DNA of 64,000 bases. Source: an uncultured Chloroflexia bacterium (lineage in GTDB: Bacteria > Chloroflexota > Limnocylindria > QHBO01). The DNA lies in NCBI GenBank assembly GCA_963827475.1, contig CAWHAZ010000005.1, positions 320,001 to 384,000 of the forward strand. Reading direction: 5' to 3'. Below the pieces are notes generated by a model. It saw only the letters and a program-made list of their open reading frames with translations, did no database searches and was not told the origin of the DNA. Positions 1 through 64,000 of this stretch are shown in pieces. A program made the position numbers and the translations under genes. Position 1 is the first letter of the stretch. Every line of letters starts with the position of its first letter.

Positions 1-1
1 G

Positions 2-1381
2 GCGACGATCGGCACCGGCGACCTGCCGGACGTGGACATCGCGAAGTCGGGCGGCACCCTGACCCTGTCCGGCACGATCCGCCTGTCGGACGCCGACTGG
101 ACGCATATCACCGGCGCCGTGATCCCCGGCGCCAGCCTGGTCGTGTTCAGCGGAACCTCGACCGTGAGTGCCGACGGCATGTCGTTCTTCGACCTGACCG
201 TGAACGGCGGCACCACCACGCTGGCGGAGGACCTGTTCGTCGGAGGCGACCTCACCGTCCTGGCCGGCGCGCTCGACGGCGGCGGGCAGACGGCCAGCGT
301 CGCCGGCGACGTGACCGTCGACGGCGCCATCGCCGCCGACACCATGAGCCTGCGGATGAACGGCACAGCGCCCCAGAACCTCGGCGGCGCCGCCGCCGAC
401 ATCGGTCTGGTCGACCTCGTCGTCGACAACGCCGCCGGTGTCGCGCAGGCGACGACGGTGATGGTGTCCGGCACCCTGACACTCAACGGCCCGCTGGACT
501 TCAGCGGGGAGACCCTGGGCATTGCCAACCCGATCGCCGGCACCCCGGCCAGCCTGGTTGGCGACGCCGCCTCCTCGCTCGAGGTCTTTGGCACCGGGGC
601 GGGCATCGTCATCCCCGCCGGGCTGTCCGCCCTGGCGAACCTCATTCTGGACAACCCGAACGGCGCGGCACTGGCGGGACCGATGACCATCGGTCAGGGG
701 CTGGTGCTGACCGACGGCATCATCGAGGTCCGACCGTGGGTGCTGACCGTCGGGCCGGCCGGCGTCGTCACCCGCGTCGCGGGTCACGTGGACGGGTCGC
801 TCGAGAAGACCGTCCCCATCGGGTCGGCCGTGACCGTCGACTTCGAGATCGGCGACGCCACGACCTATGCGCCGGTGAGCGTCACCTTCGGCATGGTCGT
901 CTGGAGCAGCACGCTGACCGTGGTGACCGTCGGTGGCGAGCACCCCAACCTTGCGACGTCGTTCATCCGCCCGACTGCCGACGTGAACCGATGGTGGCGG
1001 GTGACCAACGGCGGCGTCCTGTTCGACTCGGCCGACGTGACACTCCACTGGGCGCCGTCCGATGTCGACCCCGGCGCGGACCCGGCGGCCTTCGTCGTCG
1101 GCAAGTGGGATGCGGGCTGGACGATGCCGGCGGTGTCCAATCCGACGCCCACCGAAATCACCGCCGTCGGTCTGACCTCCTTCAGCGCGTTCGCCGTGGG
1201 CGGGCTGGAGGACGGCGACCTGCCCGACACATCAGGCGATGACGACTCTGGCACCCCGGCGCTCGACCTCGGGCTCCGGGCCGGCATGGTCAGCGCTTTG
1301 CTGCTGGGACTGGTGGGGATCGTCATCGTCCTGACCCGGCGCGCTCGGCCGGAACCACGCGCCGCCCGCGACGACGGCTGA
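2..1381 (+). CDS. C-terminal part (5'-partial) of a large beta-rich surface protein with a sortase-like C-terminal anchor
   Basis: Frame is open from the window edge. G/T/L/V-rich beta-strand repeats end in LPDTSG, then a hydrophobic helix (AGMVSALLLGLVGIVIVL) and a basic tail (TRRAR). Confidence 0.75.
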   Translation, partial: ATIGTGDLPDVDIAKSGGTLTLSGTIRLSDADWTHITGAVIPGASLVVFSGTSTVSADGMSFFDLTVNGGTTTLAEDLFVGGDLTVLAGALDGGGQTASVAGDVTVDGAIAADTMSLRMNGTAPQNLGGAAADIGLVDLVVDNAAGVAQATTVMVSGTLTLNGPLDFSGETLGIANPIAGTPASLVGDAASSLEVFGTGAGIVIPAGLSALANLILDNPNGAALAGPMTIGQGLVLTDGIIEVRPWVLTVGPAGVVTRVAGHVDGSLEKTVPIGSAVTVDFEIGDATTYAPVSVTFGMVVWSSTLTVVTVGGEHPNLATSFIRPTADVNRWWRVTNGGVLFDSADVTLHWAPSDVDPGADPAAFVVGKWDAGWTMPAVSNPTPTEITAVGLTSFSAFAVGGLEDGDLPDTSGDDDSGTPALDLGLRAGMVSALLLGLVGIVIVLTRRARPEPRAARDDG

Positions 1382-1385
1382 AGCC

Positions 1386-2309
1386 CTACCGGCCGGCCAG
1401 GTCCTCCACCAACGGGGCCATGGCCTCCATCGCCCGTCCGGGGATCACGTAGGCGCTGATTCCCAGCCGCTCCCGGCGACGCTCGAGCAGCTCGCGCAGT
1501 CCGTTCCGGGTCCCGTACAGCACGTACGGCGAGGGGAGCAGCTTCGTGAGCGCGGTCATCCCGGCCGCCGCGATCGAGGGCAGCGGCCCGCTGCCGCCGC
1601 CGCCGACCATCCCCGCCGCCCCCAGGAACAGGCTGAGCTCGAGGTCCGCGAAGCGCGGGCCGGCGGTCGTCCGCACGGTGGCAACCTTCTCCACCAGCGC
1701 GTCTTCGCCGACCTGGCTCGCGATCGGCCGGCCGGCGGCGTTGAACTGCGGGATGAAGTTCACGATATCCGCCTGCCGCGCCGCGAGGCGCAGGATGCGT
1801 GGCCCGCCACCACCGAGCATCACCGGGATCGGTCGCTGGACCGGCTGCGGGGAGAGGCGGGCGCGGCGCACCGTATATGCGGTTCCCGCGTGGGTCACCG
1901 TCTCCCCGGCGAACAGGCGTCGGATGATGGCCAGCGCCTCCTCCAGGCGGTCGATCCGCCGCGGGGGCGGGTCGTACGCCACGCCCAGCTGCGCGTAATC
2001 CGACGGTCGCCACCCGGCCCCGATCCCGAACTCCAGCCGGCCGCCGGACAGGAGGTCCAGGGTGGCCGCCTCGCGGGCCAGCAGCAGCGGGTGGCGAAAG
2101 TCGTTGGCGAACACGCACGAGCCGATGCGCACCCGCGAGGTCGCGGCCGCGGCGGCGGCCAGCGCCGGCACCGGAGAGAGCTGGCCGGTCAGGTGATCGG
2201 GGGCCAGCAGGATGTCGTAGCCCAGCGCCTCCGCGCGACGCGCCCGGTGAGCCCACTCCTCGCCGCTGGCGGCGGAGCTGCTCAAGAGCCCGAATCGAAA
2301 CGGACGCAT
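1386..2309 (-). CDS. LLM-class (luciferase-like) F420-dependent oxidoreductase
   Basis: ARRAEALGYD..PDH, RHPLLLAREAATLDLLSGGRLEFGIGAGW and GGGGPRILRLAARQAD motifs; start placed at MRPFRFG. Confidence 0.88.
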   Translation of the reverse strand: MRPFRFGLLSSSAASGEEWAHRARRAEALGYDILLAPDHLTGQLSPVPALAAAAAATSRVRIGSCVFANDFRHPLLLAREAATLDLLSGGRLEFGIGAGWRPSDYAQLGVAYDPPPRRIDRLEEALAIIRRLFAGETVTHAGTAYTVRRARLSPQPVQRPIPVMLGGGGPRILRLAARQADIVNFIPQFNAAGRPIASQVGEDALVEKVATVRTTAGPRFADLELSLFLGAAGMVGGGGSGPLPSIAAAGMTALTKLLPSPYVLYGTRNGLRELLERRRERLGISAYVIPGRAMEAMAPLVEDLAGR

Positions 2310-2379
2310 CGCGCAGCCAGTGTGCGCGAACCGACTCGATGGCGGTAGATTGCCGGCCACGCCGGAGGTGCGTCGACTG

Positions 2380-2865
2380 ATGACCGATGCCGATCACGCC
2401 CGTTTCATGCGGATGGCGATCGCGCTCGCCCGCCACAGCGCGATCGTCGACCGGACCGGCAGCCCGTTCGGCTGCGTGATCGTCCGCGACGGCCAGGTGG
2501 TCGGCGAGGGCGTCAATGCCGTGCCGACCACGAACGATCCGACCGCCCACGCGGAGGTGGTCGCCATCCGCCGGGCCTGCGCGAACCTGGACACCTACGT
2601 GCTGGCCGGCAGCACCGCGTACACCACCGGCGAGCCGTGCCCGATGTGCTACGCGGCGGCCTGGTGGGCGCGGATCGACTGCATCTACTACTCGTCGACG
2701 ATCCAGGACGCGCTCGAGTTCGGCGCGTTTGACGACGAGGCGATCTATGAGGCGGTGACCAAGCCCGGTCCGGAGCGGGCGGTCCCGGCCCGCGAGCTGC
2801 TCCGCGACGAGATGGTCGAGGTCTGGCGCGAGTTCGCAGCCATTCCCGACCGCATCCACTACTGA
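2380..2865 (+). CDS. Zn-dependent nucleoside/guanine deaminase (GuaD-like)
   Basis: PFGCVIV, DPTAHAE and EPCPMC motifs; C-terminal Tyr; GGAGGTG RBS before ATG 2380. Confidence 0.85.
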   Translation: MTDADHARFMRMAIALARHSAIVDRTGSPFGCVIVRDGQVVGEGVNAVPTTNDPTAHAEVVAIRRACANLDTYVLAGSTAYTTGEPCPMCYAAAWWARIDCIYYSSTIQDALEFGAFDDEAIYEAVTKPGPERAVPARELLRDEMVEVWREFAAIPDRIHY

Positions 2866-2886
2866 CCGATGAAGGGGCACTGACCG

Positions 2887-3600
2887 ATGTCCGGCGCGTT
2901 CACGGGGTTCACGCCCGAGGCCATCCACTTCCTGCTCGAGCTTTCGGCGAACAACGACCGGGGCTGGTTCCAGCCGCGCAAGGCCGAGTTCGAGCGACTG
3001 CTGCGCGACCCGCTCGCAGCGCTGTGCGAAGACCTCGGCGACCGGTTCCGGCGACGGAAGATCCCGCTCAGGGCCGACACCGGCTCCCCGTTCCGGATCT
3101 ACCGCGATGTCCGGTTCTCGAAGGACAAGTCGCCGTACAAGACGTACGTCAGCGCGAGCTTCCCGTGGGACGAGCCCGGCACCCCGGCCGCGGCGCCGCG
3201 GAGCCGGACCGAGGCGGTCCACCGGCCCGGCGGTTACTTCTCCTTCTCTCCCGACGAGGCGTACCTCGGCGGCGGGTTGTGGCACGCCGACCGGCCGTAC
3301 CTCGAGGCCTGGCGCCAGGTGGTCGTCGACGAGCCAAAGCGACTGCACGCGGTCATCGACGCGCCGAAGTTCAAGAAGGCGTTCGGCGATCTCGACGCCG
3401 AGGACCGGCTCAAGAGAGTCCCGCCCGGCTACCCCGCCGACCATCCCGACGCGGAGCTCCTGAAGCTCAAGGACGTCCTGTTCGGCCGCCGCCTGACGGA
3501 TGCCGAGGCGCTGTCACCCGACCTCCCGGACGTCCTGGCCGAGGCCTTCGCGACCGCCACGCCGATGCTTCGATTGCTCGCGTCGCTGGCCGCCGCCTGA
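2887..3600 (+). CDS. DUF2461 family protein
   Basis: FL.EL..NN.R.WF, FRIYRDVRFSKDKSPYK and LKRVP.GY..DHP..ELLK motifs. Confidence 0.88.
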   Translation: MSGAFTGFTPEAIHFLLELSANNDRGWFQPRKAEFERLLRDPLAALCEDLGDRFRRRKIPLRADTGSPFRIYRDVRFSKDKSPYKTYVSASFPWDEPGTPAAAPRSRTEAVHRPGGYFSFSPDEAYLGGGLWHADRPYLEAWRQVVVDEPKRLHAVIDAPKFKKAFGDLDAEDRLKRVPPGYPADHPDAELLKLKDVLFGRRLTDAEALSPDLPDVLAEAFATATPMLRLLASLAAA

Positions 3601-3660
3601 CCCTCGAAACGACCCCACGACGACGTGCGGAAAATGCGCCACGCGCGCCGGGGAAAGGGG

Positions 3661-3666
3661 TAGACT
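3661..3666 (+). promoter_or_regulatory. Putative -10 element (TAGACT) for the candidate ncRNA
   Basis: TANNNT hexamer ending 7 nt before the first paired base (G3673) of the structured region; no clear -35. Confidence 0.5.
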
Positions 3667-3672
3667 CGCGCA

Positions 3673-4209
3673 GCCATCCGACACCGCGGCTTGCCGCGAT
3701 CGGATGGTACGGAGGCATGGAACTGGCGTTCGCGTTGGATCGGTGTCTTCATCGGGTGCTGGTAGCGTAGGAAGCGGAGATAAGCGCCCGCTCCGACGTG
3801 TCATTGACCCACTGCCATTGCCCGGCGTGGTTCGGGACAGCGGTCGAAATACCCTGTCCGGGACGGCCGGGATGACCCGATGGCAAGGCCTTGTGGCACG
3901 GCGGCTACAGTCGGGAACCGATGGGAGCCTCGACCCGAAAGGGAAGAGTCCCGAACTCGACTGGACTGGCCTACGGTTCCGGTTCGGCGGCGGGCACGTC
4001 GTCGGGCGACACTACAAGTCAGGCGTCGCTAAAGAAGTCCGATAACGGCTCGGGTGCCAGGCTCGTCGTCCCGCTTGGAGGACGGACCCGGCGTCTTGAC
4101 CCGAAGTCGGGCGTGGCGCAGGCGCGTCCGTTTGTCCGGCGTGAAACCCGGACCGATAGGCGGGCTGATAGGGGCCGGGTGATCCCCGCAAGGGGTTTGC
4201 CGGGCCCCT
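3673..4209 (+). ncRNA. Candidate large structured non-coding RNA (~540 nt), family not recognised
   Basis: Helices by inspection: 3673-3708 (CUUG loop), 3711-3750 (UUCG loop), 3797-3900 nested domain with a CGAAAU loop, GAAA-capped stem near 3923-3952, 4126-4165 (UGAAA loop), 4170-4209 (GCAA loop). Long-range pairs 3751-56/4038-43 and 3786-96/3984-95. No credible CDS. Confidence 0.7.
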
Positions 4210-4244
4210 GCGCTGTTTCATGGGACGGTTTCGGAGGGCAATGG

Positions 4245-4616
4245 ATGGCCATCATCGTCAAGAACCTCGACCAGCCGGACGAGGCGTTCTCCGACGGGGA
4301 CGCCGGCGCCTCGGGCTACACCGTCGCCGGGGACTCCATGGTCTTCCGATCGGTCCTCCAGCCGGGCTGGAGCTGGGACGAGTACGTCAAGCCCCAGACC
4401 GATGGCGACGAGAGCTGCCAGATGGTCCACCGCGAGTACGTCATCTCGGGGCGGATCCGCTACCTGACCGATGAGGGGGACGAGGTCGTTGCCGGTCCGG
4501 GCGACCACCTGTGGATCGGCCCCGGCCATCGAGCCTGGGTGCAGGGGGACGAGCCGTTCGTCTCGATCGACTTCGAGATCGGCGAGCCGGACGAGGACGA
4601 GGCCGAGTCCGACTGA
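4245..4616 (+). CDS. Cupin domain protein
   Basis: LQPGWSW..VKP, SCQMVH and GPGH.AWV.GDEP motifs; GGAGGG RBS upstream. Confidence 0.8.
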   Translation: MAIIVKNLDQPDEAFSDGDAGASGYTVAGDSMVFRSVLQPGWSWDEYVKPQTDGDESCQMVHREYVISGRIRYLTDEGDEVVAGPGDHLWIGPGHRAWVQGDEPFVSIDFEIGEPDEDEAESD

Positions 4617-4629
4617 CCGCGGAGGCCGA

Positions 4630-4926
4630 TCAGCCGCCCAGGCGTCGCCAGATCTCGCCTTCGTACTCCGGGAAGTAGCGGCCGATCACCGGCAGCTCGA
4701 ACTCGCGAAGGATCGACTCGCGCGGCTCGCGCTCGAGCAGGAAGGCGAACGACTCCTCGGCCAGCCGTTCCGCGGACGTCCCCGGTGGGGCGAGCGTCGC
4801 CAGGTCGTCCGTGGCGATCGAGACGTGGTGGGTCGTCGTCGCGGGCTCGTCACCCACCGTGACCGTGCAGCGCCAGCCGCCCTCCACCGGATCGCAGGTG
4901 AGCTGGACCGGTTGTCCGTCGGGCAT
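4630..4926 (-). CDS. Conserved hypothetical protein
   Basis: 98-aa ORF with typical codon usage and a conserved-looking SFAFLLEREP.ESIL..F.L.VI.RYFPEYE segment. Confidence 0.7.
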   Translation of the reverse strand: MPDGQPVQLTCDPVEGGWRCTVTVGDEPATTTHHVSIATDDLATLAPPGTSAERLAEESFAFLLEREPRESILREFELPVIGRYFPEYEGEIWRRLGG

Positions 4927-4951
4927 GACGCGACTCTCGATGGTCAGGAAG

Positions 4952-5027
4952 TGGAGCGGGAGACGGGGATCGAACCCGCGACATTCAGCTTGGAAGGCTG
5001 ACGCTCTGCCAACTGAGCTACTCCCGC
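4952..5027 (-). tRNA. tRNA-Gly (anticodon TCC)
   Basis: Reverse complement GCGGGAGTAGCTCAGTTGGCAGAGCGTCAGCCTTCCAAGCTGAATGTCGCGGGTTCGATCCCCGTCTCCCGCTCCA forms a 76-nt cloverleaf with TTCGA T-loop and encoded CCA; TACAAT -10 at 5044-5039. Confidence 0.97.
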
Positions 5028-5064
5028 CAGTGGGAAGGATTGTACCGATGCCGACAGTCTGGAC

Positions 5065-5403
5065 CTATCCCGGCTGCTCGCCGACCGTGACGATGGAGTC
5101 GCCGCCGAACACGTAGGGCTCCGCGACCTGGTAGGCGTCGGCCTCGCGGTTCCAGGCCTCGAAGCGCGGATCGCCGTCGTGGGCGTGGTGCCCCTCGTCG
5201 GTCGCAAAGATCGCGACCACCAGGTACTGGACCGCGCCATCGACCCCCTTCGTGCTGATCTCGAGCCGGCTCAACGTGGCCTGCAGCAACAGCCCGCGCG
5301 CATGCAGGTCGCGCCAGATCGGCTCCTCCTGCGCTCGGAACCCTCGCTCGAACTCAGCCGCTCGATCCTCGCCCACGTTCAGCACGATCCCGATCGTCTG
5401 CAT
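5065..5403 (-). CDS. Hypothetical protein, possible dimeric alpha/beta-barrel (ABM-like)
   Basis: 112-aa ORF with GGAGG RBS; the fold guess comes only from the alternating beta/alpha pattern. Confidence 0.6.
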   Translation of the reverse strand: MQTIGIVLNVGEDRAAEFERGFRAQEEPIWRDLHARGLLLQATLSRLEISTKGVDGAVQYLVVAIFATDEGHHAHDGDPRFEAWNREADAYQVAEPYVFGGDSIVTVGEQPG

Positions 5404-5433
5404 GCCTCGCCTCCTGTCTGCGCCGGTGCTCCG

Positions 5434-5928
5434 TCAGTTGGGGCTCGCGGCGAGCTTCTCGAGCTGCTCCGCGTGCTCCTCGAGGTGGCCGACGACGAAC
5501 CGATCCGCGATCTCGGCCACGGTCATCTCGCCCCGCCGCGCATGGAGCCCCCGCGCGGCCCATTGCTCCGGGGTGAGCCCGAGGAGATAGGTTCGGAGCT
5601 GCGCGAGCGCCCCGGCCAGGCGCGCCATCTGCTCGCTCGGCGAGTCGTGACGGCCGGCCTCGATCGCGCCGACCCGACCCTCGTCTTCCGTCGTCCGCCC
5701 GAAAGCGACCGGCTCGGCGCCGCGAGCGGCGCCCACGATGACCCGCCGAATCTCGTTCTGCCAGTACGGGACGAACTCGGCGACGTGCGCCCAGGCCTGG
5801 CCCGCGTCCCACTGCTCCCCGGTGGCCGGGTCCGGATCGGTGAGGCCGGGTGGCGGGTCCTCGGCGAAGGCCGCCAGGCGCCCCTCGGCCACCGCCATCC
5901 GGGCCATCAGCTCCATGTGCTCCTTCAC
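5434..5928 (-). CDS. DinB family protein
   Basis: W...Q..AH.AEF and HLEEHAEQL His pattern; GTG start with GAGGAG RBS, overlapping the FAH stop. Confidence 0.75.
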   Translation of the reverse strand: MKEHMELMARMAVAEGRLAAFAEDPPPGLTDPDPATGEQWDAGQAWAHVAEFVPYWQNEIRRVIVGAARGAEPVAFGRTTEDEGRVGAIEAGRHDSPSEQMARLAGALAQLRTYLLGLTPEQWAARGLHARRGEMTVAEIADRFVVGHLEEHAEQLEKLAASPN

Positions 5929-6944
5929 GATGCGCTCCTCCCTGTCGGGCGACTGATGATCGGCGTTCGCAGCTCCCCGAGGCGCTCGATGCGGAGCGTC
6001 ACCTCGTCCCCCGGCTCGAGCCACCGTCCGAGACGTTCCTCGCCGACTTCCAGCAGGCAGCCGCTGCCCACCGTGCCACTCCCCAGCAGCTCCCCGGGTC
6101 GCAGCCGAACGTCGGCCGATGCCCGGGCCAGCATGTCCCCGAACGAGAACTGGGCCGCGGACCACGTCCCACGGCTGATCTCGGCCCCGTTCACGTCGGC
6201 GGTCAGCGCCAGTGCGTACCCCTTTTCGGCGCGGACATCGGTCAATTCGTCGGGAGTGACCAGCCAGGGACCGATGCTGGTGGCGAAGTCCTTGCCCTTG
6301 GCCGGGCCCAGGCGGACGGTCGTCTCCTCCCGCTGGAGGTCGCGCGCGGACCAGTCGTTCAGGATGAAGTAGCCGCCAATCGCCTCCTCCGCCCGGTCCG
6401 CCGGCAGGTCCACCGCCGGCGTGTCGACCAGCGCCCCGACCTCGAGCTCGTAGTCGAGCTCGACCGATCCATCCGGCGCCCATACCGGGTCACCCTGCCC
6501 GCGGATCTCCGAGGTGTTGCCGAAGTAGAAGATCGGCAGGCGGTACCACGCCTCGGGGATGTCGTGGCCCCGGCGCTTCCACATCGTGCCGACGTGCTGC
6601 TCGAAGGCGTAGAAGTCGCGCAGGGAAGGGGGATCGAGGATCGGCGGCCCGAAGGCGAGGTCGTCCGCGGCCAGCACCGCCTCGCCGTCCGCCGTTGCGC
6701 CTCCGCCTTCGACGAGCTCGGCCAGCGCCTCGACGCGCAGCCCGCGGCCGAGATGGGCGTCCAGCGTGGTCACCGGCTGCCGAAAGAGAACCGCGTTGTG
6801 CCCGAGCCGCGGGTCGGCGGCGATCATCGCGACCCGCGCCGCCTCGAGGTCCAGCCACCCGGCGCCGTCCGGGTCCACGGCCGCCGTCAGGCGCCAGGGC
6901 GCACCGATCGGGGCGTTCCGCTCGCGGACGTGGGCCAGGCGCAT
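5925..6944 (-). CDS. Fumarylacetoacetate (FAH) hydrolase family protein
   Basis: RDFYAFEQH, LDYELEVG, NDWSARDLQ, KGKDFATSIGP and GSGTVG motifs. Confidence 0.9.
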   Translation of the reverse strand: MRLAHVRERNAPIGAPWRLTAAVDPDGAGWLDLEAARVAMIAADPRLGHNAVLFRQPVTTLDAHLGRGLRVEALAELVEGGGATADGEAVLAADDLAFGPPILDPPSLRDFYAFEQHVGTMWKRRGHDIPEAWYRLPIFYFGNTSEIRGQGDPVWAPDGSVELDYELEVGALVDTPAVDLPADRAEEAIGGYFILNDWSARDLQREETTVRLGPAKGKDFATSIGPWLVTPDELTDVRAEKGYALALTADVNGAEISRGTWSAAQFSFGDMLARASADVRLRPGELLGSGTVGSGCLLEVGEERLGRWLEPGDEVTLRIERLGELRTPIISRPTGRSAS

Positions 6945-7022
6945 CGCGCGGAGTGTACGCGGCGTCATCGGTACTTCCGGCTCATGGTGCGTTGGTGGGT
7001 GGTTCGGTACGGTCTGGCCCAG

Positions 7023-8691
7023 ATGTCGCGGCTGGCAGACCGGGGGGTCGCCGAGCTGCCGGTGGCCGGCGTGCCCGAGTCCCGGCAGGAATCCCGTGTC
7101 CGGCAGGGCAGCGCACGCCTGTCCGACCGGCGGCGGAGGCGCGCCCACCGACTTGCCGGCGACCAGTACCTGTTCTACACCGCGCTCCTGGCTCCGGTCG
7201 CCATCGCCGTCGCATCGGTCAGCTTCTTCACCGATGACACCGCCAGCGCCATCGTCCTGAGTGCGCTGTTCCTCGGCATCCAGGCCGGGGTCGGACGCAT
7301 CCCGCCCCGGCATCGGTTCCTGACCCCCCAGGGCTGGTCCCTGCTCCGGCTGGCCATCGCGCTGCTCTACGTCTGGGCGCTGGTGAACACGGTCGGCGGC
7401 CCGGGCAAACCGCTGTTCCCGCTGTACCTGCCGGTGGTCGTGGCTGCCGCGGCACTGGGGACCACGCAGGTGATCGTGATCGGGATCACCGCCGCGGTCA
7501 TCTACCTCGTCCCGGAGCTGGCCAGCCACCTCGACCCGGAGACCGTCCTCAACCCGACGTCGGTGGTCGCGCTGGCCGAGCTCACGCCGCGCGGCATCGC
7601 GCTGGTCGGGGTGTCCACCGTGCTGGCCATCGGCACCCGGCGCCTCGTCGTCGAGCTGGAGGCGATCAGCGGCCAGTTCCGGGCGACCGCCCTCTCCGAG
7701 CGGCGCCGGTCCCGGCAGATCGCCGGCCTGGAGGCGGTCAGCCGGCTGCTGGTCACCGCCGGCGCCACCCCCGAGCTGCTCGAGCGGGTGGCCGATGTCA
7801 TGGTCGAGCGGTTCGGCTATGCCCAGGCCGCGATCTTCATCGCGGAGGGGGACGGCATGAAGCTCGGCGCCCAGCGCGGCTACCCGGAGGACATGGCCGC
7901 CTTCGACCCGCGAACCGGGGTGGTCGGCCGCGCGGCGCGGACGGGCGAGGTCCAGCTGGTGCAGGACGTGTGGCGCGATCCGGACTACGTGCCCGGCCAC
8001 AACCGGGTGGTGAGCGAGATCGCGGCGCCCATGGTCCTCGACGGCGTGCTCCTCGGCGTCCTGAACATCGAGTCCACCGCGGCCACCCCGCTCGACCGCA
8101 TCGACCGCGACCTGGTGGCGACGATGGCCGACAAGCTGGCCACCGCCCTGGCCCTTGCCCGTGACCGACAGGCCCTGGCCGAGCTCGCGGTCCGCGACGG
8201 GCTGACCGGACTGCACAACCGTCGATTCTTCGACGACGCCGTCGCCCGGCTGCTGGCCGCACGCGACGCCATGCCGCCCAGCGAGCGGCGACCGGTGGCC
8301 GCCATCCTGTTCGACCTCGACCACTTCGGGACGTTCAACAAGCTTCACGGGGTCCAGGTCGGCGACCAGGCCCTGCGGGTGTTCGCCCACGCCATCCGGG
8401 AGCGGCTGCGCCAGACCGATCTCGTGGCGCGCTACGGCGGCGAGGAGTTCGTGATCGTGCTCGACGGCGCGGACCGTGACCAGGCGGTGACCGTGGCCGA
8501 GGAGGTTCGGCGACGCCTCGCTTCGCGGACGATCCCCGCCGAGGACGGCGCTCCCGTTGCAGCTCACCGTGTCCGCCGGTTGCGCGGCCCTGAGTGACGA
8601 CGAGCCCAGCGCCGAGGCGCTCCTGCGCACCGCCGACGTGGCCCTGTCCATGGCCAAGCGCGGCGGCCGGGACCGGGTGGTCGCCGCCTAG
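7023..8691 (+). CDS. Membrane-bound sensor diguanylate cyclase (TM-GAF-GGDEF); frameshift near 8555
   Basis: Several TM helices, a GAF domain (SEIAAPM..GVLNIES), D.LTGLHNRR, DLDHF and RYGGEEF. The C-terminal LTVSAG...AD.AL..AK.GGRDRV lies in a shifted frame ending at TAG 8691. Confidence 0.85.
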
Positions 8692-8709
8692 CCGCCGCCC
8701 CGGATCGGC

Positions 8710-9759
8710 CTAGGAGATCCGCTCCGCCAGCCAGCCGATGGCCGGCGCGTACAGGTGCTCGAGGTCGGCGTGGGTCCCTTCGACCAGCTCGAAGTGGACG
8801 ACCGGCTCGGTCACGCCGATGGCCGCCAGCTCGCGGCGGAAGGCCTCGGCCCCCATGTCGAGCAGGTACTCGTCCGCCTTGCCGGCGTCGATCCAGATCC
8901 CGCGCAGGCCGCGGAGGGCGTCCGCGTGGCCGGGGACCATCCGCACCGGGTCCTTCTCCAGCCACCGGTCCCAGGTCTCCGGGATCAGGCGGCCGGTGGC
9001 CGGGTCGAACGGGAGCTGGACGGTGCCGTCCGGATCAGTCGAGTAGCAGGCGGCCATGCACCACATGTTCAACGGCTCGAAGTCGGCCTTGCGGATGGGG
9101 CCGGTGCTCCGGCGGAACTCGGTCCAGAACGTGTCGAACGACCCGTCGTAGTGGTCGCGGAGGACGCGCGCCGCCTTGGCCATGTCCGGCGCGTAGCAGG
9201 CCTCGAACAGCGCATCACCGGCATGGGTGGCCAGCGCCCCGAAGCGGTCCGGACGGAGCATGGGCAGGACCATCGCCCCGTAGCCGCCGGACGACTTGCC
9301 GGCCACCGCGCGATGCGCGGCCTCGGGCAGCGTCCGCCAGGTGGCGTCCACCCACGGGATCACCTCGTCGCACAGGTAGGTCAGGTACCGACCGGTGCCC
9401 GGCGAGTCGAGGAACTGGCTCCCGCCCAGGCTCGTCCAGCAGTCGACGTAGACCACCATCGCCGGCGCCTGCCCGGAAGTGGCGAACTGGTCGTCGACCA
9501 GCTCCGGGGTGCTGGACCGGAAGGCCTTGCGGTTGCGCCACATGTCGAGCTGGCCGGTGAGGCCCTGGATGACGTAGACCGTCGGAAACCGCCGATCCGG
9601 CTCCGCCGCGTAGGCGGGTGGGGTGTAGACGTAGACCGGGCGACGGTGGGGATCGCCGAGTGGATTGGCGGTCAGCGCCTCGGAGTCGAAGACGTGCTCC
9701 TCGAAGCGGCCCCGCCACGCATGCCCCCACGGCTTCTCGAGGCCCCGCTCGGCTTCCAC
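8710..9759 (-). CDS. Alpha/beta hydrolase, enterochelin-esterase-like
   Basis: GKSSGG nucleophile elbow; VYTPP.Y and DAG..DE...H motifs. Confidence 0.85.
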   Translation of the reverse strand: MEAERGLEKPWGHAWRGRFEEHVFDSEALTANPLGDPHRRPVYVYTPPAYAAEPDRRFPTVYVIQGLTGQLDMWRNRKAFRSSTPELVDDQFATSGQAPAMVVYVDCWTSLGGSQFLDSPGTGRYLTYLCDEVIPWVDATWRTLPEAAHRAVAGKSSGGYGAMVLPMLRPDRFGALATHAGDALFEACYAPDMAKAARVLRDHYDGSFDTFWTEFRRSTGPIRKADFEPLNMWCMAACYSTDPDGTVQLPFDPATGRLIPETWDRWLEKDPVRMVPGHADALRGLRGIWIDAGKADEYLLDMGAEAFRRELAAIGVTEPVVHFELVEGTHADLEHLYAPAIGWLAERIS

Positions 9760-9785
9760 GTCCCCAGCCTACCGCCGGGCGGCGG

Positions 9786-9980
9786 TCACATGTGCGGCTC
9801 GTAGCCCGAGGCGAGGTACTGCTCGGGGTCGTCGCGGAAATCGAGCAGGCAGCCGCGGCCACAGAAGTAGTACGTGACGCCGCCATGCTCGGCCGTCAGC
9901 CCGGCGGCCTCGGCGCGGGTCGGCTCCACGCTCATGCCGCAGACCGGGTCCTGGGGCAGGGTCGCCATCGAGAGGTCCAT
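9786..9980 (-). CDS. YHS domain protein (copper-associated)
   Basis: DPVCGMSV...TYYFC..GC...F..DP..Y; AGGAGG RBS; lies directly downstream of copA. Confidence 0.88.
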   Translation of the reverse strand: MDLSMATLPQDPVCGMSVEPTRAEAAGLTAEHGGVTYYFCGRGCLLDFRDDPEQYLASGYEPHM

Positions 9981-9983
9981 CGG

Positions 9984-12310
<2,327 letters not shown>

Positions 12311-12329
12311 CGGTCGGGGAGCGTCCGTG

Positions 12330-12352
12330 CAGATACTATGGGGGAGTATCTG
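12330..12352. promoter_or_regulatory. CsoR-type copper operator
   Basis: Perfect inverted repeat CAGATACT-atggggg-AGTATCTG (ATAC, G-tract, GTAT) about 20 nt upstream of the copA start. Confidence 0.7.
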
Positions 12353-12391
12353 GGAGCGGTCAACCGGAGACGATCCGGTTAGGCTGCGCCG

Positions 12392-13594
12392 GTGCGGGTC
12401 GTGATGCTGACCAACGAGTTTCCGCCGGCCGTGTATGGCGGCGCCGGGGTGCACGTCGCGGAGCTGGCCAACGCCCTGCGCGGTCGCGTCGACCTCGACA
12501 TTCGGACCTTCGGCGACCAGCAGCATGACGAAGCCGGCTGGCGCATCCAGGGCTACTCGTCGACCGCCCAGCTGGACGGCGTGGCGGAGGGCCTCCGTCC
12601 GGTGTTCAGCGCCTTCAGCCGAAACCTGGCCATGGCGGCCGACCCGCCGACCGCCGACCTCGTCCACTGCCACACCTGGTACACGCATCTCGGCGGCCTG
12701 GTCATGGGCCAGGCGTACGGCCTGCCGCTGGTGGTCACGGTCCACTCCCTCGAGCCCCTCCGGCCGTGGAAGCGTGAGCAGCTCGGGTCGGGGTACGACG
12801 CGTCGGCCTGGGTCGAACGCGAGGCGCTGGAGCAGGCCGACGCGGTGATCGCGGTCAGCGACGCGGCCCGCCGCGACGTCCTCGAGCACTTCGCGGTGGA
12901 CGACAGCCGTCTCCACGTCGTCCACAACGGCATCGACGTCGTCGCCTTCGCGCCCGATCCGGGGCGTCGCGACGCGCTGGCCCGCTACAAGATCAACCCC
13001 GCGGTGCCCTACGTCCTGTTCGTGGGCCGGGTGACCCGCCAGAAGGGAATCATGACCCTGGTCGAGGCCATCCCGCACCTCGACCCGCGGATCGGCGTCG
13101 TCCTGGCCGCGGGCCAGCCGGACACCCCGGAGCTCCAGGCCGAGGTGGCGGCGGGCGTGGCGGAGGCCCAGGCCGCCGCCCCAACCCGGGCCATCCACTG
13201 GATCCCCGAGGTCCTCGACCGCGGAACGCTGCGTCAGCTGTACTCCCACGCCGCGGTGTTCGCCTGCCCATCGGTCTATGAGCCGTTCGGGATCACGAAC
13301 CTGGAGGCCATGGCCTGTGGCGTGCCGGTGGTCGCCACCCGGGTGGGCGGGATCCCCGAGGTCGTCATCCACGACCGCACCGGCCTGCTGGTCGACGTGC
13401 CCGAGGGACCGATGGGCGCCGAAGACGTCAAACGCGTGGCGGCCGACCTCGCGGCCAGCATCAACGACCTCGTTGCCGATCCCGCACGGCGGGCGGCGAT
13501 GGGCGAGGCCGGCCGTCAGCGCGCGGTCGAGCAGTTCAGCTGGGCCGAGGTGGCGCGTCGCACGCTGGCGGTGTACGACGCCGTCGTAGGCTGA
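12392..13594 (+). CDS. glgA: GT4 glycogen synthase, GlgA/GlgM (maltose-1-phosphate synthase) type
   Basis: T.EFPP.VYGGAGVHV, HCHTWY, HSLEPLRPWK.EQLG and PSVYEPFGI.NLEAMAC motifs. Confidence 0.9.
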   Translation: MRVVMLTNEFPPAVYGGAGVHVAELANALRGRVDLDIRTFGDQQHDEAGWRIQGYSSTAQLDGVAEGLRPVFSAFSRNLAMAADPPTADLVHCHTWYTHLGGLVMGQAYGLPLVVTVHSLEPLRPWKREQLGSGYDASAWVEREALEQADAVIAVSDAARRDVLEHFAVDDSRLHVVHNGIDVVAFAPDPGRRDALARYKINPAVPYVLFVGRVTRQKGIMTLVEAIPHLDPRIGVVLAAGQPDTPELQAEVAAGVAEAQAAAPTRAIHWIPEVLDRGTLRQLYSHAAVFACPSVYEPFGITNLEAMACGVPVVATRVGGIPEVVIHDRTGLLVDVPEGPMGAEDVKRVAADLAASINDLVADPARRAAMGEAGRQRAVEQFSWAEVARRTLAVYDAVVG

Positions 13595-14985
13595 TGGGCG
13601 GTCCCGACCCGGCACGCATCTCTCGCCGTCGGCTCCTGCAGCTCGGCGCGCTGACCCCGGCCGCGTTCGTCGTCGCCTGCGCGGAGACCCTCCTGCCGAT
13701 ACCGAGCCCGACGCGGCCGGTCATCACCTTCACCCCCGAGCCGAGCGCGACACCATCGCCCACGCCGACTCCGATACCGACCCCGGTGCCCACGCCCGCT
13801 CCGGGTGCGCCGGTCCTGTTCCGTGGCGTGGCCCTCGTCGACGGCCGCTCGGCGACGATCCAGCGGAACCTCAGCGTCCTCGTCGAGAACGGGCTGGTGG
13901 CGTGGATCCGGCCCGTGGACGGGGAGGAGGCCGCGCCCGGAGCCGGGGTGGTGGACGCCGCCGGCGCCACCATCGTCCCGGGCATGGTCGATGCCCACGT
14001 CCACTTCACCGGCACCGGCGGCGCGAACTGGATCCAGCGCTTCAACGACCCGCCGGCCACCCTCGCCGCGGTCGGGGAGGAGAACGCGGGCCTCGCCTGG
14101 CGGGCCGGCGTGCGCTGGGCACGGGACGTCGGCGCGCCAATCGTCACGGACCCGGTGGACGGGCGGGTCCGCGCCGCGTCGCTCGGCGTCCGTGACCGCC
14201 TCCGCGGACGTGCCGGGTTCCCGGAGATCCGGGCCGCGGGCAGCTGGCTCACCCGCGCTGGCTCGCTGCCCGGCAGGATCAGCGCCGAGGCCCGCAACGC
14301 AGACGAGCTGCTGAGCCTGGCCATCGGCCAGCTCGACCAGGGCGCCGACCTCGTCAAGCTGTACCTCGGCGGCCCGGACCCGGCCAACCCGCCCTGGTCG
14401 GCGAACGAGGTCCGCCGGGTCACCGACGCCGTCCACGCCCGCGGGGCACGGGTCGCGGCCCACGCCGGCCGCATCCCGGCCATCCGGGTCGGGGTGGATG
14501 GCGGGGTCGACACGATCGAGCACGGGTTCGAGCTGGATGCGTACACCGCCCGCCGGATGCGCGACACCGGCACGATCCTCGTCTCGACACTGACCGTCTT
14601 CCGCTCGTGGCAGAGCTTCTCTGCCACCACCACGATTCCGCTCTTCGCCTCGTCGGCATCGGTCACCCGACTGCAGAACGAGCTCGCTCGGGCGGAGGCC
14701 GCGATCCAGACCGCGCGGGCGGCGGGCGTGGTCATCGCCGCCGGGTCGGACGCCGGCGGCGGGTCACCCCGGGCCAACCACATCGGCTGGGAGTACCAAT
14801 CGCTCATCACCGCCGGGCTCCCCCCGGTCGAGGCCCTGGCCGCGGTCACCTGGCGCGGGGGAGAGGCGCTGGGCATCCCCGAGGCCGGCGTCATCCAGGA
14901 GGGCGGTCCAGCGCGGTTCTTCCTCGTCCACGGTGACCCGCTCAGCGACCCATCGGCCATCTGGAGGGTCTGGCGCCACGTCTGA
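13594..14985 (+). CDS. Amidohydrolase family protein with Tat/lipoprotein signal and Pro-Thr linker
   Basis: SRRRLL Tat motif, VVAC lipobox-like site, PTPTP linker; PGMVDAHVH, VKLY, AAH, IEHG and AGSDAG motifs. Confidence 0.85.
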   Translation: MGGPDPARISRRRLLQLGALTPAAFVVACAETLLPIPSPTRPVITFTPEPSATPSPTPTPIPTPVPTPAPGAPVLFRGVALVDGRSATIQRNLSVLVENGLVAWIRPVDGEEAAPGAGVVDAAGATIVPGMVDAHVHFTGTGGANWIQRFNDPPATLAAVGEENAGLAWRAGVRWARDVGAPIVTDPVDGRVRAASLGVRDRLRGRAGFPEIRAAGSWLTRAGSLPGRISAEARNADELLSLAIGQLDQGADLVKLYLGGPDPANPPWSANEVRRVTDAVHARGARVAAHAGRIPAIRVGVDGGVDTIEHGFELDAYTARRMRDTGTILVSTLTVFRSWQSFSATTTIPLFASSASVTRLQNELARAEAAIQTARAAGVVIAAGSDAGGGSPRANHIGWEYQSLITAGLPPVEALAAVTWRGGEALGIPEAGVIQEGGPARFFLVHGDPLSDPSAIWRVWRHV

Positions 14986-15009
14986 GCGGCCCGCTACCAT
15001 CGGTCGCCC

Positions 15010-15777
15010 ATGACCGTCGCCCCGCCGATCATCGTCGCGACCGACCTGCGCAAGTCGTACGGCCCGGTCAAGGCCGTCGACGGGGTGAGCTTCCAGGTGA
15101 CCGAGGGCGAGGTCTTCGGCATCCTCGGCCCCAACGGGGCGGGCAAGACGACGACCCTCGAGATGCTCGAGGGCATGCGCCCCATCGACGGTGGGTCGGC
15201 GACGGTGGACGGGCTGGACGTGGCGTCGGACCCGCGGGCCGTCAAGGCCCGCATCGGTATCCAGCTCCAGGCGTCCGCGTTCTTCGACGAGCTGAACCTC
15301 ACCGAGCTGCTCGTCCTCTTCGGCCACCTGTACCACGTGAAGGCGGATGCCGCCGGCCTGCTCGCCGAAGTGGGCCTGACCGACAAGGCGAAGAGCCGGG
15401 TCAAGGCCCTGTCCGGCGGGCAGAAGCAGCGATTCAGCATTGCTGCCGCCCTGGTGAACGACCCGCGCGTCCTCTTCCTCGACGAGCCGACCACCGGCCT
15501 CGACCCGCAGGCCCGCCGCCACCTGTGGGGTCTCATCGCCGGCATCCGCCAGCGCGGCCACACCGTGATCCTGACCACCCACTACATGGAGGAGGCGGAG
15601 ACCCTCTGCGACCGGGTCGCGATCATGGACGGCGGCAAGATCATCGCCCTCGACACCCCCGACGCGATGGTCCAGTCCTTGCTCGGGCGGGGCTTCACCA
15701 AGGAACGGACCGAGCGGCTGGCCAGCCTCGAGGACGTATTCATCGACCTCACCGGCCACGAGCTGCGCGAGGACTGA
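15010..15777 (+). CDS. ABC-2 type transporter ATP-binding protein
   Basis: GPNGAGKT, LSGGQKQR, LDEPT and TTH motifs. Confidence 0.93.
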   Translation: MTVAPPIIVATDLRKSYGPVKAVDGVSFQVTEGEVFGILGPNGAGKTTTLEMLEGMRPIDGGSATVDGLDVASDPRAVKARIGIQLQASAFFDELNLTELLVLFGHLYHVKADAAGLLAEVGLTDKAKSRVKALSGGQKQRFSIAAALVNDPRVLFLDEPTTGLDPQARRHLWGLIAGIRQRGHTVILTTHYMEEAETLCDRVAIMDGGKIIALDTPDAMVQSLLGRGFTKERTERLASLEDVFIDLTGHELRED

Positions 15778-15780
15778 CCG

Positions 15781-16875
15781 ATGACGCGGAGGCTCGAGAT
15801 CGTCTGGCACCTCTTCGTCGCCTCCGGGAAGATGTTCGTCCGCGACCGGACGGCGGTGTTCTTCTCCCTCTTCCTGCCGCTGGTGATCATGCTGATCTTC
15901 GGCGTGCTGAATTTCGGCGCCGCGGCGGAGCTGGACGTCGGCGTCGTCGACGAGGCGGAGACCGACTCCAGCACGGCGATGATCGCCGCCTTCGAGCAGG
16001 TGCCGATCCTCACGGTGATCGAGGGAACCCGCGAGGACGAGCTGGCGGCTCTCGAGGAGGGCGACCGCTCGCTGGTCCTCCTCTTCCCCGAGGGTTGGGA
16101 GCTCGTGCCGCCGGGACAGCCGGGCTACGAGCCGCTGACCGCATTCACCAACGCGGCGACGGCCGCGGAGGGACAAACGGCGCTACTGATCGTGAACGCC
16201 GCGGTCGCCCAGGCCCTGATCACGGCCGGCGGTGGAGCGCCGGAGCCGCTGGTCGTGGTGGAGGAGGTCGCCGGCCGGGACCTGGGCTACATCGACTTCC
16301 TGGTGCCCGGCATCCTGGGCCTGACGATCATGCAGCTGGGCCTGTTCAGCGTGGCCTTCGGGTTCGTCCAGCTCAAGACGACCGGAACGCTCCGTCGATT
16401 GTTCGCGACGCCGACCTCGCCGAGCTACTTCCTCACCGCCCAGGTCAGCTCGCGGCTGATCATCACCCTCGTCCAGGTGCTCATCCTGCTCGGTGTCGGA
16501 CTGTGGTTCGGCGTCCAGCTGGTGGGCAGCGTGTTCGTCGTCCTGGTGCTGTCACTCCTGGGTGGCGTCGTCTTCCTGGCCATGGGCTTCGGGGTGGCGG
16601 GCTGGGCGAAGAACGAGAACCAGGCCGCGCCGGTCGCCAACCTCATCAGCCTGCCGATGATGTTCCTCTCCGGCTCGTTCTTCCCGCGCGAGGCCATGCC
16701 CGACTTCCTCCAGCAGGTGACCCGCTTTCTGCCGTTGACCTACCTCAACGATGCTCTGCGCGCGGTCATCAACGACGGGGCCGGCCTCGATGTGATCGGG
16801 ACCGACGTTATCGGCCTGGCGGTCTGGGGCGTCATCTCCTTCGCCATCGCCGCGCGGCTATTCAAGTGGGAATAG
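15781..16875 (+). CDS. ABC-2 type transporter permease
   Basis: N-terminal TM, extracellular loop, YIDFLVPG and five further TM helices. Confidence 0.9.
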   Translation: MTRRLEIVWHLFVASGKMFVRDRTAVFFSLFLPLVIMLIFGVLNFGAAAELDVGVVDEAETDSSTAMIAAFEQVPILTVIEGTREDELAALEEGDRSLVLLFPEGWELVPPGQPGYEPLTAFTNAATAAEGQTALLIVNAAVAQALITAGGGAPEPLVVVEEVAGRDLGYIDFLVPGILGLTIMQLGLFSVAFGFVQLKTTGTLRRLFATPTSPSYFLTAQVSSRLIITLVQVLILLGVGLWFGVQLVGSVFVVLVLSLLGGVVFLAMGFGVAGWAKNENQAAPVANLISLPMMFLSGSFFPREAMPDFLQQVTRFLPLTYLNDALRAVINDGAGLDVIGTDVIGLAVWGVISFAIAARLFKWE

Positions 16876-16888
16876 GCGCGGCAGCTCC

Positions 16889-17273
16889 GTGAGCGTCGCC
16901 TGGATCCTGCGCATCGAGTCCGCGGCGATCGCAGTCGCTGGGGATCGTCGCCTATCTCAGCCTCGGCGGATCGGCGCTCCTGCTCGTTCCGGCGCTCCTC
17001 GCCCCGGACCTGTCGGCCCTCGGCTACCTGGCCGGCCCGCGCGTCGGGGCGATGACCTACAACCTCGTCCACAACTGGGCTGTGGCCTCGGTCCTCGCCT
17101 TGCTGACGATCATCACCGGCGAGGCATGGCCACTCCTGGCGGCCGCGGTGATCGCCGTCCACGTCGGCGCGGATCGGGCGCTGGGCTACGGCCTGAAGCT
17201 CCCGACCTCGTTCCGCGACACGCACCTCGGTCGCATCGGTCGAGACCGAAGCGACCCGCAGAACGCCGCATGA
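16889..17273 (+). CDS. DUF4260 family membrane protein; frameshifted near 16940-16980
   Basis: LRIE, APDLS..GYL.GP, YN..HN and H.G.DR.LGYGLK....F..THLG motifs, split over frames. Confidence 0.75.
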
Positions 17274-17325
17274 GACCGATGGCGCCCGTTGCCGGGCGCC
17301 ATCTCCCCCTTCGGTCGCTGTTCGC

Positions 17326-17907
17326 TCAGGCGGGAGCCGGTGCTGGTACCGGGGCCACATCGACCGGCCGGTACAGATCGCCGGAGAAGAACCATCGGCG
17401 CAGGGTGGGCGAGACGCGCTGCCCCACGCTGGCGTCGAGGCCGTAGAAGTTGCCCGCTCCGATGTAGCCGATGAAGAACGTGACCAGCGCGTAGGTGAGG
17501 TGCTGGTTCACGATCCCGAACTGGAAATCCCAGGCGGCCACGAAAAACATCAGCATCATGAGCGTCCCCATGGCGGCCCCGAACCGGGTCAGCAGGCCGA
17601 GGATCAGGCTCACCCCGATCCCGACCTGGCCCCACGGAACCAGCAGGTTGATGATGCTCATGGCCATCGAGTTCTCGGTCATGACCACCCACATGTCGTG
17701 GGTGGGGTTGTAGATCACGCCGTCGACGGCCTCGGCCACGAACGGCCAGCCGAGCGTTCCGCCGGTCCCGAAGCCCAAGAAGCCAGCCGCGCTCCACGCC
17801 CCGGCGCCGCCGATGACCTTCTCGAGGCCGGCCCACAGAAAGATGATCCCGACGCCGACCCGGAGAACCGCCACTCCGAGCTGATGCCTGCGATCGACGA
17901 CTTGCAT
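17326..17907 (-). CDS. DoxX / TQO small-subunit-like membrane protein
   Basis: LRVGVG..FL.AG.EK, ..WGQ..IG..LILG..TR and G...GLD motifs. Confidence 0.82.
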   Translation of the reverse strand: MQVVDRRHQLGVAVLRVGVGIIFLWAGLEKVIGGAGAWSAAGFLGFGTGGTLGWPFVAEAVDGVIYNPTHDMWVVMTENSMAMSIINLLVPWGQVGIGVSLILGLLTRFGAAMGTLMMLMFFVAAWDFQFGIVNQHLTYALVTFFIGYIGAGNFYGLDASVGQRVSPTLRRWFFSGDLYRPVDVAPVPAPAPA

Positions 17908-18029
17908 GGCCGATGCCTCCCTTCGAGTGTGGCCTGATGCTCTATGTGCGTCGGGGGCAGTCTATGTCCTGGCCAGCGCCTCGAACGGGGCCGAATGTCA
18001 CGAATCGGCGGGGCCGGATCGCCCTCCGA

Positions 18030-18713
18030 TCACGTTCCTCCGCCGAGCCGATGCTTCGCCACGAAGGCGGCCGCCTGGGCGCGTCGCTGGAGGTTCAGCT
18101 TGGAGAGGATGGACGAGACGTAGTTCTTGACCGTCTTGTCCGACAGGAAGACATCGGCCGCGATCTCGCGGTTCGTCTTGCCCTCGGCGACCAGCATGAG
18201 GATCTTGCGCTCCTGCGACGTCAGCTCGGCCAGTTCGTCGTTGGCGTCTCCTGCGGCCATCCGCCGCACGCGCTCGAGGACCCGTTCGGTGACCGCGGGA
18301 TCGAGGAGGGAGTCGCCGCGGCCGACCGCCTCCAGGGCCGCGACCAGGTCCCGCCCACGGATCTCCTTCAACAGGTACCCGCTGGCTCCGGCCAGGATGG
18401 CGGCCAGGACCGCCTCCTCGTCGGGATAGCTGGTGAGCATCACGACCCGGGTGGCCGGCAGCTCTTCGCGGATGGCACGGCATGCCTCGACGCCACTCCC
18501 GTCCGGCAGGCGCACGTCCATCAGGACGAGGTCAGGCTCGAATCGCCGTGCCGCAGCGACCGCCTCGCTCACCGTGCCGGCCTCCGCCACGATCTGGAAT
18601 GCCGGCCGCCGCTCGATGAGCGCCCGCAGACCCTGGCGCACGACCTCGTGGTCGTCCACCAGGAGCAGCCGGAGCGGTTGCGCCGGAGGGACCGTCGCCC
18701 GGGGGTCGGTCAT
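18030..18713 (-). CDS. NarL/DevR(DosR)-like response regulator
   Basis: LVDDHEVVR, D.RLPDG.G and LTS..D.E motifs; LuxR HTH LS.KTVKNYVSSILSKL, close to the DevR type. Confidence 0.92.
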   Translation of the reverse strand: MTDPRATVPPAQPLRLLLVDDHEVVRQGLRALIERRPAFQIVAEAGTVSEAVAAARRFEPDLVLMDVRLPDGSGVEACRAIREELPATRVVMLTSYPDEEAVLAAILAGASGYLLKEIRGRDLVAALEAVGRGDSLLDPAVTERVLERVRRMAAGDANDELAELTSQERKILMLVAEGKTNREIAADVFLSDKTVKNYVSSILSKLNLQRRAQAAAFVAKHRLGGGT

Positions 18714-19900
18714 CGCGCGGCTTCCGCAGGCCGGCGAGGGATCTCGGCCACGACTCGCGTCCCTTCGCCAATCGTCGATGTGATGACGAGCCGGCCGCCC
18801 ATCGCTGACGCCCGATCTCGCATGTTCGCGAGCCCGTGGTGCCCCGCATCACGCGGTTCGGCGAGGTCAAAGCCGCGGCCGTCATCCGCGATCGACAGGC
18901 GCGCCGTCTCGTCAGAGATCGCCAACCGAATCGTGACGTGGCTCGCGTCGGCGTGCCGCCCGACATTGCTCAACCCTTCCCGCGCGATCGCGATCAGCTC
19001 GCGGGCCAGCTCGGGGGGCAGCATCTGGTCGCCATCGACTTCCACGCCCACGTGGGCGGTTCCACTCCGGCCCGTCTCGTCGGCCAGCTCGAGGAGTGCG
19101 GCACGGACATCCCCCGCCGACAGGAGCATCGGCCTGAGGTCGTAGATGAACGCGCGGGTGTCGCTGATCGCACCCTGCAGCGCCTCGATTGATTTCTCCA
19201 CCCGTTCCCGGGCGTCGTCGGGAGCCTCATCCATGAGGTCGGGGACGTCATCGAGGGAGAGCGTGACCGCGTACAACCGCTGGATCACCCCGTCGTGGAG
19301 GTCGCGCCCGATCCGGTCGCGCTCCGCGACGACCGCGAGGCGCCGGACCTCCTCGTGCAGCCGCGCATTGTCGATCGCGATGGCCGCGTGGAGCGCGAAG
19401 CGCTCGACCAGACGCTGATCGTCGAGGCTGAACTCGGCGGCTCCCCGCTTGTTGGTGAGGTAGAAATTACCAATCGCCCGCTCCCGCAGCCGAACAGGAA
19501 CGCCGAGGAAGCTGCGCATCGGCGGATGGTGGGCCGGGAAGCCGCTGTGCCTGCTGTCCGCACCGATATCAGCGATCCGGAGGGACTCGCTGTCCCGGAT
19601 GATCACCCCGAGCAGGCCGCCCCCTTCCGGCAGGGCGCCGATGCGGCGGCGGCCGGCCTCACTGATCCCGCTGGTCACGAAGCGCTCGAGCGTCGCATCG
19701 GGCCCGATGATCCCGATCGCGGCGTATTCGCCGTCCGCCAGCTCGCGGACCCGGTCGACGATGAGCTGGAGCACGCGGTCGAGGTCGAGGACGCCCGCGA
19801 TGCTGCGAACCGCGGCGTCGAGCGCATCTCGCTCGCGCTGGGACCGATCGGCAGCGTCGGTGGCGCTCTGCACGCGAGAGACGGTATCAGCCCGGCTCAT
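18710..19900 (-). CDS. GAF-domain sensor histidine kinase (DevS/DosS-like, HisKA_3)
   Basis: GFP.HHPPM.SFLGVP (DevS-like GAF), ER.RI.RDLHDGVIQRL, E.L.N..RH, DDG.GF and GL.NM..RA motifs. Confidence 0.9.
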   Translation of the reverse strand: MSRADTVSRVQSATDAADRSQRERDALDAAVRSIAGVLDLDRVLQLIVDRVRELADGEYAAIGIIGPDATLERFVTSGISEAGRRRIGALPEGGGLLGVIIRDSESLRIADIGADSRHSGFPAHHPPMRSFLGVPVRLRERAIGNFYLTNKRGAAEFSLDDQRLVERFALHAAIAIDNARLHEEVRRLAVVAERDRIGRDLHDGVIQRLYAVTLSLDDVPDLMDEAPDDARERVEKSIEALQGAISDTRAFIYDLRPMLLSAGDVRAALLELADETGRSGTAHVGVEVDGDQMLPPELARELIAIAREGLSNVGRHADASHVTIRLAISDETARLSIADDGRGFDLAEPRDAGHHGLANMRDRASAMGGRLVITSTIGEGTRVVAEIPRRPAEAAR

Positions 19901-19911
19901 CGGCCTGCCCG

Positions 19912-20545
19912 CTAGCGGGCTGTCCAGCCGCCGTCGGCGTAAACCTCGGATCCGGTCATGAAGCTCGCTCCCTCTCCGGCCAAGAAGCCGATGACCGAGG
20001 CGATCTCCTCCGGTCGGCCCCAGCGCCCGAGCGGAGTGTTAGCCAGGATCGCCTGCTCCATCTCGTTTCCCTTGGCCGCGGCCACCATCGGCGTGTCGAC
20101 GAACCCAGGGTGGATGGAGTTGATGCGGACGCCGTTCGTCGCGTAGCGGATCGCGGCGTTCTTGGTCATCAGGCGCACGGCTCCCTTGCTCGCGTGGTAC
20201 GCGACCGATCCGCCGAATCCGCCGACCGCGCCGAATATCGACGAGACGTTCACGATCGAGCCACCGCCCTGGGCGCGCATGTGAGGGATGACGGCGCGCA
20301 TCCCGAGCCAGACGCCGACCTGGTTGATGCCAACCACTCTCAGGTAGCCGTCCAGGTCTCGTCTCCCCCTCGGCCAGGGGTGCTCCCTCGTCGTCGAGGA
20401 CATCGGTGACCACGACGGTCGCCCCAAGGTCGGCGAGCTCCCGGCAGGCCGCTGCGCCGATCCCACGGGCTGCTCCGGTCACCAGCGCGACCTTGCCCGC
20501 GAGGGACCGGGTCGTGGGTGACGGTCCGACCTCATTCGGCGGCAT
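19912..20545 (-). pseudogene. SDR oxidoreductase with apparent internal deletion plus frameshift (pseudogene or assembly error)
   Basis: TGAARGIG, N.SS, YHASK and NSIHPG are present, but the DV...LVNNAG segment (roughly 50 aa) is absent at the frame junction near 20360. Confidence 0.6.
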
Positions 20546-20907
20546 CGGCTTCCTCCTTGGTGTGATGAATCGTGCCCGGCGGATGGTGAGGAGGCGCGTA
20601 GATCGTGTACAGCCTCAGCGCCCGACCACCGATGTTGACGAAGTTGTGCCGCGTCCCGGCGCGCACGAACACGAGGTCGGTGGCGCCAACGCTGGTTGTC
20701 TCCTCGCCGAGCCTGGCCTCTGCCTCGCCCTCGACGAAGACCAACACCTGATCGGTATCCGGATGAACCTCGAGCACCGATCTCGCCTCCGGTCGGGATC
20801 GTCATGACCACGACCTGTTCGTGGGCTCCGGTGATGACCTCCCGCCGGAACGCTTCATTCGTGCGGGCCGCCTGGACGATGTCCACGCGGCTTTCCTGCT
20901 TTGGCAT
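20532..20907 (-). CDS. Cupin domain protein; frameshift near 20776
   Basis: N..FR..V.TG..EQ.V.M.I..G.EIG.EVH..TDQ...G..HN..N....LYT.YAPP.H motifs. Confidence 0.82.
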
Positions 20908-20953
20908 CTGCGTCTCCCTGTGCGTTCGCGTTCCGTATGGCTCGGATGGCGTG

Positions 20954-21191
20954 TCACCCGGCAGCTGCGGGCAACGGGCATTCTTCGGTCGAGCACCCGA
21001 CCCGCAGGTCGCGCTCGGCCGAGTACGTGACCAGGAGGTGGCAGACTCAAGCATGCGCTCATGCCGACGACCCCACGTCCCGGACACTGCACCCGGCCAT
21101 CGCTGACGTCGCGGGTGCTGCCCGCGCACACGATCCAGGCGGTACCGCGGCTGCGGGGTGGACGCGTGCCGGAAGCCCGAAGCGATGTCAT
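20954..21191 (-). CDS. Small Cys-rich protein (~78 aa, one extra base near 21045), missed by the ORF track
   Basis: GGAGG RBS and an ATGA at 21191-21188. Reads ...WIVC...VQCP...ACL(S)|CHLL...GCSTEECP..* after one frame correction. Confidence 0.5.
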
Positions 21192-21698
21192 CGGCCGTGC
21201 GCCTCCGCCGCCCGAACGTGCCGGCGATCTCGCGTGCCCACTTTCGAATCTCCGCCCAATCGCGGAAGTCACCGTACGGCGCATGGACCACCTTGACGAT
21301 GGCGCGCTCGGCGAGACCGATGTCCTCCTCGAGCCAGCTTGCCCGCGAAGACACGGTGCCCGCGGGCTCCCGATTTCTCGACGATGGAGTGCGACGTCCA
21401 ACGGATCGTCTTCCTGGGTCGGAGGCCTGCCGAGAGGTCCGCTCGAGAACAGCCAGACCGGCCGTCGCCGCAGGTCCTCCTGGAATCGCTCGACGAACAC
21501 CTTCGCCTGCCCCATCCAGTGTCCGGCGTACACGCCGCTGCCGACGATCACTCCGTCCACGTCGTCGAGGGACGAGACTTCTTCGGTGCCACGAGCGAAG
21601 GCCTCGATCCCCGCGGATTCGAGGGTGGCCGCGATCGCGTCACCGATCTCATCTGTGGCGCCATGCTTCGACGCCGTTGTCACCAGTATCCGGACCAT
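21188..21698 (-). CDS. Flavodoxin-domain protein (HemG-like); frameshifted
   Basis: ASKHGAT.EI, VGSGVY.GHW, VWLFSSGP and GDFRDW..I..WA.EIA motifs across frames; 3' end inferred. Confidence 0.78.
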
Positions 21699-21711
21699 CG
21701 TGAACCGCCTT

Positions 21712-22123
21712 TCAGTACGCGTTCCACGTCGGGTTCCAGCTCATGACCAGGACCGCCCACACGAGGACCGCGTCGATCAGGAACCCGACGCAGCAGGTAT
21801 CGGTGGAAGAAGAGCGTAAGGAGCAGCGTCGAGGTCGCCGCGGACAGGAGCACGAGCGCGGGCCAGAGCCCGACCGGGACGATCACGCCGGCCGTCGCGA
21901 GCGCTGACAGGCCGAAACCGGCCACGGTGGCGATCACCAGCACGGTTCCCACCGGCACAGCCACGTGGACGTCGAGGCCCGCGCGCCTGACGAGCCACGA
22001 TTCGGAAAGGTCAAAGGGCCAGGCAGGCGCTCCCGCCTTGGCAGGCGGTCGCGGTGCGAGGTACAGCGCGTGCACGAGGCCATGGGCGGCCAGGAATCCC
22101 GCGACCAGCACGTTGACCATCAT
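21712..22123 (-). CDS. Hypothetical integral membrane protein; frameshift near 21790
   Basis: AHGLVH plus about four hydrophobic helices; the corrected C-terminus VGFLIDAVLVWAVL ends at TGA 21714-21712. Confidence 0.65.
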
Positions 22124-22238
22124 TCATCGCCTCCGCCCCAGCGTGCCTCCTCTGGGCGCAGGTCATCGGCCGAACGGCCCATGGATTCGGGCCGATCGCA
22201 CCTACTCCCGATTCCTCCGAGTCCGCACTGTCGCGGTC

Positions 22239-22754
22239 ATGTCCGCGACCAGCGCCACCGTCCCCGTGCGCCTGCACACGACTCTGCGTACCGAGTTGGA
22301 GGTCGATGACGTCGGCCGCCTGCTCCGAACCGGCGGTCCTGACCGATGGCTGGGCGACTCGGTGGCGGGAGGGCCGCCGGACATGCGCCGCTACGCGACC
22401 GACCTCAAGCTGAGCCGGCATCCGCTGGCTCGGCGCATCCCACTTCGCAAGTCGGCGTTCGTCGACGTGGGACCGGTCGAGCGGATCGACGAGAACCTCC
22501 GGGTCGAAGTGAGCTGGCGATCAGCATCTCTCGCCCCGCTCTTCCCGGTCTTCTCCGGCTGGCTCACCGTCAGACCGGACGAGATCGTCATCGATGGCCG
22601 CTACGTCCCACCTGGCGGACCGCTGGGCTTCGTGGCCGATCGAGCCCTGATGCATCGCGCAGCCCGTTACACCGCGGAGTGGCTGCTGGGGGAGCTCGCC
22701 CGGGCCGCGGCCGCATCACCAACCCCTGTTGTTCCCTCAGCCAGAACGGAGTAA
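22239..22754 (+). CDS. Conserved hypothetical protein
   Basis: LFPVF.G.L...G.Y.PP.G.LG...DR.L..R.A pattern; upstream of and co-oriented with nirK. Confidence 0.6.
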   Translation: MSATSATVPVRLHTTLRTELEVDDVGRLLRTGGPDRWLGDSVAGGPPDMRRYATDLKLSRHPLARRIPLRKSAFVDVGPVERIDENLRVEVSWRSASLAPLFPVFSGWLTVRPDEIVIDGRYVPPGGPLGFVADRALMHRAARYTAEWLLGELARAAAASPTPVVPSARTE

Positions 22755-22770
22755 GAAGGAGCCTCACACC

Positions 22771-24146
22771 ATGGGCCGTCTCTTCGTCTACAGCGCCGCC
22801 GTCGCGAGCGTCATCCTGCTGTCACTGATCTACGTCATCGTGGCCGCCGGTTCCGGGATGGGATCACCGGAGGCCAGCCCCGGCGCATCCGCGCCGGCGG
22901 GCGAGGGCGAGATCCTCGGCGAGATCACGATCAACGCCTTCGACCTCGGCTTCGAGCCGGCCACGGTCGATGTTGCGGCGCCGGGCCGATACACGGTCCA
23001 CTTCATGAACGACGGCGCGATCGTCCACGACATCACGTTCGAGGGCGGGACGGCGCAGGTGGCCGACCCGGGCGAGATGATCGAGTTCGAGGTCACGATT
23101 CCCGAGGGCGGAACGACGTTCCTGTGCTCCGTTCCCGGGCACGCCGATGGCGGGATGACCGGCACGCGTGACGGTCGCCGGCGAGCCTGTCGGCGGCGGA
23201 GACGACGGCCACGGCGGCCCGGCCCCCGACACCGACGTCGAGCCCGACCCGGACGCCCCCGACTACGTCCTCTTCCCGCCCGAGGCTCCGCCGCTGCTGG
23301 AGGGGACGGTGCACGACATCGAGCTGGTCATCGAGGAGAAGCCGATGACCGTCGCCCAGGGCGAGGACGGTGGCTTCGTGCAGGCGGTGTGGACCTTCAA
23401 CGGGACCGTTCCCGGCCCGGTGATCCGGGTCAAGGTCGGCGACACGATCCGGGTCCATCTCATCAACCCCGCGGAGAGCCAGGTCGGCCACTCGATCGAC
23501 TTCCACGCCTCGCAGGTGGCGTGGAACGACGAGATGACGACCATCAACCCCGGCGAGGAGAAGATCTACGAGTGGATCGCGGAGTACGCCGGGGTCTGGA
23601 TGTACCACTGCGGCACGTCACCGGCGCTGCACCACATCGCCAACGGGATGTACGGGATGGTCATCGTCGAGCCGGCCGAGGGCCTGGGGCCGGTGGACGC
23701 GGAGGTTGCCGTGGTCCAGAGCGAGTGGTACCTCGGCCCGCAGGGGGAGCCGGCGAGCCTGTCGAAGGCCGCCGCGGCCGCCCCGGCCCCCGACTACGTC
23801 GTGTTCAACGGCGTCGCCAACCAGTACGTCGACAACCCGATCGCGGTCGGGCACCGGGGAGCGGGTGCGGATCTTCGTCCTGAACGCCGGGCCGAGCATC
23901 GACAGCTCGTTCCACGTGGTGGGCACGATCTTCAGCCGGGTGATCAAGGAAGGCGTTCAGCTGAACCTTGGCAACCCGGGCAACTTCGGGTCGCAGGCCG
24001 TGGACCTGTCACCGGCCCAGGGCGCGATCATCGAGATGGAGATGCCCGAGGACGGGCTCTATCCGATGGTGACCCACGCCTTCAACTTCGTCGGCCGTGG
24101 CGCGCTTGGCCTGTTCCAGGCCGGCGACGGTGACCCGCTGAACTGA
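22771..24146 (+). CDS. nirK: Copper-containing nitrite reductase with N-terminal TM anchor and extra cupredoxin domain; frameshifts near 23168 and 23850
   Basis: Cupredoxin HDITF...FLCSVPGHADGGM; NirK core WTFNG.VPGP, HSIDFHA, YHC....LHHIANGMYG, SSFHVVG and YPMVTH. Confidence 0.78.
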
Positions 24147-24149
24147 GGG

Positions 24150-24551
24150 TCAGGCGGCTCCGCGAACGGCGGGGGCGGGGAAGGTGACCTCGACCAGCGG
24201 GCTGCGCTGGTAGAAGATCTCGAACCGATCCTCCGCCTGCCAGTTGCGGGTGACCGCTTCCATGACGCGGCGCCGCTCCTCCGGCTCGGTGATCGGGCGG
24301 GCGACGGCAGGGAGGTCGGCCTTCACCGGCCCGGTCAGGTGGAAGGTCATGTTCGGGTCCGCCACCAGGTTGGCGTACCAGTCGCGGCGACCGGGCATGC
24401 CGCTGAGGATGATGTTGCCGTCGACGTTGTGGAACACCAGCTCGATCCGCCGTGGTTGACCCGAACGGCGGCCGATGGTGGTGATGTCGATGCGGTGGGG
24501 GCGCGCAAGGGCGCGCTGCACGTGGGGGTCGAGGTGGCTGAGGTCGGACAT
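24150..24551 (-). CDS. Deazaflavin (F420)-dependent nitroreductase family protein
   Basis: ITT.GRRSG..R and DWY.NL.A.P motifs. Confidence 0.8.
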   Translation of the reverse strand: MSDLSHLDPHVQRALARPHRIDITTIGRRSGQPRRIELVFHNVDGNIILSGMPGRRDWYANLVADPNMTFHLTGPVKADLPAVARPITEPEERRRVMEAVTRNWQAEDRFEIFYQRSPLVEVTFPAPAVRGAA

Positions 24552-24888
24552 TGGGGCGGGGCTCGCTATGAGATCTAAAGCGAGACTGTAGTCCGAAACC
24601 GCGCCGGGCGCAAAAACGCCCCGGAGGAACCTGGCGGGCCGCTTGATGCAATCTCCCGACTCGTCCGGCTCCTCCGGGACAACCAGAACAATACGGGACG
24701 ATTGACGGTTCGCCAAGCGGCTTATCCACGACTTTCGGCGGTAGGTGGGCGACTTATCCACGACGATTCCACGACTCCACGCTCGCGGCCTGGCGGGTCG
24801 CCGGTTAGGTGACGAGGAGCCGCCGCGGCCAGGATCGGTACGGAAGCTCCGCCTGACGCCTGCCTTCGGTCAGAGGGATGAGCCTGGG

Positions 24889-25479
24889 TCAGCGCCTGAG
24901 TTCGTCCGAAATCGGATCCCACGCAAGCACGAGGATTGGCGTCACGGTCGCCGCGGCAATGGAGTTCGCGATGACTGTCGGGATGTACTCGACGGTCAGG
25001 ATGTAATTGAACCCCAGCTGCGGCTGGGTGATCAGCTCGATGAAGATGAACAGGAAGCCAAGCGCGACCGCAACAACGCTGGCCAGAGCAGCAATCAGCG
25101 CCTTCTTGCCGGTGCTCGTCATCCGGTTGGCCAAGAGGAACGGGAACAGCCCAGCGATCAGGCCAACGAGGCCGTTGGCGACGCTCCAGTGCCAGTACCC
25201 GACGGCCTCGTCGATAACGTAGTCGCCGATGATGTAGTCGCCGATCGCGTTACCCAGAAACCCGGTCAGGAACCCCACGATCGGTCCGAAGGCGAACCCG
25301 AAGAAGGTCAGGATCCCGTAGTGGGGGCGGACCGTGACCTCCGTTCCGGGTATCCCGATGCCGTAGGTCAGCGAGTTCATGAACCCCATGATCAACGCGC
25401 CGATGCCGGCGTAGACGAGAGTCCACACTGTCATCGACCACGGGCGCGAAGATGGCTGCCCCGTCGCCGCCGTTGTCAT
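24889..25479 (-). CDS. ECF transporter S component
   Basis: About six TM helices; FGPIVGFLTGFLGNAIGD motif; GGGAGG RBS. Confidence 0.8.
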   Translation of the reverse strand: MTTAATGQPSSRPWSMTVWTLVYAGIGALIMGFMNSLTYGIGIPGTEVTVRPHYGILTFFGFAFGPIVGFLTGFLGNAIGDYIIGDYVIDEAVGYWHWSVANGLVGLIAGLFPFLLANRMTSTGKKALIAALASVVAVALGFLFIFIELITQPQLGFNYILTVEYIPTVIANSIAAATVTPILVLAWDPISDELRR

Positions 25480-25595
25480 GGCGCGATCCTTCCTCCCTCC
25501 GATTCAGCCATGTTGACCTTAGGTGATCAATGTGCGCCCGGACCCGGCTCATCCACGAGTGTGCCTGGATGGCCCCGATGGTAGCGGCCGCCCGG

Positions 25596-27114
25596 TCAGG
25601 GGTGGAGGGTCACCGTCTCGCCGAGCGCCGGCACCGCGGCCGCCGCGCCAAGGTCCCGGCTGATCCTCGCCGCGAAGGCCGACGCCGCGGTTGGCTCGCC
25701 GTGGGTCACGTACACCGCTCGCGGCCGGCCGTCATCCCTGGCCGCCGTGGCGAAGTGCCCGATCCAGGCATCGAGCTCCGCGCGGTCGGCATGGGCCGAC
25801 AGGCCGGAGATGGAGCGCACCCGGCAGCGGACGGGCCAGTCTTCCCGTCGATCCGCGCCTCCTTGCCCCCGTCGGCCAGGTGCCGGCCCGAGCGTGCCCT
25901 CGCCCTGGTAGCCGATGAACAGGAGGGTGGCCCGCGGATCGGGCAGCAGGTCCTTGAGGTGGTGGAGGATGCGGCCGCCGGTCAGCATCCCCGACGCGCG
26001 ACCAGGATGAACGGCCGGGGGCTGCCCATGATCGCCTTCGACGCCTCGACGCTGGGCGTGCATTCCTGGCCCGGGTAGACCAGCGGTGAGTCGCCCGACT
26101 GGAGGAGCGCCAGCGTCTCGGCGTCGTACGCCTCCGGGTGGCGGAGGTAGACGTCGCTCGCCTCGCAGGCCATGGGCGAGTCGACGAAGAGCGGCAGGTG
26201 CGGGATCGCGGCCCTCCGCAGCAGGTCGTCGAGCAGCCAGACGAGGTGCTGGGTGCGACCGATGGCGAACGCCGGGATGAGGAGGACGCCCCCTCGCTGG
26301 GCGACGTCGCTCACGACGCCCATCAGCTCGTCGACAGCCTGTTCGCGCGGGCGCGTGCTCCCGGTCGCCGTAGGTCGACTCGACGACGACGCGTCGGCGT
26401 GGGTCAGCGGGGTCGGATCGCGCAGGATGGGCGTGTCGTCGCGGCCGAGGTCGCCGGAGAACACGATGGTCTGCTCCGTGCCGTCCGGGTCGCGGACCCG
26501 CAGCTCGATGATCGACGGAGCCGAGGATGTGGCCCGCGTCGTGGAACGTGGCTTCGATGCCGTCGGTGATCGGCGTCGACGGTCGCGTACGGGACCGGCC
26601 GGACGAGCTCCATCGTGCGCCGCACGTCGTCCACGTCGAACAGCGGGGCATGGGTCCGCGTCTCGAGGTCCGGTGGACGCGGCATCCGGGCGGCGGTGGC
26701 GGCCATCTCCATCTCGCTGGCGGTGGCCTCCGACTCGCCTTCGGGCGCGCGCGCCGCGGCCGCCTCGGGATGCCGCCGCTTCCACCGTTCCGCGGCATGG
26801 GCCTGGAGCTCGGCGCTGTCGATGAGGACGATCTCGGCCAGGTCGGCGGTCGCATCGGTCGCGAACACCGGGCCGTGATAGCCAGCCCGGACGAGGGCCG
26901 GCAGCCGACCGATGTGGTCGTTGTGGGCGTGGGTCAGCAGGACGGCGTGCACGTCCTCGGCCGCGTAGGAGAACGCCATCCGGTTGCGCGCGATCTCGTC
27001 CATCCCGCCCTGGAACAGGCCGCAGTCGACGACCACCCGGCGGTCGCCCACGGTCAGCAGGAACTGCGAGCCGGTGACCCCGCCGGCGGCGCCGAGGAAT
27101 CGGAGGGAGATCAT
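25596..27114 (-). CDS. MBL-fold beta-CASP metallo-hydrolase (putative RNase); multiple frameshifts
   Basis: FLGAAGGVTGS, DCGLFQG, THAHNDHIG, AGHILGS, FSGDLG, ESTYG, P.FA.GR.Q, SGML.GGR, SAHAD and HGE motifs. Confidence 0.85.
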
Positions 27115-27154
27115 CGGCGGGGAGTATGCGGCAGCCGGCGGGTACCATCGGTCC

Positions 27155-28240
27155 GTGGCGTTTCCGATCGAGCCTCCCATCGAGCCGATGCTCGCCAAAC
27201 CGCAGCCGGCGATCCCGGAAGGTCCCGGCTGGCACTACGAGCCGAAATGGGACGGCTTCCGCGCGCTCGTCTTCCGCGACGGCGCGGAGGTCTACATCCA
27301 GAGCCGGGACCTGAAGCCGCTGAACCGGTATTTCCCGGAGCTCGAAGAGCCGCTCCGCAAGATTGGGAAGCCGAAGGATCGGTTCGTGCTCGATGGGGAG
27401 ATCGTGATCGCCACCGATGGGGAGCTGAACTTCGACGCGCTGCTGCTCCGGATCCACCCGGCGGCGTCCCGGGTCGCCATGCTCGCCGAGCAGAGCCCGT
27501 CGGCCTACGTCGCCTTCGACCTCCTGGCCGATGGCGCCCGGGACCTGCGCGACCGCCCGTTTGCCGACCGGCGCGCCGCGCTCGCAAAGCGGCTGGCGAA
27601 ACCACCGGCGTCGGTCCACCTCACCCCGGCGTCCACCGACCCGAAGACGGCGCGCCACTGGTTCGAGGTCTTCGAGGGCGCGGGCCTGGACGGGGTCGTC
27701 GCCAAGCCCGGCGACCTCCGGTACCTGCCCGGCAAGCGGGAGATGATCAAGGTCAAGCACCAGCGGACGGCGGACTGCGCCGTCGCCGGGTTCCGGTGGC
27801 ACAAGAACGGGCCGGGCACGATGGTCGGCTCGCTGCTCCTCGGGCTGTACGACGACGCCGGCACGCTCCAGAGCGTCGGCGTCACCAGCTCGTTCACCGA
27901 GGCACGCCGCCGCGAGCTCGTCGAGGAGCTGGAGCCGTTGCGCAAGGACGCCCTGAAGAAGCACCCGTGGCGGGAGTGGAAGGAGGCGGAGGCCGCCTGG
28001 GCGGGACAGCGGATGCCCGGCGCGACGAGCCGCTGGAACCGGGGCAAGGACCTGTCCTGGGAGCCGCTCCGAATCGAGCGGGTGGTCGAGGTGGCCTACG
28101 ACCACCTCCAGGGCGACCGCTTCCGGCACGCGACGACCTTCATCCGCTGGCGACCGGATCGGAAGCCGGCATCGTGCCGCTACGACCAGCTCGAGGCGAC
28201 GCCGCCCGCGCTGTTGGCCGATCTGTTCGGAGAGGCCTGA
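27155..28240 (+). CDS. ligC: ATP-dependent DNA ligase, LigC type
   Basis: PMLAK, EPKWDGFR, LDGEIV, FDLL, GLDGVVAK, GSLLLGLYD, SRWN and RFRH motifs. Confidence 0.9.
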   Translation: MAFPIEPPIEPMLAKPQPAIPEGPGWHYEPKWDGFRALVFRDGAEVYIQSRDLKPLNRYFPELEEPLRKIGKPKDRFVLDGEIVIATDGELNFDALLLRIHPAASRVAMLAEQSPSAYVAFDLLADGARDLRDRPFADRRAALAKRLAKPPASVHLTPASTDPKTARHWFEVFEGAGLDGVVAKPGDLRYLPGKREMIKVKHQRTADCAVAGFRWHKNGPGTMVGSLLLGLYDDAGTLQSVGVTSSFTEARRRELVEELEPLRKDALKKHPWREWKEAEAAWAGQRMPGATSRWNRGKDLSWEPLRIERVVEVAYDHLQGDRFRHATTFIRWRPDRKPASCRYDQLEATPPALLADLFGEA

Positions 28241-28291
28241 CCGGGCTACACTCGCCCGGCACTCGTCCACCAGCCCAAGGAGAATCGGTTC

Positions 28292-29989
28292 GTGTCCACC
28301 CTTGATCCCAACGCGGCTGTCAGCGACCTCGCCGAGCGGTTCTGGGAGGGCGTTCTCGAACGCGACCCGATCACCGCCACCATCTACGGGGATGACCGGT
28401 ACGACGACCGGTGGCCCGACCTCGGCCCGGACGGCCGCGCCGCGGAGCGGACCGCGCTGTCGTCCGCCCTGGCGGAGGCGGAGGCCATCGACGCCGACGC
28501 GCTCGACGTCGAGTCGGTCATCACCCGCGACCTCCTCATCCTCATCGCCCGCAACTTCCTCGAGGCGCAGGACCGCAAGCTGTACCAGCTGGCGGTGAAC
28601 CACATGTCCGGGCCCCAGACGTGGCCCTCGGAGATCGCCCAGTACCAGCGCGCCGACACGCCGGAGAGCCTCGAGCGCATGCTCGCCCGCTTCGCCGGGT
28701 TCCCCACGCTCATCGAGCAGCAGATCGGGACCCTGGACGAGGGGATCGCGGACGGCCGGACCTCCGCATCCGTCCCGGTTCGGAAGGCGATCGAGCAGAT
28801 CGACCGGATGCTGACCGTTCCTGCCGACGTCGCCCCGGCCGTCGTCCTGGCCAACGTGGCCGACGAGTCCGGCCGCGAGGCGATTCGCGGTTCCGTGGCC
28901 AAGGACATCTATCCCGCGCTGAAGCGCCTGCGGGACTACCTCGCCGACACCTACACGCCTCACGCCGCGGCCACGCCCGGCCTGGGGGACACCCCAGGCG
29001 GGCACGACGCGTATCGGCTGGCAATCCGGATGCAGACGACCGTCGACGCCACCCCGGAGGAGGTCCACGCCTTCGGGATGGAGGACCTGGAGCGGATCGA
29101 GGCCGAGAAGGACGAGATCGCCCGCCGGCAGGGCCATGCCGACCGCCACGCCTTTGCGGCCGCCCTGGCCGAGGATCCGAGCAACCGGACCGATGACCCG
29201 GCGCACATCATCGAGCTGGCCCGCGAGCAGACCGATCGGGCCTACGCCACCGCCCCGCGCTACTTCGGCCGGCTGCCGGCCGCCAACTGCACCGTGCTCC
29301 CGGTCGAGGAGTACCGCGAGCGCGAGTCCGCCCCGGCGTTCTACATGCCGCCGACCATGGACGGGTCGCGCCAGGGCCAGTACTACCTCAACACCTACCA
29401 GCCCGACCAGCGGCAGCTCCACAAGATCGCGGCCATCACCTTCCACGAGGCGACCCCGGGCCACCACTTCCAGATCGCGATCGAGATGGACCTCAAGGGC
29501 CTGGGCCGCTTCCGGACCCTCGGCGCGAAGATGGCCGGCTCGGCCTACGTCGAGGGCTGGGGCCTGTACACCGAGCGCCTGGCGGAGGAGATGGGCCTGT
29601 ACCAGACCGATGCCGAACGGCTCGGGATGCTGGAGGCCCAGTCGTTCCGCGCCGCGCGGCTGGTCGTCGACTCCGGGCTCCACGTCATGGGCTGGACCCG
29701 CGAGCGCGCCATCGAGTTCATGCACGAGCGCGGCTCGCTGCCGATGGTGGATGCCGAGATCGAGGTCGATCGGTACACGATCTGGCCGGGCCAGGCCCTC
29801 TCCTACAAGATGGGGCAGCGGGAGATCGAGCGGGCGCGAGCCGACGTCGGGGAGCAGCTCGGCGCCGACTTCGACCTTCGCGCGTTCCACGACGAGGTGC
29901 TGGGCCACGGCTCCCTGCCGCTCGAGACCCTCCGGCGGGAAATCCCCGGCTGGGTCGCGGCGGCGGTCAGGACCCCGACCGGGGCCTAG
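28292..29989 (+). CDS. DUF885 family protein (putative metallopeptidase-like)
   Basis: HEATPGHHFQ, EGWGLY.E, RLVVDSG.H, RY...PGQA..YK.G and FHD motifs. Confidence 0.88.
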   Translation: MSTLDPNAAVSDLAERFWEGVLERDPITATIYGDDRYDDRWPDLGPDGRAAERTALSSALAEAEAIDADALDVESVITRDLLILIARNFLEAQDRKLYQLAVNHMSGPQTWPSEIAQYQRADTPESLERMLARFAGFPTLIEQQIGTLDEGIADGRTSASVPVRKAIEQIDRMLTVPADVAPAVVLANVADESGREAIRGSVAKDIYPALKRLRDYLADTYTPHAAATPGLGDTPGGHDAYRLAIRMQTTVDATPEEVHAFGMEDLERIEAEKDEIARRQGHADRHAFAAALAEDPSNRTDDPAHIIELAREQTDRAYATAPRYFGRLPAANCTVLPVEEYRERESAPAFYMPPTMDGSRQGQYYLNTYQPDQRQLHKIAAITFHEATPGHHFQIAIEMDLKGLGRFRTLGAKMAGSAYVEGWGLYTERLAEEMGLYQTDAERLGMLEAQSFRAARLVVDSGLHVMGWTRERAIEFMHERGSLPMVDAEIEVDRYTIWPGQALSYKMGQREIERARADVGEQLGADFDLRAFHDEVLGHGSLPLETLRREIPGWVAAAVRTPTGA

Positions 29990-29999
29990 CCCCGCGGGC

Positions 30000-30581
30000 A
30001 TGCAGCCCCCCGAGCGGATCGTCCTCGAGGGGCGCGTCGTCCGGCTCGAACCCCTCGAGGAGCGGCACCGCGACGACCTGGTCGCGGCCGCGACCGAGGA
30101 CCGCGGCATCTGGGCCTTCATGGGCTCCAACCTGGCCGACCCCGCGACCTGGCCCGCGTACCTCGCCGCGGCCCTCCAACCGGAGTTCGTGGCCTGGGCC
30201 ACGGTGGAGCGGGCGACCGGTCGCGCGGTGGGCTCCACCCGCTTCGGCGACATCGCCCCGGAGCACGATCGGGTCGAGATCGGGTGGACCTGGCTCGCCC
30301 CGTCCCGGCACCGCACCGCGGTGAACACCGAGGCCAAGCTCCTGCAGCTGACCTACGCCTTCGACACCCTCGGCGCGGGGCGGGTGGCGTTGAAGACCGA
30401 TGGGCGCAACGAGCGATCGCAGCGCGCGATCGAGCGCCTGGGCGCCGTCCGCGAGGGGGTGCTCCGCCGCCACACGCGGCTGCCCGATGGCTACGTCCGC
30501 GACACGGTCTACTACTCGATCCTGGCCGACGAGTGGCCGGCCGTGAAGGCGCGCCTCACCGACCGGCTGGCCCGCGGCTAG
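30000..30581 (+). CDS. GNAT (RimJ/RimL-like) N-acetyltransferase
   Basis: EIGWTW, NTEAK.L.L.YAF and N.RS..AIERLGA..EG.LR motifs. Confidence 0.88.
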   Translation: MQPPERIVLEGRVVRLEPLEERHRDDLVAAATEDRGIWAFMGSNLADPATWPAYLAAALQPEFVAWATVERATGRAVGSTRFGDIAPEHDRVEIGWTWLAPSRHRTAVNTEAKLLQLTYAFDTLGAGRVALKTDGRNERSQRAIERLGAVREGVLRRHTRLPDGYVRDTVYYSILADEWPAVKARLTDRLARG

Positions 30582-30619
30582 CCCGGCCTCGACAGGCTCC
30601 GGGCCGAGCCGATGGCCGG

Positions 30620-32209
30620 TCAGGGCCCGCTGCCGGCCGGCAGCACATCAACGAGGAGCCACCGATCGCCGGTGGCACGGCGCATGGCGAAGGTCAGCTC
30701 GAACGGGGACGTATCGCGCGCCGTGAGAGCTCCGCTGGCGTCATATGTCTCCGTGATCACCGTTCCCTCGGCCGCGAGGCCGAGGCTCAGGCCCTCCTGC
30801 GCTCCGAACGGCACGAGCAGCGACACGTCGACCGTGTCGAACTGGTAGTGAGCGACCTGGGCTTCCCCCGTTGCCTCCGCCTCCTGGAGCCGCTCCTGCA
30901 TCTCGACCAGGCGATCGCCGTGGGCGACCAGCGGCAGGATGGTCTCGTCGCGACGGAGCAATGCCTGGTTCTCGAGCTCCAGGTTCTGGGCCAGCGTGAG
31001 CAGGACCTGGGGCATCTCCGATCCGGCCAGCTCATGGTCGAAGTCGACGACGTCCTGCCCGACGGTGATCGCCGGCAGCGTGCCCGGGTCGATCTCGGTT
31101 GGCAGCCGGTTCAGCGCCTCCGTCACGTTGAGGGCAACCACGCCGCGGGCCGGTGCCCCGGCCGCGACGATGCCGATGCCCACGGCCAGCGTCGCGAGGC
31201 CCACCAGCCCGAGCCGAGCGGCGCCCCGGACCAGGCCGCCCGATCGACCGCCAGTCATCACTCGAGCGGCGAGCATCCGGACGCTGTCCTGGTCGGAGCC
31301 CGGCTCCGGGGCGAATCGGTCAATCAGCGGGCGGGCCAGGCAGGCGACCACGAGCCCGGCAAGCAGGCCGACTTTCGCCCCGAACTCATCGGTCTGCGGC
31401 GCCATCAGGAACACCGAGGCCCCGGCGACCAGCAGGCCGAAGGCGACCCGACCGACGAGCCCGGCCGGCACCGTCTTCGGGTCGGTGATCATGAAGAACA
31501 GGAAGATCATGACCTCGGGCGAGAAGACGATCACCCGCCAGAAGTCGAAGCCGCACACGGGCGCGAACGCCCAGTTCGCGGTCATGCAGTGACCCGAGAG
31601 GGCGAGCAGCCCGAGCCCTGCCGCGAGGGCGACCCAGAAGGTGGCCGCCAGCGCGAGGAGGCGGAGCCGCCTCGTGATCAGGAGTCCGCCGACCAGGATC
31701 ACGGCATACGCCGTGATCAGCCACACGTCCAACGGACCCCACCAGAAGTCGAGGGGCTCCACGCGCGAAGCACCGAGCACGATGAAGGCGACGACCAGCC
31801 CGATGTTGGACGGATTGAAGATGTGCGACCCGCGATAGCGGATCACGTACTTGGTCAGGAGGGACAGCCCGGCGATGGCCGCGAACAGCCCCCAGCCATA
31901 GGTGGTCCAGGGGTCGTCCGGCGGCGTGCCGACGACGCGGAGGATCAGGGCCACGCCACTCCCGGTCAGCAGGGCGCTGGCGGGCCAGACGAACGAACGG
32001 GTGGCGCGGAACGTCAGCGCCACCTCGATGACGGCACAGGTCAGCATCGCGGCGAGGATCTGCGGGACGCTGACCGCGAAGTCCAGCCCGAGCTGGCCCA
32101 GGACGTGGATGGTGATGATCACGGCGGCGACATGGAGCCGCGGGTCCCGAATGCTCGGGAGAATCACCGGGTAGCTCCGGGCACCGACCGACATCGTTCG
32201 GGTAGCCAT
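30620..32209 (-). CDS. RnfD/NqrB-like (UnbU-type) membrane protein with C-terminal extracytoplasmic domain
   Basis: DPRL, SALLTG, KY..R..G.HIFNPSNIG and FMITDPKT motifs; about ten TM helices followed by a soluble domain. Confidence 0.72.
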   Translation of the reverse strand: MATRTMSVGARSYPVILPSIRDPRLHVAAVIITIHVLGQLGLDFAVSVPQILAAMLTCAVIEVALTFRATRSFVWPASALLTGSGVALILRVVGTPPDDPWTTYGWGLFAAIAGLSLLTKYVIRYRGSHIFNPSNIGLVVAFIVLGASRVEPLDFWWGPLDVWLITAYAVILVGGLLITRRLRLLALAATFWVALAAGLGLLALSGHCMTANWAFAPVCGFDFWRVIVFSPEVMIFLFFMITDPKTVPAGLVGRVAFGLLVAGASVFLMAPQTDEFGAKVGLLAGLVVACLARPLIDRFAPEPGSDQDSVRMLAARVMTGGRSGGLVRGAARLGLVGLATLAVGIGIVAAGAPARGVVALNVTEALNRLPTEIDPGTLPAITVGQDVVDFDHELAGSEMPQVLLTLAQNLELENQALLRRDETILPLVAHGDRLVEMQERLQEAEATGEAQVAHYQFDTVDVSLLVPFGAQEGLSLGLAAEGTVITETYDASGALTARDTSPFELTFAMRRATGDRWLLVDVLPAGSGP

Positions 32210-32232
32210 CGACCTCTTAGGATACGCAGGCC

Positions 32233-32862
32233 TTGGCTGAATCACGACACGAGGAACGCCTGAAGCGGGCCCAAGAGGAGCCGATCGTCGGCAGCCTCCC
32301 GGACGTGCCCGGGATCGGGACCGCCATCCGCCTCACGCCTGGCCTGGGCGTCCACCTGCGCGGCCTCGCCGACGAGCTGCTCGTTCACGACTATCCCGGA
32401 GCGACCCTCAGCCGGGCGGAACGCGAGATGCTCGCGACCGCGGTGTCGGCGGGCAACGACTGCTTCTTCTGCATGGACTCACACGCGGCCCACGCCGCGG
32501 CCCTCATCGAGCGCAGTGGACCGACCGAGCTCCTGCCGGTGCTGGACGAGCTCAAGCACGGGTCAGTCGACGGCCTGGACGACAAGATGCGGGCCCTCGT
32601 CCAGATCGCGTCCACCGTCCGCCGCGAGCCCCGCGACCTGTCCGCCGCCGACATTCAACGCGCCACGGCCGCAGGCGCCACCGACGCCGACGTCCAGCTG
32701 GCCGTGCTCATCGCCGCCGCCTTCTCGATGTACAACCGGATGGTCGAAGGGTTTCGGGCGAGGACGGCACCAACCCCCGACGCCTACCGAGCGCGAGCTG
32801 ATGAGATCGCGGAACGCGGCTACAGCGGACCTGCGGCCAACGCCGAGACCGATCGGACCTGA
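32233..32862 (+). CDS. Carboxymuconolactone decarboxylase / AhpD-like peroxidase-related protein
   Basis: LSRAEREMLA..VS..NDCFFCMDSH and F.MYNR.VEG motifs; start uncertain. Confidence 0.82.
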   Translation: MAESRHEERLKRAQEEPIVGSLPDVPGIGTAIRLTPGLGVHLRGLADELLVHDYPGATLSRAEREMLATAVSAGNDCFFCMDSHAAHAAALIERSGPTELLPVLDELKHGSVDGLDDKMRALVQIASTVRREPRDLSAADIQRATAAGATDADVQLAVLIAAAFSMYNRMVEGFRARTAPTPDAYRARADEIAERGYSGPAANAETDRT

Positions 32863-34241
32863 GCCCTGGGCTGAGCCGCGAGCTGAGGGCGGCGCTCAGT
32901 CGGTCGATGGTTCTTCTTGCGCGGTGCTCGCTGGGGTTGGCCGCTGCGATCGGGCCATTCGTATCCCTGCCACGGGTCGTAGTCGGGGTCGGGCGGCTCC
33001 GCCTCGGGTCGATTCTTCTCCGGGACATGCCGCAGGTTGACCCGGACCCGCCACCAGACGGTCGAGCGGCCGCGCATGGCGTCGTACAGCACGTCGTCCA
33101 CCGCGAGGTGCTTGGCCGCCGCACGGTGCCGCTTCTTCCACCGCGCCAGTCCCTCTTCCACCTCGGGCTTGGTGGCCGCCTGGGCGACGACGACCAGCGG
33201 GGCGCTGGAGCGACGCCGTCCGGTGGGGGAGGGCATGTCTTTCCGTGCCTTCGAGGGCTGGACGCGCGGTGGCTCCCCGGGCTGCTTGGCGTAGTTCGGC
33301 GGCCACGGCGCGTCTCCCAGCCCTTCGGCTTCGTGGCGCGCCACCAGCTCGAGCAGGGGCTCGAGCGAGAACGCCTGCTCGTCGATCCCGGCCCCGACGT
33401 CGCCGAGTCGGGCGAATCGGTCCGGCACCGTCTTGACCGTGAAGTCGGCCGCCTCGCAGTCGGGCACCTCGTCCCAGCCGAGGGGCGCGGAGACCCGGGC
33501 ATCGGGCAGCGGCCGCACCGAGTACACCGACGCCACGGTCCGGTCCTTCGCGTTCTGGTTGTAGTCGAGGAACACCCCGTGCCGCTCCTCCTTCCACCAC
33601 TTGGAGGTGGCCAGTGCCGGCGCGCGGCGTTCCACCTCACGGGCAACGGCCAGCGCCGCGCGCCGCACCTCCCCGAAGCCCCACTTCCGCTCGATGCGGA
33701 CGTAGACGTGCATGCCCCGCGAGCCGGAGGTCTTCGGCCACGCCACATAGCCGAGCTCGTCGAACAGCTCGTGGCAGACCAGCGCGACGGCTCGCACATC
33801 GGTCCAGCCGACGCCCGGACCGGGGTCGAGGTCGATCCGCAGCTCGTCGGGCTGCTCCAGGTCGTCCGCCCGGACCGGGTGCGGGTTGAGGTCGATGCAG
33901 CCGAGATTGATGACCCAGGCCAGGGCCGCGGGGTTGTCGACCACCACCTCGTCCGCGGTTCGGCCGGAGGGAAATGACAGCTCCACGGTCCGGACGAAGG
34001 GCGGCAGGTTGGCCGGCGCGCGCTTCTGGAAGAAGAAGTCGCTGCCCGCGCCGTTCGGGAAGCGCTTGAGGGCCATCGGACGGTCCCGCACACCGCGCAC
34101 CGCCCCCTCCGCGACCGACAGGTAGTATCGGATCAGGTCCAGCTTGGTGATCCCGGCCTCGGGGAAGAAAGCCTTGTCGGGATTGGAGACCGATACGGTC
34201 TGCCCGTCGACGTCGAGATTGATCGGTTTCGGGGCTGCCAT
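32820..34241 (-). CDS. Stand-alone LigD-type primase-polymerase (Prim-PolC-like) with C-terminal extension
   Basis: SNPDK.FFP, KRFP.G...FFQKR, DELRIDLDP, KTSGSRG.H and DYNQN..DRT.AS.YSVR motifs. The true stop may be at 32896 if there is an indel. Confidence 0.85.
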   Translation of the reverse strand: MAAPKPINLDVDGQTVSVSNPDKAFFPEAGITKLDLIRYYLSVAEGAVRGVRDRPMALKRFPNGAGSDFFFQKRAPANLPPFVRTVELSFPSGRTADEVVVDNPAALAWVINLGCIDLNPHPVRADDLEQPDELRIDLDPGPGVGWTDVRAVALVCHELFDELGYVAWPKTSGSRGMHVYVRIERKWGFGEVRRAALAVAREVERRAPALATSKWWKEERHGVFLDYNQNAKDRTVASVYSVRPLPDARVSAPLGWDEVPDCEAADFTVKTVPDRFARLGDVGAGIDEQAFSLEPLLELVARHEAEGLGDAPWPPNYAKQPGEPPRVQPSKARKDMPSPTGRRRSSAPLVVVAQAATKPEVEEGLARWKKRHRAAAKHLAVDDVLYDAMRGRSTVWWRVRVNLRHVPEKNRPEAEPPDPDYDPWQGYEWPDRSGQPQRAPRKKNHRPTERRPQLAAQPRAQVRSVSALAAGPL

Positions 34242-34265
34242 GGGGTCAGGGTAGCGGGAGTGGGA

Positions 34266-35165
34266 ATGACTGCCATCGCGCGTCGGCTGACCGAACGGAT
34301 CGCCGCCCTCGCCGATCGGTACGCCCTGGTCGGGATCGGGATGGACGCATTCACCAGGTTCAACGCTCACGAGGCCATGGCTCGTGCCGCGGCCATCGCG
34401 TACTACAGCATCCTCTCCCTGTTCCCCTTCGCCATCGTTGCTCTGGTCGCCGCATCGTTCCTCATCCCGCAGGGCCCGGAGCTCGACGCGTTCGCGAACC
34501 GGGTGGCCGATGCGTTCGCGCTCGAGCCCGAGGCCGTCTTCGATGCGCTCGAGGCCTTCGAGGACGGGAGGCTGGTGTTCGCCATCGTTGGCATCGGTCT
34601 GCTGCTGGTCGCCCTGCTGCCGTGGGTGTCCGCGGTGCAACGGGGGATCGTCCGCGCCTTCGAGGAGGAGCGCCGATCGTACGTGCGCACGACGCTCAGC
34701 AGCCTCTTGCTGCTCGGCCTGGCCGCCATCCTCATCCTCCTCGCCGGAGCGTGGGGCAGCCTGCTCAACCTCGTGATCGGCCTCCTCGATCGGTTCCTGC
34801 CGGAGCTCGCCCTGGTCGATGTCACTCTGAGCGTGGCCGCATCGCTGCTGCCGACCCTGGTCGTGTTTGGCGTCATGACGGCGCTCCTACGGGCCATCCC
34901 GGCCCAGGATCCGACCTTCCGCGAGGTCTGGCTCGGGGCGCTGATCACGGCCCTGGGGTTTCTCGGCCTGAGCCTCCTGTTCGACTGGTACGTAAAGGCG
35001 TTCGTGGCCGACAGCGGCAACGCCACCGGTCCCTTCGGGGCGATCCTCGTCGGCCTGCTTTACATCGACTTCCTGGCCATCGCCATGCTGGCCGGGGCCG
35101 AGGTCGCGGCGGCCACCACGCGCCGCCGCCGCGCCGCTCGAGCGCAACCGGAGCCGACTTCCTGA
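34266..35165 (+). CDS. YihY / virulence factor BrkB family membrane protein
   Basis: AAAIAYYSILSLFP motif and about six TM helices. Confidence 0.85.
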   Translation: MTAIARRLTERIAALADRYALVGIGMDAFTRFNAHEAMARAAAIAYYSILSLFPFAIVALVAASFLIPQGPELDAFANRVADAFALEPEAVFDALEAFEDGRLVFAIVGIGLLLVALLPWVSAVQRGIVRAFEEERRSYVRTTLSSLLLLGLAAILILLAGAWGSLLNLVIGLLDRFLPELALVDVTLSVAASLLPTLVVFGVMTALLRAIPAQDPTFREVWLGALITALGFLGLSLLFDWYVKAFVADSGNATGPFGAILVGLLYIDFLAIAMLAGAEVAAATTRRRRAARAQPEPTS

Positions 35166-35339
35166 GCTTCACCTCGCCCGCCGGCGGTGGGGTCCGGTGG
35201 CCTCTGGTACCGATGGGTGTCCTACGGTGTAGTACATTCGAAGTGTCGCCACGGTTGACGACCCGTCGTAGCATCGGCGGGCATTCCTTCCGCGGGGGCT
35301 GGATGGGACGATGATCATTCCTACTCCTAATACCGTCTC

Positions 35340-36653
35340 ATGAGACGTCGGCCACGACTGGCCGCCATATTCGCCGCACTGGTGGTCGCCACCAGCCTGG
35401 TCGGCGCTGCGCCGAACGAGCGGGCGCGCGGCGGCGACCCGCTGGCCGAGGCACAGGCCAACGAGCGGGCCCTCCAGGAGGCCCTCGCCGCGCAGGAGCG
35501 GGAGCTCGCCAACCTGCGGGCACTGTCGTCGAACCTCGACGCGCAGCTGGACGCGGCGGAGGCCGAGCTCGCATCGGTCAGCACCGAGTACGAGCGCGTC
35601 GCGGCTCTCTTGGTCCAGGTCGAGGCCCAGATTGCGGAGGTCGTCGCCCGCCTCGCAGTCATCCGCACCCGCATCGAGAGCCTGGACCGGATGCTCGCGA
35701 CCGTCGCCGCCGAGATCGAGCGCCAGACCACGAAGTTAAAAACCCGCGAGGGCCTCCTCGAGGACCACTTCCGCGATGCCTACGAGCGGAGCCAGACGTC
35801 GCTGCTCGAGGTCCTCCTCGCCGCCGACTCGTTTGAGGTGGTGGCGACCCAGGTCGGGTACCTGCTCACCGTCTCCGAACAGGACGCCGCCCTGGCCGAC
35901 GAGGTCCGGGAGATCCGCGAGACCCTGGTGGAGAACAAGCGCATCCTGCGCGAGGGCCGCGCCCAGGCGGCCGCGGCGCGTGACCTCGAGGAAGCCGAAC
36001 AGGCCCGCCTGGCCGCCCGAGAGGCCGAGCTGGCAAGCCTCAAGCAGCGGCTGGGGGAGCTGGTGATCGCTGCTGAGCAGAAGCGCCAGGCGCAGGCTGC
36101 GGCGCTGAACGCGGCCCTGGTGGCCCAAGGTGACATCGAGCGAAAGGTCCAGGCCACCAAGGAGGCTGCCGCCGCGGCCAACTCCCTGGTCGCGCGGCTG
36201 CTTGCGGAGTCCCAGGTCCGGGTCAGCCAGCGTGGCTTCCGGTGGCCGATGGACCACTTCGTCATCACCCAGGAATGGGGCCCGACGAACTTCCTCCTCG
36301 AGGACGGCTACACCTACCGCGGCGTGTACTACCCCCACTTCCACGGTGGTATCGACATGGCCAACGGCTGCGGCACGCCAATCCGCGCGGCCGGCGGCGG
36401 GCTGGTGGTCGCCTCGGGCCAGCCGCTGTGGCCGTGGGACAGCGGCTACGGGGTCGTCATCGACCACGGCGGCGGCGTGCTGACCTGGTACTGGCACCTC
36501 CGGGCGCAGGTGGTCGTGTTCGCCGGCCAGGGCGTCTCGCTCGGCCAGGTCATCGGGTACGAGGGCAACACGGGCATGTCGACCGGCTGCCACCTGCACT
36601 TCGCGGTCAACGACCACGGGGTGTGGGAGAACCCGCGCTACTTCCTGCCCTAG
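35340..36653 (+). CDS. Secreted coiled-coil M23 peptidase (cell-wall hydrolase/activator)
   Basis: Signal peptide, long coiled coil, HGGID and STG.HLHF Zn motifs. Confidence 0.88.
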   Translation: MRRRPRLAAIFAALVVATSLVGAAPNERARGGDPLAEAQANERALQEALAAQERELANLRALSSNLDAQLDAAEAELASVSTEYERVAALLVQVEAQIAEVVARLAVIRTRIESLDRMLATVAAEIERQTTKLKTREGLLEDHFRDAYERSQTSLLEVLLAADSFEVVATQVGYLLTVSEQDAALADEVREIRETLVENKRILREGRAQAAAARDLEEAEQARLAAREAELASLKQRLGELVIAAEQKRQAQAAALNAALVAQGDIERKVQATKEAAAAANSLVARLLAESQVRVSQRGFRWPMDHFVITQEWGPTNFLLEDGYTYRGVYYPHFHGGIDMANGCGTPIRAAGGGLVVASGQPLWPWDSGYGVVIDHGGGVLTWYWHLRAQVVVFAGQGVSLGQVIGYEGNTGMSTGCHLHFAVNDHGVWENPRYFLP

Positions 36654-36677
36654 GCTCGTCCCCGTTGGCTCCGGCAC

Positions 36678-38777
36678 TCAGCCGATGCCGGCGGTCACCT
36701 CACCGATGCCGGCGACGGGGCGGTACAGCTTTTCGACGTAATCCCGCAGAACGCGCTCGGCGGTGAAGTCGTCGGTGCCCGTCCGCAGCGCGCTCCGCAT
36801 GACCGAAATCCAGGCGCGGGGCAGGCCGATCGTGTCCCGGTCGAAGAACGTCGGAATCACCTCGTTCTCCAGGACGCGGTAGAGCGCTTCGGCGTCCTCC
36901 TCGTCGGTGCGCTCGCCATCTCCTGATCCGGGCCCGACCGCCCACCCGTTGGTCCCATCGAACGCCTCGTCCCACCAGCCGTCGAGGACGCTCACCGAGG
37001 GAACGCCGTTGAGTGCGGCCTTCATGCCCGACGTGCCGGACGCCTCCAGCGGCCGCCGCGGGGTGTTCAGCCAGACGTCCACCCCGGCGACGAGGTAGCG
37101 CGCCACCCGCAGGTCGTAGTCCTCGATGAAGAAGATCCGTCCCGCAGTCCCGACCCGACGGGAGGCCTCGACCACGCGGCCGAGCAGGGCCTGTCCCGCC
37201 TCGTCGGCGGGGTGGGCCTTGCCGGCGAAGATCAGCTGGATCGGCCGATCGGGGTCGGACAGCAGATGAGCCAGGCGCTGCGGATTGTCCAGGATGAGGT
37301 CCGCCCGTTTGTAGGTCGCGAACCGGCGTGCAAAGCCAATGGTCAACGCCTGCGGGTCCAGCGCGCCGGCCAGGTCTCCGACCGCCTCCGGCGCGACCCC
37401 GTGGCGAACCGCCTGACGGGTCAGGCGGCCGCCGAGGAAGTCGATCATCCGCCGCTTCTGCTCGACGTGGGCCCCCCACAGCTCGCGGTCGCTGGCCATC
37501 CGTTCGCCGCCGGGTGAGAGCGCGTCGCGGATCGGCTCCGACTGCCAGGTCCCCAGGTGCACGCCGTTGGTGACCGAGTCGCAGGGCCGACCGATGATCT
37601 CGTGCCAGGTCGCCGTCGCGGTGCGCGCGTGGAGGCGGCTGACGGCCGTGACCATCTTCGCGTGGCGCAGGCCGAAGGCGGTGAGGTCGAAGTCGTCTTG
37701 CAGGCCGTGATCCGGGCCCCGGCCGAGCTCGCGCAGCGCCGGGCCGTCGATGTCGAGCGCGGCGGCCATCGGACCGATGATCTCCTCGGCCAGGGAGGGG
37801 TCGTAGCGCTCGTTCCCGGCCGGAACCGGGGTATGGAGGGTCATCACCGTGTCGCGCCCGGCGCGGGCGATGGCCCCCGCGCCGTCCAGGGTGGGGTCCT
37901 CGACCCGAGCCATGCGCGCCCGCTCCAGCAGGACGAGGGCGGAATGGCCCTCGTTGAGGTGCCAGGCGGCCGGCTGGATGTCCAGCGCCGCCAGCGCCCG
38001 CGCCGCTCCGACGCCGAGCAGGAGCTCCTGGGTGAGCCGGGTCCGACGTTCCGCGACATACAGCTGGTCCGTGATCCGGCGGTCCTCCTCGCGGTTCGCG
38101 GGCAGGTCCGCGTCGAGGAGCAGGAGCGGCACGCGACCGACCTGTGCGACCCACACCGCCATCCGCACGTCGCGGCCCGGCAGGTCGACCGAGATCTCCA
38201 GCGGGGAACCGGTGGCGTCTGCAGCTCGGCGGAGTGGAATGTCCGCCGGATCCAGGTCTGGTTCGAGGTGCTCCTGACGGCCTTCGGCGTCGATCCGCTG
38301 GCGGAAGTACCCCCGGTGATAGAACGGCCCGACCGCCACCAGCGAAAGCCGGGTGTCGGACGCGGCCTTGCACAGGTCGCCGGCCAGGACGCCCAGGCCG
38401 CCGGAGTAGACCGGGAGCGACTCGTGGAGCGCGAACTCGGCGCACAGGTACGCGACCGGGCCGTCGAGTCCAGCCCCCAGACCGGGGGCGTCGTCCGCCA
38501 CGTACCACTGCAGCCGATCGGCCAGCGTCCGCGCATCCGCCACGAACCGGCTGTCGTTGGCGAGCTCCAGCCATCGTTCGTCAGTCGTGTGTCGCATGAC
38601 ATGGATCGGGTTTCGGGTCCGTGCCCAACCGTCGGGGTCGATTCGCGCGAACAGGCGCAGCGCTTCCGGATGCCAGGTCCACCACAGGTTCTCGGCCAGA
38701 TCGCGAAGCCCCGCGAGGCCGGCGGGATCTGGCAGATCCACGCGCTCGATGGTCGGGACCCGGACGGGTGGAGCCAT
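36678..38777 (-). CDS. glgP: Alpha-glucan (glycogen/maltodextrin) phosphorylase
   Basis: NLWWTW, YSGGLGVLAGD, HLNEGH, GFARRFATYKR and EASGTSGMK (PLP Lys) motifs. Confidence 0.93.
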   Translation of the reverse strand: MAPPVRVPTIERVDLPDPAGLAGLRDLAENLWWTWHPEALRLFARIDPDGWARTRNPIHVMRHTTDERWLELANDSRFVADARTLADRLQWYVADDAPGLGAGLDGPVAYLCAEFALHESLPVYSGGLGVLAGDLCKAASDTRLSLVAVGPFYHRGYFRQRIDAEGRQEHLEPDLDPADIPLRRAADATGSPLEISVDLPGRDVRMAVWVAQVGRVPLLLLDADLPANREEDRRITDQLYVAERRTRLTQELLLGVGAARALAALDIQPAAWHLNEGHSALVLLERARMARVEDPTLDGAGAIARAGRDTVMTLHTPVPAGNERYDPSLAEEIIGPMAAALDIDGPALRELGRGPDHGLQDDFDLTAFGLRHAKMVTAVSRLHARTATATWHEIIGRPCDSVTNGVHLGTWQSEPIRDALSPGGERMASDRELWGAHVEQKRRMIDFLGGRLTRQAVRHGVAPEAVGDLAGALDPQALTIGFARRFATYKRADLILDNPQRLAHLLSDPDRPIQLIFAGKAHPADEAGQALLGRVVEASRRVGTAGRIFFIEDYDLRVARYLVAGVDVWLNTPRRPLEASGTSGMKAALNGVPSVSVLDGWWDEAFDGTNGWAVGPGSGDGERTDEEDAEALYRVLENEVIPTFFDRDTIGLPRAWISVMRSALRTGTDDFTAERVLRDYVEKLYRPVAGIGEVTAGIG

Positions 38778-38846
38778 TGGCGCCGGATGATATCGGTCAG
38801 ACGCATTCCACGGCCGGTCTCGACGCGGTACGCTACGACCCCCCTG

Positions 38847-40787
38847 ATGGACGGCTACTCGGTCAACGAGGCGGCGGCGGTCCTCGGCATCCCGGAAGGG
38901 CGCGTGTGGGAGCTGTTGGCACGCGGCGTCCTGTCCGGTTCTACCGAGGTTGGCGGCGACATGCGCGTTTTCCTGCGAGAGGTCGCGGTCGTTGAAGCGC
39001 CGAAACGGGAAGGCAACGGAAACGGTGGCAATGGCGGCCATGGTGAGCAGACGCCGTTCCGCGAGCTGCTGACCGAGTTCCGCAACCTGACCGAGCGATA
39101 CGGACAGGCCCTCCTGGCGCTCGGCGAAGCGCGCGGCGAGGTGGCATCGCTGCGCGGGCGGGTCGACCTGCTCGAGGCACGGATCGAGCACCGGCTGCCC
39201 TGGACCGAAGCGGCCTCATCCGCCTGGGCCAGCCCTGCGGAAGGTACGTCCGAGGCCGCGGAGGACGCGGACGCTGACGCGGAACCTGACGACGAGCCTG
39301 AGCCGCAGCCGTCGCCCGCCCGCATACCGCAGGAGCCGCTAGCCGAATCCGAACGGGCGCCAGAGACCGCGGTCGAGACCACGTCGAAACAGTTGGCGCT
39401 GGAGTCGGATGACGTCATGGCCGACATCCTCGATGCCACCCTGGGGCCCGGCCCGGCACAGGAGCCGGAGGTCGAGCCCAAGCCGGGGCCGGCCGAGGGG
39501 GAGGTGCCAGAGCCTGAAGCTGAGCTCGAGCCCACGGACGAGGCTCAGCCGGAATCCGAGCTGGAACCGATGGAAGAGCCAGCCGAGGACCTCGAGCCTG
39601 CGAAGCCGCGACCAATTGCACGCGGAGGCTCGCGCGAGGCCCTGAGCGGCTTCGCTGAGGCACTGGCCCGAGCGCAGGACCCGGCGACCGCTTCGGTCGC
39701 CGCGGACTTCGATGAGCTACCCGGTGCTCAGGAGACGGCAGACGCGGTGGCGGCATACCGCCGCGAAACGGAAATCGTCGGCGACGAGACCTCGTTCGAG
39801 CCGCCAGAAGAGCCGGAGGTCGAGGCCGAGAGGTCGTCACTTGAGCCGGAGGTGACCGAAGCGGTGACCGAAACGGCGGTCGTTTCCATCGTGCGGCCCG
39901 GGTACAGCACCGACACCCCGGAGCCGGACTGGATCGCCGAAGAGGATCTGATCATCTTGGCCGGCGAAGATGCCTCCGTTCGCGCGGATGAGCTCGCCCA
40001 CCAGGCCGCGACCGCACCAAGTGTCGCGTGGCCGGACGACGAGGAGGAGGAGGAGGAAGTCGCAGAGGCTCGGATCGTCGAGCCAGAGGCCGTCGACACC
40101 CAGGTCGAGGCCGAGCTGGAGGCCGAAGTCCCAGGCGGAGATCGCGACCGCGGACCGTCAACCCGTGGACTCGAGGAGGCCGCTCCGGCGGTCATCGCCG
40201 CAGCCGCGCCGGAACCTGTCCCCGAACCCGCGGTCGCGCCCGCGCCGGAGATCGAATCCGCGCCGGAAATTCCGTCCCCGCCCGCGCCACCGGCCGCGCG
40301 CGAATCAAACCTGACCCCAGTGGAGATCGCGGCCGAGCCGCCCGCGAGCGACGACGTGGCCCTGCTGGTGGGGCCCGAGCCGTTCGCCGAGCCGCCGATC
40401 GTTCCCCCTGAGCCCGCGTTCTGGGAGACCGGCGCAGGCTCGCGGGCTCCGTTCGCGATCGCCCAGCCTGACCCATGGGATGCGGGCTCCGTCGAGCCGA
40501 TGCCGGTCGAAGTGGCCGTGAAGGCGGCACCGGTGGCGCCCGACGAGCCGGCTGAACCGCTCAAGGAGGCGCCAGCCATGCCGGTGACGCCCAAGCCTGC
40601 CTCCAAGGCACCGGAACCTCCGCCGCTCGCACCCGAACCGACCGAGGCCGCGCCCGACTCCGCGCCATCCCCACCGCGCCTGAGTCCCGCCGCCGAGGCC
40701 GGTCGAGCGGCGGCCGCGCGCCGTCGCCGCCGTCCGCAAGGCCCCGCGGCGCGAGCGCTCCGCCGCCTCCGCTACTTGCTGGATTGA
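38847..40787 (+). CDS. HTH + coiled-coil protein with a long acidic Pro/Glu/Ala-rich disordered region
   Basis: YSVNEAAAVLGIP...VW (MerR/excisionase-like HTH); coiled coil ELLTEF...LEAR; about 500 aa of low complexity; basic C-terminal helix. Confidence 0.7.
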   Translation: MDGYSVNEAAAVLGIPEGRVWELLARGVLSGSTEVGGDMRVFLREVAVVEAPKREGNGNGGNGGHGEQTPFRELLTEFRNLTERYGQALLALGEARGEVASLRGRVDLLEARIEHRLPWTEAASSAWASPAEGTSEAAEDADADAEPDDEPEPQPSPARIPQEPLAESERAPETAVETTSKQLALESDDVMADILDATLGPGPAQEPEVEPKPGPAEGEVPEPEAELEPTDEAQPESELEPMEEPAEDLEPAKPRPIARGGSREALSGFAEALARAQDPATASVAADFDELPGAQETADAVAAYRRETEIVGDETSFEPPEEPEVEAERSSLEPEVTEAVTETAVVSIVRPGYSTDTPEPDWIAEEDLIILAGEDASVRADELAHQAATAPSVAWPDDEEEEEEVAEARIVEPEAVDTQVEAELEAEVPGGDRDRGPSTRGLEEAAPAVIAAAAPEPVPEPAVAPAPEIESAPEIPSPPAPPAARESNLTPVEIAAEPPASDDVALLVGPEPFAEPPIVPPEPAFWETGAGSRAPFAIAQPDPWDAGSVEPMPVEVAVKAAPVAPDEPAEPLKEAPAMPVTPKPASKAPEPPPLAPEPTEAAPDSAPSPPRLSPAAEAGRAAAARRRRRPQGPAARALRRLRYLLD

Positions 40788-40791
40788 TGGC

Positions 40792-41281
40792 GTGACACGG
40801 ATCCCGGCCCTCGGCCGGAGGGGGGAGGGATGGGTCGTCCTCCAGGTCCTGCTGTTCGCCCTCATCGCCGTCCTCGGCGCGATCAGCCTGCCCTCGGCGG
40901 ACCCCGGACCGGGAATATCGGTCTCTCGTCGTCGGTCTTGGGCTCGTCCTTGACCTTCGTCGGCGGCCTGGTCGTCCATGCAGGGGGTCCGCGGCCTCGG
41001 CCCCAGCTTCACCGCTGTGCCTTATCCGCGGGACGACGGCGCGCTGGTCCGGGAGCGGCATCTACGCTCGATCCGGCACCCGATCTACGCCGGCACCATC
41101 GTCTGGCCCTGGCCTGGGCGTGCATCACGCCTCAGCCTACCGGCGCTGGCCGCGGTCGCTGGTCCTGGCGGTCGTCCTCGACCTGAAGGCGCGACGCGAG
41201 GAAGCCTGGCTGGCGGACCGCTACCCCGACTACGACGCCTACCGCGCCGCGACCCATCGGTTCGTTCCCGGTCTCTACTAG
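40792..41281 (+). CDS. Isoprenylcysteine carboxyl-methyltransferase (ICMT/PEMT) family; frameshifted
   Basis: P.P....LV..G.Y..IRHPIY and KARREE..L...YP.Y..Y......F.P motifs across frames. Confidence 0.72.
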
Positions 41282-41296
41282 CACTACCATCGGGCG

Positions 41297-41897
41297 GTGA
41301 TCACCTATGCCCCGAGCACGTGCCTGCTGGTCGTGGACGTGCAGAACGACTTCGCGGACCCTGACGGGAAGCCTGAGCGTGCGGGGCGGCGCCGACGTGG
41401 TTCCCGTCCTCAACGAGGAGATCCGCCGCGCGACCGATGCCGGCGCGCCGGTGGTCTACACCCAGGACTGGCACCCGGCCTCGACGCCGCACTTCGCGAA
41501 GGACGGGGGGATCTGGCCGGTGCACTGCGTCGGGGACACGTGGGGTGCCGAGTTCCACCCCGACCTGCTCGTCGCCGGCCCATCGGTGCGCAAGGGGGTG
41601 GATGGGGGAGACGGCTACTCCGGTTTCTCGGTGCGCGACCCGCATTCCGGTGACACGTATCGGACCGAGCTGGAGCACATCCTTCGCGAGCGAGGGGTGA
41701 CCCGGATCGTGATCGGCGGGCTGACGACCGACTACTGCGTGAAGGAGACGGCGCTCGACGGCATGGACGCCGGATTCGCGGTCCTGGTGTTGACCGATGC
41801 CATCGCCGCGGTCGACCTCGAGCCGGGCGACGGCGCCCTGGCGATCGACGAGATGGTGGAGGCCGGGGCGGTCATGGCCGCCGCGAATCGCGGATGA
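41297..41897 (+). CDS. pncA: Nicotinamidase/pyrazinamidase (isochorismatase family); frameshift near 41370
   Basis: VVDVQNDF, TQDWHP, WPVHCV, KG...YSGF and TDYCV motifs. Confidence 0.85.
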
Positions 41898-42605
41898 CGG
41901 ACGGCAGGGAGGTGTTCGGACTCCCGGCCCGTCGCCTCGGCAACGGCCTGATCGGGTTCGGCGTCGCGGGCCTGGCGGTCACGATCATCCTGGCCGTGGT
42001 CTGGCTCGGAATGCTCGTCGCCATGCAGGACCTGGACGAGCGGCTGGAGGCGGACCGCGAGGCCCTCGCCACGGCGCTGGTCAACACCTCGGATCTGATG
42101 GACAGCACCGCCTCCGCGATCGAGGCCACGACCGACGCACTGGACAACGTCGGCGTCGCGCTGGACGACGCGGCCATCGCTGCTCGACCGGCTGGGCACC
42201 ACCACCGCTGACCTGGCGGATGCCCTCAACGTCTCGATTCTCGGCCAGCAGCCGTTCGCCGGGGCGGCGGAGAACCTCGAGGACATCGCCACCGACCTCG
42301 AGACCTTCGCCGGCCACGCGGACACCCTGGCCGGCGACATCGAGACCCTCGGCCCGCCGCTGACCGACCTGGCGGCCGACCTGCGCACGGTGGAGGAGTC
42401 CGTCGGTGCGCTGGCCGTCCGGGTGGACGAGTTCGGCGGCGTCGAGCGCCTGGTGGGCCTGGTCCGAATCTACGCCGTGCTGTCGGCCGTCCTGGCGGCG
42501 TGGCTGGCCGTGCTGGCCGCCGGCTGCATCTGGGCCGGGCGCCAGCTGCGTGCCGCCGCGGTCACCCCGACGGCCGCCTCCGCCGAGACCACCCCCACCA
42601 GCTGA
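41894..42605 (+). CDS. Membrane protein (TM-coiled coil-TM); frameshift near 42185
   Basis: N- and C-terminal hydrophobic helices flank a heptad-rich acidic region. Confidence 0.6.
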
Positions 42606-42765
42606 GCGCCGCCCCGCCGACGACCGCCAGCGCCCCGAGCACGACCCAGGTCCGGTCCCCGGTCATGAAGCTCGACGACACGATCACGCCGAGGCCCTGG
42701 AGAATCCAGACCACGCCGGCCAGAATGACCAGGACGCCCAGGATCATGGCTATCGCCGTGCGCAC
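42562..42765 (-). CDS. Small membrane protein
   Basis: G.VW.LQG.G....SFMTG...W; two TM helices; TACCAT -10 six nt before the GTG. Confidence 0.7.
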   Translation of the reverse strand: MRTAIAMILGVLVILAGVVWILQGLGVIVSSSFMTGDRTWVVLGALAVVGGAALSWWGWSRRRRPSG

Positions 42766-42937
42766 GCTCGGATGGTAGACTTTCTGCCGATCCGGACCCG
42801 TTCGTCCGGCGTCCAGAGCCTTTCCCTCCCCTCCACCACGGTGTTTCGTCGGCTCACGGGGTAGTGGTTAGACCCGTGGCCGGCCACCGAGCGAGCGGAC
42901 AGCGGATCATGTCCAACTCTCACAGTGGAGGGTCCAG

Positions 42938-43279
42938 GTGACCTATTCCGACCAGGTTCTCGCGTGTGTTGACTGCGGGACCGAGTTTGTCTTCTCCGCA
43001 TCGGAGCAGAGCTTCTTTGCCGAGAAAGGCTTCACATCCCCCCCGAAGCGATGTCCTTCGTGCCGCGCCCAGCGCCGCGCGTCGGGCGGCTACGGTGGCA
43101 GCAGCAGCAGCAGCAGCTACGGCTCAGGCGGTGGCTATGGCGGCGGGTATGACCGCGGCCCTCGCGAGATGCACGACGCCGTCTGTGCGCGGTGCGGCAA
43201 GGACACCCAGGTGCCCTTCAAGCCAACCGGCGCCCGTCCGGTGTACTGCAGCGACTGCTTCCGTCTCGTTCGCGGCTAG
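42938..43279 (+). CDS. Zinc-ribbon / CxxC-x17-CxxC domain protein
   Basis: C.DCG..F.F...EQ.FF..KGF...PKRC..CR, a Gly/Ser linker, then C..CG....VPF.P...RPVYC..CF. Confidence 0.9.
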   Translation: MTYSDQVLACVDCGTEFVFSASEQSFFAEKGFTSPPKRCPSCRAQRRASGGYGGSSSSSSYGSGGGYGGGYDRGPREMHDAVCARCGKDTQVPFKPTGARPVYCSDCFRLVRG

Positions 43280-43290
43280 ATAGACCGATG

Positions 43291-43356
43291 GCGCCGGCTT
43301 CGGCCGGCGCGATCGAACCACGAAGGCGGCGCCCAACCGGGCGCCGGTTTATGTTT
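43291..43356 (+). terminator. UUCG hairpin followed by an intrinsic terminator
   Basis: GCGCCGGC-TTCG-GCCGGCGC (43291-43310), then CGGCGCCC-AACC-GGGCGCCG followed by GTTTATGTTT. Confidence 0.7.
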
Positions 43357-43416
43357 CTGCACCTCCTGCTTGACCCACGTCACGAGAGCGACCAGCCCGA
43401 TGGGTATCATTCGACC

Positions 43417-45296
43417 GTGACCCGGGAACAGGATCGTGACCTGTGGCGTGAGCTCGGCCAGCAGATCCGGGTGGACTCCATCCGGGCATCGAGCGCGGCC
43501 GGCTCCGGCCATCCCACGTCGTCGATGTCCGGCGCGGACCTCATGGCCGTGCTGCTCGTCCGCCCATCTGCGCTACGACTTCGACGACCCGAGCGACCCG
43601 CGGAACGACCACCTGATCTTCAGCAAGGGCCATGCCAGCCCGCTCCTGTACGCGATGTACCTGGCGGCCGGGCGCGATCACCGACGACGAGCTCCTCACC
43701 TTCCGCAAGCAGGGCAGCCGGATCGAGGGCCATCCCACCCCGGTCCTCCCGTGGGTGGACGTCGCCACCGGCTCGCTGGGCCAGGGCCTGCCGATCGGCG
43801 TCGGTGTCGCGCTGGCCGGCAAGATGCTCGACCGCCTGCCGTACCGGGTCTGGGTCCTGTGCGGCGACAGCGAGATGGCGGAGGGCTCGATGTACGAGGC
43901 GATGGAGCACGCCGCGCATGCCGGTCTCGACAACCTGACCGCCATCGTCGACGTCAACCGCCTCGGCCAGACCGGCGAGACGATGCATGGCTGGGACCTC
44001 GAGGCCTACGTCCGCCGGGCCCAGGCCGCCGGCTGGCACGCGATCGCGATCGACGGCCACGACGTGGACGAGATCGACCAGGCGTATGCCAAGGCCGCGG
44101 CCACGGAGCTCCGACCGACGATGATCGTGGCCCGGACCGAGAAGGGTCGCGGGGTCTCCGCCGTGGCCAACCAGAACGGGTTCCACGGCAAGCCGCTCGC
44201 CGACCCGGAGGCCGCCATCGCCGAGCTGGGCGGGCTGCGCTCCATCCGCATCACGGTCAATCCGCCGGACCGCAGCGTGGAACCGCGGCCGGCTCCGGAG
44301 CCCGGGGTCGTTCGCCTCCCCGCCTATGAGCTCGGCACGACGGAGGCGACCCGCCGCGCGTACGGAGACGCCCTCGCGGCCGTGGGCAGCGCCCGCGCCG
44401 AGGTCGTCGCCCTCGACGGTGAGGTCAGCAACTCGACGTATGCCGAGATCTACCGCGAAGCACACCCGGATCGGTATTTCGAGATGTACATCGCCGAACA
44501 GCAGCTGGTGGCGGCCGCGGTGGGGATGCAGGTCCGCGGCTGGCGGCCCTTCGTCTCGACGTTCGCCGCCTTCCTGACCCGGGCCTATGACTTCATCCGG
44601 ATGGCCGCCGTCAGCCGCGCCAACATGGCCCTGGTCGGCTCGCATGCCGGTGTCTCGATCGGCGAGGACGGCCCGTCCCAGATGGCGCTCGAGGACCTGG
44701 CCATGATGCGGGCCGTCCATGGCAGCACCGTGCTCTACCCGTCCGACGCGAACCAGGCCGCCGCCCTGGTGGTCGAGATGGTCGACCGGCCCGGCATCTC
44801 GTTCCTGCGCACGACGCGCGAGAAGACCCCGGTCATCTATCCGCCCGGCGAGAAGTTCCCGATCGGCGGAGCCCGGGTCGTGCGCTCGTCCACCGAGGAC
44901 GAGGTCACCCTGGTCGGGGCGGGAATCACCCTGCACCAGTCGATCGCGGCCGCCGAACGCCTGGCCGCGGACGGGATCTCCGCGCGGGTGATCGACCTGT
45001 ACAGCATCAAGCCGATCGACGAGGACACGCTTCGCCAGGCCGGCGCCGACACCGGACGGCTGGTGACGGTGGAGGACCACTGGCCGGAGGGCGGGCTCGG
45101 CGACGCGGTGCTCGAGGTCTTCGCCGGCGAGCCTGAGCCCCCGCGCATCGTCCGGCTCGCGGTACGCGACATGCCGGGCTCGGCGACGCCCGCCCAGCAG
45201 CTGGCCGCGGCGGGCATCGACGCGGACGCGATCGTCACCGCCGCCCGCGAGCTGGTGGCCCGCACCACCCCGGAACCGGCCGAGATCAGCGGCTAG
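43417..45296 (+). CDS. tkt: Transketolase; frameshifts near 43560 and 43670
   Basis: SGHPTSSMS, SKGHA, EGHP, ATGSLGQG, GDSE.AEG, IAEQ and GEDGPSQ motifs. Confidence 0.92.
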
Positions 45297-45309
45297 GAGG
45301 TATCGGTCC

Positions 45310-46413
45310 ATGAACACCCTGCAGCGCCTGTACGCCGAGTTCGGCCAGAGCCCATGGGTCGACTCCATCGACCGCGAGCTCATCGACTCGGGTGGGCTGG
45401 CCACCATGATCCGGGAGGGAATCCGGGGCCTGACCAGCAACCCCACCATCTTTGCCAAGGCGGTTGCCGCGGGCTACTACGACGAGCTGATCCGGACGAT
45501 GCACGAGGACGGCACGGACGGCCAGGCCATCTACGAAGCGATCGCGGTGGGGGACATCCGCGATGCGGCCGACCTCCTGCGCCCGGTCTACACCGCCGCC
45601 GATGGAGCCGATGGCCTGGCCTCGATCGAGGTCGAGCCGGCGCTGGCCGATGACGGGGAGGCCACCCTGCGTCGGGCGCGCGAGCTGTGGGCGGCCGTCG
45701 ACCGCCCGAACATCTTCGTGAAGATCCCCGCCACCTCGGCGGGCCTGCCGGCGATCGAGGCCGCCACCGCCGAGGGGATCAACGTGAACATCACGCTCAT
45801 GTTCTCGGTCGACGTCTATCGCGACGTGGCCCGGGCCTACATCGCCGGCCTGCGCCGGTTCGGCGAGGCCGGAGGCGACGTGTCGCGCGTGGCGTCGGTG
45901 GCGAGCTTCTTCGTCAGCCGGGTGGACACCAAGGTCGACAAGGCGCTGGACGCGATCGGGACCGATGCGGCCGCCCGCGCCCGCGGGACGGCCGCGGTGG
46001 CCAACGCCCAGCTCGCCTACCAGGCCTACGGGGAGATCTTCGGCGGGGCCGAGTTTGCCGACCTGCGGGCCGCGGGAGCGCGGGTCCAGCGCTGCCTGTG
46101 GGCGAGCACCTCGACCAAGGACCCCGCCTACCGGGACGTGAAGTACGTCGAAGCGCTCATCGGCCCGGACACCGTCGACACCATGCCCCGCGAGACGATC
46201 GCCGCGACGCTGGACCACGGGGAGCTGGGCCGAACCCTGGACGCCGACTTCGGTGCCGCCGCCGCGGCCATCGCCGCGGTCGAGGCCCTGGGCATCTCGA
46301 TGCGCCAGGTGACCGACGAGCTCATCGCCGAGGGGGTCGCGGCCTTCGCGAAGTCATTCGACGAGCTCCTCGCCACCATCGAGGAGAAGCGGCGGGCCCT
46401 CGCCACCGCATGA
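45310..46413 (+). CDS. tal: Transaldolase
   Basis: GQSPW.D, TSNPTIF, VKIPAT, NVNITL.FS, SFFVSRVD and LWAST motifs. Confidence 0.95.
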   Translation: MNTLQRLYAEFGQSPWVDSIDRELIDSGGLATMIREGIRGLTSNPTIFAKAVAAGYYDELIRTMHEDGTDGQAIYEAIAVGDIRDAADLLRPVYTAADGADGLASIEVEPALADDGEATLRRARELWAAVDRPNIFVKIPATSAGLPAIEAATAEGINVNITLMFSVDVYRDVARAYIAGLRRFGEAGGDVSRVASVASFFVSRVDTKVDKALDAIGTDAAARARGTAAVANAQLAYQAYGEIFGGAEFADLRAAGARVQRCLWASTSTKDPAYRDVKYVEALIGPDTVDTMPRETIAATLDHGELGRTLDADFGAAAAAIAAVEALGISMRQVTDELIAEGVAAFAKSFDELLATIEEKRRALATA

Positions 46414-48078
46414 CCGATCCGCTCGCCGACGCCGTCGCCTCGCGGCTCGAGCAGTGGGCGGCCGACCGGGTCGCGGAGCGGCTGTGGGAGCGGGACGGGA
46501 CGCTGTGGGCCGCGAGCGGGCATCCGCCCGCTGACGTAGCCGCCTGGCTCGGCTGGCTCGACCTCCCCGAACGGATGTCGGCACGGATCGACGAGATCCG
46601 CAACCTGGCCGAGGCGGTGTCCCGCGACGGGTATCGGCGCGCTGCCGTGCTCGGGATGGGCGGCTCGAGCCTCGCCCCGGAGCTGTGCGGCCGCCTGTTC
46701 GACGGGATGACCGACCTGCGCGTCTGTGACTCGACCCACCCCGACGCCGTTCGCGGGTTCCGCGGCTGGGCAACGGCCGCACGGGCGATCCAGTTCGTGT
46801 CCTCCAAGTCGGGAACCACGACCGAGACGCTCGCGTTCCACGCCGCGATGGCCGACGTCGTCCCGGCCCTCGACTTCGTGGCGATCACCGATCCGGGGAC
46901 CCCCCTCGCCGACCTGGCCCGCGCCCAGGAATTCCGCGCCATCGTCGAAGGCGAGCCAGAGGTCGGCGGACGCTACTCCGCGCTGTCGGTCTTCGGACTC
47001 GTCCCGGCGGCGATCCGTGGCGTGGACGTCGAGGCGGTGCTGTCCGAGGCGCGGGCCATGGCCGACGCCTGCCGGGCGCCGGCCACCGAGAACTCCGCGC
47101 TGATCTTGGCGGCGACGGTTGGCGAGGCCGCTCTCGCGGGTCGTGACAAGCTGACGATCCTCACCACCCCGCGCCTGTCGAGCCTCGGCGACTGGATCGA
47201 GCAGCTCGTCGCCGAGAGCGTGGGAAAGAGCGGCCGTGGCGTGGTTCCCGTCGTCGGCGAGCCCCGCGGCCGGGTGGCAGGCCTATGGCGCCGACCGGTG
47301 CTTCGTGACCATCTCGCTTGCCTCCGAGCCGGACGACGGCCTGGCCGACTTCGCGACCGCCCTCCGGGAGGCCGGGCACCCGGTCGGGGAGTTCCGGCTC
47401 GATCGGCCCGAGGCCGTCGGCGGCGAGTTCATCCGCTGGGAGATCGCCACCGCCGCGCTGGGAATCGTGCTCGGGGTGAACCCGTTCGACCAGCCGGACG
47501 TGGCCGCGGCCAAGTCGGCCACCGAGGCGCTGCTCGAGGGCTTCCGGCGCGACGGCGCGCTGCGCCTGCCGATGCCGCTGGTGTCGGAGCCGGGGCTGTC
47601 GGCGTTCGGCGACGCCGAGCGCCTCGGCGACACCCCGCCCTCGGTGGCTGCCGCCGTCCGGTCGTTGCTGGAGCAGATCGGCGACGGCGACTACCTCGCG
47701 GTGCTCGCCTTCGTGCCGCCGGATCGCGGAACCTGGGCCGCCCTGGATCGGCTCCGCGCCACCGTTCGCGACGCGCTCGGCGCGGCGACCACGGTCGGCA
47801 TCGGGCCGCGCTACCTCCACTCCACCGGCCAGCTGCACAAGGGCGGGCCGGACAACGGGGTGTACCTCATGCTCACCGCGGACCCGGAGCGCGACCTCCC
47901 GATCCCCGGACGTGCCGAGACCTTCGGCACGTTGATCGCTGCCCAGGCGGCCGGCGACCTGGCCGCCCTCGAGCAGCGCGGCCGGCGCATCCTGCGACTG
48001 CATGCCGCCGACGCGGCGTCCGGCCTCGAGCGCCTCGGCCAGCTGGTCACGGAAGCCGTGGGCGCGCCGGCCGCCTAG
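46410..48078 (+). CDS. pgi: Glucose-6-phosphate isomerase (type found in Tal-Pgi fusions); frameshift near 47270
   Basis: GMGGSSL, SSKSGTT.E, GGRYSALS, EQL.AES.GK, NPFDQP.V and RYLHSTGQLHKGG motifs. Confidence 0.88.
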
Positions 48079-48111
48079 GCCATCATCATCGGTACCGAAA
48101 GAGGAGAGGTC

Positions 48112-49050
48112 ATGCAGGTCGGGATCGTGGGACTGGGCCGTATCGGGGCCGGGATGGCTCGGCGCCTGGCGCGCGGCGGTCACGAGGTCACCGCCTGGAA
48201 CCGCACCGCGCAGGTCGCCACCGACCTCGCCGCGGAGCCGGAGAACGGCGGGCAGGTGACCGCGGTGGCCACCGTCGAGGAGCTCGTCGCGGGCCTGGCC
48301 GCGCCGCGGTTCGTCCTGCTCAGCCTGCCGGCCGGTGACGCGACCCAGGGGCTGATCGACCAGCTGGCGCCCCAGTTGGCCGCGGGCGACGTGATCGTCG
48401 ACACCGGCAACGCGAACTTCCGCGACAGCGCCCGCCGCGCCACCGAGCTGGCGGGACGTGGCCTGGGGTTCCTCGACATGGGGGTGTCCGGCGGGGTCTG
48501 GGGCCTGCAGGTCGGTTTCTGCGCCATGGTCGGCGGCGACCGGGCCGCGTTCGAGCGGCTGGAGCCGGCGATCGCTACCCTCGCCCCGCCCGACGGCTAT
48601 CTCTACTGCGGGCCGGCCGGGGCCGGGCACTACGTGAAGATGGTCCACAACGGGATCGAGTACGGGCTGATGGAGGCGTACGGCGAGGGATTCGACATCC
48701 TCCACGCGTCCGACTACGAACTCGACCTGGCCGCCATCGCGCGCCTGTGGAACCACGGCAGCGTCATCCGCTCGTGGCTGCTCGAGCTCGCCGCCAACGC
48801 GTTCGAGAAGGAGGGCAACGACCTCGAGGGCATCGCCGGCTGGGTGGCCGACTCGGGCGAGGGTCGCTGGACGGTGGCCGACGCCCTCGAGCACGACGTC
48901 CCGGCCCCGATCATCACCCTGGCCCTCATCCAGCGGCTCCGCAGCCGGCGCTCGCCGGACAGCTTCACCGACCGCGTCCTGGCGGCCCTGCGCAACGAGT
49001 TCGGCGGCCACGCGGTGAAATCCACCGACGCGTCGGACGGATCGGCCTGA
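48112..49050 (+). CDS. gnd: 6-phosphogluconate dehydrogenase (decarboxylating, short form)
   Basis: GLGRIG, D.GVSGG, GHYVKMVHNGIEYG, SGEGRW and R.EFGGH motifs. Confidence 0.93.
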   Translation: MQVGIVGLGRIGAGMARRLARGGHEVTAWNRTAQVATDLAAEPENGGQVTAVATVEELVAGLAAPRFVLLSLPAGDATQGLIDQLAPQLAAGDVIVDTGNANFRDSARRATELAGRGLGFLDMGVSGGVWGLQVGFCAMVGGDRAAFERLEPAIATLAPPDGYLYCGPAGAGHYVKMVHNGIEYGLMEAYGEGFDILHASDYELDLAAIARLWNHGSVIRSWLLELAANAFEKEGNDLEGIAGWVADSGEGRWTVADALEHDVPAPIITLALIQRLRSRRSPDSFTDRVLAALRNEFGGHAVKSTDASDGSA

Positions 49051-49054
49051 GCCG

Positions 49055-50626
49055 ATGGTTGCCGTCAGCCCGCTGAGCCCCGCGCCATCGGTCAACCCCC
49101 TGCGCCAGGGGCTGCGCCAGGAGCGGATGCCCGAGCCGTGCACCATGGTCATCTGCGGCGCGACCGGGGACCTCACCCGCCGCAAGCTGGGGCCGGCCAT
49201 CTACAACCTGGCCCTCGGCGGGTTCCTGCCGCCGGAGTTCACGGTGGTCGGCTTCGCCCGGCGACCGATGACCAACGAGGAGTTCCACGACCACCTGCGC
49301 GAGGGGATCGACGAGTTCTCCCGCAACCGGCCGGTGTCCGAATCGGTCTGGTCCGCGTTCGCGGCCGGCATCGAGTACGAGCAGGGCAACCTCGACGATC
49401 CGGAGGCGTACGCCTCCCTGGCCCGCCACCTGGATCGGATCGACCGCGACCGCGGCACGGCCGGCAACCGCCTGTTCTACCTCGCGATCCAGCCCTCGCT
49501 CGTCCCCGAGGTCGTGAGCCACCTCGGCGCGGCGGGCCTGGCCGGCAGCGCGGAGCGGACGAGCGGCCGCCAGGGCTGGACCCGGCTCGTCGTCGAGAAG
49601 CCGTTCGGGTCGGACATCACCTCGGCGATGACCCTCAACCGCGAGCTCCGCGAGGTGTTCGACGAGGACCAGATCTATCGGATCGACCACTACCTCGGCA
49701 AGGAGACCGTGCAGAACCTCGCCGTCTTCCGGTTCGGCAACGGGCTGTTCGAGCCGATCTGGAACCGGCGCTACATCGACTCGGTCCAGATCACCGTCGC
49801 CGAGACCGTCGGCCTGGAAGGCCGGGGCGAGTTCTACGACCAGACCGGCGCCCTGCGCGACATCGTCCAGAACCACGTCCTCCAGCTCCTCGCCGTGTTC
49901 GCCATGGAGCCGCCGGTCGAGTTCGGGCCGAACGACCTTCGTGACGAGAAGCTCAAGGTCCTGCGCGCGGTCAGACCGATGACCCCCGAGGACGTGGCGC
50001 ACAACACGGTCCGCGGGCAGTACATCACCGGTTGGGTGGCCGGCCAGAAGGTTCCCGCCTACCGTGACGAGCCGGAGGTCGCCCCTGATTCCGAGACGGA
50101 GACCTACGTCGGACTGAAGCTCGGGATCGACTCGTGGCGCTGGGCGGGCGTGCCGTTCTACATCCGGACCGGCAAGGCGCTCGCGTCGCGGGTGACCGAG
50201 ATCGCGGTCCAGTTCCGCCGCGCCCCGCTGGCGCTCTTCGGGCGCGCCGGCACGCCCGACATGGAGCCAAACGTGCTCGCCATCCGGGTCCAGCCCGACG
50301 AAGGCATCCTCCTCCGGTTCGGGGCCAAGGTTCCCGGACCGGGGCTGAACATCCGCGGCGTGAACATGGACTTCCGCTACGGGAGCTCGTTCGCGGTGGA
50401 CTCCCCCGATGCCTACGAGACGCTGCTGCTCGACTGCATGATCGGTGACTCGACCCTGTTCACCCGCGACGACGAGGTGGTCCGGGCGTGGGAGATCCTC
50501 GATCCGATCGTCGTCGCCTGGCAGGACGGCGCGGCGCCGCTCCACTTCTACGCGGCGGGGAGCTGGGGGCCGCCGGCGGCCGACGAGCTGCTCGCCCGCG
50601 ACGCCCGGGAGTGGCGGCGGCCGTGA
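49055..50626 (+). CDS. zwf: Glucose-6-phosphate dehydrogenase
   Basis: GATGDL, EKPFG, RIDHYLGKE, QNH.LQ and RW.GVPFY.RTGK motifs. Confidence 0.96.
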   Translation: MVAVSPLSPAPSVNPLRQGLRQERMPEPCTMVICGATGDLTRRKLGPAIYNLALGGFLPPEFTVVGFARRPMTNEEFHDHLREGIDEFSRNRPVSESVWSAFAAGIEYEQGNLDDPEAYASLARHLDRIDRDRGTAGNRLFYLAIQPSLVPEVVSHLGAAGLAGSAERTSGRQGWTRLVVEKPFGSDITSAMTLNRELREVFDEDQIYRIDHYLGKETVQNLAVFRFGNGLFEPIWNRRYIDSVQITVAETVGLEGRGEFYDQTGALRDIVQNHVLQLLAVFAMEPPVEFGPNDLRDEKLKVLRAVRPMTPEDVAHNTVRGQYITGWVAGQKVPAYRDEPEVAPDSETETYVGLKLGIDSWRWAGVPFYIRTGKALASRVTEIAVQFRRAPLALFGRAGTPDMEPNVLAIRVQPDEGILLRFGAKVPGPGLNIRGVNMDFRYGSSFAVDSPDAYETLLLDCMIGDSTLFTRDDEVVRAWEILDPIVVAWQDGAAPLHFYAAGSWGPPAADELLARDAREWRRP

Positions 50627-51823
50627 GCGTGGAGATGCACGCCGCTCCCTACTGGGAGATGCGCGGCACCACGGTCCGCGCGGTGGAGGCGGAGCTCGCC
50701 CGCATCTGGCACGAGGCCACCACCGAAGGGGACAGCGTCACGGAGAAGGGCGCGCCCAACGCGCGGACCTCGGTGATGAACCTGATCATCACCGCGCCCG
50801 ATCAGCAGGCCGGCGACCGGATCCTGAAGACCCTGCTGGCGCTCGGCACGCGGCATCCGTCGCGGGCGATCATCCTGCACGCCGATCCCCACGCGGACGG
50901 CGACTCCCTCGACGCGCGGATCGCGACCCACTGCCACGACGGTGAGAACGGCAATGGTCGGGTCTGCTTCGAACAGCTGGCGCTCACCGTCCGCGGCGAG
51001 GCGGCGCGGCACCTGGACGGCATCGTCGCCCCGCTGCTCATCCACGACCTGCCGATCGACGTGTGGTGGCCGGGAGATCCGCCGTTCGACGATCCGGTGT
51101 TCAACCAGCTGGTCGAGCTCGGCGACCGGCTGGTGGTCAACGCCTCGGACTTCGGGAACCTGCCCGCCGGCCTGAAGCGGCTGGCCGCCATCCGGCGCCG
51201 CTCGGGCGTGGGGGACGTCACCTGGGAACGGCTCGCGCCATGGCATGAGCTGACCGCCCAGTTCTTCGACGCGCCGCGCTTCCGCCGCTACCTGCCCAAC
51301 CTGTCGCGCCTGGTCATCAGGTACGCGGTCCCGGAGAACGGCAACGAGGCCGAACCACCGAACTCCGACACTCATCCTCGGGACGCGCTCCCCGGCGGCC
51401 GCGGCGCTGCTGTACGCCGGATGGATCGCGACCAGGTTGGCCTGGCGGCGGGCCCAGTGGCGCGAGCCGCCGGTCGAAGGGGGCCTCCGTCTGGTGCTCG
51501 AGGGGCGCTACGAGATGGTCGACGTGATCGTCGAGCCGGTGCGGACCTCCGCCGTCCCGCCGGGTGAGCTGACCTCGGTCCGGCTGCGCGCCTTCGGCGA
51601 GGCGGGCTCCGCCGAGTTCATCGTCGACCGCCCGGAGTTCGAGGCGGCGGTCGTGGCCAACGCCGACGGGATGACGGCCTACATTCGCCGCATCCCGCTG
51701 CTTCCCGAGAGCGAGGCCGAGGTCATCCGCCGCCAGCTCAGCCTCGACCAGCGCGACCTGACCTACGAGGACGCCCTGCGCGCGGCGGCGATCCTGGCGT
51801 CGACCACGGCGGACGCCGGATGA
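50623..51823 (+). CDS. opcA: G6PD assembly/allosteric effector OpcA; frameshift near 51380
   Basis: AR..V.NL, HPSR.I, PLL..DLP..VWW and D..W.RL..W....AQFFD motifs; located between zwf and pgl. Confidence 0.85.
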
Positions 51824-52557
51824 CCAGCACCATCACCGTCCTCGGCGATCCGGACGAGGTCGCCCACGCCGCCGCCGATGCCTTCATCGAGGCGGCCAGG
51901 ACGTCAACTGCCGCGCGCGGACGGTTCTTCGTCGCGCTTCCCGGTGGTCGAACCCCGCTGCCCACCTTCGAGCTGCTGGCCGGCGAACCGCACCGCTCCC
52001 GCGTTCCGTGGGATCGGGTCGAGCTGTACTGGGCCGACGAGCGGGCGGTCGGGCCTGACGATCCGAAGTCGAACTACCGCTCGGCCCGCGAGGCCTGGCT
52101 GGACCGCATCCCGGAGCTGTCCCCTCATCGGGTGCATCGGATGATGGCCGAGGCCGTCGACCTCGACACCGCCGCCCGCCACTACGAGGCCGAGCTCCGC
52201 CAGGAGGTGCCGGCCGGACCCGACGGGGTGCCGATCTTCGACCTCATCTGGCTGGGGATGGGAGCCGATGGGCACACCGCCTCCCTGTGTCCCAACGACG
52301 GCGCGCTGGCGGTGACCGACCGCCTGGTGGTCGCGACCTGGCCGGCCGGGTACGACACGGAGCGGCTCACGCTGACCTATCCGGTGCTCAACGCCGCCCG
52401 CCAGGTCCTGTTCGTCGTGACCGGGGCCGACAAGGCGGCCACCGTGGCCGCCGTCCGCGCCGGCGCGGATCTCCCCGCCGCACAGGTGCAGGCCGCCGAC
52501 ACCAGGTGGCTGCTCGACAGGGCCGCTGCCGGGGTGGAGTCGGCCCAGCCGGCGTGA
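51820..52557 (+). CDS. pgl: 6-phosphogluconolactonase
   Basis: GG.TP, DER.V, SNY, LGMG.DGHTASL and R.TLT.P motifs. Confidence 0.92.
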   Translation: MTSTITVLGDPDEVAHAAADAFIEAARTSTAARGRFFVALPGGRTPLPTFELLAGEPHRSRVPWDRVELYWADERAVGPDDPKSNYRSAREAWLDRIPELSPHRVHRMMAEAVDLDTAARHYEAELRQEVPAGPDGVPIFDLIWLGMGADGHTASLCPNDGALAVTDRLVVATWPAGYDTERLTLTYPVLNAARQVLFVVTGADKAATVAAVRAGADLPAAQVQAADTRWLLDRAAAGVESAQPA

Positions 52558-52814
52558 GCACCGCCTTCCTGGTCGCTGCCCTGGTGGCCGGCGCCGCGGG
52601 CGCGGTCATCGGGCTGCCCGCCTGGCGAAGCTGGCAGGCGCGGGCGGCCGCGGACCGGAACACGGAGCGCTATCTCGCCTGGCGCGGCCGCGCCGATCGG
52701 TCCGCGCCGAGCGCCCAGCAGATGACTCCCGCCGAACGGCGCCGGATCGCGGTCGGTGCCGCGTTCGCGGTGGTGGCCATCATCTGCCTGGTCATCGGTC
52801 TGACGACCGCCTGA
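52554..52814 (+). CDS. Small membrane protein
   Basis: GTGA overlap with the pgl stop; two hydrophobic helices flank RYLAWRG. Confidence 0.6.
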   Translation: MSTAFLVAALVAGAAGAVIGLPAWRSWQARAAADRNTERYLAWRGRADRSAPSAQQMTPAERRRIAVGAAFAVVAIICLVIGLTTA

Positions 52815-52835
52815 CCGGCTGCCGAGGACGGACCG

Positions 52836-53200
52836 ATGCGAGTGGAGCTGCTCTTCTGGGACGCCGACCCGGAGTACATGACCGCCCGCCAGCGGCTGGT
52901 CGAGGTCCTGATCGAGGACGCGTTCGAGACGCCGATCCAGATGATCGCGGTCAGCACCGCGGAGGACGCCGAGTTCCTCGCCCTCCCGGGCTCGCCGACG
53001 ATCCGGCTTGACGGCGCGGACATCGATCCGGACGGCGCGGGCGAGGTCGGGCTGTACCTGCGGACCTACCCCGCCGGCGCCGACGAGCCGCCGCAGCGCT
53101 CGCCCTCGAAGGCCCTCATCCGGGCGGCGGTCGACCGGGCACGGGGCTGGAGCCACGGTCGACGAGAGGAGCCGGCTCCGAACCAGCGGAGGATGCCGGC
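52836..53200 (+). CDS. Thioredoxin-like (DF / alkylmercury-lyase-associated family) protein lacking Cys; 3' end uncertain
   Basis: M.VELL......P and GSPTIRLDG.D motifs; reads in frame into the next gene. Confidence 0.55.
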
Positions 53201-53219
53201 CCGGGTTAGACTCGCCGGC

Positions 53220-53615
53220 ATGTCCGCCGCCAAGCGGCCGAGCACCTCCAGCCTGCGCCGCTTCGTCAGCTCCCGACCGTACGTCCCGGTGGCCGAGCTG
53301 CGCCGTCGATTCGGGCTCGACGAGCCGGACGCCATGGTCCGCATCGCGCGGAATGGCACGTCGGCGTTCATCGGTCTGCCCGCTCGCGAAGCGACCAAGC
53401 TCGAGGAGCTGTGGGCCCGCGACGAGCTCGGCGTGGAGATCTCGGTCGACGTCCATGCCCCGGTCGTGATCGGCGTCTATCCGATGCGCATCGCCCGCTA
53501 CCTCGACCACGGGCCGGTGAACGGCCAGGGTCCGAACGGGGCGGGCGACGTCGACCAGGCTCCCGAGCAGCCGCACGAGGACGCTCCCGTCATCCTCGAT
53601 CCCACCGACGCCTGA
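53220..53615 (+). CDS. Hypothetical protein, possible winged helix (probably a separate leaderless gene)
   Basis: TAGACT seven nt before ATG 53220; sequence LRRFV...PYV.VAELRRRFG. Confidence 0.5.
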   Translation: MSAAKRPSTSSLRRFVSSRPYVPVAELRRRFGLDEPDAMVRIARNGTSAFIGLPAREATKLEELWARDELGVEISVDVHAPVVIGVYPMRIARYLDHGPVNGQGPNGAGDVDQAPEQPHEDAPVILDPTDA

Positions 53616-53619
53616 ACCG

Positions 53620-54093
53620 ATGGGCCCTCCGGGCCCCCGTGTCGTGGCGCTCGTTCCGGACCTCATCGCGGCTTCGCGGATCGAGAGCGCGACCACGGCG
53701 GCAGGGGGCACGTTCACCCGGATCGACGCGATCGATGATCTTCCGGCCTCGAACGCCGTCGACCTGCTGGTCGTGGACTGGGGCGCTCGTCGGCCCGGTT
53801 GGGACGCAGCCATCGCCGGCTGGCGCGGCGGCGAGGGCGATGCGCCGCCCGAGGTCATCCTGTTCGGCCCGCACACGGACCTCGCCGCCCATGCCGATGC
53901 CCGTGCCGCCGGCCTGGGCCCGATGCGAGCCCGCTCGGCGTTCTTCTCGAGCCTCCCCGACCTGCTGGCGGTTGACCGAGCGTCTGCTGGCCGGCGCCGC
54001 GCCCTGCCCGCGTGCCGTTGCCTCTGTCAACGATTTCTGTGTGGATTTCGGTTTGGTCATGGATTGGTGAAGTCCGGCGCGGATCGGAGTTGA
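53620..54093 (+). CDS. Degenerate receiver-like domain protein; 3' end uncertain
   Basis: VVALV.DL...SRI, LLVVD and FGPH.D.......AG...RS.F...LP.LL pattern. Confidence 0.55.
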   Translation: MGPPGPRVVALVPDLIAASRIESATTAAGGTFTRIDAIDDLPASNAVDLLVVDWGARRPGWDAAIAGWRGGEGDAPPEVILFGPHTDLAAHADARAAGLGPMRARSAFFSSLPDLLAVDRASAGRRRALPACRCLCQRFLCGFRFGHGLVKSGADRS

Positions 54094-54118
54094 CTGGAGA
54101 GTTCCGGCAGCGTAGGGT
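54090..54118 (+). promoter_or_regulatory. Sigma70-type promoter for the giant surface-protein gene
   Basis: TTGACT (54090-54095), 17-nt spacer, TAGGGT (54113-54118). Confidence 0.6.
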
Positions 54119-54340
54119 GGCGCTCCCGAGGGATCCGGCCCCAGTTGGCCGTCCTCGGGTATCGGCGCGAGAGCGCCCAAATACAGTCCATGCCTCGCCC
54201 GGCATCGACATCCATCTGGTCTCATCCCTTCCTCTGCCGGCCCCATCGGCCGAGAAAGGGCATGAGCATCGGCGGAAGCCGGCGCGTGTCCCATCCCTGT
54301 CCAACGTTATCGCCCACCGGGGTTCAGGAGGCTCAGACCG

Positions 54341-57300
54341 ATGACCAGCGCCAGTCCCAGCACCCAGCCAATTCATCCAGCTGTCCTCCACGCGCAGATG
54401 CAGGCACGGATGGACGAGCTCTCGGCACGAAAGATTGAGCGGGAAGCGGCTCGCGCCGCGCGCCGACGTCCCCGACGCCGCACACGGCGGGTCGTCCCGG
54501 TCTTTGCGGCGACCCTGGCGATGCTGTTGGGTGTCGCGTCTGTGCTCGCGGTATGGGACTTGGGGATCTTCGAGCTGGATCGGAACGCCGTCGATAACCT
54601 GGCGACGACGTCAGATGATTGGAACACGCTTCAAGGCGGTGGCGGGGAGGCCCAAGAGTTCACCGGCATCCTGGCCGATATCGGCGCAGACGGCGGGACG
54701 CAGTTCCAAGGCGGAGGCTCCAAGGACGATGAGGACATCACCGAGTGGCTGTGGAAGCCTGGTGAGCCGCTCGACAAGGACGACATTACCAATGCCTATG
54801 CCGCTGCATATGTCAACACCGTCGATACGACGAACCACGACATCGGCGATCTGATCATCTACTTCGGCCTCGACCGGTTCGACAACAACGGCTCGGCCCA
54901 GGTCGGGTTCTGGTTCCTCCAGAGCGCGATCGGACTGACCAATATCCCAAGGGGGGGTGGATTCGAGTTCAGTGGCGCCCACACCGATGGCGACATCCTG
55001 GTGCAGAGCAACTTCAGCAACGGCGGTGTGATTTCCAGCATCAGCGTCTTCAGGTGGAGCGCGGCGCTCTCGACCCGGTCCTGACGGCTGCGGACTGCAT
55101 CCCTGGCGTGGCAGACACCCTGGCGTGCGGGACCGTGAATCAGGCCGACACCGTGTCGCCCTGGCCGTACACGCCGAAGTCCGGCCCTGCTGGGACCTTC
55201 GGGCCGAGCGCCTTCTTCGAGGGCGGGCTCAACATCTCGGCCCTCGTTCCCGACGCGGGATGCTTCACCGGATTCCTCGCGGAGACCCGGACATCCACCC
55301 CGTTCGACGCTCGCCTCAAGGACTTCGTCCTCGGCGAGTTCGATCTGTGCGAGATCGAGGTCTCCAAGACGGGCGACGAGCTCTCCAAGGTCGGGGATGA
55401 CGTCGATTACACGATCACGATCGAGAACACCGGCGCCTTGACCGTGTGGAAGGACGACATCAGCGACACCGTCTTCGGTGACTTGGTCGTGAATGGCGTC
55501 AACCAGGCCGATCCGAACACCTGGACCGACTTCAACTTCGCCACCGCCGATCCGTGCGGTGCGAGCCTGCTGCCAGGTGAGGACTGCACCATTGAGGTCA
55601 CGCGAACGGTGCAGGAGGGCGATGACGATCCCCTGCCGAATACCGTGACTGCTACCTACCGCGGTCATGCCGACCTGTCCGGGACGGCCGTTTCCGAGTC
55701 AGATGACCACGAAGTGGACCTGTTCCAGCCGGGAGTCGACATCACCAAGGACGGCACCGCCGTCTCGAAGGTGGGTGACGAGGTCACCTACGACTACACC
55801 ATCGAGAACACCGGCAGCGCCGACAGCCCGAACCTGATCCTCGATTCCCTGATGGATACCGGGGACAACAACGGTGGGGCTGGGTCTCGGTGACCTGACC
55901 GCCCTGGCCGGCTACGACACCGACTGTGACGAGCTGGCTCCGGGAGACATCTGCACCTTCTCGATCACCTACACCGTCCAGGACGGCGATGACGACCCGC
56001 TGAACAACACCGTCACCGCCCACTACCACCCGGACGGCTTCCTGAACGACATCACCGACGAGGACAGCCACGAAGTGGACCTGTTCCAGCCGGGAGTCGA
56101 CATCACCAAGGACGGCACCGCCGTCTCGAAGGTGGGTGACGAGGTCACCTACGACTACACCATCGAGAACACCGGCAGCGCCGACAGCCCGAACCTGATC
56201 CTCGATTCCCTGATGGATACCGGGGACAACAACCTCGGGGCTGGGCTCGGTGACCTGACCGCCCTGGCCGGCTACGACACCGACTGTGACGAGCTGGCTC
56301 CGGGAGACATCTGCACCTTCTCGATCACCTACACCGTCCAGGACGGCGATGACGACCCGCTGAACAACACCGTCACCGCCCACTACCACCCGGACGGCTT
56401 CCTGAACGACATCACCGACGAGGACAGCCACGAAGTGGACCTGTTCCAGCCGGGAGTCGACATCACCAAGGACGGCACCGCCGTCTCGAAGGTGGGTGAC
56501 GAGGTCACCTACGACTACACCATCGAGAACACCGGCAGCGCCGACAGCCCGAACCTGATCCTCGATTCCCTGATGGATACCGGGGACAACAACCTCGGGG
56601 CTGGGCTCGGTGACCTGACCGCCCTGGCCGGCTACGACACCGACTGTGACGAGCTGGCTCCGGGAGACATCTGCACCTTCTCGATCACCTACACCGTCCA
56701 GGACGGCGATGACGACCCGCTGAACAACACCGTCACCGCCCACTACCACCCGGACGGCTTCCTGAACGACATCACCGACGAGGACAGCCACGAAGTGGAC
56801 CTGTTCCAGCCGGGAGTCGACATCACCAAGGACGGCACCGCCGTCTCGAAGGTGGGTGACGAGGTCACCTACGACTACACCATCGAGAACACCGGCAGCG
56901 CCGACAGCCCGAACCTGATCCTCGATTCCCTGATGGATACCGGGGACAACAACCTCGGGGCTGGGCTCGGTGACCTGACCGCCCTGGCCGGCTACGACAC
57001 CGACTGTGACGAGCTGGCTCCGGGAGACATCTGCACCTTCTCGATCACCTACACCGTCCAGGACGGCGATGACGACCCGCTGAACAACACCGTCACCGCC
57101 CACTACCACCCGGACGGCTTCCTGAACGACATCACCGACGAGGACAGCCACGAAGTGGACCTGTTCCAGCCGGGAGTCGACATCACCAAGGACGGCACCG
57201 CCGTCTCGAAGGTGGGTGACGAGGTCACCTACGACTACACCATCGAGAACACCGGCAGCGCCGACAGCCCGAACCTGATCCTCGATTCCCTGATGGATAC

Positions 57301-59353
57301 CGGGGACAACAACCTCGGGGCTGGGCTCGGTGACCTGACCGCCCTGACCGGCTACGACACCGACTGTGACGAGCTGGCTCCGGGAGACATCTGCACCTTC
57401 TCGATCACCTACACCGTCCAGGACGGCGATGACGACCCGCTGAACAACACCGTCACCGCCCACTACCACCCGGACGGCTTCCTGAACGACATCACCGACG
57501 AGGACAGCCACGAAGTGGACCTGTTCCAGCCGTCGGTGACCGTCGACAAGAGCGGGACCGCGGTCAGCAAGGTCGGTGACGACGTCATCTACACCTACCT
57601 GATCACCAACACCAGCGTGGCCGGCAGCCCGAACCTGATCCTCGACAGCATCATGGACACCGGCGACAACAACGGTGGAGCGGGTCTCGGTGACCTGACC
57701 CTGCTGGCCGGCTACGACACCGACTGTGACGAGCTCGCCCCCGGCGAGTTCTGCACGTTCGACATCACCTACACCGTCCTAGAGGGCGACGACGACCCGC
57801 TGAATAACGAGGTCGACGTCGACTACCACCCGGACGGCTTCACCAACAACATCAGCGACCAGGACGACCACGAGGTCGATCTGTTCCAGCCATCGGTGAC
57901 CGTCGACAAGAGCGGGACCGCGGTCAGCAAGGTCGGTGACGACGTCACCTACACTTACCTGATCACGAACACCAGCTCGCTCGACACCCCGAACCTGCTG
58001 CTCGACAGCATCATGGACACCGGGGACAACAACAACGGGGCTGGGCTCGGCGACCTGACGGCCTACGCAACCTACGATCCCGACTGTGACGAGCTCGCGC
58101 CCGGCGAGTGGTGCACGTTCGACATCACCTACACCGTCCTGGAGGGCGACGACGACCCGCTGAATAACGAGGTCGACGTCGACTACCACCCCGAGGGCTT
58201 CGAGAACAACATCAGCGACCAGGATGACCACGAGGTCGAGCTGGCCCAGCCGGGGGTGACCGTCGACAAGACGGGTACCACTGTCTCCAAGGTGGGTGAC
58301 CTGGTCACCTACACCTACACCATCACCAACACTGGCTCAGCCGACACCCCGAACCTGATCCTCGATTCGATCATGGACACCGGCGACAACAACGGTGGCC
58401 TCGGGCTCGGCGACCTGACCCTCCTGGCCGGCTACGACCCCGACTGTGACGAGCTGGCACCGGGAGACGTCTGCACGTTCGACATCGAGTACACCGTCCT
58501 CGCGGGCGACGCTGACCCGCTGAATAACGAGGTCGACGTCGACTACCACCCGTTTGGCTTCACGAACAACATCAGCGACCAGGACACTCACGAGGTGGAG
58601 CTGTTCCAGCCGTTGGTTGAGGTCATCAAGGGCGGGCCGACCGAGGCCGCCGTGGGTGATCTGGTCACCTACACCTTTACCATCAACAACACCAGCTCGG
58701 CCGATAGCCCGGACCTGATTCTCGTCAGCGTCACAGACACAGTCCTCGGCGATATCACTGCCGCGGCTGCAGCTGGAGGCTGCGGGACCCTCGCGCCAGC
58801 AGGATCCTGCAACTTCACCTCCGATTACACGATCCAGGCTTCGGACCCGAATCCCCTCGTCAACGTGGTAACTGTTCACTACAACCCGGAGGGCTTCCCG
58901 AACGACGTCACTGACGACGACGACCACTCCCTGGAAATCGTCTCTGTCGGAGAGGGCTGCACGCCTGGCTTCTGGCAGGGCGGCTTCGGCATCCAGCTAT
59001 GGAACCAGGCGAACGATCCGGACTGGGCCGCGAACGGTGGCGCCGGCACGAATCCGTTCGTGACCACTGACTTGTTCAATACAGGCCCGTGGGTCGACTC
59101 AGGCAACGCCACGGTCGACAACATGACGATGGTTCAGATCGTCGGGTCCGGCGGGACGAACAGCTGGCCGCGGAAGGCCGCGCGTGACCTGATCGCCGCG
59201 TACCTGAACGCCTCGTTCGGCCTGGACTACCCGGCCACCACGGCCGAGATCCTCGCCGACTGGAGTACCGCAGTGGCGGGTGGAACGAACGGCTTCAAGA
59301 CGTTCCACACGAAGTACGACGCGTTCAACAACCTTGGATGCGCGATCCCTTAG
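54341..59353 (+). CDS. Giant secreted/surface protein with tandem DUF11-like Ig domains; frameshifts near 55060 and 55875
   Basis: AGGAGG RBS; basic N-terminus plus hydrophobic signal; N-terminal globular domain; about ten K.....VGD.V.Y...I.NTG repeats; C-terminal GCTPGFW...AAYLN domain. Confidence 0.8.
55708..58924 (+). repeat. Intragenic 360-bp (120-aa) tandem repeat: five near-identical plus four diverged units
   Basis: Units start at 55708, 56069, 56429, 56789, 57149, 57509, 57869, 58229 and 58589. Units 2-4 look identical; unit 5 has one substitution (57347). Confidence 0.95.
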
Positions 59354-59371
59354 CGACGACTTCGGTCGCGA

Positions 59372-59405
59372 GAAGGGCCCGGCTTCGGCCGGGCCCTTTC
59401 GCTTT
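59372..59405. terminator. Intrinsic terminator, likely bidirectional, between convergent genes
   Basis: AAGGGCCCGGC-TTCG-GCCGGGCCCTT stem followed by TCGCTTT. Confidence 0.85.
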
Positions 59406-59421
59406 CCCGCCGGCCTGTTAC

Positions 59422-60850
59422 CTATGCCCGTCGGACGGTGGCCTGCTGACCCTCGGGCGTGTCGCGGACCTCGACGCCGAGGGCGGCGAGCTCGTCGCGC
59501 AGCGCGTCGGAGGTGGCGTAGTCGTGCGCCGCTCGCGCCGCAGCCCGCCGGTCGAGGAGCTCGGCGGCACCCTCGGGAAGCTCCGCTTCCTCGGCGGGCG
59601 TCGGCGCGTCGAGGCCCAGCCCGAACACGCGGTCGAAGTCGAGCAGGAGCGCGCGGCGCTGCGGCGCCGACAGGTCATCGGCGCCGGCCACGGCGTGGGC
59701 CACCGCCAGGGCCGCGGGCAGGCCGAGGTCCTCGCTGATCGCCGTCACGAATCGGTCTCGATACGCCGCCATCGGCTCCGCCTGCGAGGTCCACCGCGCC
59801 GCCATCGGTCTCGCCGGCCGGTCCGTCCGGCCCGCCGACCGCCCGGCGCAGCCGAGCCAGCCCCGATGCGGCGGCGTGCATCGCGGCCTCGGTGAAGTCG
59901 AGCTTGGACCGGTAGTGGGCGGTCAGCGCCAGGTAGCGGAAGACGAGCGGCTCGAATCCCTTCTCGGGCAGGTCGCTGACCCGGATGATGTTGCCCGCGC
60001 TCTTCGCCATCTTCGCGTCGGCCAGGGTCAGGAACTCGCCGTGCATCCACAGCGAGATCACCTGGTGCCCGGTGGCCCCGTCCGACTGGGCGATCTCGTC
60101 CTCGTGGTGGGGGAACTTCAGGTCGATGCCGCCGGTGTGGATGTCGAATCGGTCCCCGAGATACTTCATGCTCATGACCGAGCACTCGATGTGCCAGCCG
60201 GGGAAGCCCTCGCCCCACGGGGAGGGCCAGTGCATGAGGCGGCCCTCGTCGGCCGCCTTCCACAGGGCGAAGTCGGCCGGATCCCGCTTGTCGGTCTCCA
60301 CCTCGACCCGGGTCCCGGCCCGGGTGGCCTCCACCCGCTGCCCCGAGAGCTGCCCGTAGGCCGGGAAGGCGCTGACGTCGAAGTACACCGTCCCGTCGAC
60401 CTCGTAGGCCAGGCCCTTGTCGAGGAGGACCTGGATCATGGCCAGCATCTCGGCGATGTGGTCGGTCGCCCGCGGCATCTCGTCGGCCGGCCGGATGTTG
60501 ATCAGCGCCTCGTCGGCCAGCCAGGCATCGGTGTAGAACTGCGCGATCTCGGCTGGCGACTTCCCCTCCTCCAGCGCGGCCAGCACCATCCGGTCCTCGC
60601 CGGAATCGGTCTGGTCGTCGCGCATGTGGCCGACATCGGTGATGTTCTTGACGTAGGTGACCTCGTAGCCGAGGTAGTCCAGGGTTCGCCGCAGGAGGTC
60701 GCCGAACAGGTAGGTCCGCAGGTTCCCGATGTGGGCGTAGCGGTACACCGTGCTGCCGCAGGTGTAGATACCGATGCGACCCGGCGTGACCGGCTCGAGG
60801 GTCTCGACCTGGCGGGTCAGCGTGTTGTAGAGGCGGACAGGCGTCGGCAT
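59422..60850 (-). CDS. cysS: Cysteine--tRNA ligase; frameshift near 59805
   Basis: YTCG.TVY, HIGN, DFALWK, PGWHIECS, DIH.GG.DL.FPHH..E and KMAKS motifs; anticodon domain in the shifted frame. Confidence 0.95.
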
Positions 60851-60859
60851 GCGGCAGGC

Positions 60860-61105
60860 TCAGTGCGCCGTCGTCTTGCTCGTCGGCTGCGCTCCCCGGG
60901 AGGCGGCGACGAGCGTCTTGCCCAGCGCATCGGCGATCGCTTTGGCGAGGTTCGAGCTCATCCGGATCCGGCCCACGACCTCCCGGGGGTCCTCGTGGGG
61001 CCCGGGCTCGCCGGTCGGCTCGGATCGGGTCAGGGTCACGGTCACGCCGTAGCGGCCGGCGGTCACCGAGAAGCCGTCGGCGTAGATGTCTGGATAGTCG
61101 GCCAT
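60860..61105 (-). CDS. Small hypothetical protein (DUF3467-like)
   Basis: IYADGF.V...V..RIRMS...AK pattern; directly upstream of cysS. Confidence 0.6.
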   Translation of the reverse strand: MADYPDIYADGFSVTAGRYGVTVTLTRSEPTGEPGPHEDPREVVGRIRMSSNLAKAIADALGKTLVAASRGAQPTSKTTAH

Positions 61106-61176
61106 TGCCTTTGCATTACCTCACGTGCTGGGACCCGAAAGGGTAGCCCAGCCGAGATCCGATCTACCATGAGTCG

Positions 61177-61770
61177 ATGCCGGAACGGGACGCGAGCACG
61201 ACCTACCCGTTGACCCTGGGCGAGGAGCCCGAGTTCTGCCCAGCCTGCGGCCAGCCCGTCGTCCAGCGGGTGCTCGAGGAGGACCACCGCCCGCGGCTGG
61301 TGTGCCCCGACGGCCACGTCACCTGGCGCAACCCGCGGCTGGTGGTCGGGACCCTGCCGATGCGGGACGGGCAGGTGTTCCTCGCGCGGCGGGGGATCGA
61401 GCCGGGGCTCGGCCTGTGGAGCTATCCCGGCGGCTACCTCGAGGTCGGAGAGTCCGCGCAGGAGGGAGCGCGTCGCGAGACGGAGGAGGAGACGCTGCTC
61501 CGGGTCGAGATCGGGCGCCTGGTCGGTGCCTACTCGCGGCCGATGGGCGCGGTCGTGACCCTGATCTACGAGGCCGAGGTCGTTGGCGGGGAGCCGCTGC
61601 CCGGGGTCGAGACGACCGAGGTTCGCGGGTTCGGGCCGGACGACATCCCGTGGGACGAGCTGGCGTTCAGCACGACCGAGTCCTGCCTCCGAGACTGGGT
61701 GCGGACGCAGCCCGGGCACGAGCCGAAGCACGAGCCGGAGCTGTACGTGATCGGAGACCCGGAGCCCTAG
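61177..61770 (+). CDS. NUDIX hydrolase with N-terminal zinc ribbon
   Basis: FCPACG...C..GH; Nudix box GG.LE.GES...GA.RET.EET. Confidence 0.88.
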   Translation: MPERDASTTYPLTLGEEPEFCPACGQPVVQRVLEEDHRPRLVCPDGHVTWRNPRLVVGTLPMRDGQVFLARRGIEPGLGLWSYPGGYLEVGESAQEGARRETEEETLLRVEIGRLVGAYSRPMGAVVTLIYEAEVVGGEPLPGVETTEVRGFGPDDIPWDELAFSTTESCLRDWVRTQPGHEPKHEPELYVIGDPEP

Positions 61771-61785
61771 CCGGGCTGCCCGCGC

Positions 61786-63084
61786 CTAGGCGTCGTACTT
61801 GCGGAAGACGATCGTGCCGTTGTGCCCGCCGAGCCCCATGGAGTTCGAGAGCCCGACCTGCACGTCCGCCTGGCGGGCGGTGTGCGGCACGTAGTCGAGG
61901 GTCAGCGCCGGGTCGGGATGGTTGAGGTTGATCGTCGGCGGGATCCAGCCGGTGTCGAGGACCTTGACCGTGGCCCACCCCTCGAACGCGCCGGCTGCGC
62001 CCATCATGTGGCCGGTCATCGACTTCGTGGAGCTGATCGCCAGCTTTCGGGCGTGGTCCCCGAAGACGGCCTCGATGGCCTGCGTCTCCGACAGGTCGTT
62101 CAGCGGCGTACCGGTGCCGTGGGGGTTGATGTACTCGATCTCGGTCGGGTCGATGCCGCCCCGCTCCATCGCCCAGCGCATCGATCGCTGGCTGCCCTCG
62201 CCGAACTCCGGCGGAGCGGCCATGTGGAACGCGTCCGCCGCGCTGCCGTAGCCGACGAGCTCCGCGATCGGGCGCGCCCCCCGGGCAAGGGCGTGCTCGA
62301 GCTCCTCGAGGACGAGGACCGCGCAGCCCTCGGCGATGACGAAGCCGTTGCGCGTGGCGTCAAACGGCCGTGAGGCGATCGACGGCACGTACTCGCCGGT
62401 GTCGGGGTCGATCGGCGTGCCCAGTGCCCGCATCTGTCCGAACCCGGCGAAGGCCAGGGGGACGAGCGCAGCCTCGGTGCCGGCGCCGAGCATGAGATCG
62501 GCCTGGCCGCGGATGATCGTCTCGGCCGCCTCACCGATGGCGTGGCTGCCGGTGGCACAGGCGCTGACCACCGCGGTGTTCGGGCCGCGGATGCCGAACT
62601 GGATGGCGACCATCCCTGACGGGCTGTCGACCAGCATGTGGGGGATCGTCCACGGCGACACCCGGTTGGCGCCGACGTCCCAGTACTTCTTCGCGTTCTC
62701 GAGCAGGACGCTGACCCCGCCGCAGCCGGAGCCGAAGACCATCCCGATCCGGTCGGGATCGGCCTCCTCGCGCAGGATCTGGCTGGTGCCGTTGATCAGG
62801 CCCGCATCGCGCAGCGCCTCCGCGGTCGCGGCCACCGCCATCTGGGTCGCCCGGTCGTGGCGGCGGACGTCCTTGGGGTCCATCTCGCGGGTCGGGTCGA
62901 AGTCGGGGACCTCGCCGCCGATGCGGATCTCCTGGTCCGACAGGTCGGCGATCGTCACCTCCCGGATGCCGGACTTCCCGGCGACCAGGTTGGCCCACGC
63001 GGTCTCGTTGCCGATGCCGACCGGGGACACGACCCCCAGGCCGGTGACCATCGCGCGTCGGGCCGGGCGCCCGTTGCCGCTCAT
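61786..63084 (-). CDS. fabF: Beta-ketoacyl-ACP synthase II
   Basis: VTGLG.VSP.G, SACATG, SRPFD..R.GF, HGTGT..ND, SSTKSMTGH and SNS.G.GGHN motifs. Confidence 0.95.
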   Translation of the reverse strand: MSGNGRPARRAMVTGLGVVSPVGIGNETAWANLVAGKSGIREVTIADLSDQEIRIGGEVPDFDPTREMDPKDVRRHDRATQMAVAATAEALRDAGLINGTSQILREEADPDRIGMVFGSGCGGVSVLLENAKKYWDVGANRVSPWTIPHMLVDSPSGMVAIQFGIRGPNTAVVSACATGSHAIGEAAETIIRGQADLMLGAGTEAALVPLAFAGFGQMRALGTPIDPDTGEYVPSIASRPFDATRNGFVIAEGCAVLVLEELEHALARGARPIAELVGYGSAADAFHMAAPPEFGEGSQRSMRWAMERGGIDPTEIEYINPHGTGTPLNDLSETQAIEAVFGDHARKLAISSTKSMTGHMMGAAGAFEGWATVKVLDTGWIPPTINLNHPDPALTLDYVPHTARQADVQVGLSNSMGLGGHNGTIVFRKYDA

Positions 63085-64000
63085 AGGGTCGTCTTGGGGG
63101 TCTTCGCCCGCTTCGGCGCCTTGGCCGCTCCCGGCGACGGGCAGCCAGCCGTCTTCTGCGTCGTCGAGGGCGTGGGCGTTGGACTCGGGGCTGATGCGCT
63201 TGATCAGGCCGGTCAGGACCCGGCCCGGACCGATCTCGACGAAGTCGGTCACCCCGATGGCGGCCATGTTGCGGACGGTGGCCACCCACTGCACCCCGTG
63301 GACCAGGTGATCGCTCAGCTCGGTGCGAAGCCCATCGGCGCTGCGGATCATGTTGGCGTGGACGTTGCTGACCAGCGGCACTGACGGGTCGCGGAACGGC
63401 GTCCGCTCGAGGACCTTGGCGAACTCGTCGCGGGCGTGGCGCATGAGCGGGGAGTGGCTGGCGACGCTCACCGTCAGCTGGACCGCGCGGCGGGCACCGA
63501 CCGTCTTGCTCATCTCCAGCGCGAACACGAGGGCCGGGAGCACGCCGCTGAGCACGACCTGGCCCGGGGCGTTGATGTTCGCCACCGAGATCTCGCCGTG
63601 CGCACGAGCCTTGTCGACGACCTCGGCCGCCTGCTCCTCCGACAGACCGATGACCGCGCCCATCCCGCCGTCGATCCCGCGCTCCTGCATGATCCGGCCG
63701 CGCTCGCGCACGAGGCGCAGGGCTTCGTCGAAATCGACCGCCCCGGCGGCGATGGCGGCCGCGTACTGCCCCGCCGAGTGGCCGGCCACGGCGAGCGGGT
63801 TCAGCGTCACGCCGGCGGCCTTCGCCCGCTCGCGGAGATGCTCGAGGGCGGCGACGCTGGCGGCCAGGATCGCGGGCTGGGCGTTGATCGTGGTATCGAG
63901 CTCGTCCGCCGGTCCCTCGAACATCAGGCGGGACAGGGCGAAGCCCAGCGCCTTGTCGGCGCGCTCGAAGATCGTGCCGGCGACCGCCGAGCTCTCGGCC
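63081..64000 (-). CDS. fabD: Malonyl-CoA:ACP transacylase (5'-partial)
   Basis: AQPAI, GHSAG, AN.N.PGQ.V.SG, SH.PLM and EIGPG.VL.GL motifs; runs off the window end. Confidence 0.93.

Follow-up and report, generated by a model that had tools for sequence, protein, structure and literature searches.

A gap of 641 bp lies between the end of a DUF2461 gene (position 3600) and the start of a cupin gene (position 4242) in the window, the 64,000-nucleotide stretch of DNA from an uncultured Chloroflexota bacterium analysed here. Does this gap hold spacer, coding sequence, a leader of the cupin gene or a gene of its own? A preliminary description had proposed an independently transcribed ornate RNA, possibly of a new class, and our data point the same way, since the element has a promoter, does not behave as a leader, shows covariation, is found in RNA contigs and has no match in Rfam. 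We consider it probable that the stand-alone, single-copy element of ~545 nt at 3673 to ~4219 on the + strand is a free-standing ncRNA gene of an undescribed Limnocylindria family whose RNA works in trans as a particle with a stable fold.

We compared the folding energy of positions 3661-4215 with that of shuffled sequences. The + strand reached -292.2 kcal/mol with a z of -5.09, and none of 100 shuffles was as good, compared with a z of -1.59 and 5 of 100 shuffles as good for the - strand. The shuffle test called for in the preliminary description thus favors the + strand. The same description had taken orientation from G-U pairs, and we assigned the element to the + strand because G-U pairs are fixed in 50 of 50 sequences; the pair G4113-U4216 of helix P9, for instance, is G-U in all 50. 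A search for homologs, which had also been proposed, recovered full-length relatives from the genomes of 31 species and from 28 contigs of metagenomes; the label of almost every one reads Chloroflexota / 'Candidatus Limnocylindria'. The main comparison was made with 50 distinct homologs whose pairwise identity ranges from 47 to 100% (median 59%).

Covariation was seen at each depth of sampling. With 14 relatives, compensatory changes were found at 42 of 126 predicted pairs. With 18 sequences, the central domain was 95.5% paired and compensated at 17 of 38 pairs, which 0 of 500 shuffles equalled. With 50 distinct sequences, 81.5% of the cells of a 166-pair model were paired versus 74.3% after shuffling, and 101 of the 166 pairs changed on both sides. 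The covariation score was 0.336 as compared to 0.220 in shuffled alignments (0 of 500 as high) and 0.080-0.123 in slid controls, which speaks for the RNA. Because the covariation largely splits along a few deep clades, independent events are fewer than these cell counts suggest. Co-changes along clade splits swamped blind scans for covarying columns and mutual information, so that these scans alone did not suffice to propose tertiary contacts. In the variable arms the MAFFT alignment is faulty (60-70% of cells paired there), and RNAalifold run on this 50-sequence alignment dropped most of the helices of these arms. We replaced it with anchored helices and per-sequence folds, in which the variable arms hold one shape in 49-50 of the 50 sequences.

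The resulting architecture comprises ~24 helices in five domains and at least one long-range pseudoknot (3873-76 with 4018-21); for the sequence of the window the predicted fold contains 172 nested pairs and 4 pseudoknot pairs. The domains are two 5' hairpins, an arm closed by P6, four consecutive helices in the center, a long arm closed by H6, and a 3' domain closed by P9. The 50 sequences share 67 invariant and ~90 nearly invariant columns, many of them in joining strands and loops. In size (above ~400 nt), covarying helices and invariant unpaired bases, the element belongs with the large ornate bacterial ncRNAs, taken as an operational category.

At the 5' end, P1 (3673-81/3700-08) and its inner helix P1a (3685-89/3694-98, CUUG loop) fold into a single hairpin at 3673-3708 in 50 of 50 homologs, even though this segment occurs as 46 distinct sequences. 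Both-side changes were found at 5 of 8 pairs of P1 and 4 of 5 of P1a, with 70% of cells paired in a part where the MAFFT alignment is poor. P2 (3711-18/3743-50, with inner stem 3723-28/3733-38 and a UUCG loop) likewise forms a single hairpin at 3711-3750 in all 50; its ends are closed in 46 of 50 and the inner stems are 87-92% paired. Both hairpins had been drawn in the preliminary description and are supported by the 50 homologs. They are followed by a highly conserved joining strand, CGGGUGCUGGUAGCGUA (3751-3769), a run of invariant columns for which we found no secure partner, and by P3b (3770-71/3793-94 and 3773-77/3788-92, spanning 3770-3794), which has a conserved 10-nt loop. P3b is paired in 97.4% of cells, and two of its pairs swap A-U and G-C on both sides.

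The nested domain that had been drawn between 3797 and 3900, including its cap, is borne out by the homologs. P6 (3797-3804/3893-3900) closes this domain around the P4/P5 arm, with 69-77% of cells paired and both-side changes at 7 of 8 pairs. The arm at 3813-3885 consists of P4 (3813-20/3878-85), P5 (3821-22/3870-71 and 3824-26/3866-68) and P5b (3835-40/3854-59 and 3842-44/3851-53, loop CGAAAU). It forms one long hairpin in 49 of 50 homologs and its ends are closed in 48 of 50. P5 is 90.8% paired, the sequence of P4 differs between clades with complementarity kept, and GGGAU at 3869-73 is invariant.

In the central run, H1 (3908-15/3956-63) surrounds hairpin H2, and the homologs uphold this stem, known from before as CAGUCG/CGACUG, together with its inner hairpin. 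H1 is 99.5% paired and covaries at 4 of 8 pairs, H2 covaries at 8 of 10 pairs (18 sequences), and the internal loop of the H1/H2 element (3908-3963) carries an invariant GGG(A)ACCG. H3 (3964-68/3974-78, loop GCCUA) is paired in 250 of 250 cells with two covarying pairs. H4 (3985-91/3998-4004) is 96.3% paired and changes on both sides at 7 of 7 pairs, and H5 (4005-10/4025-30 and 4012-13/4022-23) is 95.5% paired with three covarying pairs.

H6 (4037-43/4106-12) is 98.3% paired, covaries at 5 of 7 pairs, and closes a long irregular hairpin (4037-4112) with interior stems 4046-48/4101-03, 4053-58/4090-95, 4060-64/4084-88 and 4065-71/4077-83. All 50 homologs fold this interior into one hairpin, with both-side changes at 17 of 18 pairs. 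The 3' domain (4113-4216) is closed by P9 (4113-19/4210-16, 92.8% paired) and followed by a conserved GUUUC. Within it, P10 (4121-66) is 89.6% paired and covaries at 6 of 12 pairs. The stem previously placed here at 4126-36/4155-65 exists, but its register was off by four bases, since that pairing forms in 70% of cells versus ~90% for 4125-39/4148-62. P11 (4170-4209, GCAA loop), the terminal hairpin of the preliminary description, was confirmed as an end-closed hairpin in 50 of 50 sequences and covaries at 10 of 16 pairs.

The long-range pairings proposed earlier did not hold. The pairing 3786-96/3984-95 forms in 65% of cells, two of its pairs are found in 0 and 1 of 50 sequences, and it clashes with two well-covarying helices. 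The pairing 3751-56/4038-43 forms in 82% of cells and clashes with the better paired H6, and GUGCCA/UGGCGC, thought to close a multiloop, is 31% paired. We did find a long-range pseudoknot, PK1, in which 3873-76 (UGAC) pairs over 4 bp with 4018-21 (GUCA, in the loop of H5). Every one of its 198 cells is paired (198 of 198), and PK1 changes on both sides at 4 of 4 pairs, reading UGAC/GUCA in one clade group and UCGU/ACGA in the other; it was absent from the earlier list of helices. A second candidate, PK2, suggests that 3767-71 may pair with 3970-74 in the H3 loop: all 250 of 250 cells are paired, and one pair covaries (A-U in 38 sequences, G-C in 12). Four further candidates were rejected: P3 (3754-57/3807-10; 82.5% paired, one pair open in 28 of 50, no both-side change), P3a (3765-68/3798-3801; paired in 167 of 200 cells, with A-G in 16 of these, and a clash with the better-supported P6), AACCGR (3916-21) with CYGGUU (3979-84; 209 of 300 cells paired where gap placement in the alignment is doubtful), and a small hairpin at 3886-3907 (z 0.17).

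The -10 box TAGACT noted earlier in front of the helices lies at 3661-3666 on the + strand and fits the family pattern TAnAnT, whose four fixed bases are kept by all 50 sequences. A -35 hexamer, TTG[AC][CA]N, is found 17-18 nt upstream of the -10 box in 26 of 50 relatives; the window's own -35 is degenerate. A generic sigma-70 scan gave no site at the ncRNA promoter, and neither a generic promoter nor a generic terminator consensus scored in the window. Further upstream, ~27-35 nt 5' of the -10 box, an A-rich element (TGCrGAAAA-like, 3626-3634, + strand) has the consensus 'tgcagAAA.Cg' in 49 upstream regions aligned on the -10 box and is possibly an UP-like promoter element. The conserved sequence pattern indicates that the ncRNA has its own conserved promoter. 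The predicted primary transcript is ~545 nt long (3673-4219, + strand), with its start placed 7 nt past the -10 box and its end just beyond the final conserved helix and the GUUUC, likewise conserved. Conservation begins and ends at these borders in the 50 homologs. Promoter boxes, neighbors that vary or converge, and lack of codon periodicity mark the element as an independent non-coding unit with predicted ends.

The ncRNA is present in soil RNA libraries. Nineteen runs recorded as RNA contain 0.45-0.61 of the sampled words; only those runs whose contigs were aligned to the element serve as evidence on habitat. In line with the metatranscriptome check proposed earlier, contigs of four libraries from four studies cover 3684-4164 of the element with 0-3 differences, although strand and ends cannot be read from contigs. 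One X4 contig spans 3689-4150 with 2 differences and another reaches 4164, an X9 contig spans 3765-4150 with 0 differences, four X1 contigs cover 3684-4150 and seven X10 contigs cover 3691-4152. Missing cover, which in X4 and X9 concerns most of the flanks and in X9 also 4165-4215, carries no evidential weight. Word depth, a poor measure of expression, was 325-2921 on the ncRNA versus 4-8 on the flanking genes in X1, and up to 25000 versus 8.5 in X10. The high-depth contigs start at 3684-3691, after the predicted start, and stop at 4150-4164, before the predicted 3' end. Since these borders lie inside the conserved element, the abundant species may be shorter than that element, or the end helices may serve to signal processing or termination. 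A contig stop at 4150-4152 shared by four runs, and adapter-like loose ends at 3684/3685, 4152 and 4164, may reflect strain variation or library effects and cannot fix the ends or strand of the RNA. A joint 3794>3903 (side 24) in X10 was dismissed, as it came from one contig.

Next to its conserved structure, the family shows a narrow and patchy distribution. We found the ncRNA in 13 of 151 genomes sampled from class Limnocylindria, which fits an accessory role, and nothing outside the class in a phylum-wide sample of 150 genomes. A scan of viral contigs gave 0 matches. Weak matches in L015 (27-nt BLAST), L055 (G053, E 0.009) and L104 (G251, 24.8 bits) failed nhmmer, as did pattern-scan matches in Caulobacter (L058), Streptomyces (L059), Acidimicrobiia (L061) and Pirellulales (L067). 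As far as searched, the family therefore appears confined to the Chloroflexota class 'Candidatus Limnocylindria'. Two congeners (G012 and G014) keep the order deaminase-DUF2461-hyp98 with ~55 nt in place of the ncRNA, and a search with the central-domain model found no copy elsewhere in either genome. The same locus without the ncRNA in two congeners suggests that it is dispensable.

We compared the element with known RNA families. No Rfam 15 family reached its gathering score, and at E<=10 the only matches were to unrelated small families (E 1.2-9), so the Rfam check proposed earlier left the novelty of the RNA standing. The hallmarks of RNase P RNA and tmRNA had been reported missing, and both RNAs are indeed located elsewhere in the genome: RNase P RNA (RF00010) at C3:44490-44798 with 171.6 bits, with none in 3500-4350 at E<=10, and tmRNA (RF00023) at C4:161303-161660. 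ARAGORN run on 3000-5500 found only tRNA-Gly and no tmRNA, and SRP RNA also lies elsewhere, above the cut-off like the other two. These three likewise combine stability, structure and abundance with pseudoknots and promoters of their own; however, they are universal whereas the present ncRNA is missing in congeners. The idea of a distant GOLLD or ROOL relative found no support. The ROOL model (RF03087) had no match in the region or genome, and the OLE model (RF01071) none in the region at E<=10 or in the genome at E<=1; the control genomes, which hold neither ROOL nor OLE, were silent as well, so these negatives come from models of unproven sensitivity here. GOLLD is, we assume, included in the Rfam 15 library; RF01998 is group-II-D1D4-1 and not GOLLD.

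OLE RNA, about 600 nt long and found in Bacillota extremophiles and anaerobes, resembles the ncRNA in size class, in combining conserved helices with invariant unpaired bases, in having its own gene and in its narrow taxonomic range. It differs in belonging to another phylum, in showing no sequence or structure match, and in a membrane RNP context that is not known to extend to the present ncRNA, which has no conserved neighbor gene (84 ORFs at 25 loci). The raiA-motif RNA, about 200 nt, is also a structured stand-alone class. A high RNA level is a further likeness to OLE, described for OLE in the abstract of PMC3413148 and resting for the present ncRNA on contig depths. The raiA-motif RNA is, according to the abstracts on it, found in Gram-positive lineages and in more than 2,500 species (PMC11706538), with a biochemical function that is not settled (PMC10861870, PMC11706538); it is smaller and, by that account, far more widespread than the present ncRNA, which lacks an Rfam match. 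ROOL and GOLLD are RNA-only homo-oligomeric assemblies according to the abstract of PMC12286853. They too are large, ornate and sporadic among relatives, and by analogy such RNA-only self-assembly could be shared by the present ncRNA. In contrast to them, the ncRNA has no phage or tRNA-cluster context and no viral-contig match, and its hosts are Chloroflexota rather than Lactobacillales or lake and rumen phages. The titles and abstracts of the literature searched hold no description of such an RNA, and in the text of preprint 10.64898/2026.10.21.760802 the sole mention of Chloroflexota concerns tandem-repeat arrays.

Could the gap be explained without a free-standing RNA? The stop-free frames of 114-203 aa in every homolog might suggest a coding gene that has decayed or gone unrecognised, or else a spacer that is rich in G+C by chance; however, long open frames are expected at ~66% G+C. 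Two ORF translations from the gap gave nothing in Pfam. Codon periodicity was absent (p 0.5-0.87) and strong by the same test in the DUF2461 CDS next door (p<0.0005), and indels in the 50-sequence alignment are not multiples of three. Compensation at 101 base pairs and a folding signal on one strand only also stand against this reading, to which we give next to no chance. The element codes for no protein, in agreement with the earlier view that the gap has no credible CDS. The ncRNA does share its strand with the cupin gene, whose start lies 23 nt downstream of it, and one low-depth X1 contig spans 4133 into the cupin gene, as would be expected if it were a long 5' leader or riboswitch-like element controlling that gene. 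However, the cupin gene is downstream in 5 loci, while in 5 same-genus loci (L004, L007-L010) the element is followed by a convergent gene of 98 aa, and in L007-L010 the cupin gene is not adjacent. Other clades have DUF4446/MgsA, PCC/permease, LytR/cyclase or glyoxalase neighbors, with the downstream MgsA or permease gene convergent, and no flanking gene recurs across clades. The ncRNA thus lacks the constant same-strand position before one gene that a riboswitch or leader would have; since its neighbors vary by clade and are often convergent, we judge a leader role extremely improbable. A role as guide or partner RNA for mobile elements such as HEARO/omega RNA, group II introns or retrons is not indicated either: the ncRNA is single-copy, none of the 84 flanking ORFs carries an IscB/TnpB, reverse transcriptase or transposase Pfam family, and the genome has no match to a group II domain.

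Three other roles take the RNA itself as given. The numerous invariant bases in joining strands and loops, together with PK1 and the candidate PK2, might form the active site of a large ribozyme that cleaves or ligates RNA or catalyses some other reaction on a substrate in the cell, and RNase P and group I/II introns show that catalytic RNAs reach such size and complexity. This is unlikely in our view, since no Rfam ribozyme family matches, the flanks show no evident exons, reverse transcriptase or processing substrate, the absence from close relatives would be unusual for a core catalytic RNA, and we know of no catalytic role reported for the earlier large ornate classes. A functional stand-in for 6S/Ms1 RNA, sequestering RNA polymerase in slow-growing soil cells, appears quite improbable. 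The likeness is to a plentiful non-coding RNA that has a promoter of its own: in stationary cells 6S and Ms1 rank with the most abundant transcripts, and the ncRNA occurs in soil RNA libraries at contig depths far above those of its neighbors. The 6S model (RF00013) is silent in its own genome and in 0 of 41 Limnocylindria genomes found a match, but it matches in only 5 of 14 control genomes, so its silence says little. The fold is multi-domain and pseudoknotted rather than a rod with a large central bubble that resembles an open promoter, its ~545 nt exceed the 187 positions of the 6S model about threefold, and congeners without the ncRNA also lack detectable 6S, which means that there is no complementary distribution. 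Finally, 4008-12 could be contested between the 3' strand of P2 (3743-47) and that of H5, so that a trans-acting sensor with two folds would remodel H5 and PK1. This pairing forms in 97.2% of cells versus 34-51% in slid controls and changes on both sides at 3 of 5 pairs (3744:4011 is U-A in 10, A-U in 26 and G-U in 12 sequences), and in the window's clade A4011 faces C4024 in H5 but would pair with U3744 in the alternative helix. It is, however, only 5 bp long and G+C-rich, and is possibly a coincidence because its changes follow one or two clade splits. With P2 and H5 each independently supported and neither ligand nor output on record, we regard such a sensor as highly improbable.

The free-standing ncRNA gene thus remains our preferred reading. 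The ncRNA would act in trans as a stable folded particle, and not as a leader, riboswitch or antisense regulator. By analogy with OLE, ROOL and GOLLD, its invariant unpaired bases may form a tertiary core that binds protein(s), a ligand or further copies of the ncRNA; since no protein gene is a constant neighbor, a protein partner is a matter of analogy only. Its benefit to the cell would be accessory and not essential. A bolder version, which we hold to be doubtful, makes it the first of a new class of large RNAs with pseudoknots, one of the more abundant non-ribosomal transcripts of Limnocylindria in soil, and a new ribozyme or an RNA-only particle that assembles itself as ROOL and GOLLD do, perhaps toggling between two folds by way of P2/H5 and the competing helix 3743-47 with 4008-12.

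It is rare for a large bacterial RNA to be intricately folded and yet have no known function, the usual examples being OLE, GOLLD, ROOL, HEARO and raiA. Each of these is generally credited with having revealed something new; RNA-only cages, RNA-guided nucleases and stress ribonucleoproteins are cases in point. The literature searched, as far as its titles and abstracts go, describes no ncRNA for Limnocylindria, an uncultured class, frequent in soils, whose genomes are small (~2 Mb). The present ncRNA, with its ~24 helices, at least one pseudoknot and natural covariation, is seen in RNA libraries of several habitats and is open to direct tests without culture. It also provides a marker transcript for Limnocylindria activity in metatranscriptomes.

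The predicted RNA gene (window positions 3673 to about 4219, + strand) occupies a 641-base gap between a DUF2461 gene, which ends at 3600 (Pfam E 1.9e-57), and a small cupin gene, which starts at 4242 with a GGAGGG ribosome-binding site in front. The gap contained only spurious frames of the sort usual in G+C-rich DNA, and the two ORFs of the gap that we tested had no Pfam match. Across it the G+C content goes from ~0.71 to ~0.65 and the GC skew becomes positive. We found that the column variability of the RNA family lacks a three-base period (p 0.5-0.87), whereas the DUF2461 gene of the same genomes has one (p<0.0005). The element is present in a single copy in its own genome. Farther downstream, by ~740 nt, is a tRNA-Gly (UCC) gene at 4952-5027 on the − strand (71.8 bits). 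Also on the − strand, 4630-4926 encodes a conserved protein of 98 aa that belongs to no Pfam family; this gene adjoins the RNA locus genus-wide, whether the RNA is present or absent, and at two loci (L003 and L005) its match is broken into two or three pieces, suggesting frameshifts or errors of assembly.

The preliminary description had proposed that the gap holds a structured RNA. Folding of 3661-4215 gave −292.2 kcal/mol and a z of −5.09 on the + strand, compared with a z of −1.59 on the reverse strand. Since none of 100 dinucleotide shuffles folded as well as the + strand, this basic observation is real and beyond chance.

We then compared the locus with known RNAs. When the whole window was scanned by cmscan with all 4227 families of Rfam 15 at gathering scores, the tRNA-Gly at 4955-5027 (−) was the sole match, and no family matched at the RNA locus. 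A permissive scan of 3500-4350 returned six matches at chance level, all to small unrelated families (E 1.2-9) and far under their cut-offs, and ARAGORN found no tmRNA at the locus. The same genome (1.92 Mb in 7 contigs, 90% complete) carries RNase P RNA on contig 3 (171.6 bits), tmRNA on contig 4 (114.7 bits) and SRP RNA on contig 2 (78.3 bits). The Rfam 6S model, which is insensitive (5 of 14 controls positive), had no match in 41 Limnocylindria genomes including this one (G000-G052), and 6S in Limnocylindria is either divergent or absent. A full-text literature search, with supplements outside its scope, found no paper on such an RNA. Because no Rfam family matches and no paper was found, we rate the family as a new RNA class with no detectable relative among the large ornate bacterial ncRNAs.

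A comparative structure model was built from 50 full-length sequences, all distinct, with identities of 47-100% (median 59%), and on the window sequence it comprises 172 nested pairs and a 4-bp pseudoknot. We scored 166 pairs in 24 helices on a MAFFT alignment against 500 shuffles and against partners slid by 1-3 columns. The model paired 81.5% of cells (shuffles 74.3%, slid 36-46%) and had 101 pairs changed on both sides (shuffles 87.9, slid 50-63). Its covariation score was 0.336 (shuffles 0.220, slid 0.080-0.123), and on all three measures 0/500 shuffles reached the model, in a control that makes no correction for kinship. Since much of the variation tracks a few deep splits, the independent events are fewer than the cells.

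The cleanest support came from the conserved core helices. In H1 (3908-15/3956-63) 99.5% of cells were paired and 4/8 pairs had changed on both sides; the corresponding values were 100% and 2/5 for H3 (3964-3978), 96.3% and 7/7 for H4 (3985-4004), 95.5% and 3/8 for H5 (4005-4030), 98.3% and 5/7 for H6 (4037-43/4106-12), 97.4% and 2/7 for P3b (3770-3794), and 92.8% and 1/7 for P9 (4113-19/4210-16). The variable arms, namely P1 (3673-3708), P2 (3711-3750), P4/P5b (within 3813-3885), the H6 interior and the inner parts of P10 (4121-66) and P11 (4170-4209), were misaligned by MAFFT, with 60-82% of cells paired; folded individually, they took the same shape in 49-50 of the 50, though 43-49 of the sequences were distinct. 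The pseudoknot PK1 (3873-76 with 4018-21) was paired in 198/198 cells, as UGAC/GUCA in one clade group and UCGU/ACGA in the other. Invariant G-U pairs (50/50; for example 4113:4216) fit the + strand only. Past the last helix, the conserved bases GUUUC and then YNGGG (4216-4224 and the homologous columns of alignment A5) were seen in clades with differing downstream genes, and may be part of termination or processing.

Thirteen pairings had been named in the preliminary description. By the 50-sequence comparison nine of them stand, among them 3797-3804/3893-3900, which we adopted as P6 after abandoning two helices of our own (P3 and P3a) in its favor. The other four fail: 3786-96/3984-95, 3751-56/4038-43, GUGCCA/UGGCGC and 4126-36/4155-65. 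We regard two more long-range pairings as no more than candidates. Bases 3767-71 and the H3 loop (3970-74) are complementary over five contiguous bases in 50/50 sequences (250/250 cells paired) with one covarying pair (A-U 38, G-C 12), and overlap two invariant P3b pairs and one H3 pair; this is a candidate second pseudoknot. The 3' strand of P2 (3743-47) can pair with the 5' strand of H5 (4008-12) in competition with both helices, with 97.2% of cells paired and three pairs changed on both sides. A4011, which in the window's clade is mismatched inside H5, pairs there with U3744 in this alternative helix. The pairing may reflect a second fold, or clade history may have produced it by coincidence.

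To collect relatives we used several searches. BLAST against 60 relatives gave matches in 14 genomes, 13 of them full length by nhmmer (11 of 17 of the same genus and two from other genera of the family). Across 185,579 species genomes, three motif scans picked out 35 different loci, and nhmmer placed 31 of them in the family. A metagenome scan added 28 contigs (28/28 confirmed by nhmmer). The homologues in both sets are full length. One alignment row (L008) is from a genome flagged as unpublished (G016); public record L030 has the same sequence, and none of our conclusions rests on this row. By record title 26 of the 31 are Chloroflexota, Chloroflexi, Chloroflexia or 'Candidatus Limnocylindria'. 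The remaining five (L023, L033, L056, L070, L072) are titled Actinomycetota, Gemmatimonadales, Steroidobacteraceae (two) and 'proteobacterium', on contigs of 2.9-3.3 kb (three), 15.5 kb and 1.1 Mb. The neighbors of L056, of DUF4446/MgsA type, match a Limnocylindria clade, and for these five transfer seems less likely than mis-binning or loose labeling. A search with the central domain as covariance model (139 positions, 38 pairs) gave matches in 14 genomes out of a class-wide sample of 151; 13 matches were real, 12 in the window's own family (own genome counted) and one, full length by nhmmer, in a second family. Nothing credible was found outside the class among 150 genomes sampled across the phylum, and IMG/VR viral contigs gave no match.

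The RNA is a separately promoted gene of its own and not a leader. A −10 box, TAnAnT, is invariant (50/50) at a fixed distance from P1. TTG[AC][CA]N lies 17-18 nt upstream of it in 26/50; the −35 of the window itself is degenerate. An A-rich element is found farther upstream than the −35 position; a generic promoter/terminator scan of the locus scored none. In the window's genus DUF2461 is upstream at nine loci, and immediately downstream comes either the cupin (five loci) or the convergent 98-aa gene (five loci). Other clades (84 ORFs, 25 loci) have divergent DUF4446 upstream with convergent MgsA/RarA downstream, a PCC-domain gene upstream with a convergent amino-acid permease downstream, LytR and adenylate cyclase, or glyoxalase, and no integrase, transposase, reverse transcriptase or nuclease gene recurs among these ORFs.

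Two genomes of the genus, G012 (93% complete) and G014 (97% complete), retain the order deaminase, DUF2461, 98-aa gene. The last two are separated there by ~55 nt (G012:C82 2196-2251; G014:C5 about 1463-1504), where relatives have a 600-bp RNA gene. These spacers hold no trace of the RNA, and the central-domain model found no copy elsewhere in either genome. Since both lack a copy, the RNA is dispensable and was acquired or lost at a single locus within the genus.

Among 24 sequencing runs listed, 20 (13 studies) contain part of 3600-4300; the 19 of them recorded as RNA have a sampled-word share of 0.45-0.61. Metatranscriptomes from rhizosphere, soil, mine drainage, sediment and river are among the 20. 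We compared contigs from four runs of four studies with 3000-4900. They cover 3684-4164 with 0-3 differences, reveal neither ends nor strand, and include single pieces of 462 nt (3689-4150, X4) and 386 nt (3765-4150, X9). The differing letters T3718C, T4063C and T4114C are those of close relatives in the alignments. In X1 the word depth was 325-2921 for RNA pieces and 4-8 for flanking-gene pieces; since X1 pieces fall on both flanking genes, a close relative was in that sample. In X10 the cupin piece had a depth of 8.5 and RNA pieces up to 25,000. Contig depth is a poor expression measure, and these values are evidence, rather than a measurement, that the RNA level is well above that of its neighbors. 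The high-depth contigs of all four studies stop at 4150-4152, with one at 4164, ~55-65 nt short of the predicted 3' end; adapter-like letters directly adjoin positions 4152 and 4164. The stable 3' hairpin P11 may be trimmed or covered too thinly by sequencing, or the contigs may be interrupted there by strain variants.

This is a conserved, structured, non-coding and dispensable RNA present in environmental RNA. The rival readings, ranked elsewhere in this report, are a ribozyme, a 6S-like RNA, a fold-switching sensor, a leader and a coding sequence. Large ornate bacterial ncRNAs of unknown function have precedents, and in behavior the closest analogues are OLE, ROOL and GOLLD, although the OLE and ROOL models had no match in the window's genome, a weak test in that the control genomes hold neither RNA. 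We infer that the RNA has no fixed neighbor to regulate and no partner gene, and that its most conserved bases fall in the unpaired joints and loops round a pseudoknotted core. The RNA would work in trans, by its three-dimensional fold.
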